Positions 1 through 64,000 of a stretch of 64,000 nucleotides of DNA are shown in pieces. The notes below the pieces were generated by a model. The model ran no database searches, was not told where the DNA came from, and saw nothing but the letters and a program-made list of their open reading frames with translations. The DNA comes from a virus (lineage: Duplodnaviria > Caudoviricetes), in the IMG/VR virus record IMGVR_UViG_3300010347_003561, positions 35,893 to 99,892 of that record; one strand, 5' to 3'. Each line of letters opens with the position of its first letter. Position 1 is the first letter of the stretch. The position numbers and the translations under genes were made by a program.

Positions 1-91
1 TCACACCGAGGATCGGGAAGTTTTTTCAGCTACAAACGCAAAACAACTCGGAGTAGTGGAGTCGTAACAAAAAAGAAGAGGAGGCATTGAC

Positions 92-277
92 ATGGATATC
101 GAAGTTAAAAGCGTCGGCGTAGGCATCGCGGCCGGCGTAGTAATAGCTTTCGTCGTAGCTAAATTCTGGAAGGCAATCGTGCGAGGTACGACTAAAACCT
201 TCCAGAAAATAGTCAAAGAAGTAAAGGAAACGCCGGTCGAGACACCGCCGGCACAGGTAAAAGCGTCGAAGAGTTGA
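92..277 (+). CDS. small membrane protein
   Basis: GGAGG RBS; hydrophobic N-terminal segment VGVGIAAGVVIAFVVAKFW. Confidence 0.7.
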   Translation: MDIEVKSVGVGIAAGVVIAFVVAKFWKAIVRGTTKTFQKIVKEVKETPVETPPAQVKASKS

Positions 278-407
278 TAACATATCAAGTCGGCGAGAAA
301 TCGTCGGCTTGAATATGAGATCAGCACACACTTCACCCACATTCGGCGGCCAACCCCCGGCCGCCACACTTTTTAGAATAATACAATTCCATACAAGGAG
401 GTGCGTT

Positions 408-734
408 ATGAAGAAAATCGCACTCGTGCCACATGCACTAAATATATCAGTCGGCGGCGAAACAATCACCGTCGAGCCTAGCGGCGACGTAGCAAGGGTA
501 TCGGTAAAGCAGGAAGTCGTCGGCGAAATCGACGGCATTCCTGTCGTCAAGAACGTGTACGGGGAGGTAACTGGACTCCCCGAACCAACCGAAGACACAA
601 TCTACATCGTGTCTGGACTCGTGCTGTCGAGAACAAAAAGAAAGGACGTGTTCGCTCCTGACACAGGAGCGACGGCGATCCGCAACGACAAAGGGCAGAT
701 TGAGGCGGTGACTCGCCTCGTGGGCTGCGACTAA
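408..734 (+). CDS. conserved phage hypothetical protein
   Basis: AAGGAGG RBS before ATG 408 (MKKIALVPHAL...PSG..AR...GLP...YIVS); followed by terminator. Confidence 0.75.
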   Translation: MKKIALVPHALNISVGGETITVEPSGDVARVSVKQEVVGEIDGIPVVKNVYGEVTGLPEPTEDTIYIVSGLVLSRTKRKDVFAPDTGATAIRNDKGQIEAVTRLVGCD

Positions 735-738
735 TAAT

Positions 739-766
739 GAGCCGGGGAAACCCGGCTCTTAATTTT
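739..766 (+). terminator. intrinsic terminator
   Basis: GAGCCGGG-GAAA-CCCGGCTC then T-rich tail. Confidence 0.7.
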
Positions 767-870
767 GGAATAAACGCAAACCGCAGGTTGGCAAAAAACG
801 TCGGGGTAGTGGTGTAGCAACAGGTTGAGCGAGAACCATAGTGGAATCCGACTCTAAAGGAGGCATACGA

Positions 871-1185
871 ATGGAACTACGCAAATCGCTAGAACTGAAA
901 TCTATACTCACTCCGCACGCGTGGGATCTCGCAATATGCAACTACGGCTACGCAGGGATAAAGGAAGACTATCCCGAAATATATAACGTAGCCGCCGAAC
1001 TCGAGTACGACGCCGCCTGGTTCGTAGGCGCAAAAACATTCAAAGTCTCCCCGAGCTACTACGGGAAGGGAGACGAAATGCAATTCTACAACGACGAAAA
1101 ACTCGTCCACGAAGTGAAAAACAGAAACGTAGTGTCCATACTTGCGAAACTCTCGATCGAGAAAGGCTTCACCGAGATAAAGTAG
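871..1185 (+). CDS. hypothetical protein
   Basis: GGAGG RBS before ATG 871. Confidence 0.7.
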   Translation: MELRKSLELKSILTPHAWDLAICNYGYAGIKEDYPEIYNVAAELEYDAAWFVGAKTFKVSPSYYGKGDEMQFYNDEKLVHEVKNRNVVSILAKLSIEKGFTEIK

Positions 1186-1225
1186 GGTCGGGGCAACCCG
1201 ACTATTCCTTCTAAGGAGGTATTAC

Positions 1226-1495
1226 ATGTTTCCGAAAACCACTTATTGCCTCGTCTCGACAGAGAGCGTCGGCGACATGAAAGACTTCACCGTGATCGCC
1301 GTCGATCCGAGCAAAGCCAGATTAGAAAGGCTGAAAACAGCCTTAGAGAGAAGGAAGTCGCCATATGACGACATAGTCTATGAGATACGAAAGACTCTCG
1401 TCTGCGACTATATAGACTACGAATACTACCGTGCTATAACCAAAACATACTGCTTCGTGGATCTCCCCGAAGAGTACAAATGGAAAGGAGAGTAG
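1226..1495 (+). CDS. hypothetical protein
   Basis: AAGGAGGT RBS, ORF track. Confidence 0.7.
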   Translation: MFPKTTYCLVSTESVGDMKDFTVIAVDPSKARLERLKTALERRKSPYDDIVYEIRKTLVCDYIDYEYYRAITKTYCFVDLPEEYKWKGE

Positions 1496-1496
1496 A

Positions 1497-1796
1497 ATGG
1501 AATTCTACCTTCGTAATATGGAAGGAGAGTACGAGGGCTGGGCAACCGGCCCCGATACCCTCGCCGATATCCTTGCCGGCTATTCCGGCAAACCAATCAT
1601 AGTTCTCTCCGAGGACGAAAACGGTTACGTCGAAGTCCTCGACGGGAACGACGCCTGGGCCGGCATAAAATACGACGGCTCCCAATTCGAAGTGGAATGC
1701 GTCTCCGATTCCAATACCAAGGACGACGTAAAACACTTCGAGAACTTCTTCGACGCTCACAACTATGCGTCGAATTTCATCAAACTTAATGAGTAG
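1497..1796 (+). CDS. hypothetical protein
   Basis: AGGAG RBS, abuts upstream stop, followed by hairpin and T-run. Confidence 0.7.
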   Translation: MEFYLRNMEGEYEGWATGPDTLADILAGYSGKPIIVLSEDENGYVEVLDGNDAWAGIKYDGSQFEVECVSDSNTKDDVKHFENFFDAHNYASNFIKLNE

Positions 1797-1853
1797 AGGC
1801 CGGGGATTCCCCGGTCTCTTTTTATCGCCGGATATACTCCGACGATATACTAT

Positions 1854-1953
1854 TCCCTATATATAGGGAGAAGCTGAATCGTTTATATCCCAGCGCAAAA
1901 TCCCCGCCGATTTCTTCCCTCTTAAGTGTCCTTTCTCCCCCTATATATAGAGA
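1854..1953. repeat. palindrome pair with CTATATATAG core in a long intergenic region
   Basis: Perfect 16-bp palindrome TCCCTATATATAGGGA at 1854-1869; second CTATATATAG at 1941-1950 with roughly inverted flanks. Confidence 0.7.
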
Positions 1954-2341
1954 ATCCTATACCTTATACGTCGAGGTGCCTTGTACTTCGACTCACTCGC
2001 GACGATCTTTCTTCGAATTCTCCGCAATTCGATTTTTTTCGTCGCTCTCTTTCGTATTATTTTATACGAACAATGTATCTGTAATCCGCCATACATGCGG
2101 GTTAGCTTCAAAGCTTTTATAATTCGAGAGTTATCAAACGAATTCGAAGGAAGTGAGGTGGTATAGGCTAGCGGGGCAGGTATATTCGAACGCAGCCGAA
2201 GCGTACCTTTAGCGAAGATAAAGCTTACGGGTACTAGGGACTATACGAAGTATATAGGTTTATATATTGCAGGCTACTTTCCGGCGATTTTAGGAGATGC
2301 GAAGGTTGCCGGCGATATTGCCCTTTGCATAAGGAGGCTAT

Positions 2342-2563
2342 ATGAGAAGGTCGATAGTTGAGACGGCGGCGAGTATATCGGCCGCCATAGTATTCGTCGT
2401 GCTGTGTTTTACCTTGCACGTCGAAGGATTTTATCCGTCGTTGGCACTTGCATTCTCTATATTTGCAATATCTATCGCCGTCTTCTTCCTCGTAAGGCAC
2501 TCTTTCAGAGAGAGGAAGCGGCAGACATGCGAGGAAAAACAGGAGTGGCGAGACGCCGCATAG
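2342..2563 (+). CDS. small two-helix membrane protein
   Basis: AAGGAGG RBS; two hydrophobic segments. Confidence 0.7.
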   Translation: MRRSIVETAASISAAIVFVVLCFTLHVEGFYPSLALAFSIFAISIAVFFLVRHSFRERKRQTCEEKQEWRDAA

Positions 2564-2699
2564 GAGGCAAAAGCGAGGGAAACAGCGCAATAGATACAGA
2601 CGACTTCGTAATACCAGGCGCCTGATTCAAAAACCAAAATTATAACCGCTTTCGGGCGGTTATCCTTTTTTCACAACGCAAAAAAGGAGAGGAATAAAC

Positions 2700-2855
2700 G
2701 TGAAAGACGGAGGAATAGTGTTCTTCGGACTGGCAATTCAGATCGTAGTCTGGCTAGTCTTGTTCGCGCTGTGCGTAGCGGTACCGTTCATAGGAGTGCC
2801 GCTCATAATCATCGCGCTGATTATAAACAAGACGATAGCCCAAAAATTGAAATGA
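2700..2855 (+). CDS. 51-aa membrane protein (below ORF-track cutoff)
   Basis: AGGAGAGG RBS, GTG start, MKDGGIVFFGLAIQIVVWLVLFALCVAVPFIGVPLIIIALIINKTIAQKLK; stop overlaps next ATG (ATGA). Confidence 0.7.
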   Translation: MKDGGIVFFGLAIQIVVWLVLFALCVAVPFIGVPLIIIALIINKTIAQKLK

Positions 2856-3037
2856 TCAGTGAAAGATGGCTCCTTCTCTCGAAGGGTCCTAAAACGCATA
2901 TAAGAATCGGCGAAGTGGTGGAATTCGCAAAAGGAAAGAATTCCTTCGAAGTACCACTAGACTACGCCCGTTACCTCTCTTCCCTATCAAGGGAAGAACT
3001 TCTCGAAATAAAGGAGCGATGGCATGCCTGCGACTAA
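2852..3037 (+). CDS. hypothetical protein
   Basis: ATGA-coupled start (MISERW...). Confidence 0.55.
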   Translation: MISERWLLLSKGPKTHIRIGEVVEFAKGKNSFEVPLDYARYLSSLSREELLEIKERWHACD

Positions 3038-3452
3038 AACGCGCTTCGCAAGAATCATAGAGGAAATCATCGAGCTTGCGGGCCTAACAGATAAGTTCGA
3101 CACCAGCGAACAATTCTATCTAAAAGTGTACAACGACCCATACATGCCCTTGACGATAGAAGCGTTCTACAACTCAGCACTCAACCGGCGAGTAATCTCC
3201 GTCGCCCATTACTACAAACAGAACGGAGATCTCATACCGGACCCCGACGTAGTAATAACCCCCGAAGGGTATCCAATATCGTACCAGGATTCCTACGGGT
3301 ATATCGAAATAATGTTCCTCCAGCACGGTAATTTTTACGTGCATACCAGCAAGAAAAACAATACTCTCAAGTTTCTTGCCACGTTTGCAAGGAACATAAA
3401 GGAACAAGGCTTCATAGAGGCCGTAAAAAGCGGCCAATTCATAACGAAATAA
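3024..3452 (+). CDS. conserved hypothetical protein (DUF6908-like)
   Basis: Motif ISVAHYYKQNGDLIPDPD; AAGGAG RBS. Confidence 0.6.
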   Translation: MPATKTRFARIIEEIIELAGLTDKFDTSEQFYLKVYNDPYMPLTIEAFYNSALNRRVISVAHYYKQNGDLIPDPDVVITPEGYPISYQDSYGYIEIMFLQHGNFYVHTSKKNNTLKFLATFARNIKEQGFIEAVKSGQFITK

Positions 3453-3463
3453 GGAGGCTCGAA

Positions 3464-4765
3464 ATGGTACAGCCGAATCGGGAAGCGTTGAAGATAATAG
3501 ACACATTGAAAAAGAACGGATTTCAGGCCTTCCTCGTTGGAGGCTGCGTCAGAGACATGCTCCTTGAAAGGGAGCCGAAGGATTGGGACATAACGACTTC
3601 GGCTACTCCCGAACAAGTGGAGAAACTCTTCGCAAAGACGATACCGACCGGAATAAAGCACGGCACCATAACCGTCGCTATCGCAGAAGCACTCTTCGAA
3701 GTTACAACATTCAGGCAAGACGGAGCATACAGCGACCACAGAAGGCCCAACGAAGTTACTTTCTCGGCGGACATAAAAGACGATCTGTCAAGAAGAGACT
3801 TCACAATGAACGCTATAGCCTATTCGCCATACGAGGGCTTCGTCGATCCATTCGGCGGCGCAAACGACATTCGAAACGGAGTAATAAAGAGTGTCGGAAA
3901 CGCCGATGCAAGATTCTGCGAGGACCCACTCAGAATGATGCGGGCCATACGCTTCAAGGCGCAGCTCGGCTTCGAAATAGCAAGCGATACGTTCGAGGCA
4001 ATAAGCAAAAACTCCGGCCTTCTTAAATTCATATCGGCCGAGAGAATACGCGACGAGCTGGTCAAAACGCTACTCGCAGCGCCAGAGGCCATACTTGACC
4101 TGTTCGAGACGAGTCTCATGAGGTTCATAGTTCCAGAAGCGCTCGCCATGGTCGGATTCGACCAGAACAACCCGCACCACAGCATGAACCTCCTCTCTCA
4201 CACAGCATCGGTAATGAAGAATTCACCAAGGAACACCGTCTCTCAAATGGCGGCCTTCCTGCACGATATAGCCAAGCCCTCATCGGCAACCGTCGTTGGC
4301 GGCGTGTTCAGATTCTTCGGGCATGCCGAGGCCGGCGCAAAGATGGCCGACGAGATAATGGCCAGGCTAAAATTCGACAACGCTACGAGAACCGCCGTCG
4401 TGAACCTCGTGCTTCATCACGACAGACAGATTAGCAACAGGACATTGAAGAATATGCTGGCGAAATTCGGAAGCGACTTCGTGCAAAAGCTCATCGACAT
4501 GAAGAAATCTGACGCGCTCGCGCAAAACTTCGCAACCGAAAAGCTCGCGCAGATAGCAATTATCGAAGAGATGCTAGAACAAGCCCTCCAACAGCCGTGC
4601 TCGCTCAAGGAGCTGGCCGTCAACGGACACGACCTGAAAGCGCTGGGAATGAATGGAACAACAATAGGAGAAACACTGAACAAACTGCTCGAAGTGGTAC
4701 AGGACGAACCGGAAATGAACGAGAGGAACACGCTCATGGAACTGGTGAGAAGCTTCGGGTGGTAG
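3464..4765 (+). CDS. cca: CCA tRNA nucleotidyltransferase with HD domain
   Basis: VGGCVRD, DWDITT, EVTTFR, DLSRRDFTMNA, EDPLRMMRAIRF, ERIRDEL, LHDIAKP motifs. Confidence 0.93.
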   Translation: MVQPNREALKIIDTLKKNGFQAFLVGGCVRDMLLEREPKDWDITTSATPEQVEKLFAKTIPTGIKHGTITVAIAEALFEVTTFRQDGAYSDHRRPNEVTFSADIKDDLSRRDFTMNAIAYSPYEGFVDPFGGANDIRNGVIKSVGNADARFCEDPLRMMRAIRFKAQLGFEIASDTFEAISKNSGLLKFISAERIRDELVKTLLAAPEAILDLFETSLMRFIVPEALAMVGFDQNNPHHSMNLLSHTASVMKNSPRNTVSQMAAFLHDIAKPSSATVVGGVFRFFGHAEAGAKMADEIMARLKFDNATRTAVVNLVLHHDRQISNRTLKNMLAKFGSDFVQKLIDMKKSDALAQNFATEKLAQIAIIEEMLEQALQQPCSLKELAVNGHDLKALGMNGTTIGETLNKLLEVVQDEPEMNERNTLMELVRSFGW

Positions 4766-4847
4766 TAGGGTTGCGGAATCTTCCACAACCTTTTTTTAAC
4801 AGCCAAACGCAAACTTACAATCAAAAAAACGAAGGGAGGTATTTGAA

Positions 4848-5237
4848 ATGACGAAGGTTTTCGACGCAACTTTCATCGCCGACGAAGATACCGCGATAGA
4901 TTTTGCGGTGTTGCAGACACCTGCGGTTCCAATCGAATTCGATCCGCCCGCCATGGACGAACCTGTGCTTATGATCTACTGCGAATACTCGAAAGGGCCG
5001 CGCACCACACGGCTCGATAGCCCCCACGAGGTAATACTGGCAACGAGAAAAACATTCGACAAGTTACTGAAGAAGTACGACGCGGCCGATCACGCGGCGT
5101 TGAGCATCACCATCGAACTCGGGAACCTTATAGATGCCAGAGTTTTCGAGGAAGAGTTCAGACCTTCCCTCGAAAAGAGGAAAGCAGGCATAACGACAGT
5201 AGGACAGGCGATATACGTCAACGCAGAAAAGGGGTGA
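4848..5237 (+). CDS. hypothetical protein
   Basis: GGGAGGT RBS. Confidence 0.7.
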   Translation: MTKVFDATFIADEDTAIDFAVLQTPAVPIEFDPPAMDEPVLMIYCEYSKGPRTTRLDSPHEVILATRKTFDKLLKKYDAADHAALSITIELGNLIDARVFEEEFRPSLEKRKAGITTVGQAIYVNAEKG

Positions 5238-5644
5238 AGCCAGTGGAAATGAAAAGGCTTGCTATCGCGCGCTTCTTCGGAAGGAAACGCGACGAGAGAG
5301 ATATTGAGATCTTCTCCAGCAACGATATCCAAAAGATAGGCGAGACGGTGAAGACGATAATTCGCCCGAATGAAAACTCATATCTAACACAGGTCGATAG
5401 GATACGTACCCTCCAAGGCGACAAAACGAAAGACTTCCAGATAGTACACGTCTTCCGTGCCTACCAGCAGATGAACAACATGGGAAAGATAGTCGAAACC
5501 GTCGATGACGTCCCACTCTACAACGTCGTCGTTGACCTGAATCCGGACGTTCCCATGATTGACCCAAACGAGAGGAGGACCGCAGTTGAAAGTAGTAACG
5601 ATCCTGGGGAAGGAAAACTGCCAACGTTGCCAAGAAGTTCGTGA
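5234..5644 (+). CDS. hypothetical protein
   Basis: GTGA-coupled to upstream gene. Confidence 0.6.
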   Translation: MKPVEMKRLAIARFFGRKRDERDIEIFSSNDIQKIGETVKTIIRPNENSYLTQVDRIRTLQGDKTKDFQIVHVFRAYQQMNNMGKIVETVDDVPLYNVVVDLNPDVPMIDPNERRTAVESSNDPGEGKLPTLPRSS

Positions 5645-5789
5645 GAAATACGGGAACGAGCCCGACACCACGGTAGTTTACATCGAGTTCGCAACTCTGC
5701 CGCTAGTAACTCGACGGAAAATAACCGGCTATTTCAGATCGCAAGGAAGAGAATTCGAATATCCCCTCGTGATAGAGGGAAAAATCTGA
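5586..5789 (+). CDS. glutaredoxin/NrdH-like CxxC protein
   Basis: GGAGG RBS before TTG; KVVTILGKENCQRC...YPLVI thioredoxin-fold pattern. Confidence 0.6.
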   Translation: MKVVTILGKENCQRCQEVREKYGNEPDTTVVYIEFATLPLVTRRKITGYFRSQGREFEYPLVIEGKI

Positions 5790-5832
5790 GGGCGGTCGAA
5801 AGGCCGCCATTCAATTTGAAGGGAGAGAAAAA

Positions 5833-6921
5833 ATGAATATACTGGCAAAGATGTTTGTAAAAACGCTTCCTATCTTTGTATTACTCACCAAACAAGCAGT
5901 AAGACCGATCCTGGAATGCCTGCGTATCTACTCAAACATCGAAGGAGTCTTCGCCGAAGCAACTGATCTCGAAACCGTTGTGCGCATAAGATTGACAGAC
6001 GAATTCGATCTGCAGGAAAATTCGTCGATACTCGTAAACACGCAGGAATTGAAGAGAATACTCTCGCTCTACAAAGGACTACCGAAATACATAAACGTAA
6101 CTTGCGACTTTCAGGTAGTTACTGTCAAGATCGACGATAAAAAACTCTTCAGGCTGAGCAACATACCGCGCGATGAATTCCCGAACCTGAACTACGAGCC
6201 GCTCAATCGAACACTCACGGTCTCCAGCGATGAATTCTTCGACGGGTTGAAAAGGGTCTTGCCATACGTCGAACCTCTAGACCGGTACGGTATGCACAAC
6301 GTCTCTCTGGAAAACGACGGAGACACGCTTCAGATAGTAGGTACCGACAGCAGCAGGCTCGCGATCGCCAAGGCCGGTTGCGAAGGCTCTATAGACTGCC
6401 GTATAAGCAAAGAAGCAGTCGAGATCCTCATGAAAGCGCGAGAGCATTTCGGCGAAACGCAGATAACCATATACGAAAGCGAAAAACGCATCGCTTTTCA
6501 AACGCCGAACATCTTCATCTCTACTCTTAAGCGCAACGAAATCTTTCCAGACTGGCGAAAGGTTATGCCCAAGCATATGAACACTCTAGTAACTTTCGAC
6601 AGAAGCTCGTTGCTCGAAGGCCTCGAGCGCGCGAAGGCCATGACTAAGGAAACTTACCAGAAGGTGATCTTCGAAATAAACAGCGATATCGTGAAATTGA
6701 TCTGCGCGGACAGCCTCGGAGAAATGGAGGAAGAACCTTGCGATTACGGTATCGTCAGGTTCAAAGATCCGATAAAGGTATGCGTAAACCCTTCCTACAT
6801 AATAGACGCATTGAAGGGAAGCCACGCTATAACCGTCGATATAGAATTCGAAGCGAAGAGCGAACCGATATTGATATCCGAAAACCGTTTCACAAGCCTC
6901 ATCATGCCGATAAACATATAG
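5833..6921 (+). CDS. dnaN: DNA polymerase III beta sliding clamp
   Basis: PILE, ATDLE, DEFP, GTDSSRLA, FPDWRKVMP, NPSYIIDAL, C-terminal LIMPI; 362 aa. Confidence 0.88.
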   Translation: MNILAKMFVKTLPIFVLLTKQAVRPILECLRIYSNIEGVFAEATDLETVVRIRLTDEFDLQENSSILVNTQELKRILSLYKGLPKYINVTCDFQVVTVKIDDKKLFRLSNIPRDEFPNLNYEPLNRTLTVSSDEFFDGLKRVLPYVEPLDRYGMHNVSLENDGDTLQIVGTDSSRLAIAKAGCEGSIDCRISKEAVEILMKAREHFGETQITIYESEKRIAFQTPNIFISTLKRNEIFPDWRKVMPKHMNTLVTFDRSSLLEGLERAKAMTKETYQKVIFEINSDIVKLICADSLGEMEEEPCDYGIVRFKDPIKVCVNPSYIIDALKGSHAITVDIEFEAKSEPILISENRFTSLIMPINI

Positions 6922-7119
6922 GACTCCCGAGAGGGAGTTCTGCTTTTTCCGGCAAGCGCAAACCATAAAACTGATTCTCGATAGCAAGTAGGCGATTTCA
7001 ATACATAATCGGCAAAGTCCATCTACGAAATTTATGGTATTCTCTTATTGGTTTTGCCGATTCAATTCTTACAGATTTAATACTCATCTTACGGATTTCT
7101 ACATACTTGGAGGGATATT

Positions 7120-8004
7120 GTGGAGGAAAAAATGTCAATTATCGATCACGAGAGCTTCATAGACATTGGTTATGAAAGAACCTGCGAATGTAAACCGACG
7201 AATATAAATTGCTTGGAAGCTAAAGAATGGCTTAAATGTCAGCTGGGAGTATGGCAAGTCTCATATGAAGGACGGGATATAAGGGACAAAGAAGTTCACC
7301 CTGCGACGTTTCCAATACAATTGGCTAAAAAAGTAATTTCGTTGTTCACTCACAGAGGCGAATTGGTGGTAGATCCTTTCGCAGGGAGCGGCACAACGCT
7401 CGTTGCGGCACAGGACTTGGACAGAAATGCCGTAGGATTCGATCTCCAGGAGAAGTACGTTCAGTTATCTAATCAACGGGTACAAACAACTACCCTATTC
7501 TCGTCAGCAAAGCAGATCGCAATAGCAGACGATGCCAGGAACATTCCCAAATATTTCAGACCGGATTCAGTAAGCTTAATATGGACGTCTCCGCCTTACG
7601 CGAATTTGCTTAATCGAAAGCGCAAGAATAAATCTCGACGCGAACGAGATAATGGTCAACTAGAAAAAGTGGAACAGTATTCGCAAGACTCCAGAGATCT
7701 AGGCACAATGCCGATCGAAGAATACACAAAACATATCGGAGATATCTTCGAAAACCTTTTGACTATCTTGAAACCAAAAGGTCATTGCGTGATTAACGTA
7801 CCGGATATGTGGTGGGAGAACGAGCGAATAACAATACATATCAACGTTGTAGAAGAATTGCGAAAGAGAGGTTATGAACTGAGAAACATAATCATCTGGG
7901 ACAGAACCAACGTCGTCAATAGAATAGGAATCTTCGGCTGGCCTTCTAACTACATCACTATGGGTGTAACGTTCGAATATCTTCTCGATTTCTGGAAACC
8001 TTAA
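7120..8004 (+). CDS. amino (probably N4-cytosine) DNA methyltransferase of a type II R-M pair
   Basis: HPATFP, motif I DPFAGSGTT, motif IV TSPPY. Confidence 0.88.
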   Translation: MEEKMSIIDHESFIDIGYERTCECKPTNINCLEAKEWLKCQLGVWQVSYEGRDIRDKEVHPATFPIQLAKKVISLFTHRGELVVDPFAGSGTTLVAAQDLDRNAVGFDLQEKYVQLSNQRVQTTTLFSSAKQIAIADDARNIPKYFRPDSVSLIWTSPPYANLLNRKRKNKSRRERDNGQLEKVEQYSQDSRDLGTMPIEEYTKHIGDIFENLLTILKPKGHCVINVPDMWWENERITIHINVVEELRKRGYELRNIIIWDRTNVVNRIGIFGWPSNYITMGVTFEYLLDFWKP

Positions 8005-8021
8005 AAGATAGGAGGGGTATA

Positions 8022-8789
8022 GTGGAAATGTACACAAAAGATTCTTTGATCGCTCGATTAAGAGAAATACGAGAATTGGGCTGGATCGAAAACAGAAGGG
8101 CAGGCAATTCCGGCGGAGTGGGAAATACGCTCGAAGATCTTCTCGGAATCGAAGAGAACAATCTTCCGATTCCTAATGCGGCAGAATGGGAATTGAAATG
8201 CCAGCGATCAGACACAACATCGCTATTGACGCTGTTTCACATGGAACCATCACCAAGGGCATTTAGATGGGTTCCTTCGGTCCTTCTCAAGCTTTATGGA
8301 TGGCCGCACGAAACAGAAAACGAAAACAGTTTTCGCCAGACAATTACCGGCACAGCAAGAAGCGACCGGGGTTTCCAAGTCGTAGTGGACAGGAACGAAA
8401 GAAAGATCCTTATATCATTCGACAGCAATTCGATCGCTAGTCACCACGACGATTGGAAAGCATCTGTCTTAAAACGTGCAGGTACTCTCGCAGAATTAGA
8501 CCCGAAACCGTACTGGGGTTTCGACGATGTGTTTCACAAAGCCGGTACCAAGCTTCATAACTGCTTCTACATAATCGCAGATGCGAAAACAGAAAAAGGG
8601 AAGCTTCATTTTGCCTATAACAAAATTTTGATGCTCAAGAAATTTGATTTAGAAGGATTCCTGAATGGAATCGAAGAAGGACATATCTATGTTGACTTCG
8701 ACGCAAAAACAACCCACAACCATGGAACGAAGTTTCGAATAAGGCCTTCGGCTTTTCCGTTACTGTACGACGAAGTAGTGGAAATCTAA
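8022..8789 (+). CDS. MvaI/BcnI-family restriction endonuclease
   Basis: GGVGNTLEDLLGIEENN...WELK...LTLF and C-terminal HNHGTKFRI; adjacent to the methyltransferase. Confidence 0.82.
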   Translation: MEMYTKDSLIARLREIRELGWIENRRAGNSGGVGNTLEDLLGIEENNLPIPNAAEWELKCQRSDTTSLLTLFHMEPSPRAFRWVPSVLLKLYGWPHETENENSFRQTITGTARSDRGFQVVVDRNERKILISFDSNSIASHHDDWKASVLKRAGTLAELDPKPYWGFDDVFHKAGTKLHNCFYIIADAKTEKGKLHFAYNKILMLKKFDLEGFLNGIEEGHIYVDFDAKTTHNHGTKFRIRPSAFPLLYDEVVEI

Positions 8790-8810
8790 CAAAACTCAAG
8801 CAAACATGCG

Positions 8811-8834
8811 AACCGCCCTTCGGGGCGGTTTTTT
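8811..8834 (+). terminator. intrinsic terminator
   Basis: AACCGCCC-TTCG-GGGCGGTT TTTT. Confidence 0.85.
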
Positions 8835-8881
8835 ATTACTCCAATGCGTTGAGAAAATCATTCGAGAATTGAGGTGAAAAA

Positions 8882-9484
8882 ATGAGACAGGTAACTTCTA
8901 ACGTCTATACGTTGGACGAACTGGACGAAAAAGCGAAAGAAAAAGCAATGTGCGTGATAAACGACATGTTGTGGGATAACCTGAACGATTACAACGACGA
9001 ATTAGAAGCACGACTGAAAGATCTCCTGCGCGATAAAGGCTACGACGGAAAGATGGAATTCCATTGGGAATGGAACGGCTCTACAGTGTTCGCAAACTTT
9101 TCCGTCGAAACTACGTGCACAGATTGGATTTCACTCCACAGGGACAGGCTCGACTGGAAAGCGAACACGATATTCGACAAATTCGCCGCCGAACACGATA
9201 TCGAAATAAGAATCAAGAAAAGCCACAACATCTTCGTGGAAATAGACGAGCTGTCCGACGAGGAAATGGACGATTGGGTATATCTGAACCGCACAATTCA
9301 CGACGTGGTGAACAAAGATGCCCGGGAGATTACCCAGCGCATGTGCGAGATCGTGGATTGCCATTACGAAAACATCGTGAGCGACGAAGCGGCGATCAGC
9401 TACGCCGAGTTGAACAAACTCGAATTCTACAACGACGGTACGATCTACGACGGCAGTTCTTACGAAAAGGAGGCAACCGTATGA
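8882..9484 (+). CDS. phage hypothetical protein
   Basis: GAGGTG RBS; VYTLDELDEKAKEKA N-terminus and EFYNDG C-terminus typical of a phage early family. Confidence 0.7.
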   Translation: MRQVTSNVYTLDELDEKAKEKAMCVINDMLWDNLNDYNDELEARLKDLLRDKGYDGKMEFHWEWNGSTVFANFSVETTCTDWISLHRDRLDWKANTIFDKFAAEHDIEIRIKKSHNIFVEIDELSDEEMDDWVYLNRTIHDVVNKDAREITQRMCEIVDCHYENIVSDEAAISYAELNKLEFYNDGTIYDGSSYEKEATV

Positions 9485-9945
9485 AAAGAATATTCTACAG
9501 GCAAGACATTGTAGTGGATTCGGAGGATAGCAACACGCTACTCCTTCTGAAGGATACCAATTGCAAATACCTCGTCGATGATTGGAGCCTCGAAGGTTTC
9601 CAGTCCGGCGTTCTGTGTGACAAACTAGCAGTCGATTTCAGCAATGATCTTGTCTTCAAAAGAGACGGCGAGGCAATTTTCGAACTCGAACACAGGATTG
9701 ACGGCGAGCCTTTCCACATCGGAGAGTTCAGCACCGACCCGCGGGAAGTCTTCGACGAGGAATCGTTGAACTACTTCGATTCTCTCTTCGAAGGGCAAAG
9801 CATGCCGACGGATTTCCTCACCGCGGTGGAAAGGGAGAACCTTCTAAGGTATTGCATGTTCGCAAACGGCCAGTTCAACGTGAGAGTTATAACCGGCAGA
9901 AAGTGCCGACTTCTGAAAGACAATGAAATAGCGGCATTGCTTTAG
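9481..9945 (+). CDS. hypothetical protein
   Basis: AGGAGG RBS, ATGA overlap. Confidence 0.7.
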   Translation: MKRIFYRQDIVVDSEDSNTLLLLKDTNCKYLVDDWSLEGFQSGVLCDKLAVDFSNDLVFKRDGEAIFELEHRIDGEPFHIGEFSTDPREVFDEESLNYFDSLFEGQSMPTDFLTAVERENLLRYCMFANGQFNVRVITGRKCRLLKDNEIAALL

Positions 9946-9955
9946 GAGGCGCAAC

Positions 9956-10744
9956 ATGGACATACGAGAAGCGACGGAAAGGCTCGAGGCAGCCTTTCAT
10001 AAATGGATAGATTCCGACGATTTCAGGAAAATCGAGAAGTGCATGAGACTCTTCCACAACTATTCCTTCTTCAACATCGTTCTTATCCTTTTCCAGAAAC
10101 CAGACGCCACTAGAGTCGCCGGATTCAACACGTGGAAGAAACTGAACAGGTACGTGAAAAAGGGAGAGAAAGGAATAGCTATATTGGCGCCCACCACACG
10201 AAAGCGAACCGCAATCAACGACAAAGGCGATGAAGAGACAATAACATACATAAGCGGATTCAAAGCAACTTACGTCTTCGACGTCAGCCAGACCGAAGGA
10301 CAGGAATTGCCGTCCGTAAGCGAAATTCGGATAAAAGACGAATACGAAGGATTTCAAACAATCGCGCGAACCGTGAAGGATATGGGCTACGAAATACTGT
10401 TCTACGACGGAGAAAGCACCATGAAAGGCTTCACGAAGAAAGGCACCAAGGCCATCTACGTACACGAGGAAGAGACCACCGGCCAGAAGTCAAGCACGAT
10501 AGTACACGAATGGGCGCATCTCCAGCTCGGAAACGAACTGGAACGCGCCGACGAAGAGATAGTCGTACAGACCGCTTCGTACTTCATAATGGCCTCCCTC
10601 GGATTCGACACGTCCTGGTACACGGCACAGTACGTTCAGAACTGGTCGCGCAGCAAGAAATGGGCCGATGTTTCCAGACTCTTCGCCATCTCCGACAGAC
10701 TATGCAAGAAATTCCTGCAAGAATCCGAAGCGATAGCCGCATAG
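9956..10744 (+). CDS. ArdC-like ssDNA-binding protein with HExxH domain
   Basis: FHNYSFFN..LI..Q.P.AT.VAGF.TWKKL.R.VKKGEKGI.I.AP, VFDVSQTEG, VHEWAH. Confidence 0.85.
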   Translation: MDIREATERLEAAFHKWIDSDDFRKIEKCMRLFHNYSFFNIVLILFQKPDATRVAGFNTWKKLNRYVKKGEKGIAILAPTTRKRTAINDKGDEETITYISGFKATYVFDVSQTEGQELPSVSEIRIKDEYEGFQTIARTVKDMGYEILFYDGESTMKGFTKKGTKAIYVHEEETTGQKSSTIVHEWAHLQLGNELERADEEIVVQTASYFIMASLGFDTSWYTAQYVQNWSRSKKWADVSRLFAISDRLCKKFLQESEAIAA

Positions 10745-10799
10745 CATTTTTATCCCGGCAACGACACTTCACAATCGAAAAGACAAAGGAGGCTTTACA

Positions 10800-11414
10800 A
10801 TGTATATCTCAATAAGGGAAAAGAACAAGGTCACTATAACGGACGAAAACTTCACGGTTTACTGCTCGATACCGAACTACGAAAACAAGAGCAGGAAGAC
10901 GATCACCGACGAGATAAAGCTTGCGTATTCTCGCGCTAAAGCAATAGCAGACGAGAAATACGCGAAATATATAGAACTCGGCGGCAAAAGAGAATTCGCG
11001 CTGCTCGACTTCGTTATGTCCGTACTCTCAGAAGATAGGTACTGCTACCCGCCGAACATGGCCGTTTATATCGACGGCAACGAGGATAATTCCTTCCGCT
11101 CGAACGGCAGAGAACCGTACAGATTGAGAATCGCCTGCGCCGGCCATTACCTAATGTACACCATAACGGCCCTGAAGAGCGAAACGCTTTACTACGATCT
11201 CGGAACCGTCGAGAACATGATCGACATGTACATAGATCTATCGACGGGAAGAAAAGATCCGAGAGACTTCTTCAAGGTCGAAACTATCAGCTTGAAGGAG
11301 AAGAACACGGTGTACGTGAACTGTTCGCACAACCTGGACACGTTGCTTAAACTGACAGTGGATATCAACGCGTCGAATCTACCGCTCACAAGGGTCTTTG
11401 AGCAATCCGTATGA
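10800..11414 (+). CDS. hypothetical protein
   Basis: AAGGAGG RBS. Confidence 0.7.
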   Translation: MYISIREKNKVTITDENFTVYCSIPNYENKSRKTITDEIKLAYSRAKAIADEKYAKYIELGGKREFALLDFVMSVLSEDRYCYPPNMAVYIDGNEDNSFRSNGREPYRLRIACAGHYLMYTITALKSETLYYDLGTVENMIDMYIDLSTGRKDPRDFFKVETISLKEKNTVYVNCSHNLDTLLKLTVDINASNLPLTRVFEQSV

Positions 11415-12130
11415 AGAATACGAAGATAGAATGGACGGACGAAACGTGGAACCCAATATCCGGCTGCAGTAAGATAAGCGCCGGTTGCGACAACTGCTAC
11501 GCCGCAAGAATAGCCGAAAGGTTCCGCGGTACGAAGGCATACCCTGACGGTTTTGAAGTAACTATAAAACCTTCCGAGCTGTTCGGAAAGCGATGGAGAC
11601 AGCCGAAAAGCGTCTTCGTCTGCTCCATGGGGGACTTGTTTCATGAAAAAGTCCCGTACGACGTTATAGGCAAGATTTACGAAACGATGTTGGACAATCA
11701 GCACTGTACCTTCTACGTCCTCACGAAGAGGCCAGGCAAGCTGCTCCGTGCGTTAGAAAAAGGGTACGTGTCGCAAACCGGATTCATATGGCACGGCGTT
11801 TCCGTCGAAAACCAGCAGACCGCCGACACCAGGCTGAACGTGTTGACGAAGATGCGATACAGCCCGCTGTTCGTATCCATCGAGCCAATGTTAGGGCCGG
11901 TCGATTTGACACCGTGGATCTCGAAATTGAATTGGGTCATTCTAGGTGGCGAAACCGGCCCGGGCGCAAGAGCTGTCCGCGAAGAATGGATAGCCGACGT
12001 GAAAAACCTGTGCGTGGAAAACAACGTGCCGTTCTTCTTCAAGAAGTGGGGAAGCGCGGCAAAACGGAAGGACAGACTCTTCGAAGGAAAAGAGTGGAAC
12101 GAGATACCGCGAAAGGAGGATAGACCATGA
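11411..12130 (+). CDS. DUF5131 / phage Gp37-Gp68 family protein
   Basis: TKIEWTDETWNP..GC.KIS.GC.NCYA, FVCSMGDLFH, LTKRP, SIEPMLG, GGETG, PFFFKKWG. Confidence 0.92.
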   Translation: MKNTKIEWTDETWNPISGCSKISAGCDNCYAARIAERFRGTKAYPDGFEVTIKPSELFGKRWRQPKSVFVCSMGDLFHEKVPYDVIGKIYETMLDNQHCTFYVLTKRPGKLLRALEKGYVSQTGFIWHGVSVENQQTADTRLNVLTKMRYSPLFVSIEPMLGPVDLTPWISKLNWVILGGETGPGARAVREEWIADVKNLCVENNVPFFFKKWGSAAKRKDRLFEGKEWNEIPRKEDRP

Positions 12131-12462
12131 ATTACGTCGTACAGATGCGAGGCAGCACCGTAGTTCCGTTCATGGTGCCTCTCGAGACCGCCAACCTGAA
12201 ACAGGCGATACGGGATTTCAACTACATAGTTAAAGATGTCCGATCAAGAAAGACAGATGGGAAGAAAACCATCAGCCTTTACAGAACGAACCAAGATTTC
12301 GTTGATGACACTTCCGAACTCGTCCGCTCGGTCAACGTGGGCAGAGACAGGAAGGGAATGAATACAAGAGTTCACTTGATCTGGATCGGGTGTAAACCGG
12401 ACAAGCGCTACGAGTATCCGAAGGAGTACGGCGAATACTCGGATATCGGCTTCGAGGAGTAG
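12127..12462 (+). CDS. hypothetical protein
   Basis: AGGAGG RBS, ATGA overlap; directly upstream of the Ro60 gene. Confidence 0.7.
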   Translation: MNYVVQMRGSTVVPFMVPLETANLKQAIRDFNYIVKDVRSRKTDGKKTISLYRTNQDFVDDTSELVRSVNVGRDRKGMNTRVHLIWIGCKPDKRYEYPKEYGEYSDIGFEE

Positions 12463-12495
12463 TTGGTTCGTAATTTCATACAAAAAGGGAGGTAG

Positions 12496-13872
12496 TTGCC
12501 CCTCGAAGAGGGAGCTGCGAATGTGATGAGAACGAACAGAGTATCGGTTAATCCGAAAGATTTCGACACGGCACCGACCACTTACGAAGGCGGAAAGGCC
12601 GCCGTCGTCGGTGTTTACGAACAGCTCAGGAGAAGCGTGCTTGCCTGTCTCCTGTGGGAAAACACTTTCTACGAATCCGGTGTGGAGATAACCGAGAGGA
12701 TAAAGAACCTCGTCGGTTTGAACGACACCGAATCGGTTGCAGACCTCGCCGTCGAAGCGAGAAAAACGATGAACCTGCGCCATGTGCCGCTATGGCTCAT
12801 CGTGTCGATGCTGGCCGAAAAAAGGCACAGAGCCGCAGTCGGCAACCTGATTCCGCGCGTCATAAGCAGACCCGACGAGATGGGGGAGTTGCTCTCCCTC
12901 TACTGGAAGAACTCGGGCAAGGTACCGCTGGCCAACCAGTTGAAGAAGGGACTGTCGAAATGCTTCGACCTCTTCGGCGAATATTCTTTCGCCAAGAACG
13001 ATTCGAAGAAAAGCGCCGTAAGACTTCGCGACGTGATGTTCCTAACACACCCGAAGCCGAAAACCAAGGAAAAGGAAGAACTTTTCAAAAGAATAGCCAA
13101 CGACGAGATGGAGACTCCCGATACATGGGAAGTCGCACTGTCATCGGGCGCCAGCAAGAGAGAAACTTTCGAGAGGCTCATGAAGGAGAAGAAACTCGGC
13201 GCGCTCGCCTTCCTCAGAAACTTGAGAAACATGAAGGAATCCGGAGTGAGCGAGGAACTCGTGAAAGAATATTTCTCGACGGTAGATTTCTCGAAGGTCT
13301 TCCCGTTCCGCTTCATCTCGGCGGCGAATGCTGTGCCGGAATGGAAGAAATTCATAGAACCGGCCATGCTCGAGAGGGCAAGAAAGATGGAGAAACTGTC
13401 CGGAAAAACCATCGTCCTCCTCGACGTGTCGGGCTCGATGTTCAACAACGTGAGCGACAGGTCGGAACTGGACAGGATAGACATGGCCAACGGTCTCGCT
13501 ATTATCCTTCGTGAGATATGCGAGGATATCGAGATCTATACCTTTTCGGATAGAATCGCATCGGTCAAGCCGAACCGCGGCTTTGAACTGGCCCATTCTA
13601 TAAGAACATCGCAGGAACACAGAAGCACGTACCTCGGCAAGGCGATAAGCTGGCTCAACATCAACTCGCGGGCGGACAGACTCGTCATCTTGACGGACGA
13701 ACAGGCCGGCGACAACGTACCGGCACCGAAATTCGAAAAACCGTATATAATTGATGTCGCATCGTACAGGTACGGAGTTGATTACGATAACTACGTGCAT
13801 ATAAACGGTTTCTCGGAGGCCGTCGTGCTTTACCTGATCGAATACGAGAAATTTATGCGCAACGCGGGGTAG
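12496..13872 (+). CDS. rsr: Ro60/Rsr TROVE-domain RNA-binding protein with vWA domain (start may be ATG 12526)
   Basis: LWENTFYESG, RPDE, LKKGL..F..F.EY..AK, LRDVMFLTHPKP, TWEV.LS, AFLRNLRN, PFRF, vWA MIDAS DVSGSM, LTDEQ. Confidence 0.92.
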   Translation: MPLEEGAANVMRTNRVSVNPKDFDTAPTTYEGGKAAVVGVYEQLRRSVLACLLWENTFYESGVEITERIKNLVGLNDTESVADLAVEARKTMNLRHVPLWLIVSMLAEKRHRAAVGNLIPRVISRPDEMGELLSLYWKNSGKVPLANQLKKGLSKCFDLFGEYSFAKNDSKKSAVRLRDVMFLTHPKPKTKEKEELFKRIANDEMETPDTWEVALSSGASKRETFERLMKEKKLGALAFLRNLRNMKESGVSEELVKEYFSTVDFSKVFPFRFISAANAVPEWKKFIEPAMLERARKMEKLSGKTIVLLDVSGSMFNNVSDRSELDRIDMANGLAIILREICEDIEIYTFSDRIASVKPNRGFELAHSIRTSQEHRSTYLGKAISWLNINSRADRLVILTDEQAGDNVPAPKFEKPYIIDVASYRYGVDYDNYVHINGFSEAVVLYLIEYEKFMRNAG

Positions 13873-13884
13873 TAGAGTTGTTTC

Positions 13885-13953
13885 ATCAGGGTAGTGTAAG
13901 AAACGGTTACTTCATTTGTGCAGGTCCCCGTTTCAGAAATCGTTCTCCCTGAT
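13885..13953 (+). ncRNA. Y-RNA-like unit 1 (short)
   Basis: Terminal stem ATCAGGG/CCCTGAT, inner stem GAAACGG/CCGTTTC, shared GGTAGTGTA...TTACTTC...GTTCTCC motifs. Confidence 0.7.
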
Positions 13954-13963
13954 AGTTATAGAG

Positions 13964-14043
13964 AATCGGTGGTGTAGTCGCAGTTACTTCCTCCTGCGGT
14001 TGCTCGTTGGATAAAAAGATACTGTGGCGCTAGTTCCCCGATT
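13964..14043 (+). ncRNA. Y-RNA-like unit 2 (short)
   Basis: Terminal stem AATCGG/CCGATT, inner stem GTCGCAGT/ACTGTGGC, GGTGGTGTA...TTACTTC...GTTCCCC. Confidence 0.7.
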
Positions 14044-14098
14044 GCTAGTATTCGAGATCTGGATTTACGCCAACCAGAAACAAGCAAGATATACGAGA

Positions 14099-14223
14099 GA
14101 TGTGGTTGCGAAAGATACGGTTACTTCCTACTTCTTAGGAGAGACGCGGGTTCGAATCCCGTCGCATTGCGTAGTTTAGCGGCCTAAAACACTTCGTTTA
14201 CTGTATCGAATGTTCACCATATC
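14099..14223 (+). ncRNA. YrlA-like Y RNA unit 3 with permuted tRNA-like domain
   Basis: GATGTGG/CCATATC and GATACGG/CTGTATC stems enclosing T arm GCGGG-TTCGAAT-CCCGT, short closed acceptor-like hairpin CGCATTGCG, D arm GTTT-AGCGGCCTA-AAAC. Confidence 0.85.
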
Positions 14224-14237
14224 GTCGATTGCTAAAA

Positions 14238-14364
14238 TACGGTAGCGTACGAAACGGTTCCATCGAATTGTAATCGAGAGGTTGCGGGTTCGAGTCCCGC
14301 CCGGCATATTGCCGGTAGCTCAATCGGCAGAGCGCTAAAGCTCCGTTTCAAAATGTTCTCCGTA
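14238..14364 (+). ncRNA. YrlA-like Y RNA unit 4 with permuted tRNA-like domain
   Basis: TACGG/CCGTA and GAAACGG/CCGTTTC stems enclosing T arm GCGGG-TTCGAGT-CCCGC, closed acceptor CCGGCA-TAT-TGCCGG, D arm GCTC-AATCGGCA-GAGC. Confidence 0.88.
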
Positions 14365-14380
14365 CCAGGCAATTCGAAGA

Positions 14381-14415
14381 AAAGATCCCGCGCGAAAGTG
14401 CGGGGTCTTTTTTTT
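14381..14415 (+). terminator. intrinsic terminator closing the rsr-Y RNA unit
   Basis: AAGATCCCGCGC-GAAA-GTGCGGGGTCTT followed by a long T-run. Confidence 0.9.
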
Positions 14416-14457
14416 ATCACCGCTTCCACACGCCAGAATAGAAAAAAGGAGGCAGGC

Positions 14458-15330
14458 ATGAGAGCTTACAAACTGTTTTCAAAGCCAGAAAGCAAATCCC
14501 TTTACAGAAAAGGGCTCAACGAAATAGCGCCGAAAGCATCAAACGACGAAATACAATCCGGCTACTTCTGTTTCGCGCGCGAACACATCTTGAGGTTTCT
14601 CCCTTATGTGGGGCATAAACCTTACATATCCGAAGTGGAGATCCCTGCGAATGCAAACGTCATCGAGCAGCAGCACTACTTCAAAAGCGACAAAATAATC
14701 ATCAAGGGAATCAAGCCCTTCGATTGGCTCACCCTCGAGGAGCTTATAAGAGAGGGGGCCGAGTGCAAAGGCAGCACTGGAAGAGAATTGCTGATGTGGA
14801 TACTCAGCGCAGGAGACAAGAAGATGCTCGACGTCTTTGTCTCTTACTCGAACATACGTCTCTTCGAAGAGCCTTACGTGCTCTCTGCTCCTGCGAGAGT
14901 GGAGAACGCCGGCATTTTCAAATATCTCTTCGAAAAACCCATCAACTTCTCGCAGAGCTTCTTGATAGACTTCGTGAAAGAGATAATCGGGCGCAACCTA
15001 GTTCACCAGCACGAATGGCACGAAGTCTTCAAAACGATCTTTCCGAAAGTCCGTAAGCCGGACGAGATCATGAGACTGTTCGTCGAAGAGAACGAATACG
15101 ACGCAATACATTGCATACTCAACGATCACAACTACATTCCAAATCCTGAAACCCTGTTCTTTTCGTGGTTAAAAGCCTTTAAGTATCAAAATCCTGACTG
15201 GAAGGACTCCAGAAGAATATTCTACCTTTTCATCGTAAAAGTGAATGACTCTTTCTTCCCGGAAATGCTCAACTATTTTTCGGAAATAGCGCAACTGATC
15301 GAAGAAACCAAACAAGAGGAGGTTATTTAG
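14458..15330 (+). CDS. hypothetical protein, paralog family A (YK..GLN..G.F N-domain plus ankyrin-like helices)
   Basis: AGGAGG RBS; N-terminal similarity to ORFs at 17011 and 18220. Confidence 0.75.
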   Translation: MRAYKLFSKPESKSLYRKGLNEIAPKASNDEIQSGYFCFAREHILRFLPYVGHKPYISEVEIPANANVIEQQHYFKSDKIIIKGIKPFDWLTLEELIREGAECKGSTGRELLMWILSAGDKKMLDVFVSYSNIRLFEEPYVLSAPARVENAGIFKYLFEKPINFSQSFLIDFVKEIIGRNLVHQHEWHEVFKTIFPKVRKPDEIMRLFVEENEYDAIHCILNDHNYIPNPETLFFSWLKAFKYQNPDWKDSRRIFYLFIVKVNDSFFPEMLNYFSEIAQLIEETKQEEVI

Positions 15331-15331
15331 A

Positions 15332-16123
15332 ATGGGATATTCCCACTATATGTATTTCTGCCAGCCAACAAAAGAGCTTTCCGGAGAGGCCTTCTCCGTG
15401 ATAAAGGAAATAATCGAAGACTACGAGAGTAGAGGAGTCGTCGAGGTTTATAACAACGTCTTCGGAGAGAGACTGTTGAATCCCAACATCATAAACTTCA
15501 ACGGCGTTGGAAAAGATTCCTGCGAGAGCTTCTGCTACGTTGCCGGTTTGTGGAATCCTCAGTGCGGCAACGACCATAAATTACATTTCGAATACTCAAA
15601 AACCAACAGATACCCTTACGACGATTGCGTGATGGATGTCATGCTCGTTCTTTCGCACTTCGACAACACGATTTATCTTGCAAGCGACGGCATATACGAA
15701 TGGAAGCCTGCGTTCGAGAGGATCGAGAAAAAGTACGGATTCGAGCTCTCCGATCAAAAGGACATGATATACGGCGTAGAAGACTTTGATTCGTGGGAAG
15801 AGGGCGAAGATCCCAACGAGAATAGAAAACTCAAATACTTCGATGGAAGAATTTCCACACTCCCTGCAATCGAATACGAAACTCCTCGATTCAAAGCGAC
15901 TAAACATCTGCCGCTCGAAGAAAGGATGCGAATAATAAACGAGGAAACGAAAAAGATAGTCGGTCCAGACTACGAATGGGAATCGTGGATCGAAAACGGA
16001 AAAATCGAAATCAAGTTGACAAAAACACCGACAAACAACGAAGATCCAGCGAAAAAATATGAATTTGTCAGGGCTTTCGAAGCTGTGGCCTACGCGTACA
16101 CGAACGTCTGGAATGGCTATTAA
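15332..16123 (+). CDS. phage hypothetical protein
   Basis: GGAGG RBS; MGYSHY...FNG...CESF...KTNRYPYD...SDG. Confidence 0.75.
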   Translation: MGYSHYMYFCQPTKELSGEAFSVIKEIIEDYESRGVVEVYNNVFGERLLNPNIINFNGVGKDSCESFCYVAGLWNPQCGNDHKLHFEYSKTNRYPYDDCVMDVMLVLSHFDNTIYLASDGIYEWKPAFERIEKKYGFELSDQKDMIYGVEDFDSWEEGEDPNENRKLKYFDGRISTLPAIEYETPRFKATKHLPLEERMRIINEETKKIVGPDYEWESWIENGKIEIKLTKTPTNNEDPAKKYEFVRAFEAVAYAYTNVWNGY

Positions 16124-16138
16124 CTATAAGGAGGAGAC

Positions 16139-16510
16139 ATGGAGAAAATACTTTGGGTAATTATGTCAATCGAACAGTGCGAGGAATTGGAAGACTCCGT
16201 CGAAGCAAAAGCAAGCGATGTTATCAACGATGTGTTCATCGACCAGAACTTCGAAATCTTCGTCCCGTCGGAAGAATTCAGGGCGAAACTTCCAGGACTT
16301 TGCCTTGAAAAGCTCGGGTACGAACCGGTTACAGACTCCTGGAATAGCGACGATGAGAACATAAACCTTCTCGAATTGTACACGGACCAGTACGTAATCA
16401 CGCTAGACGACAGCGGCATGCCGATCGATATTGTAATAGTCGAACTCTTCGACAAAGGCGTGCCGGTAGCCGAAACCGTACCGACCGAACAGGAAGCACC
16501 GGCACAATAA
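16139..16510 (+). CDS. acidic hypothetical protein
   Basis: AGGAGG RBS. Confidence 0.7.
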   Translation: MEKILWVIMSIEQCEELEDSVEAKASDVINDVFIDQNFEIFVPSEEFRAKLPGLCLEKLGYEPVTDSWNSDDENINLLELYTDQYVITLDDSGMPIDIVIVELFDKGVPVAETVPTEQEAPAQ

Positions 16511-16564
16511 GCATACGAAAGAGGCCGTCGAAAAGGGCGACCTCTTCCTTCTAAGGAGGAAAAA

Positions 16565-17014
16565 ATGTCGTATTTCAAACTGTCGATAGAACCGGTAAAA
16601 GACGAGGAAATACTGGTGGCGCTTGCGCAAGACTGCAAGCTCACCAAAGATCTCATCTTGGCCAACAACGCCATCTATTCCAACAGGAAAATGATTCTCA
16701 ATGAACTCCTCGACAAACTCGTAGCTGAAGAAACGCTTACAGTACCGAAGGAAGGCACAATGCGCAAGCTCGACGAGTTCTTGGACCCGGCTTACTACGT
16801 CGGATTCGAGGATATCGAAGAGATACTGAAACACGTGCCGAAAGAAAAAATCGAGTCGTATTTCGGAAATCCAGAAAACGTCACAGGCTATGCGGTGAGA
16901 GAAAGAGACGGCGACTACGAGGAGATATGGCTCACCACATCGTCTCGAGGCGTTTTTTATCTTCGATTCCATGCCGCATCATGTTCAAAGACAAACAAAG
17001 GAGGCAGAGCATGA
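16565..17014 (+). CDS. hypothetical protein
   Basis: AAGGAGG RBS. Confidence 0.7.
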   Translation: MSYFKLSIEPVKDEEILVALAQDCKLTKDLILANNAIYSNRKMILNELLDKLVAEETLTVPKEGTMRKLDEFLDPAYYVGFEDIEEILKHVPKEKIESYFGNPENVTGYAVRERDGDYEEIWLTTSSRGVFYLRFHAASCSKTNKGGRA

Positions 17015-17754
17015 AACTCTACAAGTTCTTCAACGAAAATATGAAACATTACGAGCTCCAATACAGAGAAGGGCTGAACACGCTACCACCCGGCGAAGAG
17101 TTCGATCCCGACACCGGTTGCACACCTGGCGGCATCTACTTCGCGAGTGAGGAGATATTCCAGTTCATCACTTATGGACCATGGATATCCGAGATTGAAA
17201 TACCACCAAACGCAAAAGTCTCCTACGGCAATACGAAACACAAAGCCGACAAAGTGATCGTGAAGAAGTTCCGTAAATTCGACGAAGAAGTGATCGACGA
17301 ACTCGTGGCACAGGGTGCAAATACGCATAACGCCGCCGGAGGCGAACTCATAAGATGGTTCATTCGCACGAAAGATGCGAATTTGAGCAACCGCTCGCTG
17401 ATCACAGCCCTCTTCGAAGAATATCATTACGCGCTGTACACCGCCACGGTCAATTCGTCCTACAACATGCCAAAAGAAAGAGACCATTTAACTAACATTA
17501 TCAACCATCTGCTCAATCCGCCAAACTACAAAGTGATGACCTTCCTAAGCAGACTGATGTGCGAAGAGGCGCTTTGCAATTACAAGAACTTCACTAACAT
17601 GTTCATGGCCTTCGTTCAACACCTTGACAAGCAGTCCATAAGGGAAATCTACGGACTCGCCGTCAAAAACCGCAAACACGCCTTCGTAAAAGCAATGTGG
17701 AATAAGTACAAGCACGAATTCATGTCCGGCGATCGAGATGAAAAGAATGACTGA
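17011..17754 (+). CDS. hypothetical protein, paralog family A
   Basis: MKLYKFFNENMKHYELQYREGLN...GGIYF...YGPWISEIEIP...KADKVIV. Confidence 0.8.
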   Translation: MKLYKFFNENMKHYELQYREGLNTLPPGEEFDPDTGCTPGGIYFASEEIFQFITYGPWISEIEIPPNAKVSYGNTKHKADKVIVKKFRKFDEEVIDELVAQGANTHNAAGGELIRWFIRTKDANLSNRSLITALFEEYHYALYTATVNSSYNMPKERDHLTNIINHLLNPPNYKVMTFLSRLMCEEALCNYKNFTNMFMAFVQHLDKQSIREIYGLAVKNRKHAFVKAMWNKYKHEFMSGDRDEKND

Positions 17755-17923
17755 TTCGGAAAGGCAAAAATTGAGGTACTGGCGAAAGAAAAACGCCGGC
17801 GTATGCCCGAAATGCGGTAGTGGAATACCGGATAACAAATACACTTATTGCCAAGCGTGTCTGAGCGAACAAGCCCTTAGAAGGAAAAGCTGCAGGCACG
17901 AAAACTCGTCTCTGCGGCATTAA
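17738..17923 (+). CDS. small zinc-finger protein
   Basis: CPKCG...YCQAC. Confidence 0.6.
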   Translation: MKRMTDSERQKLRYWRKKNAGVCPKCGSGIPDNKYTYCQACLSEQALRRKSCRHENSSLRH

Positions 17924-17936
17924 AAAGGAGGTTGTC

Positions 17937-18197
17937 ATGAGGGAAAGAGAACTGGAATTGCTTAAGAAACAGTTCAAAAGCATGCTACCGGATATAGAAG
18001 AAGACTTAGTGAAAAGGGCAAAAGAGCTTCTCATGACCGGCTGCATCTCGGAAAAGGAATACAAGGAGTACCTTGGCGACGGAGACAAGTTCGTGCTCGC
18101 CAAGGCGATAATTTCCGCCTTTTTCGACGATAAACCGTATTATCCGCCGTCGAACCACAAGTCGTTGACCCTGTTCAAGCGACTCTCGAAGTTTTAA
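17937..18197 (+). CDS. hypothetical protein
   Basis: AGGAGGT RBS. Confidence 0.7.
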   Translation: MRERELELLKKQFKSMLPDIEEDLVKRAKELLMTGCISEKEYKEYLGDGDKFVLAKAIISAFFDDKPYYPPSNHKSLTLFKRLSKF

Positions 18198-18219
18198 TTC
18201 GGAAAGGATTAGTTAAATT

Positions 18220-18987
18220 ATGAAGCTGACTAACTCGAGAGAAAGATTCTACAAGTTCTTCTACGGCAACAAAGATTATTCAGGCTTCTCGTTCAAGAAG
18301 GGGCTAAACGTGTTCCAGGGAAAGTTCGACATATACGAGCACTCTATGACCAACGGCTTCCACTTTGTCGAATTAGAACACTTCACGGAGCATATTATCT
18401 ACGGCTCCTCGATAGCCGAAATACTGATTCCAGAAGACGCGACAGTAACCAAATACGGCATCGTGTACAGCGCCGACAAGATCATCGTAACTGAATTCAG
18501 AAAATTCGATTTCGACGTTTTCCATGAACTTATGCACTTCAAGCACCTACAGGAAATGAGCGAAATGCAGGATATCGAAAACGTCGTCAGATGGGCCGTC
18601 CTGAACGGCGATCATAAAATGCTCGAAGGCATCATGGAATACTATCCCATCTCCAAGATCATGAGAGCAGTAAAACCGTACCTGTACGAGTCGATAGTGA
18701 AATTCGACCTTCCTTTAGCCTATATTCTCATTGCAGAGTCTATGTTCATAGGCACAGAATCGCTACAGCACTTCGTAGAAATGTCAAAATGCTCGATCAC
18801 GATCGCAGCGAGAATATACGAAAGCACACCCGTCGCAACGAGAGGACTCATGATGCTGTATGCAGCGAATCTGGAAGACAAAGAACTCCTGAAAGAGATT
18901 TTGAAAGCCGAACAGAAATGCGACGAAAAAGCGGTTCCATATCTTTTGCAGTCGCAGATGTTAATAGAAAGCACGGCAAAGATATAA
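18220..18987 (+). CDS. hypothetical protein, paralog family A
   Basis: FYKFF...GLN...GFHF...YGSSIAEILIP...ADKIIV, then RWAVLNGDHKMLE ankyrin-like helix. Confidence 0.8.
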   Translation: MKLTNSRERFYKFFYGNKDYSGFSFKKGLNVFQGKFDIYEHSMTNGFHFVELEHFTEHIIYGSSIAEILIPEDATVTKYGIVYSADKIIVTEFRKFDFDVFHELMHFKHLQEMSEMQDIENVVRWAVLNGDHKMLEGIMEYYPISKIMRAVKPYLYESIVKFDLPLAYILIAESMFIGTESLQHFVEMSKCSITIAARIYESTPVATRGLMMLYAANLEDKELLKEILKAEQKCDEKAVPYLLQSQMLIESTAKI

Positions 18988-19048
18988 CGCCGGAATCCAC
19001 GGGCTGCCATTTCAGGCAGCCCTTTTTATTCTAAATCGCAAAAGGAGA

Positions 19049-19318
19049 GTGGCAAAGATGACGGTTGAAAAACTCCGAAAGGCAATCCGAAACGAAACCG
19101 GCGAAGGAATTTCGCTAGACCAGTCAATTTTCTATGCGCTCGGAGACGGAAACGACGAAAAATGGCAGCAAGCGCAAAAACTGGTGCCGCAAAAATGGTT
19201 TTCAAAACGCAAAAGAGAGATTGAAACTCTTGCCGAAGAGTACCGCTTCGACGTCCGAACCTTCTCGCTTATCATGTGGATATATGAGCGATTTGGCGAA
19301 GCGTACGCTGCGCTTTGA
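19049..19318 (+). CDS. hypothetical protein
   Basis: AAGGAG RBS. Confidence 0.6.
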   Translation: MAKMTVEKLRKAIRNETGEGISLDQSIFYALGDGNDEKWQQAQKLVPQKWFSKRKREIETLAEEYRFDVRTFSLIMWIYERFGEAYAAL

Positions 19319-19332
19319 GAAGGAGGCAAAAA

Positions 19333-20211
19333 ATGAGAATAACCGCGAAATCGTACTTCTCTGGCGCCGGCGGAATGGACCTCGGGCTTTCCATGGCAGG
19401 AATAGACATAATCCAGAGCCTCGAGATAGATCCGAAATGCGTGGCTACGATGAACATGAATTTTTCGCATGCGGTGATAAACCAGGATATATGCGATGTT
19501 CTGGTGAAACCGCAGGCACACTCCGACGTGATGGTTTTCACTTTCCCATGCACGAAGTATTCTTCGGCGGCAGATATAAACGGCACGAGAACAGGCGACG
19601 ACCTGTTTCTCCACGCCTTCAGGCACGCCGCTCTAGCGGCTCCTGAAATCTTCGTAGTGGAGAACGTTCCAGGCATGAAAAAGTTCCCCGTCGTGATGGA
19701 GGCTTTCCAAGAGTTGCCTGGCTACTACGTAACGGTTTTCTGCCCTGTAGATGCACTCGACTGTGGATTACCTCAGAGGAGAGAACGGCTAATAATGATA
19801 GGTTCCCGTCGGCCTTTTTCGCCCGAACCACCACGCTGTGCTTCCAAGATCAAACTCAAGGAAATACTCGAAAAGGATGTACAGGTCGAAGTGCCGGAAT
19901 ACGTAATCAAACGCCTCGAAGGGAATTACAGAGACAGGCCTATAATCTCCGATCCTGAAGATCCCGATTCGTATGCCCCTACGTGCGTAGCCCATTATTC
20001 GAAAGACAGAGGCACCCGAATGGTAAAAGATCCAAAAAGCCAATTAGGCTGCAGGCCTTACACGGTGCGGGAATACGCCAGACTACAGGGCTTCCCCGAC
20101 AACTTCATCTTCGTAGGTTCGGAATCCGACGCCTATCGAATGATAGGTAACGCCGTGGCAGTCCCTATGGCAGAATGGATAGGACGAGAAGTCGTCAAAT
20201 ACTTCAGTTGA
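19333..20211 (+). CDS. dcm: C5-cytosine DNA methyltransferase (orphan)
   Basis: FSGAGG, catalytic FPC, ENV, QRRER, RLQGFPD, GNAV. Confidence 0.93.
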   Translation: MRITAKSYFSGAGGMDLGLSMAGIDIIQSLEIDPKCVATMNMNFSHAVINQDICDVLVKPQAHSDVMVFTFPCTKYSSAADINGTRTGDDLFLHAFRHAALAAPEIFVVENVPGMKKFPVVMEAFQELPGYYVTVFCPVDALDCGLPQRRERLIMIGSRRPFSPEPPRCASKIKLKEILEKDVQVEVPEYVIKRLEGNYRDRPIISDPEDPDSYAPTCVAHYSKDRGTRMVKDPKSQLGCRPYTVREYARLQGFPDNFIFVGSESDAYRMIGNAVAVPMAEWIGREVVKYFS

Positions 20212-20224
20212 AAGGAGAATCTTT

Positions 20225-21019
20225 ATGTACGAAGAAGAGATATTCTTCAGATTGCACTACGAATCGTACGACGTCGATATGATAGTCGCGTCGATTCCAG
20301 AGAACTGCAAACTGCCCGAGATAGTGGAAGCGCTGTCGAAACCGGCGATGTGTATTCCAGTGTCATATCCCGGCCTGCCGCGTATCATAAACAACTGGTT
20401 CAACTTCGATACCGGAGAAATCGTCCCTCTTTCTAAATTCGTGCAGGACAAGATCGACAAAGCCATAGACAACCTGCCGGTCCAGGCGCAGCGGTCCTAC
20501 TACGAAGAGATCTGCGAAAAGGCACTGTCGAAGAATTTCACCATCGCCGGTCTCTCGAAAGCGATGCTCGAAGACGAAGGATTGGCCGAAGATAGATTGA
20601 AAAACTACGTCTTCTCTGTACTGGATATCGCGCTGGGCCACAAGAATCCGCCTAGAACCATAACGGAGAGAGAAGCGAAAGACGCGCTCGACGAAGGTCT
20701 CATATTGCCGGAAGATATTTTCGGCACAGTCTGCGTAATAGAAAGAGAGAACGCGCAAGCACTAACCTTGTGCTTCAGAGGAGGAAACAATCCATATTCG
20801 GTCATCTACATTCCAGACACAACCGCTATGGATACCCGCAACGCGCAAGAAAGCCGCAACGCCTTTCAAGAACTATACGATAGAGCTTATTACTGCAAAG
20901 AAGACGAATTACACGCCATTCTCGACAGGGAGAGAACATATTTCGACATCGACGACACTCTCTTCGACAAATTCAAGAAAGCAGTAGAGGATCATCTTAC
21001 GCGAGAAGTCGAATTTTAA
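20225..21019 (+). CDS. hypothetical protein
   Basis: AAGGAG RBS, 264 aa. Confidence 0.75.
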   Translation: MYEEEIFFRLHYESYDVDMIVASIPENCKLPEIVEALSKPAMCIPVSYPGLPRIINNWFNFDTGEIVPLSKFVQDKIDKAIDNLPVQAQRSYYEEICEKALSKNFTIAGLSKAMLEDEGLAEDRLKNYVFSVLDIALGHKNPPRTITEREAKDALDEGLILPEDIFGTVCVIERENAQALTLCFRGGNNPYSVIYIPDTTAMDTRNAQESRNAFQELYDRAYYCKEDELHAILDRERTYFDIDDTLFDKFKKAVEDHLTREVEF

Positions 21020-21123
21020 GCGCCACGCATAGCAGGATAATCGTCTCGTACCAGAGAATTATCAGTCGGTAAGTCCCTGAAAGGTAACTCCTTACGGGTC
21101 CCCGGCACCGCCGCTTGGGCGAA

Positions 21124-21169
21124 CGCTCCGCAGCCTGGCTGTGTAGCGGGTTGAAATCCCGCCGGAGCG
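21124..21169 (+). ncRNA. minimal tRNA-like element (acceptor stem, small hairpin, T-like arm)
   Basis: CGCTCCG/CGGAGCG 7-bp stem; CAGC-CTG-GCTG; GCGGG-TTGAAAT-CCCGC. Confidence 0.5.
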
Positions 21170-21196
21170 GTTAGATTCTCGAATCGAGGAGTCGCT

Positions 21197-21859
21197 ATGA
21201 GAGAAGTCGATGTTGCAAAGCCAGTCGTTGCTTACATGGAAGACTACAAATGGGACGTTTACAAGGAAGTCCCGTGCCATTCCGGCGTAGCAGATATCGT
21301 CGGAGTGTTGGACGGGCGCATCTGGATAGTAGAAACTAAAACGAGCCTGTCGGTGCAACTGATAGACCAGGCGATATCCAGAAGACAGGTGGCCCATTAC
21401 ATCTCAATAGCGGTTCCTAGACCGAATAGGTATTCGTACAGCCCGTCGATCGAGCTCGTGCTTGACCACTACGGAATTGGTCTTATAACCGTGCGCGGCG
21501 AGGAAGTGAACATCGACAAACAGGTAAAACTCTTCAGGCACGTATCGAAGGACAAACAGTCGAAGCTCCTCGCTTCGCTCAGGCCGGAGATGAAAGACAA
21601 CGAGGCCGGTTCGATAGGCGCAAAAAGATGGACGTCGTTCAAGAGATTCCGCTCGAGAGTCGTGGCACTCGTCGAAAAGAATCCCGGCATAGCCCCTCGA
21701 AAGCTCATACAGATGATGCAGCCAGATATACACTATCACACGGAAAGCACGGCCCTGCATTGTCTCGTCCATTATATACGCAAAGGAATAATAAACGAAA
21801 TAATACTCGTCAAAGAGAAAGGAAAGCTTAGACTTTTTCCATGCTCCGTGGCGGAATAG
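21197..21859 (+). CDS. PD-(D/E)xK nuclease-fold protein
   Basis: EV....ADIVG....IVETK...QA pattern; GAGGAG RBS. Confidence 0.65.
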   Translation: MREVDVAKPVVAYMEDYKWDVYKEVPCHSGVADIVGVLDGRIWIVETKTSLSVQLIDQAISRRQVAHYISIAVPRPNRYSYSPSIELVLDHYGIGLITVRGEEVNIDKQVKLFRHVSKDKQSKLLASLRPEMKDNEAGSIGAKRWTSFKRFRSRVVALVEKNPGIAPRKLIQMMQPDIHYHTESTALHCLVHYIRKGIINEIILVKEKGKLRLFPCSVAE

Positions 21860-21882
21860 GCAGACGCTATCGTGGCCGATAG
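21842..21882 (+). other. tRNA-Leu-like 5' fragment (acceptor strand and D arm)
   Basis: TGCTCCG-TG-GCGGAATAGGCAGACGC followed by hairpin CTATCG-TGGC-CGATAG. Confidence 0.5.
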
Positions 21883-21924
21883 GTCAGAATGTTAAAGGTT
21901 CAGCCGGAAGTTGACGCAGTCATC

Positions 21925-22000
21925 GGGCGTGTATTTCAATGGCAAGATACTGATTCTCGCAGAGTCAGGGTAGTGGGTTCGATTCCCACCGCGCCTGCCA
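21925..22000 (+). tRNA. atypical tRNA (enlarged anticodon arm; CGC/Ala if read from the central loop; identity uncertain)
   Basis: Acceptor GGGCGTG/CGCGCCT, G73-CCA encoded, T arm GTGGG-TTCGATT-CCCAC, weak D stem, anticodon arm CTGAT-TCTCGCAGA-GTCAG. Confidence 0.75.
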
Positions 22001-22176
22001 GCCTGATAAGCTTTTGAATCTCGCGGCAGGGAAGACCGTCGAGTGCTTTATTTCAGGATGCAACCTGCGCGCCGTTTTTTGTCCGTTTCGGCGGACGCGG
22101 GCCAAGAGGAACGGACACGTTGTGAACAACAAGCCCCGGCGAAAAGCCGGGGTTATTCATCGAAAGGAGTGATTTT

Positions 22177-22620
22177 ATGAACGTACTACTGAACGCTTCG
22201 AAAATCGACGACACCGGAATGATCGAGGTTTACAATCAGGCGAGAATTATCGCAGCGAATGGCAGCTTCATGCTCCACACCACGGTTAACTACACGAACG
22301 GAAGCGAACCGTTAGAAGAAGATATCATCTTTCTGGAAAGCGAAGAAACCAACAAAAACGCGGCCAAGAAAATAGCTTCGCTGTTCGACTTCTTCGACTT
22401 CGAGGAGGCCTCACTTGTCACCTTCGAAAGGCTCGGGAACCGCACTGAATATGCGATAGAGTTCAGAAAAGACCTCAAAGGCAGCATAGAGATGCACAGG
22501 TACACGCTCGCGATCTATGACTGCGACGGAAGAGAATTTCTGGAATTGCCCGAGTTCAAAGAACTCATCGCAAGGCTTTCCTCGAAAATCGTTAGTTCCT
22601 TCGTTCCGAATGCCGCATGA
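22177..22620 (+). CDS. hypothetical protein
   Basis: AAGGAG RBS. Confidence 0.7.
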   Translation: MNVLLNASKIDDTGMIEVYNQARIIAANGSFMLHTTVNYTNGSEPLEEDIIFLESEETNKNAAKKIASLFDFFDFEEASLVTFERLGNRTEYAIEFRKDLKGSIEMHRYTLAIYDCDGREFLELPEFKELIARLSSKIVSSFVPNAA

Positions 22621-22699
22621 AGCTTTTTAAGCAACTTCCAACACGCTATTCTTTATAAAACTGAGCATGTTTGACCACTTCAGATGCGGGAGAAGGAAG

Positions 22700-22966
22700 A
22701 TGAGACTGAAAACAATAGTCAAAAGGTTGAACCAAGCACTTGAAGCCGATCCGAAAGCGGTAAGAGAACTCGTCAACATCTACGTCGAATGCGGCAAGAA
22801 CCTGGCTGCCGAGACGGAGATCCTCGTGAAGAAAAACGGAGACAGGCTCTTCGTGAGAATGCTAGGTTTCCTCAACGGAATAGTGAGAACGAGAAAACAG
22901 CCGATGATAATAGCGCTTTGCGATACGTCGGGCAATATTCGCCGCTTCAAACTCGAAAGCAGATAG
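22700..22966 (+). CDS. hypothetical protein
   Basis: ORF track; AAGGA before ATG 22700. Confidence 0.6.
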   Translation: MRLKTIVKRLNQALEADPKAVRELVNIYVECGKNLAAETEILVKKNGDRLFVRMLGFLNGIVRTRKQPMIIALCDTSGNIRRFKLESR

Positions 22967-23032
22967 GAAAACATCGAACCGGCACCGCTCGTGGTAGTGG
23001 TGTCGGTTACTTTTCCTGAAGGAGGCATTAGA

Positions 23033-23500
23033 ATGAAGGTAGATATGAGAAGCAAGAAATCCATGTTGGACTTCCTCTCTAAGCACGAGGAACACCACGA
23101 ATTCAATTCACCGCACGCGTACTCCCACTGTGTCAAGATAAGAAGCATCTTCAACGGCAATACACTCGGCGTTGCGCAGGACAACTTCGACGAGTTGTAC
23201 GGCATTTTCGAGTCGCTGGTCAATGACTTCGAGGAGAACAACCGCGGGCTCAAGATCTTTCAGACAGGGAGAATGGGCGGTCACATCGAACTGTACGAAG
23301 ACATAACCACGTCCGGATACAGAAGATACCACCCAATACAGCACATAAGCAAGTCCGAAGCCGATTACCCGGAAGAATACGACATGGAAGACTTGAGAGA
23401 AATAGTGAAAAAGGTAAAGGCGTTCGACGCCTTCTACGACGAGCTTCGCAAGGAACTCAACAAATACGCCGAAGAGTTGAAGAGTCATGCCGAGGCTTGA
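23033..23500 (+). CDS. hypothetical protein
   Basis: AAGGAGG RBS; GRMGGH motif. Confidence 0.7.
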   Translation: MKVDMRSKKSMLDFLSKHEEHHEFNSPHAYSHCVKIRSIFNGNTLGVAQDNFDELYGIFESLVNDFEENNRGLKIFQTGRMGGHIELYEDITTSGYRRYHPIQHISKSEADYPEEYDMEDLREIVKKVKAFDAFYDELRKELNKYAEELKSHAEA

Positions 23501-23735
23501 CACGAGATACGCCGCAGATATTTTTGTCGCCAACTGCGGCGGTTCTATACTCTGGCTCGAGACGGACGGCGAAAACGCGAAGATACAGGAAGAGACGAAT
23601 CTTGCAGGCGAAGCTCCAAAGTTCGGGAGGATCTATACGCGACCGGTCTTGTACGACGGAGATAAGGCATTCATAAACTTCCGAGGGAGAAAACGTTACA
23701 TGGAGGAGTTCTACGACAGACAGTGGGGACGATGA
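23487..23735 (+). CDS. hypothetical protein
   Basis: Overlaps upstream stop; followed by terminator GAGCGGGGCC-GAAA-GGCTTCGCTC T-run. Confidence 0.6.
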   Translation: MPRLDTRYAADIFVANCGGSILWLETDGENAKIQEETNLAGEAPKFGRIYTRPVLYDGDKAFINFRGRKRYMEEFYDRQWGR

Positions 23736-23818
23736 GCGGGGCCGAAAGGCTTCGCTCTTTTTTTAACTAAACTCGAACAGGTTAATATCCATTAAAACAA
23801 TTCAAGGAGGTTTACACA

Positions 23819-25042
23819 ATGAAGATCGAGTCCGACCTGCTTTTGCAAGCGATAAACGCGATAAGAAAACCGCAACTCAAGGAACCTTTGATTCCCACTT
23901 TCTTCGTTATGATATCCGGCAACGTTCTTACACTCGCCAGGCGCATCAACGGTTGCACGATGGTTAAAAGACTGGTCGGAGCGCCGGAGCCGAACGACTT
24001 AGAGAACGTATATCTCAGCCTGAAGGAAAGCAACGCGTGCGAGTACCTCGCGACGCTCAAAAATGAAAATATCAACTTCCGAACCGGATACGATGCGATA
24101 ACTATTTCAAAAGGCAGGAGTCGCCTCTCTCTGGAGACGAGGAGCGATCACGACGAACGCATGAGGGAGAAGATAGGCAATATAGACCTCGCCAGCAGCA
24201 AGACATTCGCGATAGAAAACACCGGCGATTTTGTGTCCAAGATGAAACGCGCGACCGTGTTCGTTGGAAGGAACGCTTTCGATCAATTCAACAAGATCTG
24301 CTTCAATCCCTGCGAGAGAGTGCTGTATTCTACCGACGGGTTCAGGCTCAACAGGAACCGCTTGTCCACCGGTACTATGCCGGAAAACGTCGCGTACGAG
24401 CCGCACGAACATATAATGATCGGCTACGACATTGCGCCGGCATTCATCGAACTCTTTTCCTGCACGAAACGCATAGTCTGCTCTTCTATCGACGGCGGCG
24501 TAGTCTTCAAATCCAGCGACGGAACGGGATATTCGGAGGCCATCGCATTCGACAATCCTTCCAATCCGTCGGTCCCTCCCTTCCACAACATACTGAACAT
24601 CAAACCGGAAGCCTATATCACTGTTAACACCGAGCTGTTCAAGGAAGCCGTGAAGAGGGCGAAGATAATGAGCGGCGATGACTACAAGGTCAATCTGCTG
24701 GTCACAAGGCGTCAATTGTTCGTCTATTCGGAATTCACCGGCTCTTTCGTAACCGCGATTGAGGCCGAGATAAGCGAGAAGGACTACAACTTCTTCTTCG
24801 AAAATTGCGGCAAGATCAATCCGGCCTTTGTAGTCCTGGTAAACGGAAGGTACATAACCGACACGTTGCCGACGACGGAGAAAGTCACTTTCGGGCTCGC
24901 GGGGAAAACAGATTCGAGCGGTATAACCTACACGATTGTCGTCGATAGCGGCACGGAAACGAACGTGGTTATGCCGATACGCGCTGTCGATTACCCTCTG
25001 AAAGAGAAAGAGAAGTGCGTCGAAGAAATGGAGGCGGCATGA
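23819..25042 (+). CDS. divergent beta-clamp-like protein
   Basis: STDGFRL, PPFHNIL...ITVNTELFKEAVKRA, VNGRYITD, VVMPIR; 407 aa. Confidence 0.65.
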   Translation: MKIESDLLLQAINAIRKPQLKEPLIPTFFVMISGNVLTLARRINGCTMVKRLVGAPEPNDLENVYLSLKESNACEYLATLKNENINFRTGYDAITISKGRSRLSLETRSDHDERMREKIGNIDLASSKTFAIENTGDFVSKMKRATVFVGRNAFDQFNKICFNPCERVLYSTDGFRLNRNRLSTGTMPENVAYEPHEHIMIGYDIAPAFIELFSCTKRIVCSSIDGGVVFKSSDGTGYSEAIAFDNPSNPSVPPFHNILNIKPEAYITVNTELFKEAVKRAKIMSGDDYKVNLLVTRRQLFVYSEFTGSFVTAIEAEISEKDYNFFFENCGKINPAFVVLVNGRYITDTLPTTEKVTFGLAGKTDSSGITYTIVVDSGTETNVVMPIRAVDYPLKEKEKCVEEMEAA

Positions 25043-25512
25043 TGAAAAGCGAGACGGAAACGTTTGCTGTAGAACTCGAAGTCATCTATTACTACTCCGA
25101 TTGGGACGACGACTTCGTCCCGGCGGCATACGAGCTGAAATCGGACGTCGGTTACGTGAAAAACAAGGATACTTTTTTCCACTTCCTCTCGATGGCCTTC
25201 GCGTCAAGAAGAACATTCGACGAAAATAACTGCACCTGCGCGAAGATCAACACCGGCTTCCTCGTTCCTTTGAACCTGTTATTCAACTTCTCGGGCGGAA
25301 CTTTGAAATCTGTCCAGCACGTCGTCGGAGAGATAGAGCATGTCGCCTATTGCAAGAAGCATTTCGCATATTCGCCCTTCAAATTAGGCGCGTTGAGCAG
25401 CGCGGATAACGATATAGAGAAAGAGATAGACTTCGCAATCCACTCGTCGGTCATGTACATACAGGAATACGACAGATTGAATTTAACATCAAAGGGAGGC
25501 ATAGCGGCATGA
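25039..25512 (+). CDS. hypothetical protein
   Basis: GGAGG RBS, ATGA overlap. Confidence 0.7.
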   Translation: MMKSETETFAVELEVIYYYSDWDDDFVPAAYELKSDVGYVKNKDTFFHFLSMAFASRRTFDENNCTCAKINTGFLVPLNLLFNFSGGTLKSVQHVVGEIEHVAYCKKHFAYSPFKLGALSSADNDIEKEIDFAIHSSVMYIQEYDRLNLTSKGGIAA

Positions 25513-25874
25513 GCTACGAAGAGAAACTCATCGATATAATAGTGTCTATGCTAAGCAATTTCTCGAATTTCGACGATCTTCCGGAACCTTCGAAAAACAA
25601 GGTACTTCTCGTCTGGAAGAGGCTGGAAATGTTCAAGCTGAACGAGTTGAAAGCGCACGTGGTAGAAAACGGCGAACTTTCTATATTCGAGACGATAGGC
25701 TACGAAACGCCACTCACGTTCTCCATGAATGGAGTTCCGCAATACCCGAAAGGCACAACGGTCGTTATCGAAGGGTTCTGCGTAGATACCGACGTAATAC
25801 CAATAAATAAGCCGGTTTCGGCGTTCTATACTAACATCGAAGTCTTATTCCAGGAGGATAAAAATGCTGCTTGA
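25509..25874 (+). CDS. hypothetical protein
   Basis: GGAGG RBS, ATGA overlap. Confidence 0.7.
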   Translation: MSYEEKLIDIIVSMLSNFSNFDDLPEPSKNKVLLVWKRLEMFKLNELKAHVVENGELSIFETIGYETPLTFSMNGVPQYPKGTTVVIEGFCVDTDVIPINKPVSAFYTNIEVLFQEDKNAA

Positions 25875-26214
25875 GGGAAATTTCGTACCGTTTGAAGAAC
25901 TGCCGCAAATTGTAAAAGAGGCATACGACGTCGAAAACGTCGCGCTCCTCTTCAAGGAAGCCGCCGAATCTAAAGAAGACGAAATGCCTAAAGAGAAAGA
26001 ACTGCTCAACAAACTCATGGAGAAGATAGGCCACAAACTGCCGCATATAAGTCCGCCGGAAATTTTGCAGGCCTCAAGCGAGATTCCGGAACTGGAAGCT
26101 CTCCTCACGGAGAGAGCCACGTACAGAACAATGCTCTACCTTCTCGATACGTCCGGTACGATACCGCAGACGATAGGTTTTGCCCCGCGGGACAAGGTAA
26201 TAATTCACAACTAA
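25864..26214 (+). CDS. hypothetical protein
   Basis: AGGAGG RBS. Confidence 0.7.
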   Translation: MLLEGNFVPFEELPQIVKEAYDVENVALLFKEAAESKEDEMPKEKELLNKLMEKIGHKLPHISPPEILQASSEIPELEALLTERATYRTMLYLLDTSGTIPQTIGFAPRDKVIIHN

Positions 26215-26230
26215 GCATACGGAGGTAGTA

Positions 26231-26581
26231 ATGAACAAGATCATTTTGTCGGGAAACGTAGTGAACGATCCAGAATTGAGCTTCACAAACAACGGAAAAC
26301 AGATGGCAAAGTTTGCGATTGCCAACAACGATGCAAGGAAATTCGACAAAAATGCGGAAGCGCTTTTTATCAACTGCGTCGCGTGGGACAAGACCGCCGA
26401 ATTCATGGGCAACTACTGCAAGAAAGGCACGGCGGTGATAATCGAAGGCTCGCTCAAGATCAACAAATGGCAAGCAAGAGACGGCGCCAAGAAGGAATCG
26501 ACAGTCATCAACGTCACCGCCGTCGAGTTCGCTCCGTCGAAATCGTCAAAACAGGCGACGACCGACGAACCTCTCTTTTGA
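26231..26581 (+). CDS. ssb: single-stranded DNA-binding protein
   Basis: MNKIILSGN...DPEL...FINCVAW.KTAE...KKG..V.IEGSL; acidic tail DEPLF. Confidence 0.93.
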   Translation: MNKIILSGNVVNDPELSFTNNGKQMAKFAIANNDARKFDKNAEALFINCVAWDKTAEFMGNYCKKGTAVIIEGSLKINKWQARDGAKKESTVINVTAVEFAPSKSSKQATTDEPLF

Positions 26582-26622
26582 CAAAGCCCGGGGTTGACAG
26601 CCCCGGGTTTTGAAGGTTTATC

Positions 26623-26727
26623 ATGCGTGAGAGATGCCCTAACTGTTCGAGATACCTGCGAGGAGAAGACGTTATCTGCCCCAAATGCAGAACCACCATC
26701 GAAGGATTTTCCCGGAGGAGATTGTAA
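26623..26727 (+). CDS. 34-aa zinc-ribbon microprotein
   Basis: MRERCPNCSRYLRGEDVICPKCRTTIEGFSRRRL; stop abuts the methyltransferase ATG. Confidence 0.5.
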   Translation: MRERCPNCSRYLRGEDVICPKCRTTIEGFSRRRL

Positions 26728-27969
26728 ATGCACGACTTGGTCATACACGGCGATTGCCTGGACGTACTGTCCGAACTCGAAGAGAACTCCATCGACTCAA
26801 TAGTCACAGATCCGCCTTACGAGATACAGTTCATGAACCGGTCCTGGGATTCCACGGGCGTCTCGTTCAGCGTTGAGCTCTGGCCGAAATGTCTCCGGGT
26901 GTTGAAACCTGGTGGCCATCTCATCTCGTTCGGAGGCGTGAGAACTGCGCACAGGATAACCTGCGCGATAGAAGACGCTGGATTCGAAATCCGCGACATT
27001 CTCATGTGGCTATTCGGTTCGGGATACCCAAAATCGCACGATATATCGAAAGCGATAGACAGAGAACTCGGCCATTCAAGAGAGAAGGTCGCGATCCCTT
27101 CTTCGCAGGTAAGAAATCCGAAAAGTATAAACGGCGGTACCGGAATCGACGGAGGCGACCGCCCGTGGATGCAAAAAGCCATGGAGACCGGCTACCATGA
27201 AATGGATTCCAACGTGCCATCTTCGCAGGAAGCCAAAATGTGGCACGGCTGGGGAAGCGCCTTGAAACCAGCGTACGAACCGATAATAATGGCACGCAAA
27301 CCACTGTCGGAAAAGAACCTCGCGCTGAACGTACTCAAGTGGGGAACCGGCGGCCTCAACATCGACGCTTGCCGTATAGATCACAACGAGAAGCCGAAAA
27401 TAGTTACGCGAAAGGCGGAAGACCATTTCTGGACAGGCAAAAAACCCATAACGAAGCCAGAACTTCACACCGGAAGATGGCCGGCGAATCTTCTACTCGA
27501 CGGTTTCTCAGCGTTCATGCTAGATGAACAGACAGGCACGCTCAAAAGCGGGCTTATGAAAAAAGGGACTACGCGCCTGAACAGCGAAGGAGAAGGAAAA
27601 AACACCTACGGTTATATGTCCTCCGACAAAGTGAAGAACGACACTTACGGAGATTCCGGAGGCGCAAGCAGGTTCTTCTACTGCGCCAAAGTCTCGCCGA
27701 AGGAGAGAACTGCCGGTCAGAAGGTAGATAACAAGCACCCGACAGTCAAACCGATAAACCTGATGAAATACCTCATAACTCTCGTAACGCCGGCCTGCGG
27801 CCTGGTACTAGATCCGTTCTCCGGAAGCGGCTCGACGCTAATAGCGGCTGCGCTTGGAGGATTCCACTTCGTAGGAATCGAACGGGAAGAAGAATACGTG
27901 AAGATAGCGCGGGCGAGAATAGCGGAATTTGTACTAGACACTACCGTTAACGCCCAAGGAGGAACATGA
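26728..27969 (+). CDS. beta-class amino DNA methyltransferase (orphan)
   Basis: TDPPY, HPTVKP, DPFSGSGST. Confidence 0.92.
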   Translation: MHDLVIHGDCLDVLSELEENSIDSIVTDPPYEIQFMNRSWDSTGVSFSVELWPKCLRVLKPGGHLISFGGVRTAHRITCAIEDAGFEIRDILMWLFGSGYPKSHDISKAIDRELGHSREKVAIPSSQVRNPKSINGGTGIDGGDRPWMQKAMETGYHEMDSNVPSSQEAKMWHGWGSALKPAYEPIIMARKPLSEKNLALNVLKWGTGGLNIDACRIDHNEKPKIVTRKAEDHFWTGKKPITKPELHTGRWPANLLLDGFSAFMLDEQTGTLKSGLMKKGTTRLNSEGEGKNTYGYMSSDKVKNDTYGDSGGASRFFYCAKVSPKERTAGQKVDNKHPTVKPINLMKYLITLVTPACGLVLDPFSGSGSTLIAAALGGFHFVGIEREEEYVKIARARIAEFVLDTTVNAQGGT

Positions 27970-28277
27970 AAGTAAAACTCGAATTGACAACTCTAACAGC
28001 TTCATCGCAAACGCCCTTAGAAACGCAGGAAACGATTCTCGTAGAAGCAACAGGCGTCATAATCACTCCGTACGATTCGATTCCAATGTCCGGCGAAGCG
28101 ATAAACTGGATTCTCGAAATGATATATTCCGCAACAGACCAGTCGGAACTTCCGCAATTCGAACACGAAGCGGAAGCCTTTGGGGAAGGGGCAGAAACTT
28201 TCTCGTTCACCGAGTGGAGAATCGACATGGATATCGTCAAGAAAGAAGCGAAGAACATTTCGATACACAGGAGCTGA
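27966..28277 (+). CDS. hypothetical protein
   Basis: AAGGAGG RBS, ATGA overlap. Confidence 0.65.
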   Translation: MKVKLELTTLTASSQTPLETQETILVEATGVIITPYDSIPMSGEAINWILEMIYSATDQSELPQFEHEAEAFGEGAETFSFTEWRIDMDIVKKEAKNISIHRS

Positions 28278-28280
28278 CCG

Positions 28281-28853
28281 ATGGGAAGCTTCACGAAAGT
28301 CAAGGTAACGAGTCGCGGTACGCCGCAATCCACGAGACTCTTCATCGACGGCGTAGAGATCCACGACGTCTCCTTGATCGAGCATGTTCAAACGGCATGC
28401 AAACAGCCGGAGATTACGATCGTGATTCGCGGAAGACTCGAACTCGAAATCGAACAACCGAAGATCCTGCTCATGGCAACGCCAGACGAATACGAATTGG
28501 CGCTCGCTGTTGCGGCGATGATGAACAGTTGCAACAACTGCGTAGGCATCGTCTTCAACGGGTACGCTTACGAAGCAATAGTCGAGGAAAATCCGCCGCT
28601 CTTCTCCATCGACGGTCCCATGTCAACTATCGAACAGCCGGTCTGCAAGCTCTCGGATATACACCAGCTCGCGTCGTTCGTAATAACAGATAACAAACTG
28701 ACCGAAAAACTCGACAGTAACGATATCTATTTCTACCTCGACCGTCCGTCAGGAACAATGAGAGCCATGTTGACTCTCAGGCGAGGGGTAGTGGATTCGT
28801 GTAAAAAGGAGGACAAAATATGCCAAAACCGGTTCAGCTTATTGGAACCCTGA
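28281..28853 (+). CDS. hypothetical protein
   Basis: AGGAG RBS. Confidence 0.65.
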   Translation: MGSFTKVKVTSRGTPQSTRLFIDGVEIHDVSLIEHVQTACKQPEITIVIRGRLELEIEQPKILLMATPDEYELALAVAAMMNSCNNCVGIVFNGYAYEAIVEENPPLFSIDGPMSTIEQPVCKLSDIHQLASFVITDNKLTEKLDSNDIYFYLDRPSGTMRAMLTLRRGVVDSCKKEDKICQNRFSLLEP

Positions 28854-29188
28854 TAGTCAACGGTATCGAACAGTGCGCCAAAGAAGACGGCCAGACGAGG
28901 ATAGTCGGATACGACTACAAGGCCAAGAACATCTCCTACATTCCGCCCTCCGGCTACTTCGTGCCTCCGGAAACCTTCGAGGACGATATGACCGCGGCGA
29001 TAGCCAAATGGTGTGAAATGAACGGGAAACCGAAACCCGTACTCGAAGACAGGCCTATCGAAGAACCGAAGCCGAAGAAGATCACCAAGTATATGAAGAT
29101 CAACGTATTCAACTTCCACGCGGTGATAAACGACGGTGCAATAAGTATAGTGTACGTTTTCGACGACGATTTTGCGGTCGAAATTTAA
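28820..29188 (+). CDS. hypothetical protein
   Basis: AAGGAGG RBS. Confidence 0.65.
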   Translation: MPKPVQLIGTLIVNGIEQCAKEDGQTRIVGYDYKAKNISYIPPSGYFVPPETFEDDMTAAIAKWCEMNGKPKPVLEDRPIEEPKPKKITKYMKINVFNFHAVINDGAISIVYVFDDDFAVEI

Positions 29189-29285
29189 TCGCCGTCACGA
29201 GAACTATACTTCCTTTGTGAAAAACAAATACAGAAAACCAACGGTGGCCGCCCCTTGAGGGCGGTCCGCTTTTAAGGAGGTAAAT

Positions 29286-29723
29286 ATGCCGTATTGTAAG
29301 GTTTGCGGGAGACCACTGAAAGACGAAGAGAGTATCAGGCGAGAGATAGGCCCTGTTTGCTTCGCTCAAATCAAAGCGAGTTCGGAGACGAAAGAGATCG
29401 TGCCGCTGCCTGTTCCCGGCGAGTTTGAAGGGAACATCGTGCTTACCAGAGACAAGGAAGGCATCGCGATGACAAACGTGCCGAGATTCAAGATTTTTCA
29501 CAGCCCCGACGGCTACGAATGGGGATACTCCGGCTCCGGCCCGGCCGATCTCGCGCTCAACATACTCCTCCTCTTCGTGGAAGAGAGCGAGGCCTACAGA
29601 CTGCACCAGCAATTCAAATCGCAGTTCGTCGCTTCGATGCCCGAGGAGGGCGGAATCATAGAAAACAAGGACATAAGGAACTGGCTGGCAAAACAGACTG
29701 AATTGTGGGAGGTAGAGAAATGA
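29286..29723 (+). CDS. zinc finger (DUF6011-like) fused to DUF6166-like domain
   Basis: CKVCGRPL...S...IGPVC; HSPDGYEWGYSGSGPADLA. Confidence 0.75.
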   Translation: MPYCKVCGRPLKDEESIRREIGPVCFAQIKASSETKEIVPLPVPGEFEGNIVLTRDKEGIAMTNVPRFKIFHSPDGYEWGYSGSGPADLALNILLLFVEESEAYRLHQQFKSQFVASMPEEGGIIENKDIRNWLAKQTELWEVEK

Positions 29724-30028
29724 GCATTTTCGAAAGGTTTTGCACACTTTTGCCGTCGCTAATAAAACGCGGAGTCGAAGTCACGGTTTTAACGTTCTCG
29801 GACCAGTCGAGCATAATAGTTGACATGCCGGCAGTCAAAAAGGTTTATTCATACCACTTCTCAAAAGATTTCAAACTCGAAGACGTTACGGTATGCAACA
29901 CGGAAACTCATGATTGCTACTGCATAGCTCCGCGCTCCCTGGCACCGCGTATTTACTTCACATCGAAGAGGGAGGCTGCGTCAACGACCCACGGCAAAAG
30001 CCGGGAGCTAGTAGCTCTTGTTGACTAG
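29720..30028 (+). CDS. hypothetical protein whose C-terminus is altered by the inserted element
   Basis: GGAGG RBS; reads ...SKREAA into the element and stops inside it. Confidence 0.65.
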   Translation: MSIFERFCTLLPSLIKRGVEVTVLTFSDQSSIIVDMPAVKKVYSYHFSKDFKLEDVTVCNTETHDCYCIAPRSLAPRIYFTSKREAASTTHGKSRELVALVD

Positions 30029-30200
30029 CCTAAGTGTTTCGGACACTACGTTACCGACAAATGTATAGGCACCGTAGGATGCGTTCCCAAGTCTTACGCT
30101 CTGCGGTTAGTGGTTAAACAGTTCTGATGGGTAGGAACAGTGCTGCTAACGAGAAACTGTCGGATAACATTGGCGATGGGAAACTTACTCCGAAAGGAGG
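29980..30200 (+). ncRNA. HEARO / IscB omegaRNA scaffold
   Basis: Ordered blocks GTCAAC..GTTGACTAGCCTAAG..CTACGTT..ATAGGCACC..GGATG..CCAAGTC..CTCTGCG..GTTAAACAG..CAGTG..AACATTGGCGATGGG..CCGAAAGGAG. Confidence 0.88.
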
Positions 30201-30320
30201 TAGGCTATTGGTTAGCCTACACGGAGCTGGAGAGATCCAGCTCCTTACTATTATACGAAAGGTAGGTGAAGGCGTCATTCCTCACCGGGCTGAAGCCCTG
30301 TGTCTCCTGACGCCATTTCT
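29980..30320 (+). mobile_element. non-autonomous IS200/IS605-type element (omegaRNA without iscB)
   Basis: Starts GTCAACGACCCACGGCAAAAGCCGGG; ends with GGCGTCA-TTCCTCACCGGGCTGAAGCCCTGTGTCTCC-TGACGCC hairpin; no target duplication; removal restores GAGGCTGC|ATGA stop/start overlap. Confidence 0.85.
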
Positions 30321-30659
30321 ATGAAAAACATCGTATTGCAGTACGTCGAGGTCATCGACATAATAATGGACGAAAAACCGGGAGCTGAACTGTCGAAAGA
30401 AGCCCTCTCGCAGGTACAGTCGATGTCGGCCAGGGAAAGGCGGAAGCTCTTCAGGTACCAGAAAATAGACAAGGCCATCACAATGGCCGCGAAACGTCTT
30501 TCGATGGATAGAACCACACTGGCCTGGAGTGTCGAATGCTACCTCGACTGGAACAGAGAACCGTACAGACCGCTGTCGAAAGACGAAGAAGATACGATAC
30601 TCGCCTGTCTCCTCGAAGACGAATACGAGTCGCTGGTCAAAAGCAGACGAAAAATGTAG
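30321..30659 (+). CDS. hypothetical protein (RBS displaced by the insertion)
   Basis: ATG immediately after the element end. Confidence 0.65.
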   Translation: MKNIVLQYVEVIDIIMDEKPGAELSKEALSQVQSMSARERRKLFRYQKIDKAITMAAKRLSMDRTTLAWSVECYLDWNREPYRPLSKDEEDTILACLLEDEYESLVKSRRKM

Positions 30660-30720
30660 CTGTTCCGTTTGGAGCGGCTTTTTTTATCCACAACGGCGCA
30701 CACTAGAATGACGTTGGGTG

Positions 30721-31215
30721 ATGAATATGAGAAAACTTGTGTACCTAGCACTGATCTTGACCACGCTCCTGTACGCCGTAAAGGTCTCGCCGCTTCAAAT
30801 AATGGAATGGTCCGAAGAAGTCGAGACGAAGAACGAGATAGAGCCGGAATTGCTTGCGGCGATAGCCTTCTGTGAATCGAGTTTCAGGTCCTCCGTCGTG
30901 AGCGAAAGCGGCGCCGTAGGACTTTTCCAGTTCAAGGAGATAGCTGTCAAGGACGTCGCGAACAGATTATGGAAGGCCTTCGATCCGTACGACCCGGAAC
31001 AATCGACTCACGCCGCCAAGTATTACCTATCGTGGCTCATGGACCATTTCGACTCGCTCGAATTGGTTATAATGGCATGGAATTTCGGATACGGGAACAC
31101 GAAGAAGTATCTGAACGGCGGAGAAATCGAAGAAGACGTTCTGGTCTTCGTCGAAAGAGTTATGTCTCTGTTTGAGGAGTACAAAGCCCTATACACTTCA
31201 AAACCAGCAGAATAG
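30721..31215 (+). CDS. lytic transglycosylase (SLT domain) with N-terminal signal/anchor
   Basis: AIAFCESSF, SGAVGLFQ, AWNFG; hydrophobic N-terminus. Confidence 0.88.
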   Translation: MNMRKLVYLALILTTLLYAVKVSPLQIMEWSEEVETKNEIEPELLAAIAFCESSFRSSVVSESGAVGLFQFKEIAVKDVANRLWKAFDPYDPEQSTHAAKYYLSWLMDHFDSLELVIMAWNFGYGNTKKYLNGGEIEEDVLVFVERVMSLFEEYKALYTSKPAE

Positions 31216-31244
31216 TTGTACCGTTTCGCCAAAAAGGAGAATAC

Positions 31245-31790
31245 ATGAATACGAACGGATTAGAGTTCGCAATCCCTTTCCTTGCAAACGAAGATCTAAT
31301 ACGCGATACGCTCGAAAAAAGCCTGCGAGAATGTGCGCATGGAAAAGCCATCATCGTAATCGGTCTGGCAGATGGCGACGGAAACGTTTCGGCTAATTCG
31401 ACACCTGCCTTCGTAATAAAACTCTCCGAGGACCGCGTGCGATTGCACCTCATCGTAAAATACAGGGACGCCGGATACGTGGTCAAGAGCAAGCCGCAGA
31501 TAGACAGTCCTGCTAACGATCAGAAAGTCTCTGACCTCGTGGCAAAACTCTTCGCAAAGCTCCGGGGCGTTCCTTTCCTCGATGTCCAGACCCAGCATCT
31601 CAAAATGAAACTCTCGAAGGACGGAGAAGAGATATATACCTTCAAAGCGTTGTCTGTCATACCGTTATTGCTAGACACAGAATTCACAACACTCTGCCCG
31701 AAATGCGCGAACCCTTTCCCGGGCGATTTCATAGAGGCATTCGGCGAGTGTACGTATTGCCATTTTCATAAGGAGGACAAAGCAGCATGA
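31245..31790 (+). CDS. hypothetical protein with C-terminal zinc finger
   Basis: CPKC...CTYC. Confidence 0.7.
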   Translation: MNTNGLEFAIPFLANEDLIRDTLEKSLRECAHGKAIIVIGLADGDGNVSANSTPAFVIKLSEDRVRLHLIVKYRDAGYVVKSKPQIDSPANDQKVSDLVAKLFAKLRGVPFLDVQTQHLKMKLSKDGEEIYTFKALSVIPLLLDTEFTTLCPKCANPFPGDFIEAFGECTYCHFHKEDKAA

Positions 31791-32482
31791 AAGAACAGCT
31801 AACAGACGCTCTGAGGAGCATGAACCTGACATTCAGGGATTATTCTATATCGGTAGGCGACATGGACAAGCTCGGCTGTATCGAGGTCCTGCACGGGAAG
31901 CCCTACTGTGTCGTAGCAGGCAAGTTCAGAATCCTGAACGGCTGGTGCGCGAAGCATGCCGGCGAAGGCTACTTCTATACGGCCGAAATAGTCGAGAAGA
32001 AGTCCGAGAAAGACTTCGTAGAAATAACTACGAAAATTGAACTTCTCAACGGAGAAGGGAAACTCCTTGGCAGCGCCACAGGCACTGCCAGGGAAATAAG
32101 GGAAGGCAACATAAACCTTAAATACGCTAACGAGAACTGTGAAACTTCATCGTATGGCCGCACCCTTTCTTTCCTCGGCGTAGGTCTGGAACTCGGCGTT
32201 CTGGAATCGGCCGACAGGATGAAGGCCGTCTTCTCGGAGAATTCCAAACCGGAAGCCTCCGATAAGCAGAAACAGTTCGCCCGCGAGATATACGACGGGA
32301 CCAGATGCAAGATAACCGCCGAAGGAAGAGAAATGATCGAAGAGGCACTTGCCGAAGCCGGAGACGATCCAGGCGAGGACGGCGATATCTTCGCCAACCT
32401 GTCCAAGCCATCTGCAGAAAAGATTTTCAATTTGTTGAAAGCAGGAAAACTCGGCCAGAACGTTTACAAGCGGGCAGCTTAA
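31787..32482 (+). CDS. putative single-strand annealing protein
   Basis: ATGTARE...ENCETSSYGRTLSFLG motif seen in phage Rad52/ERF-like proteins; ASDKQ C-terminal motif. Confidence 0.5.
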   Translation: MKEQLTDALRSMNLTFRDYSISVGDMDKLGCIEVLHGKPYCVVAGKFRILNGWCAKHAGEGYFYTAEIVEKKSEKDFVEITTKIELLNGEGKLLGSATGTAREIREGNINLKYANENCETSSYGRTLSFLGVGLELGVLESADRMKAVFSENSKPEASDKQKQFAREIYDGTRCKITAEGREMIEEALAEAGDDPGEDGDIFANLSKPSAEKIFNLLKAGKLGQNVYKRAA

Positions 32483-32673
32483 CGAACCGTTTCAATGTGA
32501 GAAAATAGTCGAGGGGCGTACCTTAGCTCTTCGGCTATTTTTTTGTTCGAAAAGGGGGACTGAAATTCAAAACCGGACACAAACAATTCGATTCTCAAAC
32601 CACATTCTTAAGGAAAGGCGAATTCATATCTGCAACGCAGAACAGCAGAATAATACACTCCAAACACTACCGG

Positions 32674-32976
32674 ATGGAAGTGAAAGGCGAAGGAACGGTC
32701 CGAGAATTCGACCTCCGTTTCTTCGAAAACCTGCCGGGCAAGATCGTAGAGTGTTTGAAAGAAAATGAAGACACCAACGTTTATCTATACGAACTCTTCC
32801 ATATCATGCAAAACGGGAACAAGAAAGTACACGGCTACATCGTCACGGACACGGCGCACAATATAATCGAAATGTACGTAGCCAGCAACTCCAAAAGCAC
32901 GAACATAACGAAGGCAATTGCCAACGAGCTATTCGGCGACGATTCGAAAGACAAGTTAGAGTTCAACGGATCGTAG
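32674..32976 (+). CDS. hypothetical protein
   Basis: ORF track; start uncertain. Confidence 0.55.
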   Translation: MEVKGEGTVREFDLRFFENLPGKIVECLKENEDTNVYLYELFHIMQNGNKKVHGYIVTDTAHNIIEMYVASNSKSTNITKAIANELFGDDSKDKLEFNGS

Positions 32977-33018
32977 CTTTTAACCGTACACAACGACTTT
33001 ACAATCGGTTCGAAAGGA

Positions 33019-33441
33019 GTGAGCCGATTGAGCTTTTCAAAGAGTTCGATAGTGGATATATCGACCCATTGCGCCGGACGCGACAAACTTCTTCTCATAA
33101 GATCTATTCAGTACGTGGCCAACAAGTACGAAATAACCCCACGCCAGATCTCGGAACGCCTTCAAGCGAAAGAGAAGGACAGGTCCGACCTTGTCGAAAT
33201 CCTGAACGCCGCTTACGAAATAGCGATATGCAACAGTCTGAAATCGCTCGATCTATCCGTCGATATAAGCGTTTGCATAGACGACAGCGGCTCGATGGAT
33301 ATAAACGCATTTGTGCCACCAGACCTCTTAGGCACGACCGATGTACTGCTTAAAGAGATAGTTTTAATGTATCCAGACGCAAGCGTCTCCATAATGGAAC
33401 CATATCCTGAAGATGAAGACGAAGAAGAAATAACATCATAG
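33019..33441 (+). CDS. hypothetical protein
   Basis: AAGGAG RBS. Confidence 0.65.
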   Translation: MSRLSFSKSSIVDISTHCAGRDKLLLIRSIQYVANKYEITPRQISERLQAKEKDRSDLVEILNAAYEIAICNSLKSLDLSVDISVCIDDSGSMDINAFVPPDLLGTTDVLLKEIVLMYPDASVSIMEPYPEDEDEEEITS

Positions 33442-33451
33442 GAGGCAAGAA

Positions 33452-34051
33452 ATGGAACTTGACAGCGAAGCGCTTCGACAATTGCTATCGACAATAAATT
33501 CGAATAAAACAGCTTTCATACAGGAAGCCCTCAAAAACAACGACAGGGGAATGATAATCAGGCGACTGGCAAACACGATAAGCGATATAGCTTCCGAGAT
33601 ATCGAGCAAAGCATATTCGTCCAATAGAATAGACGGCATTTCCGACGTAGTTATAGATAACATTGACATGGTATTCCTCAACAGCGAGAAGATGCGCCTG
33701 ATATCTCTCGTCGGCAATTCGGTGGTCGGCATCTTGACGATCACAAACGATAATCCTACGAACGTCAAGACCGATTACAGGCAGATGTTCACCAGCATGC
33801 TGATAGCGGACGCCACGAAAGCTATACTCATACACAACCACCCCGAGGGAATCAGCAAGCCTTCCGAGCAAGACATTAAATTCACCGAGGTCTTCAAAGA
33901 GCTGTGCAGCGTTTTCGACATAACGCTCAGAGACCATTTTGTAATATCCAAAAGCGGAGTTTACGGGATACTCAGCGGCGAAGAAGAGCTGTTTGACGAA
34001 GAAGACCTTCCGATTCTCAGAGACATAGCCAGAAGAAGACTGAAGGAGTGA
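33452..34051 (+). CDS. RadC-like JAB domain protein
   Basis: LIHNHPEG...PSEQD...LRDHFVI. Confidence 0.85.
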   Translation: MELDSEALRQLLSTINSNKTAFIQEALKNNDRGMIIRRLANTISDIASEISSKAYSSNRIDGISDVVIDNIDMVFLNSEKMRLISLVGNSVVGILTITNDNPTNVKTDYRQMFTSMLIADATKAILIHNHPEGISKPSEQDIKFTEVFKELCSVFDITLRDHFVISKSGVYGILSGEEELFDEEDLPILRDIARRRLKE

Positions 34052-34055
34052 TCTT

Positions 34056-34361
34056 ATGAACAGGAAAGAAGAGACACGCGTGATTTTATTGACCGCCTTC
34101 GATACTAAAATGTACAACGAAGACGGGATCTGCACGGTAGAAATACTCGTCGAAAGCACTGTCTGCTACGGCAATATACAGGTTCAGTGTACGATGCCCT
34201 ATTCAAAATCCTTGAAACCGGCTTCGTCGCCGCTCGAAATAATGAAAGAGGCGCAGGAAGAGGCAATCGCAAATCTGAAACTGTCAATCGGAATTCAAGA
34301 ACTGGTCTGGAAAATCGACGAAAAGCCAAAGAGGAGGAAAACAAGTGCCAAATCTGAATGA
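34056..34361 (+). CDS. hypothetical protein
   Basis: AAGGAG RBS. Confidence 0.65.
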   Translation: MNRKEETRVILLTAFDTKMYNEDGICTVEILVESTVCYGNIQVQCTMPYSKSLKPASSPLEIMKEAQEEAIANLKLSIGIQELVWKIDEKPKRRKTSAKSE

Positions 34362-34740
34362 AAAGATCGCAGAAAAACTCGGAATCTCGAAAGCACAGAT
34401 CGTGTCGATCGACGAACTGCTGTATTCTATAAACAGCTCAATGCCGGAAATAGTAACCGAAATGGCCATCGACGGATATGCAATAATAAATCCGGCGAGT
34501 ATCCGCGATAAGATACTCGACAAAGTAGAAGACTTCCTCGACGAAGCCCTCGGGCTTGAACTGATCGAAGCGGAAGAACCAGAAATGGTACAGGAATCGG
34601 ACATGTCCGAAATCGAAAAGTTCTTGAGAGATATATCCTCCGGTTTCTCCGGTTTTATCAACGGGAAGAGATACGACCTAAGAAACAAGAACGAAGCCGA
34701 AGAATTCGGGAAAGCACTGACAAAACTTATGAGCAAATGA
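34345..34740 (+). CDS. hypothetical protein
   Basis: GAGGAGG RBS, GTG start. Confidence 0.65.
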   Translation: MPNLNEKIAEKLGISKAQIVSIDELLYSINSSMPEIVTEMAIDGYAIINPASIRDKILDKVEDFLDEALGLELIEAEEPEMVQESDMSEIEKFLRDISSGFSGFINGKRYDLRNKNEAEEFGKALTKLMSK

Positions 34741-34778
34741 GAGCCGGGCGCAGTCCCGGCTCTTTCTGGAGGCTGTGA

Positions 34779-35441
34779 ATGGAGATAAAAGTTTTGGATA
34801 AAGGCTTCGTCCGTCTTGAAGACCGTTTCGGCGATGACTTCTCCGCCGTCCAGGCCGCGAGGGTCAGCTACAACAAGGGGCTGACCACTCCCGAGCGGGA
34901 CGAGAAACTCCTCGAATACCTGATGGAGAAGGGACACACTTCCTGTTTCGAACACATGGTCATGAAACTCCACATAAAGCTGCCGATATTTGTAATGAGG
35001 CAGCTAGTGAGGCACAGGATAGCTTCGATCAACGAAAGGAGCGGCCGCTACACTCAGTTCGACCCGGAATGGTACGTCCCATCCGAAATTCGCGCGCAGG
35101 ATTCTTACGACAGGCAGAAGAGCGTTTCGTCGGAAAGGTCCGACGTATCTTTCCTGTTCGAAAAGGTCTGCAGAGATTCCTTCGAGATATACACGAAGCT
35201 TCTCGAGGCAGGAGTGGCGCGCGAGCAGGCGCGCATCGTGCTGCCAACTTCCATGTACACGGAGATCTACTGGACTATAAACATCAGAAGTCTTATGAAC
35301 TTTCTGAACCTGCGCGCCGATTCACATGCGCAGTTCGAGATGCAGCAGTACGCGAAAGCGATAGCGAGAATCTTCGAGGAAACTTACCCGCTGACCTACA
35401 AGGCCTTTCTCAAATTCGTTTACAGAGGCGATGTGCTTTGA
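34779..35441 (+). CDS. thyX: flavin-dependent thymidylate synthase
   Basis: AARVSY, GHTSCFEH, RHRIASINERSGRY, AREQARIVLP, LRADSHAQFE. Confidence 0.96.
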   Translation: MEIKVLDKGFVRLEDRFGDDFSAVQAARVSYNKGLTTPERDEKLLEYLMEKGHTSCFEHMVMKLHIKLPIFVMRQLVRHRIASINERSGRYTQFDPEWYVPSEIRAQDSYDRQKSVSSERSDVSFLFEKVCRDSFEIYTKLLEAGVAREQARIVLPTSMYTEIYWTINIRSLMNFLNLRADSHAQFEMQQYAKAIARIFEETYPLTYKAFLKFVYRGDVL

Positions 35442-36310
35442 ACCCGGCAGAGGTTTTCAACAACAGAATACTGGCACTGAAGAAGGAACTGGAAAGTCAT
35501 TTCAAAAACAATCCGTCGCAAGTGCTCAAGATCTCGTCGAAAGACGCCATGTCAATAACCGGTTGCAGGAAACCAGATTCCCTGAAGAGCATAACGGAAA
35601 AGATGGAACTGTACTTCAACTTTGTATTTTATTACAAGACTTACGACTGTTTCTACTTCGTGGCCCTTCTGACGGAGGAGGATAAACCCATCCGATCAAA
35701 AGGCTTAGACATTATCGAGTTCTTCGTGTACAGATACGTCGCAAACATGGCGCAAGAATCGAAATGCGTCGATTCACAGACTATTTCTAATTTTCTCTGC
35801 TTCAAATCGACGTCTGAATTCATGGAAGTAGCAAACTCCCTGCAGAGAAAAGGGCTTATCCGTATAGAAAGCTCAGAAACCGGTATTCAATTAAGCCCTT
35901 CGATTAAGAAACCTCAGATTGAGGCCACGGAGTTGCCAGCCAGCGAAATTGCGAGACTAAATTCGAAGATAGACAGCATCGGTCGGGCATACAACGACGC
36001 GCTCAACTTGATCATAGACGAGATCGAAATGTTGACAGGCGAGTTGGTATCGCAAGCTGACGAAATCAACGCTCTCAAAAACACCGTTAGAAAAATCGAA
36101 GAGGACGGCAAAAGCATCACAGAGAAATACTTCGAATTGAAAGCAGAGATCGACGCTTTGAAAATTCCGACCGGAACTGCGCTCGAACGCCTGTCGAAAT
36201 TAAACAGCCGGCACGAAGATACAATTATTACTGAAAGCAAAAAGCAAGGCGGTATAAAACACGACCAGAATAAATTAGAACAACTGCGCAAGATCGTCAA
36301 ACTCAACTGA
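35438..36310 (+). CDS. hypothetical protein (possible wHTH plus coiled coil)
   Basis: TTGA-coupled start; LQRKGLIRI helix-wing pattern; heptad-rich C-terminus. Confidence 0.55.
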   Translation: MNPAEVFNNRILALKKELESHFKNNPSQVLKISSKDAMSITGCRKPDSLKSITEKMELYFNFVFYYKTYDCFYFVALLTEEDKPIRSKGLDIIEFFVYRYVANMAQESKCVDSQTISNFLCFKSTSEFMEVANSLQRKGLIRIESSETGIQLSPSIKKPQIEATELPASEIARLNSKIDSIGRAYNDALNLIIDEIEMLTGELVSQADEINALKNTVRKIEEDGKSITEKYFELKAEIDALKIPTGTALERLSKLNSRHEDTIITESKKQGGIKHDQNKLEQLRKIVKLN

Positions 36311-36372
36311 CCACATACCCTTTATCAGGCCGCCGCCACGGGCGGCCACTTTTTTTGAAAGGAGTTGAATGA

Positions 36373-38538
36373 ATGGCAACCGCATACAAGATAATACGAG
36401 GACAGATCAAACGGATTCTGTGGGAACACCCATCGACCGGCTTCAAGATGTTCATTCTCGAAGTGGCAGACAAAGACATTCTTTGCCGGGGCGAATTTCC
36501 TACCGCCATCCCGGGCATGGTGGTCTCCCTCGAAGGCAGTCTGAAGAAGCGGCAGAACGCCGATTCGGATATCACCCACGAATTCTCGTTCAAAGATTAT
36601 TCCGTCGATAGCGTTGACAACGCCACGGTCGCGAGAAGCATGCTCGTGGACATGCCAGGGATCGGCGAGAAGACCGCCGACCTCATAGTCGATACCTTCG
36701 GCGACAGAGCATACGAAGTGATATCGACCGGCCAAGAAGAACTGCTCGCCGTGAAAGGAATAGGCGAGAAAACCGTGAACATAATTAAAACCTATATGCA
36801 GAAACTCGACAGGGTACACAAGATACTTGCCGAAGTACACGGAGCAACCAACAGGACGGAACTGTACACGTTGCTCAAGCATCTGGACGAGGAAGAGATC
36901 TCGAACATCTGCGAGATCCCTTACCTGCTTGTCGATTACATGCCAGAGATAGACGTCAAAGCCCTCGACAAAGCGATGACCAAAGAATTCGGAGTCTTCA
37001 AACTCGATTACTACCGTCTCAGAGCCTACGTACTCAGCACTTTCTATTCGGCTCTGCGGCCACGCTCGAACGAGATGCCACGCTATTACATTCCGCCCTT
37101 CGAGCTTATGGAGACGGCAGCGAAGAAGGCAGACGTCGAATTGGCCGACATAAAGAAAGTGGCCGGCCAGATGGTCAACGACGAAGATATCCGCGATATA
37201 AGTGGGAAGGGCATGTGCGCAGGCAAACTCTACGATAAAGCCGAAGAGATAGCCGGCGAACTTCTCCGTGTCCAGAATGCGAATGCTCAACAATTCGATC
37301 GCGCACTCGTCCTTTCGAGAATGGGAGAATGCCAGAAAGAATACACCCTGAACGTACAGCAGCAGGAGTCGATACTATCGGCCTTCACGAGCGGGAAGAT
37401 AAACATATTGAACGGCGGCCCTGGTACCGGCAAATCTCTCACAATATCGACGCTAGTGAGAACGGCCGAGAAATTAGGCCTCACCACGATGATACTAACT
37501 CCTACCGGAAAAGCAGCACAACGCCTACGAGATAACGGGCTGTTCGCTATGACCATTCATCTCGCCCTCGGGTTCGACGGAATGAAGGCCAAGCACGACA
37601 AGGCGCACCCATTCGAAAGGGACTTAATAATCATCGACGAAAGCTCTATGATAGACTTTGACGTTATGCTGATGCTCTTGAGGGCGATAGGCGATTCTAC
37701 GAGAATGGTCTTCGTCGGCGATACCGGGCAACTGCCTCCGGTGGATATCGGAACTCCGTTTCTGGACATGATAACCTCCGGCTTGTTCACAACAACTACG
37801 CTCACCGGTATTTACAGACAGGCCAAGGAAGCAACCGGAATAATCGACTTCGCAAACGCAATAAGGGACGCAAACGTGAAGGCGGCGAGAACTGCCCTTC
37901 GCGGCGGGAAAGGAATACAGTTCGTACCCTCGAAGGCAGACAGCGTCCAGGACATCATAAACATCGTCGGAAAGCTGTACAAAGACAGGGGAGAACACGT
38001 TCTCTTCACCAGCGCGCTAGTCTTAACGCCGACGAGATCCGGTGCGAACAGCGTGAACAACGCGGTACGAAAGTTGCTGGGCCGCACGAAACCTTACGAA
38101 TACGGCGACAAAGTGATGAACACGCTGAATGATTACAGCAGGAACGTGTTCAACGGCGAAATCGGCAGGATAGAAGCCTATACCGATAAGACCTATTACA
38201 TTCAGTATCCGAGCATTCAAGATCCGATAGATTACGACGAATTCGAAATAGGCAAACTGAACCACGCATACTGCATCACTGTCCACAAATCGCAAGGCTC
38301 GGAAAGCCCGCTCATAATCCTCCAGCTTGACAACAAGGATTACATGATGTGGACCAAGCAAATGCTGTACACCGCAGCTACAAGAGCGAGGAACAAGCTC
38401 GTGGTAGTAGGGTCGCCTTCGTCGGAAAGCGATCCGGGAATTCTGGCGAAGATACTCCAGAAGAAAAATTCAGATATAGAATACTCGAGTATCCTCACGG
38501 ATATCCTCACAGCCAGAAAGGAGAGCGTAGCTGCATGA
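36373..38538 (+). CDS. recD2: RecD2-like SF1B helicase
   Basis: HhH PGIGEKTA/KGIGEKT, GGPGTGKS, PTGKAA, DESSM, GDTGQLPPV, YRQ, AYCITVHKSQGSE, YTAATRA. Confidence 0.92.
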   Translation: MATAYKIIRGQIKRILWEHPSTGFKMFILEVADKDILCRGEFPTAIPGMVVSLEGSLKKRQNADSDITHEFSFKDYSVDSVDNATVARSMLVDMPGIGEKTADLIVDTFGDRAYEVISTGQEELLAVKGIGEKTVNIIKTYMQKLDRVHKILAEVHGATNRTELYTLLKHLDEEEISNICEIPYLLVDYMPEIDVKALDKAMTKEFGVFKLDYYRLRAYVLSTFYSALRPRSNEMPRYYIPPFELMETAAKKADVELADIKKVAGQMVNDEDIRDISGKGMCAGKLYDKAEEIAGELLRVQNANAQQFDRALVLSRMGECQKEYTLNVQQQESILSAFTSGKINILNGGPGTGKSLTISTLVRTAEKLGLTTMILTPTGKAAQRLRDNGLFAMTIHLALGFDGMKAKHDKAHPFERDLIIIDESSMIDFDVMLMLLRAIGDSTRMVFVGDTGQLPPVDIGTPFLDMITSGLFTTTTLTGIYRQAKEATGIIDFANAIRDANVKAARTALRGGKGIQFVPSKADSVQDIINIVGKLYKDRGEHVLFTSALVLTPTRSGANSVNNAVRKLLGRTKPYEYGDKVMNTLNDYSRNVFNGEIGRIEAYTDKTYYIQYPSIQDPIDYDEFEIGKLNHAYCITVHKSQGSESPLIILQLDNKDYMMWTKQMLYTAATRARNKLVVVGSPSSESDPGILAKILQKKNSDIEYSSILTDILTARKESVAA

Positions 38539-39611
38539 TAGACAGATTCCAGAAGAAAGTAGCAACAAACGACCAGAGAATAGTCATCGCCGGACCTGGT
38601 ACCGGAAAGACCACGACGATCTGCGAGAAAGTTAGGTTTCTCGTAAAGGAACGCGGGATACAACCCGGCGATATAGCCGTTCTCTCCTTCACCAAAGAAG
38701 CAGCCGAGAACATACGAAGCAGGGCGGGTTTCCCAGTCCACGCATCTACTATCCATTCATTGGCTTATGGCACGGCACGTTCCCTCGGAATAACCTCGAA
38801 CATCATCGAGCAAGAACAGGCAAGCCTCCTGGTAGAACAGTTCGGCGAGCCTGTCCAGATACTTAACTTGATAGACCTGTTCAGGCTCGGGAAGGTCGAG
38901 GATAGAGAGATCGCCGGCACGATGCTGTCGGATATAGTGGAGCAGTACGAAGGTTTTCTCGGCGCATCCGGCGCCATGGACTTCTTCCAGATGGTGCAGG
39001 GTGCGAAGGAAATCCTCCGGTACAAACCAACGAGAAGGCATGTCAAGACGTTCGAATACGTGATAGTTGACGAGGCGCAGGATATCACCGTCTCGGAGTA
39101 CGAATTCGTCAAGGAGATAGTCGATTGGCCGGACAACCTCGTCCTCGTCGGCGATCCGTACCAGTCGATATATTCCTTCCGCGGAGCCTCTTCCATCATG
39201 TCGGAACTCATAAAGGCCGGCGCAAAGACGGATATCCTTCGTCAAACGTACAGGTACGGAAAGAGAATACTCGACTATTCCCGTTGCCTAGTCGAGAGGA
39301 TAGACATAGGCGTCGATTATGAGATGATACCAAACGATATAGAAGACGAAGTGCTGACACTCACGAGGGAAAATGCGAAGGTCGCGGCAAAACGCCTTTC
39401 AGGAGAAAGTTGCGCATTCCTGGCCCGGGCGAACTACCAGGCCGACGAACTGGCCGGTACAAAATGCTACACTGGTACGATACACAGTGCCAAAGGACTA
39501 GAATGGAACAACGTTTTTCTGCTACTGAAGTATTCGCACTCGCCGGAAGAAACCTTCGTCAACTACGTGGCCGCCACGAGGGCGAAAAGAAGGCTAATAA
39601 TTATCTATTGA
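38535..39611 (+). CDS. compact UvrD/Rep-like SF1A helicase
   Basis: AGPGTGKT, DEAQD, GDPYQSIYSFRGA, TIHSAKGLE, YVAATRAK. Confidence 0.88.
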   Translation: MIDRFQKKVATNDQRIVIAGPGTGKTTTICEKVRFLVKERGIQPGDIAVLSFTKEAAENIRSRAGFPVHASTIHSLAYGTARSLGITSNIIEQEQASLLVEQFGEPVQILNLIDLFRLGKVEDREIAGTMLSDIVEQYEGFLGASGAMDFFQMVQGAKEILRYKPTRRHVKTFEYVIVDEAQDITVSEYEFVKEIVDWPDNLVLVGDPYQSIYSFRGASSIMSELIKAGAKTDILRQTYRYGKRILDYSRCLVERIDIGVDYEMIPNDIEDEVLTLTRENAKVAAKRLSGESCAFLARANYQADELAGTKCYTGTIHSAKGLEWNNVFLLLKYSHSPEETFVNYVAATRAKRRLIIIY

Positions 39612-39622
39612 GGAGGTATTGA

Positions 39623-40708
39623 ATGAAACTGGCATTCGAAACGGCTCTGCTACAAAAAGTCAACGACGTCTGCCTCGCCTTCGCCGGCTCTACTATTGAC
39701 GACGCAAACAAGTATTTGACGATTCAGACGTGCAAAAACAAAGTCTATATGTACGTGTCAGACGGATTCGGAATATTCTCGCTGGTTAGGACGACGAACG
39801 TGGAATTTCAGGATCTCGTGATGCGTATAGAATTGTCCGTCTTCAAAGACATAGCAAGAAACTGTCAAGACAAACTGGTCCAAATAGATTTAGACAACGA
39901 TTCGGCAAAGATTGAAAGCGGTTCGCGAACATTCGTAGCGCCGGCCTTCAAAGACAACTCAAAACCGATAACCTTCGATCAGTTCATGGATACTTCGTCT
40001 GGCATCGAAGCGTCGGAACTGTCCAAGCTCATAGACAACGCTAGCTTCGTTGCCTCATATGGCTACGAGAACGCCGACATAATCATGTTCAAGCGCCAGA
40101 GTTCCATCGTGTGTCTCGGAAACGGAAACGGGCTGTCATACTTCGAAATGAAGGGCGAGTTCGACGAGAACACCGTCGTTACATTCCCATACACGACGTC
40201 CCGCCATTTCTTCAAGGCGCTCGAATTCATTCCGAAAGACGCGAAACTCCAGTTGTACTCCTTCCAGGGGAACACACTCTTCGCAGGCTCCAGTTATCTT
40301 TTCATGTTTCCAAGGATACCCGACGAGAGATACCGCGGGATCGTGGAGCTTTCCGGAGAATATATCTCGCTGGTCAAAGATACGCCGGTTGCTACGTTGG
40401 ATTATTCGTCGCTGAAAGATACGGCGGCGATGCTTTCGAAATTCGAAAACAACCACAGGACTCAGACGATGCTCAGGTTCGACAAATATGGCTTTCTCAA
40501 CTTCGATTCCGTCGCGGACAAGACGGTGAAAGTTAGCGACAGGATGAAGGTCGAGAACCTGCCGGCGAATTTCCAGCCCGCGAAAGTAAATTGCCGGAGC
40601 CTGAACTCCTTCCTCGCAAGAACCAGAAAGAGCAAGATAGGACTGGCAATGACCAAGTACGGCCCTCTTTTCACAACACTCTCACGCGATTTCGCAATAA
40701 TAGCATAG
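39623..40708 (+). CDS. hypothetical protein, possibly a highly divergent beta-clamp
   Basis: 361 aa; repeated helix/strand periodicity reminiscent of the three clamp domains; located in the replication cluster. Confidence 0.4.
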   Translation: MKLAFETALLQKVNDVCLAFAGSTIDDANKYLTIQTCKNKVYMYVSDGFGIFSLVRTTNVEFQDLVMRIELSVFKDIARNCQDKLVQIDLDNDSAKIESGSRTFVAPAFKDNSKPITFDQFMDTSSGIEASELSKLIDNASFVASYGYENADIIMFKRQSSIVCLGNGNGLSYFEMKGEFDENTVVTFPYTTSRHFFKALEFIPKDAKLQLYSFQGNTLFAGSSYLFMFPRIPDERYRGIVELSGEYISLVKDTPVATLDYSSLKDTAAMLSKFENNHRTQTMLRFDKYGFLNFDSVADKTVKVSDRMKVENLPANFQPAKVNCRSLNSFLARTRKSKIGLAMTKYGPLFTTLSRDFAIIA

Positions 40709-40717
40709 GAGGCTATC

Positions 40718-41347
40718 ATGGACGAAATGATCTACGTCGTTCCGACGGAAAAGGTTATGAAGCTCATCGACTCTTTTCAGACGAAAGACTACATCTTCGA
40801 GGAAGACAGCCGAAACTTGCTCTTCGATACGATACTCGCTTACAGAACACTCGCAAGAAGAGGAGACGTCGAAGAAAATCCGTCCTTCCTGCAAGTGATA
40901 CCATATGCAACCATATACACGAAGGAAAACGGCGAATACTTATTCCTCGCGTACAAGAGAAGCTCGAAAGGCAACGAAAAACGCCTTCGAAACGAAAAGT
41001 CGATAGGCTTCGGCGGCCACATGAACGACAGAGACAATTGCGCAATAACATGCCTCGAAAGAGAATTGAAAGAGGAACTCTCGATCGATCTCATGCCGCA
41101 CAACCTCGAATTCTCTGGCGTTATCTACACTCCCTACGTCGATGTTTCCAAAGTACACGTCGGACTCCATTACATGTACTACATTCACCCGGAGAAAGAC
41201 GTTTCAATATCCGAAGAAATAGAGTCGATTGAACTCCTGAATTACAAAGAACTTCTCGAAATACGTTCGAATCTGGAGTTGTGGTCGAAAACTATCGCTT
41301 ATCAGATGCCGAATATCTTAGATTCAAGTGTCTTAACGACGATATAG
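40718..41347 (+). CDS. NUDIX-family hydrolase
   Basis: QVIPY, EKRL...SIGFGGH, RELKEEL Nudix box, VHVG. Confidence 0.8.
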   Translation: MDEMIYVVPTEKVMKLIDSFQTKDYIFEEDSRNLLFDTILAYRTLARRGDVEENPSFLQVIPYATIYTKENGEYLFLAYKRSSKGNEKRLRNEKSIGFGGHMNDRDNCAITCLERELKEELSIDLMPHNLEFSGVIYTPYVDVSKVHVGLHYMYYIHPEKDVSISEEIESIELLNYKELLEIRSNLELWSKTIAYQMPNILDSSVLTTI

Positions 41348-41433
41348 TTACTGCGTAGTAAGTTACTTCGTCGTATAAAACACGGCGTAGAAGATACGGC
41401 TTGAGTACCCGAGCTGCCTGAATTTTGGTAATG

Positions 41434-42225
41434 TCAAAGACCGAAACAAGGGGCGATTTCTCGAAGCATCGCATTCAAGATTTTCGCCCCTCGCCTTTCT
41501 TTTCGCAGTCTTACAAGATCAAGTAAAGAAACTCCGAATAGCTCAGCTATATCCTTCAAACTCCATACAAGGCACTTGCCAGCGTCTCTAAATGTTTTAT
41601 AAGTCCTCATTAACCGATACGGCTTGAGTACCTTTTTCCTGACGCGGATTTCCCTGTATTCCGGAGTTATCCGTAACAGTTGCGAATCGGAGTTCCCTTC
41701 ACTCGATTGTACTACACAGCCTTCCGTAATTACAACGGAGGGCTTGACCTTTTGCTCTATATCCACGTACCTGTCTGTTCTTTCTATCTGTCCAGTCTCG
41801 ACGAGACGTTGAATTATCTTTCGGACCTGCCTCTCCGACATTCCAAGAAGAGACGCGACAGATTTCGCCGAGATATGCACGTAGTATTCAAGGCAAGACA
41901 GCACGAGAAAATCCCTGAACGCGCCGAACGTAGATATCTCACCAAGCGAGACTTCCCTCAAGTGGTTGTTGAACTTCACTTTCAGGCTTTCGAGGAAAAC
42001 AACATCTCCGTTCCTTCCTCTGACAAATTCCGATTCGAGAAACATATCGACGTATTTCTTCGATCTGGTCAGGTTCGAATCGAGAGTGTGCGATACAAAT
42101 TCAATAGAGGACAGAAACACGGTCCCGTTTTGAGTGTAATCACGCAGGAGTACAGCCATGTAAAGCATCTTCAGATATTTCTTCGACTTTCCTATTCGAC
42201 GTTTTAGTGCGACAGGGACCTTCAT
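41434..42225 (-). CDS. HTH DNA-binding protein, divergently transcribed
   Basis: SAKSVASLLGMSERQVRKIIQRLVETGQI wHTH; second HTH-like LKDIAELFGVS; GGAG RBS. Confidence 0.7.
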   Translation of the reverse strand: MKVPVALKRRIGKSKKYLKMLYMAVLLRDYTQNGTVFLSSIEFVSHTLDSNLTRSKKYVDMFLESEFVRGRNGDVVFLESLKVKFNNHLREVSLGEISTFGAFRDFLVLSCLEYYVHISAKSVASLLGMSERQVRKIIQRLVETGQIERTDRYVDIEQKVKPSVVITEGCVVQSSEGNSDSQLLRITPEYREIRVRKKVLKPYRLMRTYKTFRDAGKCLVWSLKDIAELFGVSLLDLVRLRKERRGAKILNAMLREIAPCFGL

Positions 42226-42285
42226 CTATTTATATGCTCCGTCACATGATATTTTCACGATGAGTATAACACAGGGAGGTATTTA

Positions 42286-42792
42286 ATGAACAATCCTACA
42301 TTCAAATTTCAGATCGATATTACAGGCTTCATATCAAACATATACAACCAATCGACGCCGGTACAAAACGGCAAATACGTGCGCCGGCATTATTCGTTGT
42401 GGACCAAGACGAAAACTTCTCCTCGCTGGATAGACGTTTACATCACAGGCGAACCGAACGACGCGAGATGGAAGGCGCTTACGGAAAACAGGATAATACA
42501 GTTCAGCACGGACAACGTGATCATAAAACCTTCTGAGAAGAAAGAGGGAGGTTTCATCATTGCCTATCTCTTTCTCTCCGACATTTACTTCAACGGAATG
42601 TATAAAAACGAAAAGTCTCAGCAAGAACAACCGGCTCAGAACTCCTCTCGAGCTGTTAACCAAAAGCAGGAGCAACCGGCAGAAAACAAATTCGAAAACG
42701 ACGACAACTACGACATTCTGAAAGAACTCGAAGGAGACGTTGGAATTCCGACGATCACCTTCAACGACGAAGACTTAGGATTAGGAGGCTGA
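42286..42792 (+). CDS. putative divergent SSB (OB-fold plus acidic tail)
   Basis: ITGFI..., WIDVYITG, Q/N-rich linker, acidic C-terminus; precedes recA. Confidence 0.45.
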   Translation: MNNPTFKFQIDITGFISNIYNQSTPVQNGKYVRRHYSLWTKTKTSPRWIDVYITGEPNDARWKALTENRIIQFSTDNVIIKPSEKKEGGFIIAYLFLSDIYFNGMYKNEKSQQEQPAQNSSRAVNQKQEQPAENKFENDDNYDILKELEGDVGIPTITFNDEDLGLGG

Positions 42793-42793
42793 A

Positions 42794-43969
42794 ATGGCGG
42801 CAAAGGCTAAGAAACTGTTCGATACAAGTAGCGATGCAAACAAACTCAAGACCTTGCGGGACATAGTCGTCCCGCCGCAGCAGATAACCGGCGAGTTCGT
42901 TCCGATACATATTCCACAGATCGATAGGGTCCTCGGCGGCGGTGTTCTCACCGGCAAGATGCTAGAAATATACGGCGATATGCACTCGGGAAAGACGACG
43001 CTCGGTCTGAAAGTCGTGAAGGCCTTCCTCGACTATTTCCCGTCGAAAGCCGTTATCTGGATCGACATTGAACACGCTTTCAGCCCGAAATGGGCCTCTA
43101 TAAACGGCGTCGATCAGAACGACGAACGCTTCATCATAAAGCAGACAGACGACATAGAGCTCACGCTCATGGAAGTCTCGCGAGCCGTCGAAACCCTGCC
43201 GGGGACCATATCGCTCGTGGTTATCGACAGCGTGGCCGCGATGAAACCGAAAGAGAACTGGCTCGACGCGAAACCGTCCGAGAATCCTTATGACTCCAAC
43301 GCAATAGGTAGCCATGCGAGGTTCCTGGCACAGGTACTTCCGCGTTTCGTACCGCTATGTTCGAACCAGAACGTAACTATTCTGGCACTGAACCAGGCCC
43401 GCACAAACATGGGTCGAGGAATGGCCTACACCGATTCTACCGGCGGACGCGCTATGAAACACTACGTCTCGTACAAACTGGAATTGAGGCCGAGCATGAT
43501 CTTCAAGCACGACGAGGCTTATGACGTCTCTATACGGGAAGGCATAAGGGTAAAGGTATTCTGCAACAAGAACAGGTTCGGTCAGCCGTACATGCAGGAG
43601 GAATTCGTAATAAACCCGTCGCACGGTCTCTCATACGTGGATAACGTAGTCGAATTCGCCATCGCGCACGGTATCGTTGAAACGCGCGGTAGCTGGTTCA
43701 ACTATACCTATTCGGTCAAAGACAGAGACGGGAACGCCGTCGAGAAGCAATGCAAGGCGCAGGGCTCCAAAGCATTCCTTGAAGTCATAAGGACCACGGT
43801 GGAAGCTTACAGGCACCTGCTCGACCACGTTTACGACTCTCTCATGTTCGACCTCGAAAACGCATACGACTTCGATTACGAGCCACATCTCGACGGAGGG
43901 GATGGCAATGAGCAAAAAGCCGAAGCAGATGGAAAAGAACAGATCGAGATTTCAGAAGTCGTATCATGA
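42794..43969 (+). CDS. recA: RecA-like recombinase
   Basis: IDRVLGGG, EIYGDMHSGKTT, IDIEHA, VIDSVAA, LNQAR, TGGRAMKHY, KNRFG, GSWF. Confidence 0.92.
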   Translation: MAAKAKKLFDTSSDANKLKTLRDIVVPPQQITGEFVPIHIPQIDRVLGGGVLTGKMLEIYGDMHSGKTTLGLKVVKAFLDYFPSKAVIWIDIEHAFSPKWASINGVDQNDERFIIKQTDDIELTLMEVSRAVETLPGTISLVVIDSVAAMKPKENWLDAKPSENPYDSNAIGSHARFLAQVLPRFVPLCSNQNVTILALNQARTNMGRGMAYTDSTGGRAMKHYVSYKLELRPSMIFKHDEAYDVSIREGIRVKVFCNKNRFGQPYMQEEFVINPSHGLSYVDNVVEFAIAHGIVETRGSWFNYTYSVKDRDGNAVEKQCKAQGSKAFLEVIRTTVEAYRHLLDHVYDSLMFDLENAYDFDYEPHLDGGDGNEQKAEADGKEQIEISEVVS

Positions 43970-44207
43970 ACTGCGCGGAATAGAATTGTCGCAGCACCTC
44001 GAACACGTCCCGATGGCGCGTCAGAGCGCCGCCGGGTCCGCAATTCTAATCCGAGCCATAATAGACCTTATGAACCTACATTCGGCAAAACCGAACGACA
44101 TAGCGTCGGAGTTGCTCGCCATTTCCGGCGAAGACGCGCTTGCCGAAATTGCGAGTAACCTCGAAGCGATATCTTCGGAATTGAGGAGATTGCTGTGCAT
44201 ATCCTGA
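43902..44207 (+). CDS. hypothetical protein
   Basis: GGAGG RBS. Confidence 0.5.
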   Translation: MAMSKKPKQMEKNRSRFQKSYHELRGIELSQHLEHVPMARQSAAGSAILIRAIIDLMNLHSAKPNDIASELLAISGEDALAEIASNLEAISSELRRLLCIS

Positions 44208-44860
44208 AAGCTCTCTCGATTCTAGGTCTCGACCGATTCCCCGACGAAAGGGAATTAAAAAACGCGTACAGGGAGGCTGCCAAATTCTTTCACCCGGACA
44301 GAAACAGTGGAAACAGCTTATCTTCGCAGGCTTTCAGGGAAACGAAGGAAGCCTATGAATTGTTGCGTTCGAAAAAATACAGCGCGGACGTGAATGTCAC
44401 GCCGGTGAATATCGACGCAAAAATTTTCATCGATGGAAAATTTGTTGCTACGTATTTAGACATTTTGCCGTGTGGCTGCCGTGGAGGGTACACTTCGCCA
44501 ATATCTGTGTGCGGAAAATGCGGCGGTTCTGGCATACGAGAGTCGAAGATAGAGGAAACGGTGAACATCGATGAATGTTCCTTTTCGCAGTTGAACGGCT
44601 CTGTAGTAGCCGAACACGATTGTAACCTCTATCTTCTTATACCAGATGAACACTCGACTTTGAACGTGAAAGCCGAAACGCTGGAGATGAAAACGCTTGC
44701 AAGCGCGACACAGAAGGATTTTCTGATCTCGGAAAGCGTGATATACAAGCCGCTGTCTATCGACCTCGGAACCAGCTACGACAGCTTCGAAACCGCTTCT
44801 CTCTCGCTTTCCTCGCATAGGATTTTCACCATCTTAATTCGACTTGCAATAACAATTTAA
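44195..44860 (+). CDS. J-domain (DnaJ-like) protein
   Basis: LKNAYREAAKFFHPDRN...EAYELL; CGKCGGSG zinc motif. Confidence 0.85.
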   Translation: MHILKALSILGLDRFPDERELKNAYREAAKFFHPDRNSGNSLSSQAFRETKEAYELLRSKKYSADVNVTPVNIDAKIFIDGKFVATYLDILPCGCRGGYTSPISVCGKCGGSGIRESKIEETVNIDECSFSQLNGSVVAEHDCNLYLLIPDEHSTLNVKAETLEMKTLASATQKDFLISESVIYKPLSIDLGTSYDSFETASLSLSSHRIFTILIRLAITI

Positions 44861-44912
44861 CTGCCTCAGACAATTTTATAATCCTAACAAAAGACATACC
44901 CGGAGGTAAATC

Positions 44913-45188
44913 ATGTATTTTATCGGAAGCGTCCAGATGGGGCATCTTGGACGAAAGAAAGGCTACGAAACAACGGCGCCGATAGTCGCAAAAGACGCAT
45001 ATACAGCCTTCGAGAAAGCAAAAAGCATACCGGCGGTGAAATCTGTTTGCGGAATCAGCGAAACAAACACGGAAGGCTTTATAGCTGCATGCGTAGCAAA
45101 GATCGAAGACCCGTACTCGGTGGCTATATCACGATGGATAATAGGCAATCTTGTAGTAGCGGTTTCCAATTACGCCGGAGGTAAATGA
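44913..45188 (+). CDS. hypothetical protein
   Basis: GGAGGT RBS. Confidence 0.65.
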   Translation: MYFIGSVQMGHLGRKKGYETTAPIVAKDAYTAFEKAKSIPAVKSVCGISETNTEGFIAACVAKIEDPYSVAISRWIIGNLVVAVSNYAGGK

Positions 45189-46057
45189 TGCAAACCTTTG
45201 CCAAAGTCCTTGCAGAAGAACGAATACAGAAGCTTATCCCGAACTCACACCTAGAAGATGGACTCCACGTAGTAATAAGCGACTTGCATATCCCTTACCA
45301 CATACCAGAACTCGTAATGCTGATCTCGGAACAGTATTCTTCCCAGGCACGTTCTATAATAATCGACGGAGATTTAATCGACGCTGAATCAATCAGTAAA
45401 TTCAAAAAGACCGGCCGAATAGGACGTTTGTGCGAAGCTTACGAAACGTCGAAAGAACTCGTCTGGTCGCTTGCAAGACAGTTCCCGCGCGTCGATCTCA
45501 TAGAAGGGAACCACGAATTCCGGACCCACTCCGGCCGCGTCTCGTTAGACGACGCTGAATTCAGCTTCTTCGACTCCTTCGATATGCTTGAACACATAGC
45601 TTCGGGAGATTCCGTTTGTTACGACGATTTATCTCAAGAAACTATCCTGCAACGTTCCACTAACGCCCCTTCAAACGTTAGTTACCAACATTCCGGACTG
45701 ATAAATTATAATAATGGTATATTCATCGGACACCCGCATCATTATTCGAAGATACAGGCCAGAACGGTTATTAACACGATTCAAGACCTAAAACTCGAAC
45801 GAACGGACATTTCAAACATCGATGCGGTGATCATTGGTCATACTCACAAAATAGTCAACGGAATATACACTTACGGCGTTACTGGATACGAAATCGGTTG
45901 CCTTTGCGGACGGCTGAAATACGCGAAGAACACGGCGAGGCAATCCAGGCCGGCTTGGGGGTTTATGCTCATGTACATTAAAGACGGGAAGATAGATACT
46001 TTTTCTTCGAAAGTAGTGAATCTTTCTTCGCCAGAAATGGCAGCGATATTGTTGTAG
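45185..46057 (+). CDS. calcineurin-like metallophosphoesterase
   Basis: SDLHIP, GDLID, GNHE, GHTH. Confidence 0.88.
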   Translation: MMQTFAKVLAEERIQKLIPNSHLEDGLHVVISDLHIPYHIPELVMLISEQYSSQARSIIIDGDLIDAESISKFKKTGRIGRLCEAYETSKELVWSLARQFPRVDLIEGNHEFRTHSGRVSLDDAEFSFFDSFDMLEHIASGDSVCYDDLSQETILQRSTNAPSNVSYQHSGLINYNNGIFIGHPHHYSKIQARTVINTIQDLKLERTDISNIDAVIIGHTHKIVNGIYTYGVTGYEIGCLCGRLKYAKNTARQSRPAWGFMLMYIKDGKIDTFSSKVVNLSSPEMAAILL

Positions 46058-46084
46058 AGTACGTAAAAGCATCGGAGGGGCAAT

Positions 46085-46540
46085 ATGAAGTTTGATTCGT
46101 GGCTGAACATCCTGAAAGATGGAAATGGCAAGAGCAAGTTGAGTCACAAAATCGTGCGCGAAAGCTTAGATCTTTTCAGACTCTTCGTCACACCCGACAC
46201 AAAGACTTACGAAGTGATCTACCTAAGAGAAATTCAACAGCTCGAATGGACAGCAATTGACGAAACGATCCCCGGATTGAACCCAGGCGAATCACAGAAC
46301 ATTCATCGAAGCGTGCAGGAAATTCTTGCCGATCTCATAGTGGTGTCTATCATGGAAGAATACAAGATACCACAGACTACACTTATCGACGAAGATGGAG
46401 AATTGCTCTTCGACGACATTATTTCTGCGCTGATACACGAGACTATCAAAAATTTAGATACTAGGGAAAAACTCGTGTACAAGAAACGAACCAAGAAAAA
46501 CAAACGAAAAACAGAAAATACTACCATATCTCTGTTTTAG
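46085..46540 (+). CDS. hypothetical protein
   Basis: GGAGG RBS; followed by terminator GCAGGGCC-TCTTT-GGCCCTGC T-run. Confidence 0.65.
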   Translation: MKFDSWLNILKDGNGKSKLSHKIVRESLDLFRLFVTPDTKTYEVIYLREIQQLEWTAIDETIPGLNPGESQNIHRSVQEILADLIVVSIMEEYKIPQTTLIDEDGELLFDDIISALIHETIKNLDTREKLVYKKRTKKNKRKTENTTISLF

Positions 46541-46625
46541 CGGTAGTGGATTCGAAACAGGCAGGGCCTCTTTGGCCCTGCTTTTTTTATTTGCATGAAC
46601 GAATGCTTGAATTTCGAAAGGAGGT

Positions 46626-48083
46626 ATGAATATGAGACTGAAAAACAGGAGCGGGCTGGCCAGAAGCCTCGACCCTTATCTGAAGAATTATCTTTACGAC
46701 AACTTCAAGATCGACGCTAAGCATAAGATCCCGTTCCCATGCGTAGTACACAACGACGGGAGAACCAACTCGATGGTTTACTACGACGATCCGGGCGACG
46801 AACACGTTTACTGCTTCGGCAGTTGTAAGAAGATGTGGCGTACAGTCGATCTCTGCATGGAAGTCGAAGGCCTTTCCTTCGACGACGCATTGCTCAAGCT
46901 TCTGAACAAGTACGGAATCACATACGAGGAAGAAGTGCCTACCGAAGATATAGAAGCCATGTTCAAAGCGGCGTACGAGTACACTATGAACTTCAATCCG
47001 AAACAACTCGGCGGCGACGTGCGAAACTACCTCGAAGGAAAAAGAGTAACCATAGAGGAAATAAGAGAGTTCGGTGTCGGATACGTGTCGGACTACAACC
47101 AGTACCATATGTATATGTGCTCCAAGTTCAAGCCGGATCTCCTCAAAACATTCGGGCTTATCGAGTCGAATCCTCAGTATCCGATAAGGTTTGCTCCGAG
47201 ATCTCTCATGTACGCGATACTCGACGAATCGGGCAACCCGAAGGCTTTCCAGGCTAGGGATTGCCACCCGAACCCGCCGTCGAAATCGAAGAACACGAAC
47301 AACGTCGAAGGCTGGTTCGTTAAATCGGAATGGCCGCACGGATTGCACATGGCAGCCAAGTCGAAATCGAAGAATTCAGCGTATATAGTCGAAGGCCCGT
47401 TCGATGCGATACGTCTGTGGCTGAACGGGATATACAACGCAGTCGCGATAAACGGCAGTTCGATAGCCGAAGGCTCGGCCGAATCGTTCATCTCGAAATT
47501 GAAGAAGCTAGGATACACAGGCATAATCTTCGTACTCGACGGAGACGAGGCGGGTATAAGCGGCACCTGCAAGTTAATAGAGAACATACTGCCGAAGATG
47601 GATATACTATCGGCCGTGAAGAAACTTCCCGATGGGCTCGACCCCGACGAATTCGTAATGAAAAACGGAATACAGGCCTTCAGATCGCTACGGCTTCAAC
47701 ACTCGGCGGCATACTGGTACGAAAACAACAAAAACGTCTCCGGAGAGGACTCAATATACAAATCCGTAGAATTGCTTTCGAAACTGAAGGTATCAGATAT
47801 CGCGAAGGCCGCGTCTGCGCTCGCGGCTTCCGTCAACAGGTCGGACTTCTCGCTCGGGAGAATACTGGATATCTACAAAACTTCCGTGCTTCTGGAATCG
47901 AACAGGCAGCTTATCCATAGCCTCGAACTCACACGGTCTATCATTTCGAACATATCCACAGTTCTGAACAACGCCAGCGACGCAATGAATATCGCGGCAA
48001 GCTTGAGGAGTGACGATGAAAGAGGTAGTAAAAAGGAACGCGATCTTTGCGCCGCACAAGAAACTTGCCAAGATACCGCTTAG
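46626..48083 (+). CDS. dnaG: DNA primase
   Basis: CHC2-like C.VH...YCFGSC; TOPRIM VEGPFDAI, DGDEAG, DPDE. Confidence 0.9.
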   Translation: MNMRLKNRSGLARSLDPYLKNYLYDNFKIDAKHKIPFPCVVHNDGRTNSMVYYDDPGDEHVYCFGSCKKMWRTVDLCMEVEGLSFDDALLKLLNKYGITYEEEVPTEDIEAMFKAAYEYTMNFNPKQLGGDVRNYLEGKRVTIEEIREFGVGYVSDYNQYHMYMCSKFKPDLLKTFGLIESNPQYPIRFAPRSLMYAILDESGNPKAFQARDCHPNPPSKSKNTNNVEGWFVKSEWPHGLHMAAKSKSKNSAYIVEGPFDAIRLWLNGIYNAVAINGSSIAEGSAESFISKLKKLGYTGIIFVLDGDEAGISGTCKLIENILPKMDILSAVKKLPDGLDPDEFVMKNGIQAFRSLRLQHSAAYWYENNKNVSGEDSIYKSVELLSKLKVSDIAKAASALAASVNRSDFSLGRILDIYKTSVLLESNRQLIHSLELTRSIISNISTVLNNASDAMNIAASLRSDDERGSKKERDLCAAQETCQDTA

Positions 48084-48993
48084 ATACATCGAATTCACCG
48101 AGACATGCCCGAAATCTATGGCGCTCACCCTTCACCGGAACGCCAAAAGCTTCATGCCACTGTGGACGTGGGAATGGCCTTTCAAAAGAGCATTGGAAGA
48201 CACAACGCTAGACTTCTACCATCTCGCCGGGCTTGGAGAGATGCCGAAATACACGGACCTTCTCGTCAAATTCAGGGAATACTTCGACAAGTATTCGAGC
48301 GGATATGCGAAGAACAAAATAGCGCTCACGCACCCTGTCTATTCCATAAACGACGTTTACAGCCTCGGCGCGGAGACTATTCGCTGGTTTTTCGACAACG
48401 CTATGCCAGACGGCACGATACCGACCAAACAGTGCAAGTACATATCCTATATATTCCCGAGAGTGGAAACTATGAAATGGACCGTACTCCTCAAGGCGCG
48501 AATCGCCGGATTGCTCACGTATCCGATGCTCCACAAAATAGACTTCCGAAGAGTCATAGTTATCCCCTTCTACAGGTACACGCCGAACGATATGTTAAAC
48601 CTCCCGCTAACGCCTACAATCGGCGCACATTACATTGCTTCCGACAACTGGTACGTGAAGAAATACGGAGGAAAGAAGACCTTTTCGGCCGTAATGCTAC
48701 TCGACTTGAAATCTATGAGGAGTTCTACCTTTCAGAAATTCACGAATTATCTGGATATCGCGCACCAGTTGTCGAGCATAGCCGACGTAATATGGCACTC
48801 CGTCTCTTACAGGGTTGTAGGTAGCCATTGCTACTATTGCCCTTTCTACACCAACTGCGTGAAAAAGGAGGCGCAAGATGTTATCCCCGAAACCGTGGTA
48901 CGGAAAATCGAAGAAAAAGTTAGAAAGAAAGCCGCTGAAAACAGCCTCACCTTCTTTGAAGCAGAAGACATACGAAGGAAGATCGGCATTTGA
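48016..48993 (+). CDS. Cas4/AddB-like Fe-S staple protein, nuclease motif not evident
   Basis: N-terminal TCP and C-terminal HCYYCPFYTNC. Confidence 0.5.
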   Translation: MKEVVKRNAIFAPHKKLAKIPLRYIEFTETCPKSMALTLHRNAKSFMPLWTWEWPFKRALEDTTLDFYHLAGLGEMPKYTDLLVKFREYFDKYSSGYAKNKIALTHPVYSINDVYSLGAETIRWFFDNAMPDGTIPTKQCKYISYIFPRVETMKWTVLLKARIAGLLTYPMLHKIDFRRVIVIPFYRYTPNDMLNLPLTPTIGAHYIASDNWYVKKYGGKKTFSAVMLLDLKSMRSSTFQKFTNYLDIAHQLSSIADVIWHSVSYRVVGSHCYYCPFYTNCVKKEAQDVIPETVVRKIEEKVRKKAAENSLTFFEAEDIRRKIGI

Positions 48994-49366
48994 CTTCTCG
49001 CGGCAGGCTTCCTCTTACCACCGCTCCATCGGAAAGATCCTTATCCGAAACTACGGAGCGAACAACTTGAAGCAGGAAGTACCCTTCGCCGGCCAATTCA
49101 TCGACTGGCTTTTAACCACAAACGACGGAATTAGAATTGCAATAGAAGTCCACGGGGAACACCATTACAGAACTGTCGATTACGGCGGTTCTAATCCGTG
49201 GAAAAGTCTTGAGCGGTACGAGAACAGGAAGTTCCTCGACAGGAAGAAGAGAACGGCCTTGCTGAAAGACGGCATCTCGTACGTCGAAATTCCCTTCCAA
49301 AAAGCCGAAGACGAAAAATGGGTCGTCGAGAAAATAGACCAGGCTATCAAGGAGGCCCGCGAATGA
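48878..49366 (+). CDS. Vsr/DUF559-like endonuclease (start uncertain)
   Basis: QEV...FIDWLL...IAIEVHGEHHY...DRKK...YVEIP. Confidence 0.7.
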   Translation: MLSPKPWYGKSKKKLERKPLKTASPSLKQKTYEGRSAFDFSRQASSYHRSIGKILIRNYGANNLKQEVPFAGQFIDWLLTTNDGIRIAIEVHGEHHYRTVDYGGSNPWKSLERYENRKFLDRKKRTALLKDGISYVEIPFQKAEDEKWVVEKIDQAIKEARE

Positions 49367-49387
49367 ATATTACTCGGAGGGGATTTC

Positions 49388-49924
49388 ATGTCTCAAGATG
49401 TGATTTTAGGAATAGATCCCGGAACAGGAACCACGGCGTGGGCAATACTCGACGCCAAGACGGGATCTCTCGAAGGATACTCAAAGATAAACCCGAAAAG
49501 AACCTCGGAGAACACGGAAAAGATAATTGATATCTCGATGTCTCTCAAATACGTCATCCGCTCTCTTTCGGAGAAAGACTTCCGAATAGCGCACTCGGCG
49601 ATCGAAGATCAATTCGTCAAAGCCAACGCAAGCAGCGGTCTCTTACTTTCTCGTCTAACGGGCGCGATCGCAATGGCAATATTCGAAGAGACAGGCACGA
49701 TTCCTCACTTTGTAAACCAATCGTCCGGAAAAGCGGCCGTCGGAATCAATCCGCAACAGTACAAAGACTCGAGCTACAACAAGCGCCGTAAGGAAATGCA
49801 GGAGGATATGGTTCGAAATTGCCGACAGCTTTTCGCCATTCCTGATGATTACGAACTCCAGCACGACGAAGCCGCGGCGATGGCGATAGCTCACAGCCTC
49901 TATCTAGGACTTCAGGAAGTGTAA
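49388..49924 (+). CDS. ruvC: RuvC-like Holliday junction resolvase
   Basis: ILGIDPG, AIEDQF, KAAVG, HDEAAAMAIA. Confidence 0.8.
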   Translation: MSQDVILGIDPGTGTTAWAILDAKTGSLEGYSKINPKRTSENTEKIIDISMSLKYVIRSLSEKDFRIAHSAIEDQFVKANASSGLLLSRLTGAIAMAIFEETGTIPHFVNQSSGKAAVGINPQQYKDSSYNKRRKEMQEDMVRNCRQLFAIPDDYELQHDEAAAMAIAHSLYLGLQEV

Positions 49925-49925
49925 T

Positions 49926-50645
49926 ATGCACAGAGAACATTACAACCTGAACAAGTTAGTGGAGTCGTATAAAAACACAGACGACGCAAAGGAGAAGAAC
50001 GCCATGTTCTTCTCCATTCGCGGCCACCTTATACACCACCTGAACGCCGTGATCGCAATACTGAAAGGCACCGACTACGACGGGAACCGGCAGATCTACG
50101 AAGTGATCCGAAAAGGCTTTGCCTCTTCAAGCAGGGGAAACGTTTGGGACACGATGGCGCGCCTGCAAACCATTTGCCAGCAATACTCAGAAGAGGACAT
50201 CATGCAGGAATTGAGCCTTATTCTTCTTCATATCATAGGCAAATACACGCACTCGAAGATACCGTTCCACAAATACATTTCCTACCTTCTTCCTCGCCGT
50301 GTACTTAGCTGGCTATGGCGAATCTCGAAAGATATGTCGAATCAATTCGCGACCGAACACGTGAGTTCGTACGAAGACCAGTCGCTCGAGGATTACGAGG
50401 AGACGATAGTACAGTACCTCGGCACGAAGTCGAACTATCCGTACCTGCAAAACGTACTCACCTTCGTCGAAGACGACAAGTTCGAGATGCTCTGCGAATA
50501 CGTGGAAGGCTGCGACACGAACAAATTAGCTGAAGAAAATAGAATAAGCACCGTGTGCATCGAACAATTCATCGACGCCACCCAAAGACAAATCGGCATG
50601 GCCATGAAGAGCCTTGCCAGAAAGGAGACGAAATGCCAGAAATAA
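49926..50645 (+). CDS. putative sigma-factor-like protein
   Basis: EDIMQEL..ILL..I.KY....PF..Y region-2-like segment; C-terminal HTH-like TNKLAEENRIS. Confidence 0.5.
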   Translation: MHREHYNLNKLVESYKNTDDAKEKNAMFFSIRGHLIHHLNAVIAILKGTDYDGNRQIYEVIRKGFASSSRGNVWDTMARLQTICQQYSEEDIMQELSLILLHIIGKYTHSKIPFHKYISYLLPRRVLSWLWRISKDMSNQFATEHVSSYEDQSLEDYEETIVQYLGTKSNYPYLQNVLTFVEDDKFEMLCEYVEGCDTNKLAEENRISTVCIEQFIDATQRQIGMAMKSLARKETKCQK

Positions 50646-51706
50646 CCTCTATCACTCAACTGTTACAGCAAGGGTCGGACGAAGCTCAGATGTACTGGCT
50701 CAATCCGCCAACGTATGCGAGACGCTTCAGCCCGTCATCTCTCTCGGTGAAAATGGACGATTCTAGCGTTTTCGGAGAGTGCAACAGGAAACAGGCGATG
50801 CAGAACTTCGGATTCTTCTTATCGAAGAAAGGGCTGGCTACGGCAATGAAGATGCAGTTTGGCGACCATTTCGAAGATATGCTCGCCAGCAAGTACGCTC
50901 AGTTCATCGTAATCAGACAGCCGAGGGTTCAGTTCGTTTTCGGCGAGGACTTCAAGTACGAAATGTCAGGATACGCCGATATTATTCTCAACATCAACGG
51001 CCGACACGTGGGAGCCGAAATTAAATCGACAGGAGAGGAAGGTAAGACAAAGCTGATAGATGGCTACAAGAACCCGCCGAAAGAAGCACGAATGTACCTA
51101 CTCGATCCGATGGCGCCAGCTCCTATGATAGGCCATATTCTTCAGGCCTCGATTTACGAGTTTTTCTACAAATACGTTAGACCATACTTCACGCCGTGCT
51201 ATGGTTACGTAGAACCCATCGAGGAATGGAGGATCTTCTACGGGCTCCGCGGCTCAATGAAGTTCGCCGATTACAGACTCACCATCTACGAAGACGAAGA
51301 GGGATATCACAGACCTCTAATAGAGAGAGTCGTAGAAATCGGCAGTAACCAATTCGACCTCTCCCCCGTCCTCATAAAACCCTTCTCGGTAGAAGGCATA
51401 TTCGAAAGATGCGAAGTGCTTGGCGAAGCGATAGAAAGCCAGATAGTTCCGGAGCGCGATTACCTGCCGTCGTACACTCCAGAAGACATCGACTTCCTAT
51501 TCGACTGCGGAAAGATAAGCGACTCCAGGCGCAAGGAACTCGTCAAGGAACTTGCATGCGATGGACAGACGGGCGATTGGGAATGCACGGTCACCTGCCC
51601 GTTCAGGGAACAGTGCATGGAACTGCCGGCCGGGAAAGTCGCACTTGAAGAGATCCCGGACACCTATTTCGTCAGGCAGCCTCACATGCCGGTACTCAGG
51701 AGATAA
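50633..51706 (+). CDS. Cas4-like PD-(D/E)xK exonuclease
   Basis: PSS..C.R, G..FE, SGYADI, EIKS, QASIY, WECTVTCPFREQC. Confidence 0.8.
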   Translation: MPEITSITQLLQQGSDEAQMYWLNPPTYARRFSPSSLSVKMDDSSVFGECNRKQAMQNFGFFLSKKGLATAMKMQFGDHFEDMLASKYAQFIVIRQPRVQFVFGEDFKYEMSGYADIILNINGRHVGAEIKSTGEEGKTKLIDGYKNPPKEARMYLLDPMAPAPMIGHILQASIYEFFYKYVRPYFTPCYGYVEPIEEWRIFYGLRGSMKFADYRLTIYEDEEGYHRPLIERVVEIGSNQFDLSPVLIKPFSVEGIFERCEVLGEAIESQIVPERDYLPSYTPEDIDFLFDCGKISDSRRKELVKELACDGQTGDWECTVTCPFREQCMELPAGKVALEEIPDTYFVRQPHMPVLRR

Positions 51707-51707
51707 T

Positions 51708-52115
51708 ATGAAGATTTTCAGACACCAGAACCTTCACCCGTCGAGATCTGCGTTGAAGAGCAGCATTCTCGTTTTTGTGAACGATATCGACGCGAGAGAG
51801 GAATACAGCGTTCTCCTCTCCAAGGCCGATTTTTCGGAACTTCTCGAGCAGCTCTCCAACCATGCGAGCATAATATCCCGGAGAGCCTTCAGATATTCGA
51901 GGCACGAAGAGATCGAGGCGCTGTCTGTCAATTCGAAGACCGGTGTAGGATTCTGGTGGCGAAAATCTGCCGACGGAGGAATACATATACGTATTGCAAC
52001 GTTAGAAGAGGCCGAGGCAATCGACGAATTCATGCACGACGCGTTTATCGAGATCATTGGAAACGACGCGGTCTCGGTCGATCTCAACTCCTTCGACGCC
52101 GTCGGTATAGTCTGA
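51708..52115 (+). CDS. hypothetical protein
   Basis: AGGAG RBS. Confidence 0.65.
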   Translation: MKIFRHQNLHPSRSALKSSILVFVNDIDAREEYSVLLSKADFSELLEQLSNHASIISRRAFRYSRHEEIEALSVNSKTGVGFWWRKSADGGIHIRIATLEEAEAIDEFMHDAFIEIIGNDAVSVDLNSFDAVGIV

Positions 52116-52272
52116 TATATCCGGTACCAGATATTGTATATTCAGTTATTCCTTGACAAGGAGGCTTACGAAAGAGTGCTTTCCCAAATATAAAACCTGA
52201 ATCGTACTTATCTTATAGGCCGAGATTCTTTGCCCCGGCTAGATTTTGCTCTCTCAAAATAAGGAGGTCATT

Positions 52273-54048
52273 ATGCCACTAGAAGCGAAAAGCATCGTAG
52301 ATTCTTATATCGGAAAACAGGACTGGCGAGTGAAGGAAAACTCGACGGTCAATTATTCGATCGGCGGTCTCATATTGCACGCCAGCGGCACGGTAACGGC
52401 CAATTACTGGCTCGACGAAATATATTCGCCGGAAATATCGAAGGCCCATCGCGAAGGGGATTTCCACATTCACGATCTCTCCATGCTAACAGGTTACTGT
52501 GCCGGCTGGAGCCTGCGCCAACTCATTCAAGAAGGACTCGGCGGAGTTTCCGGAAAACTCGCTTCGACGCCGGCAAGGCATCTTTCGACCCTGGTGAATC
52601 AGATGGTGAACTTCCTGGGTATCTTGCAGAACGAATGGGCCGGTGCACAGGCCTTCTCGTCTTTCGACACGTATCTGGCCCCCTTCGTGAAGATAGACAA
52701 TCTCTCTCTGAAGGAAGTGAAGCAGAATATCCAGTCCTTCGTTTTCGGCGTCAATACGCCTTCCAGATGGGGAACGCAGGCGCCTTTCACCAACGTAACG
52801 CTAGACTGGACTGTACCTGAAAGTTTGAAGTCGGTTACGGCCATCGTCGGAGGAGTAGAAGCGAATTTCACTTATGGCGATTGTCAACCGGAGATGGATA
52901 TAATCAACCGTGCATTCCTTGAGGTCCTGGAAGAGGGCGACGCCAACGGCCGTGGTTTCCAGTACCCGATTCCAACTTATAACATAACCAAAGACTTCGA
53001 TTGGGACAATCCCAACATAGAGAAGCTGTTCAAGATAACCAGTAAGTACGGAACGCCTTACTTCCAGAATTTCATAAACTCCGACCTGAATCCCGACGAT
53101 GTCAGAAGCATGTGCTGCAGACTTCAACTGGACAGGCGCGAATTGAGAAGACGCGGAGGAGGCCTCTTCGGCTCCGACGAGTTCACCGGCTCGATCGGCG
53201 TCGTAACCATAAACCTCCCGAGAATAGCGTACCTCGCGCAGGACGAGGCCGACTTCTTCTACCGTCTGGTCAACTTGATGGATCTTGCCAAAAACAGTCT
53301 CGAGAAGAAGAGAGAAGCGGTAGAGAACTGGAACGAAATGGGAATGTATCCATACACTCGCAGGTATCTCAAAAACTTCGATAACCATTTCTCGACCATA
53401 GGTATTGTCGGAATGAACGAAGCCTGTGCGAATGCGAAATGGATAAAGGACTCCATAGCATCGAACAAAGGACACGACTTCGCCCTTACAACGCTCAACT
53501 TCATGAGAAACGTACTCGTCGATTTTCAGGAAGAGACTGGCAACCTGTACAACCTCGAAGCGACGCCGGCCGAATCGACGGCTTATCGCCTCGCGAAAAT
53601 CGACAAAGCGAAGTTCGGCGACATAAAGACGGCAGGCACATACACTCCGTACTACACGAATTCTACTCATCTTCCAGTCAACTATACAGACGACGTCTTC
53701 GAAGCCTTGACTATCGAAGAGGACATGCAGACAAGATACACAGGCGGCACGGTTTTCCACGCCTTCCTCGGAGAAAGGATAGACGATTGGAGGACCGCGG
53801 TCGATCTAGTGAAAGTCGTATTCGAGAACTTCAGAATACCGTATCTGACCATCTCGCCAACATATTCGATCTGTCCGCATCATGGTTATCTCGCAGGCGA
53901 ACAGTGGAGCTGCCAGTATTGCGGTTCCAACACAGAAGTCTATTCCAGAATAACCGGTTATTACAGGCCCATTCAGAACTGGAACAACGGGAAACAGGAA
54001 GAGTTCAAAAATCGGCTCGAATACAACCTGATGGTTCAGGCTCAGTGA
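52273..54048 (+). CDS. nrdD: anaerobic (class III) ribonucleoside-triphosphate reductase
   Basis: HIHDL, SMCCRL, GSIGVVTINLPR, EATPAE, CPHHG...CQYCG, glycyl-radical motif YSRITGYYRP. Confidence 0.96.
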   Translation: MPLEAKSIVDSYIGKQDWRVKENSTVNYSIGGLILHASGTVTANYWLDEIYSPEISKAHREGDFHIHDLSMLTGYCAGWSLRQLIQEGLGGVSGKLASTPARHLSTLVNQMVNFLGILQNEWAGAQAFSSFDTYLAPFVKIDNLSLKEVKQNIQSFVFGVNTPSRWGTQAPFTNVTLDWTVPESLKSVTAIVGGVEANFTYGDCQPEMDIINRAFLEVLEEGDANGRGFQYPIPTYNITKDFDWDNPNIEKLFKITSKYGTPYFQNFINSDLNPDDVRSMCCRLQLDRRELRRRGGGLFGSDEFTGSIGVVTINLPRIAYLAQDEADFFYRLVNLMDLAKNSLEKKREAVENWNEMGMYPYTRRYLKNFDNHFSTIGIVGMNEACANAKWIKDSIASNKGHDFALTTLNFMRNVLVDFQEETGNLYNLEATPAESTAYRLAKIDKAKFGDIKTAGTYTPYYTNSTHLPVNYTDDVFEALTIEEDMQTRYTGGTVFHAFLGERIDDWRTAVDLVKVVFENFRIPYLTISPTYSICPHHGYLAGEQWSCQYCGSNTEVYSRITGYYRPIQNWNNGKQEEFKNRLEYNLMVQAQ

Positions 54049-54059
54049 GGGTGATCCGA

Positions 54060-54722
54060 ATGTTTTATGCGTTGCTGATGAGGACCAGCTTCGTAGATTA
54101 CCCCGGCAAGATATGCAGCACGCTGTTCACTCGCGGTTGCAACATGCGCTGCGCCTATTGCCACAACCCGGAATTGAGCGGAAAGATACCGAACCTGACG
54201 ACGATGGATTATTCGAGCGAATACGTTATAAACGTCTTAAAGAGCCTCACGCGCATAAAAGCCGTGTGCATAACCGGCGGCGAACCTGCTATACACGACG
54301 ACCTCATAAACGACGTGCTGGAACTCAAACGCCTATCGCTCGCTGTAAAAGTTGATACGAACGGTTCGCGCCCGGAAATAATGTCTGCCCTTCGAAAGCA
54401 CATAGATTACATAGCTATGGATTTCAAAGGCCTGGATACTTCGCTCTTCAGCTCGATCACGTTCGAAACATATCTCAAGAGCATAGAAGAAATGAAGAAA
54501 TTCGAAGAATACGAATTTAGAATAACCATGTTTCCTGACTACGTGAAAGAACGCGATTTCGCAGAAATAGCGAAGACACTCAAAGGCGCAAAGAGGGTAG
54601 CCGTACAGCAATACAGGAAGACGCAATTTTCCTCAGTCGAACCGTACAACTCCGAAACGCTTTTACACTTCGGAAATATCCTTTCCGAACAGGTGGGCGA
54701 GGTAATATACCGTGGAATATAA
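54060..54722 (+). CDS. nrdG: RNR activating radical-SAM protein
   Basis: DYPGK, GCNMRCAYCHN, ITGGEP, DTNG. Confidence 0.93.
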   Translation: MFYALLMRTSFVDYPGKICSTLFTRGCNMRCAYCHNPELSGKIPNLTTMDYSSEYVINVLKSLTRIKAVCITGGEPAIHDDLINDVLELKRLSLAVKVDTNGSRPEIMSALRKHIDYIAMDFKGLDTSLFSSITFETYLKSIEEMKKFEEYEFRITMFPDYVKERDFAEIAKTLKGAKRVAVQQYRKTQFSSVEPYNSETLLHFGNILSEQVGEVIYRGI

Positions 54723-54731
54723 GGAGGGACA

Positions 54732-55001
54732 ATGACACAGGCAAAAGTAGTTCACAACTTCGACGAACACGAAATGAACACGGCGTTCACCAACATAGAG
54801 AACGACCTGAAAAAGGCACTAGAAAAGTTCAACGATTCGTTCAATAAGCACTACACTTACAGGGTGGAACGCTCCGACGACTTCTGCGCGATATTCATTC
54901 TCGAAGGAGAAAACGTCGTGTTCAATTACAACGGCTTCGCGCCGTCGTGCTTCGGCTTCGTAAACGCTTTTCTCCAGATAGCCAGAAAAATACACATATA
55001 G
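54732..55001 (+). CDS. hypothetical protein
   Basis: AAGGAGG RBS; followed by hairpin and T-run. Confidence 0.65.
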   Translation: MTQAKVVHNFDEHEMNTAFTNIENDLKKALEKFNDSFNKHYTYRVERSDDFCAIFILEGENVVFNYNGFAPSCFGFVNAFLQIARKIHI

Positions 55002-55120
55002 CTCTTCCGTTCGAAAAGAGACTGCCGCGAGGTAGTCTCTTTTTTTTGCGCAAACGCAAACCCGAGACTATTTTTATCCACACCGCACAGACAGATAATC
55101 TTGTCGAAGGAGGGATTTCG

Positions 55121-55600
55121 ATGTTTTTGATAGAAGTTATGACGAGAGATCAAATCCGGCACGTTAAACCGAAAGTACGATACGCGATAATATCTATCGC
55201 TAACTCGAATAAAGATTTCGTTCCTATGCCATTGCAGGACAACAACCTCGTGGGAAGCCTTCAGATAGCCTTTGGTGATATATACAGGAAGACGTTCGAT
55301 TGCCCGCACAAACTCTTCGACAGATCCGACGCGAGGAAGATATGGAATTTTGTCGAGTCGGTGGAAAGCAGAATAAGACTTCTCATAGTCCATTGCGACG
55401 GAGGAACGTCGAGATCTCCTGCCGTAGCCGCAGCGATAAGCAAGGTCTATACGGGCCATTGCTCAATGTACTTCGACATGTATTCGCCGAATTCTCACGT
55501 CTATTCGACGATGCTCGAGGAATTCGGAAACGTAGAGGAAAGCGACAGCGGAGTCGTGCTGGTTAAGCCGCAACTGAAATATGCGCCCACATACAACTGA
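55121..55600 (+). CDS. protein-tyrosine/dual-specificity phosphatase-like protein
   Basis: CX5R motif VHCDGGTSRS; PNSHVY. Confidence 0.85.
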   Translation: MFLIEVMTRDQIRHVKPKVRYAIISIANSNKDFVPMPLQDNNLVGSLQIAFGDIYRKTFDCPHKLFDRSDARKIWNFVESVESRIRLLIVHCDGGTSRSPAVAAAISKVYTGHCSMYFDMYSPNSHVYSTMLEEFGNVEESDSGVVLVKPQLKYAPTYN

Positions 55601-55614
55601 GGAGGTAGAGCTTC

Positions 55615-55857
55615 GTGCTTCTAAAACTAGATCCTTTTTCCGATAACATAATACATTTAATTGTAATCGCGATTCTTCTTGTGGCATTCTTTGCCTTTGT
55701 CATCGGGCCGTTCGTGATGTTCATAGTCGTCGAGATACTCGAATGGGTCTTCTCGCTCGAGTTTGGCCTTTCTTACTGGAAGCTATTCGCGCTCGAGATA
55801 GCCATGTGCTTACTGTTCTTTAGTTCGACCGGAGTAAAGAGATGGAAGAGGCCATAG
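55615..55857 (+). CDS. small membrane protein
   Basis: Long hydrophobic segments; GGAGG RBS. Confidence 0.6.
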   Translation: MLLKLDPFSDNIIHLIVIAILLVAFFAFVIGPFVMFIVVEILEWVFSLEFGLSYWKLFALEIAMCLLFFSSTGVKRWKRP

Positions 55858-56189
55858 ATTACAGCGACGAAATTTGTTCGGAACTGGCGAAATTGGTTAC
55901 TTCCGAGTTGAAAAGAGCCGGCGGAAACGTTATTCTCGTAACCGGAGCCGGCAAAGTTACCATGGTTACGACGAACTCGATCTTTCCGGATAACGTGGAA
56001 CCAGTAGTGGAGATGCGGTATAAAGGATTCAAGTACAAACCAGAGATCCAAGACATAGACACACTTACAGAATACGTCGAGTTCACCTTGAAGGCGATAA
56101 GAAAATGTATGCTGATAGACGAAACTGTGGTATCGTTCTATCTCGACCGTTCCAGTTGCGAGTTCGTGACGAAGGCGTACGATTTATAG
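55842..56189 (+). CDS. hypothetical protein
   Basis: GGAG RBS. Confidence 0.6.
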   Translation: MEEAIDYSDEICSELAKLVTSELKRAGGNVILVTGAGKVTMVTTNSIFPDNVEPVVEMRYKGFKYKPEIQDIDTLTEYVEFTLKAIRKCMLIDETVVSFYLDRSSCEFVTKAYDL

Positions 56190-56768
56190 ATCGACGGCAA
56201 GGTACACCCCGTCCAGCTCGTCCTGCGCGAGTGATACGTACCTCTTCGTTACCGCTGGAGTCGAGTGGTTCAGAAGGCTCTGTATGATATAGATATCGTA
56301 ACCGGCTTTGAACGCGTGGTATGCGAACGTTTTCCGCAGAGTGTGGCACCCAACCCGTATATCTATTCCGGCCCTCTCCCTTATGTAGTAGTTCAGCTTC
56401 CTGTAAACGCTCACATAAGTGAGAGGCCTTTCTTCGTCGGAGTACCTATCGACGTCGTTGCTGAAGACGTACTCCCCGTGTTCGAGATTGTGCAACTGGC
56501 CCAGGATAGTCCTGACTGAATTGGAGAATACTATTTGCCGGCGCTTCCCGGTCTTGCCTTCCTTGTACTGAATCTTCTCCTGTATCTTCCCTCTCTGGAC
56601 GATATTTTCCCAGCGAAGGGAGAGAAGGTCGGATATCCTCATCGCCGTGTTTATTCCGAGAGTGAAGAGCGCGAGCATCTTCACGTTTCCGTCTGCTTTC
56701 ATCGCGTCCTTCACCCTGTTTATTTCCGCCTTCGACCTTATCGGTTCGACGAACTGCCTTCCATTCAT
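56184..56768 (-). CDS. tyrosine recombinase (catalytic domain only)
   Basis: NTAMRISDLL, KTGK, HTLRKTF, LNHS...TKRY. Confidence 0.92.
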   Translation of the reverse strand: MNGRQFVEPIRSKAEINRVKDAMKADGNVKMLALFTLGINTAMRISDLLSLRWENIVQRGKIQEKIQYKEGKTGKRRQIVFSNSVRTILGQLHNLEHGEYVFSNDVDRYSDEERPLTYVSVYRKLNYYIRERAGIDIRVGCHTLRKTFAYHAFKAGYDIYIIQSLLNHSTPAVTKRYVSLAQDELDGVYLAVDL

Positions 56769-56923
56769 CGTATCGCCCCTTGTGTAATAAAAGTTGACTA
56801 TATCATACCATTTATTACGTAGAGAACCCAACCAGAAAGAAAAGACGGCCTTTCGGCCGCTCGAAGTTGTTTTCTAAGGGGAGATGCAGTTGATCGCGTC
56901 TATGTAATATAATTTGCATTTTA

Positions 56924-57217
56924 TTACTTAAGCATCGGAATGGTTTCTTCGTATCGAACGACATCCGACGGACCTTTACCTACGCGAGAGAGTATGTATG
57001 AGATTAACTTTTTACCCTCGTCGTACTCACTGACGAATTCTAGTACCTGCCATGTACCGTGAAATTCCGCAACGATCATGTATCCATCGAAATATTTTTG
57101 CTTTTCGCTCTCGGGAAGTTTGATAGACGCCATAGTGTTCTCACTAGAAGACACGATAAGCGAATTGACGTTAGACAGGTTGTGGGCATCGCCCATAGAG
57201 TTTATGTACCAGGGCAT
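56924..57217 (-). CDS. hypothetical protein
   Basis: GGAGG RBS on minus strand. Confidence 0.65.
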   Translation of the reverse strand: MPWYINSMGDAHNLSNVNSLIVSSSENTMASIKLPESEKQKYFDGYMIVAEFHGTWQVLEFVSEYDEGKKLISYILSRVGKGPSDVVRYEETIPMLK

Positions 57218-57486
57218 ATTTCCTTCCTCCCTACGAATGGATATCTCATTTCGGCGACTATTTTGTCGAACACTTCGTCTCGCCTTTCGAGACTGCTGTA
57301 GCTCAACCTTATTCGACTGCTTGCGCCACCGGTGTAAATATCGAGCGCCTTTGCCTCAAACGCTTCTGCTGATACATAATAGACGTCGTTGCTCTTGGCA
57401 ATGTAGTTGATTTTGTCTATGCTAACGGCATATTCTGCGTCGGAAAAATCGTCTTTCAGTATCACTACTCCCAACTCGTTCAGCAT
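57202..57486 (-). CDS. hypothetical protein
   Basis: GGAGGT RBS on minus strand. Confidence 0.65.
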   Translation of the reverse strand: MLNELGVVILKDDFSDAEYAVSIDKINYIAKSNDVYYVSAEAFEAKALDIYTGGASSRIRLSYSSLERRDEVFDKIVAEMRYPFVGRKEICPGT

Positions 57487-57786
57487 TCAACGTACCTCCA
57501 CGTTCTGAAAGTCGAACTGCCTCTCTTCGCCGGAATACAATTCGTCGTGATTGTTAAGCATTTCGTTGTGCAAATACACGTTGAACCTCGACATATCTTC
57601 TAACCACTTGTGGGTGATAACCAGTACGCGAACGTCGAGCAATCCGATCTCGGTAAAATGTCTTTGCCGGTCGTCCGCGCTCTTACTCTCGTAGCTCCTG
57701 ACCATGGCTATCTTCGATATAGGAATAACGAAATGTTGACCGCCGCCAGCAAACCTCAAAATATTTTCTCTCTTCAACACAATCAA
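57487..57786 (-). CDS. hypothetical protein
   Basis: AGGAGGT RBS on minus strand. Confidence 0.65.
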   Translation of the reverse strand: MIVLKRENILRFAGGGQHFVIPISKIAMVRSYESKSADDRQRHFTEIGLLDVRVLVITHKWLEDMSRFNVYLHNEMLNNHDELYSGEERQFDFQNVEVR

Positions 57787-57877
57787 CCTCCTAGATACTG
57801 TTTTAACAACGAAGAAATCGGATAAATTTATGTTTCCTGCGCAGATGTACTATTCGAACAAGAAGGGAGTGAGGAGC

Positions 57878-58276
57878 ATGCGAGAAACAAAGGTGTATTG
57901 CGATAAGTGCTACAGCGAAATTGAAGAGAATGCGAAGCACGTCCTGACAATAGGAGACAAAACGTACGAATTTTGCAGCGATACATGCCTCTCGCTGTAC
58001 TTGAGAGAATTCCAACGAGACCTTCTCGCAGAATTGGCACAGGCATTGGAGTCGGAACGACAGAACAATCTTTGCAAGCACATGGAATTCGCGGTGAAGA
58101 TTAAAGAACTGGAAGAACGAATTAAACGCCTAGAATCGAACAACATCGTCCCGCTGGTTATAAACCCAAACGACTTGCCATCTTATGTTACCTATCCAGG
58201 AACCGCGGACAAAGACTGGCAGAGCCCTGTGGTCACCTGCGACGGGATCGAACGAATCGTAAGTACAAACATGTAG
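57878..58276 (+). CDS. TRASH/YHS-like zinc-binding protein with coiled coil
   Basis: CDKC...KTYEFCSDTC. Confidence 0.65.
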   Translation: MRETKVYCDKCYSEIEENAKHVLTIGDKTYEFCSDTCLSLYLREFQRDLLAELAQALESERQNNLCKHMEFAVKIKELEERIKRLESNNIVPLVINPNDLPSYVTYPGTADKDWQSPVVTCDGIERIVSTNM

Positions 58277-58304
58277 AAAAGCCGCCGAAAGGCGGTTTTC
58301 TTTT
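58277..58304 (+). terminator. intrinsic terminator
   Basis: AAAAGCCGCC-GAAA-GGCGGTTTT. Confidence 0.8.
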
Positions 58305-58316
58305 ATTCTATTTTTT

Positions 58317-58435
58317 AGAATGTTCTGATCGGTAGAACTTTCTGATTTGTAGAATATTCTTATTTGTAGAACATTCTATATTAAAGCATGTTCTACATTT
58401 TAGTATGTTCTATTATTTAGAATGTTCTATGTTTT
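58317..58435. repeat. 7 x 17-bp array with AGAANNTTCT core (parS/operator/iteron-like)
   Basis: AGAATGTTCT, AGAACTTTCT, AGAATATTCT, AGAACATTCT, AGCATGTTCT, AGTATGTTCT, AGAATGTTCT at exact 17-bp period. Confidence 0.85.
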
Positions 58436-58584
58436 ATAACTTCGTTCAACCTGCTTCGCCGGCTGCGTTTCCGTAGATATATCGCCGCTTAGAGAACGTC
58501 CGATGTTATCTATATACGATATTAGCGATTTATTCGTGTTCTATGCTATACTCTCGCTGTGGCATTTTCGCGGCGAAGGGGGTT

Positions 58585-59367
58585 ATGGAAATGGCTATAA
58601 TTTCAGTCTCGAACTTCAAAGGAGGCGTAGGAAAAACAACGCTGTGCGGCCTTTTAGGTCTCGAGATGGCAGCTAAGGGGTATTCCGTTCTCTTCATCGA
58701 CACAGATCCGCAGGCGAACCTGACCGAGACCCTTGCTTACGGGAGTAGAATGCAAGAGGGTATACGCAGTATCCTGACGAAGAAGGTTCTTCTCGACGAC
58801 CTCATCGTCGGAATACCCGAGATAAAAAATCTGTTCATTATTCCATCTACCGATATACTGCTTGCCGTGGAGGAATCGTATGCGTTTGCAGACAAGCCGT
58901 ACGATTATCTCTCGAAGCTCATAGCTCAATCGGCGATTATGAACGACTTCGACTACATCATACTCGACTATGCCCCGTCCGTTTCATACATGTTTGTGTC
59001 TGGACTGTTGGCATCTACACACATAATAGTACCGTTAGACCCATCGATGCACTCGTGGCAGGGTATCGTGGGTTTCAACGAGCTGATGAACCATTACGGG
59101 ATAGCGGGCAAACAGCTCAAGTTCCTTGCTAGCATGATAAACAGGACAGTTACCGAAGACATGGACATGGCGAAGAGAATCACGACGAGAAACGATGCGT
59201 TCAAGACGATCATTCCGAGGTTGAAAGTTTATCCACGTGCCTTCTTCGCCAGGCAAGCCGTTTCGACGTTCGCTCCCGAGAGAAGAAAAGAGAGGCAGCG
59301 GGGCTTCCCTACCGCCATCGAAGAATGGGAATCGTTCATTCAGGAATTCGAGGAGTGGACGAAATGA
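58585..59367 (+). CDS. parA: ParA/Soj partition ATPase
   Basis: NFKGGVGKTT, IDTDPQANLT, DYIILDYAP. Confidence 0.92.
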   Translation: MEMAIISVSNFKGGVGKTTLCGLLGLEMAAKGYSVLFIDTDPQANLTETLAYGSRMQEGIRSILTKKVLLDDLIVGIPEIKNLFIIPSTDILLAVEESYAFADKPYDYLSKLIAQSAIMNDFDYIILDYAPSVSYMFVSGLLASTHIIVPLDPSMHSWQGIVGFNELMNHYGIAGKQLKFLASMINRTVTEDMDMAKRITTRNDAFKTIIPRLKVYPRAFFARQAVSTFAPERRKERQRGFPTAIEEWESFIQEFEEWTK

Positions 59368-60167
59368 GCAAGAAACACGCATCAATCATCGAACAGATGC
59401 ACAAAAAGATAGACGATGTGGAGCAGAGACTCGACGAACTGAAAGGCGAAGTCAAGAAGACACAAATAGAATACTCGTTCAAATCCAATTTCTCGCGCGT
59501 ACCCTCAGACTTGATAACCATAATCATGCGCCACGATGTACCGACGGCTACGATGCGAGGATACCTTTATCTCTATTCGCTCGCTTATGGACTTAAACCG
59601 TACGAAGAAAACCCTCCGACAGGAATAACTCCATTTGTGAACAAAAACATGATATCGAAAGCGACCGGCATTACCCTGAACAATATTCAAGCTGTAATGG
59701 ACGGCCTGTTTGAAAACGAAATGATAGAGGAATTCGAAAGATTTCCGTTGAAAGGCGGGGGCAGATCGGTACGAAAGATACGATACGTCGTTCACGTGCC
59801 GATTATATCGAATGGCAATATCGAGTGGGTTCACCCTTCGAAAGCCTGGTACATGGAATCGAAAGAAGTTCAAACCGACGACGTCAAACGGCAGGAAACC
59901 AACACGATAAAACCGAAACGTTCTGCTTTCGACGATATCTTCGGCCACACCTTACTCCATATCCTCGACAGAGTCAATACCACAACGAGGGAGAAGAACG
60001 GACCAAACCTCAACCTCGGACAGATAAAGACGGTTATCTCGGAAATGGCCGGCTCGGAAGACAACCTACGCACATATCTGGATTTAATGAAAATAAGAAC
60101 CTACGACGAATTCATCTCGGCAGTCGCCGCTCGCTGCATGAAAAAGTACGCAAACAGTCCCGTTTGA
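59364..60167 (+). CDS. wHTH protein, putative replication initiator or centromere-binding protein
   Basis: ATGA-coupled to parA; N-terminal coiled coil; NMISKATGITLNNIQAVMDGLFENEMIE wHTH; flanked by repeat arrays. Confidence 0.55.
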   Translation: MSKKHASIIEQMHKKIDDVEQRLDELKGEVKKTQIEYSFKSNFSRVPSDLITIIMRHDVPTATMRGYLYLYSLAYGLKPYEENPPTGITPFVNKNMISKATGITLNNIQAVMDGLFENEMIEEFERFPLKGGGRSVRKIRYVVHVPIISNGNIEWVHPSKAWYMESKEVQTDDVKRQETNTIKPKRSAFDDIFGHTLLHILDRVNTTTREKNGPNLNLGQIKTVISEMAGSEDNLRTYLDLMKIRTYDEFISAVAARCMKKYANSPV

Positions 60168-60365
60168 AACTTCTATATTTCAGAACATTCTAATCCATAG
60201 AAGTTCTATATTTCAGAACATTCTGATTTATAGAAGTTCTTTTTTATAGAACATTCTGATTTATAGAACTACTATTTTATAGAACATTCTGATCCATAGA
60301 AGTTCTTTTTTATAGAACATTGCTCAGAAAGTTCTATAAATTAGTTCTTTTTTATAGAACATTGG
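60166..60365. repeat. about 5-6 x 33-bp iteron-like array
   Basis: Unit AGAAGTTCT-(7 nt)-AGAACATTCT-(7 nt), e.g. AGAAGTTCTATATTTCAGAACATTCTGATTTAT; last copies degenerate. Confidence 0.85.
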
Positions 60366-60460
60366 AACGATTCTAATTATCGTCGATCTCGCAGATTTCG
60401 AAAGCTTTTTCGACGACTGGCATGGCTTTGCAAAGATCTCTAACTATGTTTATAACGATA

Positions 60461-60487
60461 TAAGATCTTTAAGATCTTAAGATCTTA
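60461..60487. repeat. 3 x AAGATCTT AT-rich tandem (possible unwinding element)
   Basis: TAAGATCTTTAAGATCTTAAGATCTTA. Confidence 0.6.
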
Positions 60488-60540
60488 GGGAACGATGAAT
60501 TTTTCGTTCGAAGTTATTCCTTCGATGAGGAGGGAATAAC

Positions 60541-60978
60541 TTGGAAAACTTAATCAACAACAAGTTTCTTCTTTTAACCTACATCGCGTTGGCAATAAAC
60601 TTCGCAGTTTCCGCATTCATGTTGACAAACGACCCGATACTAATAACGACGGAAAAGATCTATTCGATAGCCGGGGAAGCCGGAGCTATTTCGTGTGGAC
60701 CCATAATAGTAGTCAAAGAAAACCACAAAGACGACTACGAATACCTTCGACATGAGTACCAGCATTACTGCAACCAGGCAGTTTTAACCCCGATAGGTCA
60801 TTTTATGATCTACGTGTTCGGGGCATTCGAAGGATTTGTGAGATACGGAAACTGGAAAATGGCGTACGCAAACAATCCGCTTGAACGCGACGCATTCGAC
60901 AAGCAAAACGACGGGATCGAGTTCAAAGTATTCGACTGGAACCTGAAGCAAAAAAAGACGATAACAAACGGGAGGTAA
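60541..60978 (+). CDS. membrane-anchored HExxH protein (DUF4157-like)
   Basis: N-terminal TM; LRHEYQH...Q; Y..NPLERDA. Confidence 0.6.
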   Translation: MENLINNKFLLLTYIALAINFAVSAFMLTNDPILITTEKIYSIAGEAGAISCGPIIVVKENHKDDYEYLRHEYQHYCNQAVLTPIGHFMIYVFGAFEGFVRYGNWKMAYANNPLERDAFDKQNDGIEFKVFDWNLKQKKTITNGR

Positions 60979-60985
60979 TGTTCAA

Positions 60986-61618
60986 ATGCGCAAGCTCGTA
61001 ACGTTCTTAGTAGTCTTCGTACTGGTAGTGTCGGTTTTCTCTGTAACCATAGCTCCGTCCTTTACATACAGAAGCGACGGAGAACACCTGGCTGAATTGG
61101 CTGTCGGCCTTGGCCTCGATGCCCTGACGCTCGATATCGTCGGAGAATACCTGATAAAAGACAACACTCTTGGCATAGACGCTATAGCCAAGATGAGCAG
61201 GGAACTCGGCGATCTTAAAGTCGGAATCTTCATAGACACGCCGCTCAGCTCGTTCGCCACTCCTACGCTAGGATTCCACTACAAATCCGCCGCGATAGGA
61301 CCGGAATACTTCAAACTGTTCGCAGAGCTGGGAACAGGTCATTATACAGATGCTAAGTTCGGCATCGACCTACTCGGCGATTTCATTGCGAATCAGAAAG
61401 ATGTGTCCGGCGTAGTGAAGCTCGGTTCGGAGTTCGAATTGGCAAAGCTGGAATTCGACGCATTTGTCGGCGCTGGATATTATCTGCTCGACGAGACTTA
61501 CAGCGTATATGCGAATGTTGAGACGAAGCTGTTCGATTTCCTCGACGTAGCCGCGAAATTCGATATCGTTCCGGTGTTTGCCTTCAGCGTGAAAGCTTCA
61601 ACAATAATCGAATTTTAG
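60986..61618 (+). CDS. secreted protein, probable outer-membrane beta-barrel
   Basis: Signal peptide MRKLVTFLVVFVLVVSVFS; alternating amphipathic strands; C-terminal Phe. Confidence 0.6.
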   Translation: MRKLVTFLVVFVLVVSVFSVTIAPSFTYRSDGEHLAELAVGLGLDALTLDIVGEYLIKDNTLGIDAIAKMSRELGDLKVGIFIDTPLSSFATPTLGFHYKSAAIGPEYFKLFAELGTGHYTDAKFGIDLLGDFIANQKDVSGVVKLGSEFELAKLEFDAFVGAGYYLLDETYSVYANVETKLFDFLDVAAKFDIVPVFAFSVKASTIIEF

Positions 61619-61630
61619 AGAGAAATTAAG

Positions 61631-61654
61631 AGCGGGCCGAAAGGCCCGTTTTTT
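61631..61654 (+). terminator. intrinsic terminator
   Basis: AGCGGGCC-GAAA-GGCCCGTT TTTT. Confidence 0.85.
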
Positions 61655-61701
61655 ATTGGCAGAACTTTCTGCTATTATCTGGTCAAAAGGGAGGGGCCAA
61701 A

Positions 61702-62346
61702 GTGAAGGAAAAGCACAGCAAAACTAGATACTGCCTTGTCGTTATAAACGGCGACGATACACTGTTCGAACTCGACGGAAGCGTAAAGCTGCCGAAAAGA
61801 GACTTCGATTCTCTCGACGATATAGGAACGTGCGTAAGTAAGATAACCAACGATTTCGCCGCCGACGGACTTGTGATGTCGGATATAGAACTCGTCGGCA
61901 CGATCCGCATGAACGACGAGAACGATGAAATAACCGAATTGAAATTGCTCGTCCCGATCAAATACGAGCTCACAGGCACGCAGCGATTCTCGTTTGGGCC
62001 ATTATTCGTCGCAAGCGAAGAAGACAAGCAAATCCACGAAACGGCGAAAGCAAATTTCATGGGCGATATGCCGTACATAAAATTTCGGCGGCTGTTGGCA
62101 GGAACAAGCGCAAATTACTGCGTATTTTACGGTTTGAACGCAGTTTCTATCAGGAAGGACAAATGCACCGTAAAATACTTTTTCGATCCATTCTCGGGCA
62201 ATATGGAGCTAATCAGGATAGTTTACGCCGACTCTTCCAGGAAAGAGATCAACCTGAAAACACGAAAGACCAGAATCTTGAATCCAGACATTCTAATGCA
62301 GATAAAGATGCAGACCAATCCGATCGAAGAAGAAGAGTTCGATTGA
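61702..62346 (+). CDS. hypothetical protein
   Basis: GGAGG RBS, GTG start. Confidence 0.65.
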   Translation: MKEKHSKTRYCLVVINGDDTLFELDGSVKLPKRDFDSLDDIGTCVSKITNDFAADGLVMSDIELVGTIRMNDENDEITELKLLVPIKYELTGTQRFSFGPLFVASEEDKQIHETAKANFMGDMPYIKFRRLLAGTSANYCVFYGLNAVSIRKDKCTVKYFFDPFSGNMELIRIVYADSSRKEINLKTRKTRILNPDILMQIKMQTNPIEEEEFD

Positions 62347-62422
62347 ACCGTTCCGAATTTTATAGACCGCTGTCACATTCATAATACTGACGGCGGTTTA
62401 TTTTTTGAAGGAGCGTGATGAC

Positions 62423-62722
62423 ATGTCAAGGTTTGGAATATTGAAATTACCGTCGTACGAAGAGAGCCGGGTTAAAGAAATCGACGTGATTATTCCGCAT
62501 ATAACTGCGATTACGACTGTGAAAGAGGAATCGGGAGCTTTTTGTTTTGAGCTGATCGGCGCAAGTAGATACGCAGTCTGCTTTTCGACGAAAAAGGAAG
62601 CAGTCGAATTGAGGGAAAACATGCTCGACACAATATCCGACTTCATGAGGGCGCTAGCCACAGGCAAGTTGTGCGATACACTTCCGAAGACGATCCTCGA
62701 CGACTTAAGAGGTAAAGCATGA
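62423..62722 (+). CDS. hypothetical protein
   Basis: AAGGAG RBS. Confidence 0.65.
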   Translation: MSRFGILKLPSYEESRVKEIDVIIPHITAITTVKEESGAFCFELIGASRYAVCFSTKKEAVELRENMLDTISDFMRALATGKLCDTLPKTILDDLRGKA

Positions 62723-63519
62723 TAGGGTTCATGACTTACAAAGACACGAAGATGGGCGAAGAGTTCGTCGAATACGGAAAGGGTTACGTAATAACTCCGT
62801 GCTACGAAGGCCCGAGATGCCGTATAATATTCGATTCCGGCTTTTCTATATATTCGCAGAGCGGACGCCGGCTAGAAAAACTCGAAGAGGCCTGGAAAGA
62901 AACGCTGTCCAGAATACCCGTGATTACTCCGTTCTTTCTCGAAGGCGAATTGATGACGGCTAACGAGGAGGAACCTTTCACCGCCGGCAACTCATTGATT
63001 TACATAACCGATTATGTGTCGTCCCCGTCGATCCCATATTACCAGAGATCCCTCCAGCGGAAAACCTTCTTCTTGAAAAACGAAGAAGTGCTTCGAGACT
63101 CGGCCGTCCGCAACACCTCGGAAGGATACGAAGTGATAATCAATCAGCACACAGTGATGATGTGCCTGGAATCCTTCTACCGGCTTGGCCACGACTCGAT
63201 AGTTCTTCGCAACACTTCAGCCCCCTACATCGAAGGACCTTCAGACGGACTGCTCTTAGTAAAAGACCACGACAGATTCAACCTGCGCATAAAGGAAATC
63301 GAAGCCAAAGACAATGTGTTAACAAGTCTGATAGTTGAAGATAAGGACGGGAAAGTATTCAGCGCGTTTGTAAATAAAGATTACGAACTGTACAACGAAA
63401 TAATCTTCGATTCGAAGAATTTCGTCGGAAAAACCGTCGTAGCTCGTCGTGAAAATAATGCGTTTGAATTATTGACCGTAAAGTTTGTAACCAGAAAAGT
63501 TGATAGAATAAAGGAGTAA
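62719..63519 (+). CDS. ATP-dependent DNA ligase-like protein with degenerate active site
   Basis: PCYEGPR (motif I normally KxDGxR), YSQSG, LEGEL, YITD, IVLRN..APY..G.S..LL.VK. Confidence 0.6.
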   Translation: MIGFMTYKDTKMGEEFVEYGKGYVITPCYEGPRCRIIFDSGFSIYSQSGRRLEKLEEAWKETLSRIPVITPFFLEGELMTANEEEPFTAGNSLIYITDYVSSPSIPYYQRSLQRKTFFLKNEEVLRDSAVRNTSEGYEVIINQHTVMMCLESFYRLGHDSIVLRNTSAPYIEGPSDGLLLVKDHDRFNLRIKEIEAKDNVLTSLIVEDKDGKVFSAFVNKDYELYNEIIFDSKNFVGKTVVARRENNAFELLTVKFVTRKVDRIKE

Positions 63520-63526
63520 TTCACTC

Positions 63527-63904
63527 ATGCCGGAAAACAAAATTGCAGAAAAGCTTTTTGGAATACTGGAAGAAATAGACTGTTGCACGAAAGAACAGCA
63601 AGATTTGTTTTACAGTTTCTTAGAGAACCAATTGGAATTGACCAAAATATTTATCTCTAAGCAACTGGATTATGGTCCAGGTAACATAGCTAAATTCGGC
63701 GAGATCGGTACGATAATTCGAATGAACGATAAATTCGAAAGATTGATGAATTTGACATTGCATGGTTCGGAAGCGAAGAACGAATCGATCGAAGATACTT
63801 ATAAAGACATATCCGTATATGCGATCATAGCGCTTCTTTGCAGAGTCGGCGCTTGGCCTGGAGCACGTAAACTGCTTATTCGAAGTTGCGAAGAAGCGGC
63901 TTAA
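63527..63904 (+). CDS. DUF1599 / nucleotide-modification-associated domain 1 protein
   Basis: KQLDYG...IRMNDKFERL...ESIEDTYKDISVYAII. Confidence 0.8.
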   Translation: MPENKIAEKLFGILEEIDCCTKEQQDLFYSFLENQLELTKIFISKQLDYGPGNIAKFGEIGTIIRMNDKFERLMNLTLHGSEAKNESIEDTYKDISVYAIIALLCRVGAWPGARKLLIRSCEEAA

Positions 63905-63919
63905 ATACCAAACGAACGG

Positions 63920-63951
63920 AAGCTCCCGCTGAAAGGGAGCTTTATTTTTTT
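63920..63951 (+). terminator. intrinsic terminator
   Basis: AAGCTCCC-GCTGAAA-GGGAGCTT followed by T-run. Confidence 0.75.
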
Positions 63952-64000
63952 ATTTACACAATATTGCGATCGCAAGATCCACCGCATTTAGAGACCGTAT

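What the first reader, a model, noticed from the sequence alone, without database searches (positions are those of the whole stretch)
14099..14364. Units 3 and 4 are circularly permuted tRNA mimics that keep an anticodon-like arm (Thr-UGU-like and Glu/Asp-like)
Seen in unit 4, 5' to 3': hairpin TCGA-ATTGTAA-TCGA (7-nt loop, U33, TGT at 14269-14271, A37), short variable segment, T arm, acceptor stem sealed by a TAT loop, TA, D arm. That is a whole cloverleaf opened between the D and anticodon arms and grafted onto the Ro-binding stem. Unit 3 has the same order with TCCT-ACTTCTT-AGGA, a Glu/Asp-style D arm (GTTTAGCGGCCTAAAAC) and a very short acceptor hairpin. Known: in described YrlA RNAs the Ro-binding stem takes the place of the anticodon stem. 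Inference: these RNAs cannot be aminoacylated but still display an anticodon-like loop, so they could be decoys for host anticodon nucleases or tRNA-targeting toxins. The two inserts look captured from different tRNAs.
Basis: partly seen in the sequence, partly recalled or inferred. Interest (0 to 1): 0.82.

Follow-up and report, generated by a model that had tools for sequence, protein, structure and literature searches.

The report
Phage Y RNAs keeping anticodon arms
Two small RNAs encoded just after a phage Ro60 gene are tRNA look-alikes that, unlike the textbook Salmonella example, keep a complete anticodon-style hairpin; the same design recurs in dozens of phages and bacteria, which changes how this known RNA family should be drawn but leaves its function open.

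Summary
Units 3 (14099-14223) and 4 (14238-14364) lie after a phage Ro60/TROVE gene. Each is a YrlA-type Y RNA: a handle stem, then hairpin, short variable loop, T arm, loop-closed acceptor stem, UA and D arm.

Unit 4's hairpin is AUCGA-AUUGUAA-UCGAG, with U33, UGU at 14269-14271, A37 and A38. Unit 3's loop, ACUUCUU, is degenerate (C33, U37).

In 49-51 distinct homologues the hairpin has a 5-bp covarying stem and a 7-nt loop:
- U33 in 88%, a purine at 37 in 90%, A38 in 88%.
- 28 different triplets at 34-36.
- G37 only after G36.
- Nucleotides 26 and 44 covary.

So the cloverleaf is opened at 26/27, not in the anticodon loop. Re-opened in silico at the acceptor loop, 48 of 49 are called tRNAs by ARAGORN.

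The hairpin itself is already published as the "V" (variable) arm (Chen 2014). Reading it as an anticodon arm appears in none of the papers I could read. This scan noted the same thing earlier on another phage.

"Captured from different tRNAs" is partly supported. Unit 3 belongs to a Glu-type module class enriched in NUC triplets. Unit 4 belongs to an old Thr-like YrlA lineage and is not a recent capture.

The decoy function is untested.

The parts
12496..13872 (+). Ro60/TROVE + vWA protein gene (458 aa)
   Evidence: Pfam TROVE 7e-12 and Ro60 vWA. PHROG 850 RNA-binding protein 6.5e-41. Homologue of Thermus phage phiLo Ro60, PDB 9KOP/9L5Y, E 2.6e-31.
14099..14223 (+). Unit 3: Y RNA with a Glu-type tRNA-like module. 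Outer stem 14099-14106/14216-14223; closing stem 14114-14121/14200-14207.
   Evidence: Fold (z -2.28); closing stem and linkers; partial YrlA model match of 20.7 bits.
14125..14141 (+). Unit 3 anticodon-like arm UUCCU-ACUUCUU-AGGAG; UUC at 14132-14134; degenerate loop frame (C33, U37, U38)
   Evidence: Direct reading. The homologous arm in Xanthomonas phage Olaya is UUCCU-AUCUCAA-AGGGG, with a canonical frame. ARAGORN calls the re-opened module tRNA-Glu(ttc).
14142..14190 (+). Unit 3 core: 4-nt variable loop AGAC, T arm 14146-14162, 3-bp closed acceptor hairpin 14163-14171, UA, D arm 14174-14190 (loop AGCGGCCUA)
   Evidence: A G15:C48 Levitt pair is possible.
14238..14364 (+). Unit 4: YrlA-type Y RNA. 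Outer stem 14238-14242/14360-14364; closing stem 14251-14257/14343-14349.
   Evidence: Rfam YrlA 48.0 bits, E 1.5e-9; fold z -3.05.
14262..14278 (+). Unit 4 anticodon-like arm AUCGA-AUUGUAA-UCGAG (A32, U33, UGU 14269-14271, A37, A38)
   Evidence: Nearest relatives L016 and L048 carry the same stem and a UGU loop. ARAGORN calls the re-opened module tRNA-Thr(tgt).
14279..14334 (+). Unit 4 core: variable loop AGGUU, T arm 14284-14300, closed acceptor hairpin CCGGCA-UAU-UGCCGG 14301-14315, UA, D arm 14318-14333, G26 at 14334
   Evidence: An A15:U48 Levitt pair and a G26/A44 pair fit the family covariation.
14384..14415 (+). Intrinsic terminator closing the four-unit array (GAUCCCGCGCGAAAGUGCGGGGUC followed by U8)
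   Evidence: Direct reading. Aligned as the terminator hairpin by several Rfam leader models. The pattern scan listed only its minus-strand mirror.

Best explanation
Units 3 and 4 are Y RNAs of the YrlA class made for the phage's own Ro60 ring protein.

Shown (anatomy):
- Each RNA has a terminal handle stem. Inside it sits a whole class-I tRNA cloverleaf whose acceptor end is closed by a loop.
- The chain is opened between nucleotides 26 and 27, so the anticodon arm is kept.
- This differs from the Salmonella YrlA crystal form, where the handle replaces the anticodon loop.
- The loop frame (pyrimidine or A at 32, U33, purine 37, A38) is conserved across homologues. The triplet changes about five times faster than the rest of the RNA.

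Inferred from Ro60 precedents:
- The handle sits on Ro60.
- The tRNA-shaped module is the effector end. It engages a protein that recognises tRNA shape. By precedent this is host PNPase; other candidates are tRNA-modifying or tRNA-cleaving enzymes.
- The module thereby tethers that protein to Ro60 or titrates it.

Inferred (origin): the modules descend from at least two tRNA types, Thr-like for unit 4 and Glu-like for unit 3.
For: Context: a Ro60 gene lies immediately upstream on the same strand.

Family: YrlA model match.

Homologues (121 distinct cores from 175 loci):
- 51 have the 5-bp / 7-nt hairpin placed 4-6 nt before the T arm; 49 of them sit in a clear Y-RNA context.
- Loop: U33 in 45/51, purine 37 in 46/51, A38 in 45/51, 28 different triplets, and G37 only with G36 (9 of 9; Fisher 2e-7).
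- Stem pairs 29-41, 30-40 and 31-39 show compensatory changes in 13, 16 and 20 of 42 sequences. 94.8% of cells are paired, against 37-55% when the partner strand is slid.
- Nucleotides 26 and 44 covary: G/A 28, A/U 11, mixed 7; p 3e-5.
- 15/48 is G:C in 38 and A:U in 8.
- Linkers: about 3 nt from handle to hairpin, but 8-10 nt from D stem to handle, where a tRNA has one nucleotide.
- 48 of 49 re-opened modules are called tRNAs with the anticodon in this loop.
- Triplet positions differ in 54% of comparisons among near-identical pairs, against 11% outside the loop.

Precedents:
- phiLo Ro60 binds its Y-like RNAs and host PNPase (PMC12135203).
- Bas63 Ro60-like gp130 counters the ppl defence system (PMC11482910).
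Against: - No transcript, binding, probing or modification data exist for these RNAs.
- Which helix stacks under the D stem is not known without a 3-D structure.
- Sequences are related, so the p-values are overstated. I also selected hairpins by pairing, though not by loop content.
- About a quarter to a third of homologues lack the hairpin. These are the handle-replaces-loop form or minimal forms, so the arm is dispensable for some Ro60 partners.
- Unit 3's loop has lost U33 and purine 37.
- Both units score below Rfam's YrlA threshold.
Confidence: 0.62

Rival explanations
1. Anticodon-nuclease decoy or bait. The displayed anticodon loops draw host tRNA-cleaving defence or toxin enzymes away from real tRNAs, or report their activity. 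Arrays carry several different anticodons to cover several targets.
For: - Phage context, with an ArdC-like anti-restriction gene 1.7 kb upstream.
- The triplet turns over about five times faster than the rest of the RNA while the frame is kept.
- L023 and L031 differ at only 2 of 126 positions outside the loop, yet GUU-A became GUG-G.
- The 36/37 coupling mirrors the rules of real anticodon loops.
- Arrays combine different triplets.
- A Ro60-like phage protein counters a defence system (PMC11482910).
Against: - No nuclease target is known.
- No RNA-repair ligase is present in this record.
- The same design occurs in many Acidobacteriota MAG loci.
- Forms without the arm are common.
- Fast triplet change is equally expected from plain lack of constraint.
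- In Glu-type modules the triplet is still mostly NUC. That looks like slow decay from an ancestor rather than retargeting.
- A decoy would need to be abundant relative to tRNA.
Confidence: 0.2
2. Structural relic. The anticodon arm is simply inherited from the tRNA(s) that gave rise to the module. It is kept because it completes a stable, nuclease-resistant L-shape. The U-turn frame is kept for loop stability or because host tRNA-modifying enzymes act on it. The triplet is free.
For: - The triplet is nearly unconstrained (28 triplets in 51 sequences).
- Class-II isotype triplets (Leu, Ser, Tyr) sit on class-I bodies, so triplet and body are uncoupled.
- Chen 2014 proposed nuclease protection by the tRNA fold.
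- Unit 3 tolerates a degenerate loop.
Against: - The 36/37 coupling (G37 only after G36; U36 followed by A37 in 29 of 31) and the coupled double change between L023 and L031 ask for more than loop stability.
- Forms without the arm fold too.
Confidence: 0.3
3. Published reading. The hairpin is a tRNA variable ('V') arm, the handle-proximal stem is the anticodon stem, and the loop's likeness to an anticodon loop is coincidental.
For: Chen 2014 drew it this way for YrlA (PMC4201824). The Salmonella crystal structure shows the handle continuing the anticodon stem (10.1101/312249).
Against: - Long variable arms, as I know them, have short loops and 1-2 nt before the T stem. Here the loop is 7 nt and a standard 5-nt AGGUC follows.
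- 8-10 unpaired nucleotides separate the D stem from the handle.
- 26/44 covariation.
- U33 / purine 37 / A38 conservation.
- The Rfam tRNA model and ARAGORN both place the hairpin as the anticodon arm.
Confidence: 0.1
4. Precursor of a working (split or permuted) tRNA. The acceptor loop is cut by RNase P or RNase Z, CCA is added, and the RNA is charged and decodes.
For: M. smegmatis YrlA is cut by RNase P and receives CCA (PMC4201824). The modules have every tRNA arm.
Against: - Acceptor hairpins are closed by tight loops. Unit 4 has 6 bp with UAU; unit 3 has 3 bp. Many relatives use UUCG, GCAA or GAAA tetraloops.
- Class-II triplets sit on class-I bodies.
- Unnatural A34 triplets (AUU, AUG, AGU) occur.
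- A bulky handle sits at position 26/27.
Confidence: 0.03

Closest known systems
YrlA (Y RNA-like A; Rfam RF02553; Chen et al. 2014, PMC4201824; Salmonella structure 6CU1, Wang et al. 2018, 10.1101/312249)
   Same: - Encoded next to Ro60 on the same strand.
- A handle stem carrying the YUAY motif.
- The order T arm, closed acceptor-like hairpin, UA, D arm, with the tRNA-invariant nucleotides.
- Levitt-pair covariation.
- A stem-loop before the T arm, published as 'V'.
   Different: - In units 3 and 4, and in about 40% of the relatives examined, the pre-T hairpin has anticodon-arm dimensions and loop frame.
- The handle joins at position 26/27, not in place of the anticodon loop.
- Scores are below the Rfam threshold (48 and 20.7 bits against 69).
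- Unit 3 has a Glu-type D arm and a 4-nt variable loop, unlike the near-invariant YrlA D arm.
Thermus phage phiLo Ro60 with Yrl1/Yrl2 (PMC12135203; PDB 9KOP, 9L5Y)
   Same: A phage-encoded Ro60 homologue (E 2.6e-31 to this ORF) with several adjacent Y-like RNAs. Binding to the RNAs and to host PNPase was shown experimentally.
   Different: - The paper never uses the words 'tRNA-like' or 'anticodon', so no such module is described for Yrl1 or Yrl2.
- Their RNAs lie upstream of Ro60. Here the array lies downstream.
Mycobacteriophage Bxz1/ET08-type YrlA (Chen et al. 2014)
   Same: Bxz1's YrlA lies upstream of gp220 'Ro-like RNA binding protein'. It reads CUC-AUUGCAA-GAG AGGUC before the T arm, which is the same loop frame (U33, A37, A38).
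   Different: Its stem is shorter (3 bp). The published drawing of its relative ET08 labels this position as the V arm.
Circularly permuted tRNA genes of Cyanidioschyzon merolae; tmRNA and viral tRNA-like structures
   Same: tRNA parts in rotated order, or a tRNA-shaped domain used outside decoding.
   Different: Those are processed to free, chargeable acceptor ends. Here the acceptor end is sealed and the ends form a Ro60 handle. (Comparison from my own knowledge; not tested.)

Membership tests
YrlA / Ro60-associated Y RNA | Encoded within about 4 kb of a Ro60/TROVE gene, on the same strand (criterion of Chen 2014) | tested here: met
   Units 3 and 4 start 227 and 366 nt after the stop codon of the TROVE ORF 12496-13872, on the + strand.
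YrlA / Ro60-associated Y RNA | Score at or above the Rfam RF02553 gathering threshold (69 bits) | tested here: not met
   48.0 bits for unit 4 and 20.7 bits for unit 3. The model's innermost stem is not formed. Accepted phage relatives also fall below the threshold: Bxz1 32.5, Olaya 50, CcrColossus 42.3 bits.
YrlA / Ro60-associated Y RNA | Order T arm, closed acceptor-like hairpin, UA, D arm, with tRNA-invariant nucleotides and a 15:48 Levitt pair | tested here: met
   Unit 4 has A15:U48 and unit 3 has G15:C48. Family counts are G:C 38 and A:U 8.
YrlA / Ro60-associated Y RNA | 5' Ro-binding motif GNCGAA(N)G and the YUAY motif before the 'V' region | tested here: inconclusive
   Unit 3 has UGCGAAAG and UUAC. 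Unit 4 has AGCGUACG and UUCC. Relatives read GGYGWAGA followed by GKUWC. These are close but not exact matches.
YrlA / Ro60-associated Y RNA | Bound by Ro60; modified by TruB and DusA | not testable with these tools
   Needs immunoprecipitation and modification mapping.
Functional tRNA | Free paired 5'/3' acceptor ends with a 3' CCA or a processing site | tested here: not met
   The acceptor is sealed by a 3-nt loop in both units. ARAGORN finds no tRNA here in the native sequence.
Functional tRNA | Anticodon arm: 5-bp stem, 7-nt loop, U33, purine 37 | tested here: met
   Unit 4 meets it (4 bp plus an A.G pair; U33; A37). Unit 3 meets the dimensions but not U33 or purine 37.
Class-II tRNA long variable arm (the published 'V' reading) | Short-looped stem emerging between the anticodon stem and the T stem, 1-2 nt before the T stem, with one nucleotide (26) between the D and anticodon stems (from my knowledge of tRNA structure) | tested here: not met
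   The loop is 7 nt. 4-5 nt lie between the hairpin and the T stem. 8-10 nt lie between the D stem and the handle. 26/44 covariation also argues against it.

The most novel reading that the evidence does not exclude
Phage (and some bacterial) Ro60 particles carry panels of sealed tRNA mimics that display real anticodon loops. Their triplets are retargeted quickly while the loop frame and the 36/37 rule are kept. On this reading they act as isotype-specific baits for tRNA-directed immune nucleases or modification enzymes and hand them to Ro60 and its exonuclease partner. That would be a counter-defence principle not yet described.
Probability: 0.15. Interest if true: 0.85.

Novelty: new variant of a known kind. 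Interest (0 to 1): 0.6.

Why it matters
YrlA is described in print as a tRNA mimic that lacks an anticodon loop, and its pre-T stem-loop is drawn as a variable arm. If the anticodon-arm reading is right:
- A large share of phage and bacterial YrlA RNAs are complete cloverleaves opened at position 26/27.
- The range of tRNA-recognising partners they could engage widens to t6A, m1G37, queuosine and i6A enzymes, anticodon nucleases and PNPase.
- It explains why tRNA finders miscall their 5' halves as tRNA genes in phage records.
- It gives cultured systems in which to test what the tRNA module of a Y RNA is for: Xanthomonas phage Olaya, CcrColossus and Bxz1.

Tried and rejected
- Rfam at gathering threshold found no YrlA in the window. 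Only the E-value mode did.
- The supplementary alignments of Chen 2014 are not held. The 2016 RNA-repair paper and the 2020 Annual Review on bacterial Ro60 are not held either. I therefore cannot exclude that the anticodon-arm reading is printed there.
- Two pattern scans of viral contigs for a T-loop followed by a Glu-type D arm returned mostly ordinary tandem tRNA genes. Only hits with a closed acceptor hairpin and the Y-RNA motif were used.
- RtcB and Rnl2 RNA ligases are absent from the 99.9-kb record. The record is estimated 65% complete, so this is weak.
- 'Recent capture of a host tRNA-Thr' for unit 4 was rejected. Its body is closer to other YrlA modules than to any real tRNA collected.
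- For unit 3 the same comparison was ambiguous: Asp 22, Val 19 and Glu 18 against the best YrlA at 22. That tRNA set was small (176 ARAGORN-called tRNAs).
- Filtering out ARAGORN-called tRNAs was abandoned, because ARAGORN calls YrlA 5' halves as tRNAs.

Full report
**What is in the window.** ORF 12496-13872 (+) is a Ro60 homologue.
- Pfam: TROVE 7e-12 plus the Ro60 vWA domain.
- PHROG 850, 'RNA-binding protein'.
- E 2.6e-31 to the solved Ro60 of Thermus phage phiLo, PDB 9KOP/9L5Y.

The record is an IMG/VR phage contig of 99,892 bases, estimated 65% complete. The 585 non-coding bases after the gene hold four stem-closed units and end in an intrinsic terminator at about 14384-14415. The finding concerns units 3 and 4.

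**Check of the observation.**
- Unit 4 folds, in both the minimum-energy and centroid structures, into a bulged handle. The handle encloses a hairpin (UCGA-AUUGUAA-UCGA), a T arm, a closed acceptor hairpin and a D arm. z = -3.05, and none of 200 shuffles folds as well.
- Unit 3 folds likewise (z = -2.28). Its hairpin prefers 6 bp with a 5-nt loop.
- Rfam's YrlA model matches unit 4 at 48.0 bits (E 1.5e-9; threshold 69) and part of unit 3 at 20.7 bits.
- In the unit 4 alignment the model's innermost stem, the 'anticodon stem' of canonical YrlA, is marked as not pairing.
- Rfam's tRNA model aligns 14240-14303 with the hairpin as the anticodon arm.

**What was already known.**
- Chen et al. [quoted passage not shown] They call it V, equate it with the tRNA variable arm, and note a conserved YUAY that begins the V loop.
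- Wang et al. 2018 (10.1101/312249) state that Salmonella YrlA 'lacks the anticodon loop' and that the handle continues the anticodon stem.

The hairpin as such is therefore not new. Only the claim that it is an anticodon arm would be.

**Homologues.** Ro60-guided searches gave 94 phage loci. They also gave 80 genome loci, mostly Acidobacteriota MAGs. A simple finder for T arm, closed hairpin, UA and D arm gave 121 distinct cores. Three layouts occur:
- **Type I.** A 5-bp, 7-nt hairpin lies 4-6 nt before the T arm. There are 51 strict cases, 49 of them with the GKUWC-UUC Y-RNA motif just upstream.
- **Type II.** The strand before the variable loop pairs with a strand after the D arm. This is the published topology, in which the handle replaces the anticodon loop.
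- **Minimal forms**, with neither feature.

**Evidence that the type I hairpin is an anticodon arm.**
1. *Loop frame.* Position 32 is C in 37, A in 10 and U in 4. Position 33 is U in 45 of 51. Position 37 is a purine in 46 of 51. Position 38 is A in 45 of 51. Positions 34-36 show 28 different triplets. Loop content played no part in selecting the sequences.
2. *Coupling of 36 and 37.* G37 occurs only after G36 (9 of 9; Fisher 2e-7). U36 is followed by A37 in 29 of 31. From my knowledge of tRNA biology, these are the contexts of m1G37 (TrmD) and t6A37.
3. *Stem covariation.* Pairs 29-41, 30-40 and 31-39 change on both sides in 13, 16 and 20 of 42 sequences. 94.8% of cells are paired, against 37-55% when the partner strand is slid. 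Selection for pairing inflates the percentage paired, but not the number of compensatory changes.
4. *Variable loop.* What follows the hairpin is a standard 5-nt variable loop (AGGUC). 15:48 covaries: G:C 38, A:U 8.
5. *The 26/44 pair.* The base after the D stem (26) covaries with the base after the hairpin (44): G/A 28, A/U 11, mixed 7. p = 3e-5 overall and 5e-4 within phages alone. This is expected if the hairpin stacks under the D stem as in tRNA. The V-arm reading gives no reason for it.
6. *Linkers.* The handle joins through about 3 nt on the 5' side. On the 3' side, 8-10 unpaired nucleotides separate the D stem from the handle, where a tRNA has one.
7. *tRNA finders.* Cut open at the acceptor loop in silico, 48 of 49 modules are called class-I tRNAs by ARAGORN with the anticodon in this loop. 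The 49th differs only by register. Unit 4 is called Thr(tgt) and unit 3 Glu(ttc). This step is partly circular, because I had selected for the hairpin.

The published mycobacteriophage case shows the same frame. Bxz1's YrlA, upstream of gp220 'Ro-like RNA binding protein', reads CUC-AUUGCAA-GAG AGGUC.

**Origin of the two modules.**
- *Unit 4.* It is far closer to other YrlA modules than to any real tRNA collected. It scores 42 and 38 with L016 and L048, which share its stem and UGU loop. The best real tRNAs are Thr(cgt) at 29 and Thr(tgt) at 23. It is therefore a member of an old, Thr-like YrlA lineage, not a recent capture.
- *Isotype mismatch.* Triplets of class-II isotypes (Leu, Ser, Tyr) and unnatural A34 triplets sit on the same class-I body. 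In this lineage the triplet has therefore drifted away from the body.
- *Unit 3.* It belongs to a second module class with a 4-nt variable loop and a Glu-type D arm.
- *Olaya homologue.* Xanthomonas phage Olaya has a homologous unit, UUCCU-AUCUCAA-AGGGG UGAC with D arm GUCUAGUGGCUUAGGAC. It sits beside an Asn-type unit in a four-unit array upstream of Ro60.
- *Enrichment.* Of about 17 Glu-type modules in a Y-RNA context, 9 carry NUC triplets: CUC 3, UUC 3, GUC 2, AUC 1. About one would be expected by chance (p 2e-7).
- *Unit 3's loop.* U33 is kept in all of these modules except unit 3. Unit 3's loop is therefore a decayed copy.
- *CcrColossus.* It also has units with Leu-type class-II D arms.

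'Different tRNA ancestries' is therefore supported at the level of module classes.

**Rate of change.** I compared 28 pairs that are at least 85% identical outside the loop. These pairs are not independent, and most come from one Acidobacteriota group.
- Triplet positions differ in 54% of comparisons, frame positions in 18%, and the rest of the RNA in 11%.
- L023 and L031 differ at 2 of 126 positions outside the loop. Inside it, GUU-A became GUG-G, a coupled change at 36 and 37.
- This fits either lack of constraint on 34-36 or retargeting. It cannot separate the two.

**How it most likely works.**
- *Shown:* the anatomy above and the Ro60 context.
- *Inferred from precedent:* the handle binds Ro60 and the tRNA-shaped module is the effector end.
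- *Precedents:* Ro60 with Y RNA tethers PNPase in Deinococcus and Salmonella (PMC4201824). The phage phiLo Ro60 and its Y-like RNAs form complexes with host PNPase (PMC12135203). A Ro60-like protein of phage Bas63 counters the ppl defence system (PMC11482910).
- *The anticodon arm:* I think it makes the module a fuller tRNA look-alike for a partner that reads tRNA shape, including the anticodon-loop frame. Whether that partner is a nuclease to be decoyed is open.
- *Local context:* it offers only an ArdC-like anti-restriction gene at 9956-10744. No RtcB or Rnl2 ligase is present.

**Novelty and limits.**
- The units are YrlA-class Y RNAs, a known kind.
- The anticodon-arm topology, the conserved loop frame with a free triplet, the 26/44 covariation and the Glu-type module class are not in any paper I could read. 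Two key reviews are not held.
- This scan had already noted 'a YrlA-like permuted tRNA that keeps an anticodon-like arm' on another phage (e1-5676674).
- All statistics ignore phylogenetic relatedness.
- No expression or binding data exist for this phage.

Noticed in passing
L298:628-695 (Caulobacter phage CcrColossus NC_019406.1, 109217-109284): The record's annotated 'tRNA-Gln' (D866_gt024) is the 5' half of a YrlA-type Y RNA: handle strand, then hairpin UUCGC-AUCUGGA-GCGGG, AGGUC and T arm. A long closed acceptor hairpin and a D arm follow it. It lies in an array of at least five units upstream of the Ro60 gene.
   Followed up: partly
Acidobacteriota MAG loci among L095-L174: ARAGORN calls YrlA 5' halves as tRNAs. 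One example is 'tRNA-Leu(cag)', whose sequence begins with the GGUGGUGAAGA handle. Such false tRNA calls are probably common in phage and MAG annotations.
   Followed up: partly
L298 about 1165-1260 and 1328-1420 (CcrColossus): Two further Y-RNA units carry class-II, Leu-type D arms (GCGGAGUGGCCAAACGC and GCGGAAUUGGUAGACGC). One of them has a long variable arm. The Ro60 handle therefore hosts mimics of several tRNA classes.
   Followed up: no
window 14258-14270 and 14370-14382: A 13-nt inverted repeat (85% complementary) links the 5' side of unit 4's anticodon-like arm to the stretch just before the terminator. It may be an alternative pairing or chance, since TTCGAA is a palindrome.
   Followed up: no
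window 21116-21237: A weak match to the YrlA model (20.3 bits, E 0.0046 in the record), about 700 nt upstream of the window's only tRNA gene, Ala(CGC) at 21925-22000.
   Followed up: no
window 29980-30188: A full-length HEARO RNA (Rfam RF02033; 145.7 bits against a threshold of 83). This is the RNA of IS605/IscB-type elements.
   Followed up: no
type II loci, e.g. L098:1453, L103:2335, L174:2311: In the handle-replaces-loop form, the strand equivalent to 39-43 is usually preceded by UAA (…UUC-UUAA-UCCGA…). This looks like a remnant of anticodon-loop positions 36-38. It hints that the two topologies interconvert by swapping which strand pairs with 39-43.
   Followed up: partly
L056:2297 and L368:12189: Loop-length variants of the anticodon-like arm: an 8-nt loop (AUGAUAAA) and a 6-nt loop (CUUCAA).
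   Followed up: no
window 9956-10744: An ArdC-like anti-restriction protein fused to a metallopeptidase domain lies 1.7 kb upstream of Ro60. Pfam gives ArdcN 1.2e-11, plus DUF6782 and M78; PHROG 7245 is 'anti-restriction protein'.
   Followed up: partly

Follow-up and report, generated by a model that had tools for sequence, protein, structure and literature searches.

What is a complete omegaRNA scaffold doing in a block of phage genes that holds no iscB, where did it come from, and could its RNA be used? These questions are raised by nt 29980–30320 of the window analysed here, a 64,000-nt stretch of a Caudoviricetes virus record (IMG/VR IMGVR_UViG_3300010347_003561, positions 35,893 to 99,892), for which an earlier reading of the sequence (the original prediction) had proposed a stand-alone HEARO/omegaRNA element inserted at a recognisable target site. 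Coordinates given without a sequence name are those of the window.

An omegaRNA element without a nuclease gene

By cmscan, HEARO (RF02033) is the sole RNA family above threshold in the 64-kb window. The match at nt 29980–30188 (plus strand) has a score of 145.7 bits (E = 1.8e-30) compared with a gathering score of 83 bits, covers positions 1–211 of the 211 in the model and is not truncated, confirming that a full scaffold starts with GTCAAC at nt 29980. HEARO is present in one copy in the 99,892-base virus record (about 65% complete according to CheckV), and no match to RRXRR/IscB, Y1 TnpA or TnpB was found in that record. The parent element described below has an IscB/HNH ORF directly downstream of the RF02033 region, while the window copy has none. 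Compared with HEARO as represented by RF02033, the window copy is alike in its full-length match and in a structure kept with covariation. It differs in having no HNH/IscB ORF: all that is left of iscB is its ribosome-binding site (GGAG, just past the scaffold), a start codon that has mutated and some 30 codons from the 3′ end. The description of this omegaRNA as stand-alone, with no iscB where one would be expected, is therefore upheld.

The element is 341 bases long. Its boundaries (nt 29980–30320) were set to base level by a multi-copy alignment of the element family, using 26 junctions, and both the limits proposed originally and the lack of a target duplication were borne out. Deleting nt 29980–30320 in silico joins ...GGCTGC to ATGAAAAAC, and recovers the arrangement that had been anticipated: an upstream ORF ending in KREAA-stop, a GGGAGG ribosome-binding site 6 nt ahead of an ATG, and an ATGA overlap between the two genes. 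The stretch predicted to act as guide closes the upstream ORF at its 3′ end and used to provide the ribosome-binding region for the downstream gene. The element sits in a block of co-oriented phage genes, among them genes for an N6/N4 DNA methylase, a DUF6011/DUF6166 protein and an SLT transglycosylase, together with small ORFs that match no family. An ATGA overlap is also seen where the DUF6166 gene meets the next ORF (nt 29720–29723); this potential second target of the same type, 260 nt upstream, is unoccupied.

The 151-nt tail of the element has fold z-scores of −6.1 as RNA and −6.3 as DNA relative to shuffled sequences, and strong structure (z about −6 in either form) is likewise seen for the 130 nt beyond the HEARO model. 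The hairpins named in the original prediction are present at nt 30200–30220 and 30223–30244, and an imperfect palindrome spans nt 30271–30314. Together with a T-rich tail (to nt 30254), the second hairpin is terminator-like; it lies inside the iscB remnant, the frame of which is closed by TAG in the window copy. At the opposite end of the element, the reverse complement of the RE start is the transposon-encoded cleavage motif. The features are collected in Table 1.

Table 1. Features of the mini-element and its flanks, in window coordinates. Ends are named as is usual for transposons: the right end (RE) is the one with the omegaRNA, and the left end (LE) is the one next to the TAM.
Feature	Position (nt)	Strand	Basis
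Upstream phage ORF, 102 aa	29720..30028	+	Last 16 codons and stop come from the element; element-free form would be 87 aa
Predicted 16-nt guide	29964..29979	+	Flank adjoining the HEARO start; 5′ flanks unrelated among copies; 16-nt length inferred
Whole omegaRNA scaffold	29980..30220	+	RF02033; 92.5% identity over 241 nt to the G014 parent omegaRNA; kept pairs
HEARO model part of scaffold	29980–30188	+	RF02033, 145.7 bits
RE, starting GTCAAC	29980..30017	+	First 38 nt match the corresponding end of the G014 TnpB insertion sequence at 89% identity; GTCAA start in all copies
CUCC-GAAA-GGAG hairpin with iscB ribosome-binding site	30188–30199	+	Part of omegaRNA scaffold
Hairpin with former iscB start codon in its loop	30200–30220	+	TGG in the window copy, ATG in other copies
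iscB 3′-end remnant (about the last 30 codons; iscB stop TGA at 30308–30310)	30221..30310	+	Alignment to C-terminal coding region of the parent; micro-ORF analysis
LE with imperfect palindrome (30271–30277 / 30308–30314)	30255..30320	+	70 of 70 bases (66 plus ATGA) equal to LE of the G014 TnpB insertion sequence; fold z-score −6
TAM ATGA (here ATGAAA), also start codon of the downstream 112-aa gene	30321..30326	+	Invariant at 26 junctions; GstIscB TAM is TTCAT; gene of the relative begins here too
Downstream phage ORF, 112 aa	30321..30659	+	Starts directly after the element; 341 nt from its ribosome-binding site

The position of the element could have regulatory effects, in that the 112-aa gene no longer adjoins its ribosome-binding site and has a terminator-like hairpin placed ahead of it, which might alter downstream expression. 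The ribosome-binding site has been moved 341 nt away, the last 20 nt of the element contain no Shine-Dalgarno-like motif, and the hairpin with its T-rich tail lies in between (nt 30223–30254). However, such an effect would be a consequence of the insertion rather than its origin, and the T tail is weaker in the other copies of the family, making this a quite improbable account of the locus.

A family of miniature elements and its IscB parent

A 23-nt pattern taken from the 3′ hairpins was found in 13 metagenome contigs and in two contigs of a Kosmotogaceae MAG. Complete IscB-less copies are 337–345 nt long, start with GTCAA and are followed by ATGA after their 3′ ends; their 5′ flanks are unrelated. 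The copies found by pattern and those found by BLAST in three Kosmotogaceae-family genomes provide at least 26 distinct 3′ junctions (window nt 30321 and loci L014–L028, L034, L039, L049, L052, L058, L062–L068 and L075–L078), and ATGA is present at 26 of 26. The TAM proposed originally, ATGA(AA), is supported both by this invariance and by its agreement with the TTCAT TAM of GstIscB. The contexts of the copies are unrelated, and include a phage, an AT-rich genome and Kosmotogaceae genomes. In the Kosmotogaceae MAG, a 5′-truncated copy of 186 nt, with most of the omegaRNA missing, is situated directly before the start codon of an aspartokinase gene (L022:8277–8463 and L027:511–697).

A parent element with an intact nuclease gene is carried by G014, a complete genome (a single 2.97-Mb contig) of the same GTDB family, Kosmotogaceae, as the MAG. 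This element is 1,496 nt long, begins with GTCAAC, ends like the window copy and is then followed by ATGA. Its omegaRNA is 92.5% identical to window nt 29980–30220, and its IscB (419 aa; L075:539–1798, minus strand) matches RRXRR with 232.7 bits over the full profile and HNH with 38.9 bits; the best matches among solved structures are IscB (E = 2e-49). The iscB ATG of the parent lies 8 nt after GGAG, in the loop of the next hairpin. What the window copy retains of this arrangement is the RE, the whole 241-nt omegaRNA, iscB codons 1–4, about the last 30 iscB codons and the LE. Judging from these alignments, the identity and origin of the mini-element can be stated with high confidence: it derives from an IscB transposon of the Kosmotogaceae (Thermotogota) by internal deletion of iscB. 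Other copies in G014 include one with a truncated iscB and a 393-nt miniature (L077) that stems from a different deletion.

G014 also contains a TnpB insertion sequence of 1,286 nt (L076:586–1871, corresponding to G014:C1:1508385–1509670), with a 400-aa TnpB encoded on the opposite strand. It uses both ends and the ATGA motif of the G014 IscB elements. Over its first 38 nt it has 89% identity to the start of the window copy, and its last 66 nt plus ATGA are the same as window nt 30255–30324 at 70 of 70 positions, in keeping with the IS200/IS605-type end that had been recognised in the 3′ part of the element. The window copy shares its omegaRNA and both ends with the IscB parent and both ends with the TnpB insertion sequence, and is therefore a non-autonomous, PATE-like miniature element of the IS200/IS605 family in which the omegaRNA has been retained.

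Y1 TnpA is encoded in G014 (canonical, 160 bits; locus L079) and in G001, the MAG with most copies. The G014 TnpA locus was considered as a bearer of the ends of the element, which was not supported, its flanks showing no visible similarity to these ends. Of the two genes that the original prediction suggested seeking with matching ends, iscB was located in the G014 parent, which shares both ends with the window copy; no tnpA with such ends was seen in G014, and the phage record gave no tnpA match.

The empty site and the distribution of the insertion

The protein encoded upstream of the element has one relative in a large protein collection, which is 88 aa long and 73% identical. An empty site was found in five Logan contigs (L003–L007) of a related phage, where the 88-aa and 112-aa genes overlap by GTGA and there is no insertion. 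The gene order in this phage is SSB, DUF6166, 88-aa gene, 112-aa gene, SLT and RadC. Relative to the window junction, the empty site has a 3-nt indel and a G for A change in the start codon; given the indel, it confirms the insertion but places the boundaries only to within a few bases.

A near-identical, element-free version of the phage was not found in the protein and contig collections, the cluster of the fused ORF containing only 102-aa forms, and the exact empty-junction pattern had no match in viral contigs. A search of IMG/VR gave no close relatives of either flanking protein or of the SLT protein, and for the DUF6166 neighbour only a relative at 37%. Two patterns from the element, when searched against viral contigs, gave no matches beyond the record from which the window is taken.

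In the assembly collection, 40 blocks index the fused 102-aa ORF, and 23 carrier contigs from JGI, NCBI, ENA and Logan assemblies were read. It seems that the insertion has become fixed in the lineage of this phage, so there is no sign that excision or homing is still going on.

One of the contigs (L008:3261–3598; JGI contig Ga0209407_1004024) joins the left flank of the phage to the right flank of another copy. It is probably an assembly chimera formed through the repeat, with the true context of the other copy being the AT-rich contig L025. Contigs L011–L013 stop inside the element. This join, and the breaks of several contigs within the element, would also be expected if the insertion were itself an artefact of assembly or a chimera of phage and bacterial reads. 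However, the same two junctions recur in independent long contigs (the 99.9-kb record, the 84-kb NCBI contig L009 and NCBI contig L010), and an artefactual origin, the chance of which is close to nil, was rejected.

Constraint on the omegaRNA and its possible use

Fifteen copies were aligned, 11 of them without any iscB sequence and four beside an intact or truncated iscB. RNAalifold shows 60 pairs kept across this set, six of them with compensatory changes, some of which separate IscB-less copies that have one common deletion junction. All of the pairs are kept in the window copy. The start-codon hairpin covaries between parent and miniature copies, and the omegaRNA score of the window copy (145.7 bits) falls within the range of copies beside an intact IscB (143–156 bits). 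These observations suggest that the omegaRNA scaffold kept mattering after the loss of iscB; the copies are related to each other, so the evidence for constraint is moderate.

The guide of an IscB is the flank 5′ of the omegaRNA scaffold. With ATGA as the TAM 3′ of the element, the guide would therefore be the 16 nt at 29964–29979, and the position of the HEARO match places it in the same 5′ flank that was named in the original prediction. A scheme for the origin and action of the element can be proposed as follows. A host Y1 TnpA would paste the single-stranded element beside TCAT/ATGA on replicating phage DNA, in this phage at an ATGA stop/start overlap, between the ribosome-binding site and the start codon of a gene. 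Read-through from the co-oriented upstream gene would then produce an omegaRNA carrying these 16 nt as its guide. In a host making a cognate IscB, this RNA would direct cleavage of the element-free site, where the guide match is adjoined by ATGAAA, while the filled site would escape cutting because GTCAAC follows the guide match there. Use of the omegaRNA by a host IscB is plausible from this analysis, and the chance that an IscB actually uses the window omegaRNA during infection is put slightly short of even.

Alternatively, the element may have landed once and become fixed as an inert passenger, a neutral or slightly costly scar whose omegaRNA plays no part in infection. This is in agreement with a phage record that has no nuclease or transposase, with the presence of the insertion in every contig seen of this phage, with the decay of the iscB start codon and frame in the window copy, and with the state of G001, which has many copies yet retains IscB only as remnants. 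It is more difficult to reconcile with an omegaRNA that reaches the scores of those beside an intact IscB and has lost none of its predicted pairs, or with the closely related, intact IscB in the candidate host lineage. Disuse is a serious possibility, rated somewhat short of even.

If a host IscB does use the RNA, the phage itself might profit, the RNA and nuclease together destroying or converting co-infecting relatives that lack the element (homing or superinfection exclusion). The geometry is suitable, in that only an empty site has ATGAAA directly after the guide match, and homing into co-infecting phages appears as a concept in a 2026 review. The only relatives found with an empty site, however, carry GTGA in place of ATGA and differ from the predicted guide at many positions, and would therefore not be targets. 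Since, in addition, a near-identical empty genome was not found and no benefit to the phage was seen, such a weapon is considered improbable.

Insertion before start codons

An ORF of 62 aa or more begins at the flanking ATG in 23 of the 26 junctions, and several of these ORFs start with N-terminal sequences characteristic of glutamyl-tRNA synthetase, MutL, aspartokinase or SbcD. Fifteen empty sites were reconstructed, and mostly consist of a Shine-Dalgarno-like motif, a spacer and ATG; a third of them (5/15) are ATGA stop/start overlaps like that of the window. Background ATGA sites open comparable ORFs in 32–40% of cases and look start-like in 12–14%. Against these rates, the binomial tails are about 4e-9 to 4e-7 when junctions are judged by their ORFs and 3e-7 when they are judged by start-like appearance.

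The iscB frame, or the micro-ORF remaining from it, ends 4–13 nt before the flanking ATG. The deletion of iscB is in frame, and leaves a micro-ORF of 32–34 codons that has the iscB ribosome-binding site and start codon and stops 4–10 nt short of the ATG of the host gene (e.g., L016, L018, L020, L025 and L028); the independently formed 393-nt miniature of G014 (L077) is likewise an in-frame deletion. Such deletions hint at a translational re-coupling of the downstream gene. Only about 10 of 19 miniature copies still have an intact micro-ORF, and it has been lost from others, including that of the window (nt 30209–30311, where the ATG has become TGG), so that support for translational coupling is weak, and the suggestion that the micro-ORF is a conserved feature was not sustained. 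Docking as a general property of phage-borne IscB elements was not supported either: in 19 loci ATGA occurs 27–31 nt past the iscB stop, and it opens an ORF of at least 60 aa in 11 of these, which is unconvincing against the background of 32–40%.

Purifying selection in compact genomes accounts for part of the docking pattern, but does not explain why the splitting of a gene from its ribosome-binding site is tolerated. It is conceivable, though unlikely, that the family is specialised to dock between a ribosome-binding site and a start codon, with a TAM that equals ATG plus A. If this were true, and if translation were re-coupled to the frame of the element, insertion would be nearly harmless and every guide would be a ribosome-binding region. 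The preference of this IscB clade for ATGA-type TAMs would then be explained as well.

Links to a candidate host lineage

Sequence matches point indirectly to a Kosmotogaceae lineage as the candidate host of the phage. The LE and ATGA of the phage copy are identical over 70 bases to the G014 insertion sequence, and genes of the phage give DNA matches of 65–78% in Kosmotogaceae genomes. A region further along the window (nt 34768–35413) has DNA matches of 64–78% in 19 of 25 Kosmotogaceae-family genomes, and looks like a host-derived or shared conserved gene.

A 22-nt intergenic sequence (nt 823–845) has an exact counterpart in the CRISPR repeat of G014, of whose 30 nt it covers the first 22 (array G014:C1:2926200–2927000, 12 repeats). 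This short match was considered as a spacer and proved to be part of a repeat; as a partial, solitary repeat it provides a clue to the host, and it may possibly serve as an RNA decoy. No CRISPR spacer matches between the Kosmotogaceae genomes and the phage were seen among the 12 candidates scored per genome.

Comparison with known elements

The best described counterpart of this family is ISGst5, the IscB element of Geobacillus stearothermophilus, and its PATE derivatives. In that system, GstIscB and TnpA both recognise TTCAT beside the LE (ATGAA when read along the omegaRNA strand); the RE forms the boundary of the omegaRNA, with the IscB guide 5′ of the scaffold; the donor joint, sealed without a scar, is cut again by the nuclease, which leads to the element being copied back; and the protein-less PATE derivatives often encode omegaRNAs, which would need a nuclease in trans (Meers 2023, bioRxiv 10.1101/2023.03.14.532601). 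The present family is likewise of the IS605 type, with an omegaRNA bounded by the RE and a TAM corresponding to TTCAT, and its miniature copies, like the ISGst5 PATEs, lack protein genes and would need both nuclease and TnpA in trans. IscB homologues of the ISGst5 clade from Anoxybacillus and Bacillus are 66–67% identical to the IscB of G014. The differences are that the host lineage of the present family is Kosmotogaceae and that the copy studied is in a phage genome. The features match the PATE-type elements of Meers 2023 and the IscB belongs to the Geobacillus-type clade, so the window element is a member of a described kind and reveals no new mechanism. No mention of a link between this element family and start codons was found in the text of Meers 2023 or in the other literature consulted.

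Phage IscB/omegaRNA cassettes carry iscB, whereas the window copy has lost it. IscBs of the G014 clade occur on at least 440 IMG/VR stretches. A human gut phage contig (L099:1531–3086; GenBank MT835856) has a HEARO match of 139 bits followed by an iscB that is split into two overlapping ORFs, covering RRXRR positions 1–126 and then 137–174 plus HNH. Phage-borne IscB elements are thus common.

Stand-alone omegaRNA loci that act in trans, present in multiple copies in a genome holding the nuclease, were reportedly described by Altae-Tran et al. in Science in 2021; a commentary on that study does not mention stand-alone RNAs. The element examined here differs from such loci in having kept both transposon ends, which makes the unit itself a mobilisable mini-transposon, and in being carried by a virus.

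Significance

Protein-less IS605 derivatives that retain an omegaRNA, and the frequent occurrence of IscB elements in phage contigs, are already known. What this locus offers is an unusually complete natural record of an orphan omegaRNA, comprising the empty site, the boundaries, the TAM, a predicted guide, the parent, a TnpB sequence and a candidate host lineage, and a record of this completeness makes a direct bench test with a G014-type IscB possible. What could be both new and of general relevance is the family-wide docking at start codons. For the phage and its presumed hosts, the locus indicates that mini-elements move from Thermotogota chromosomes into phage.
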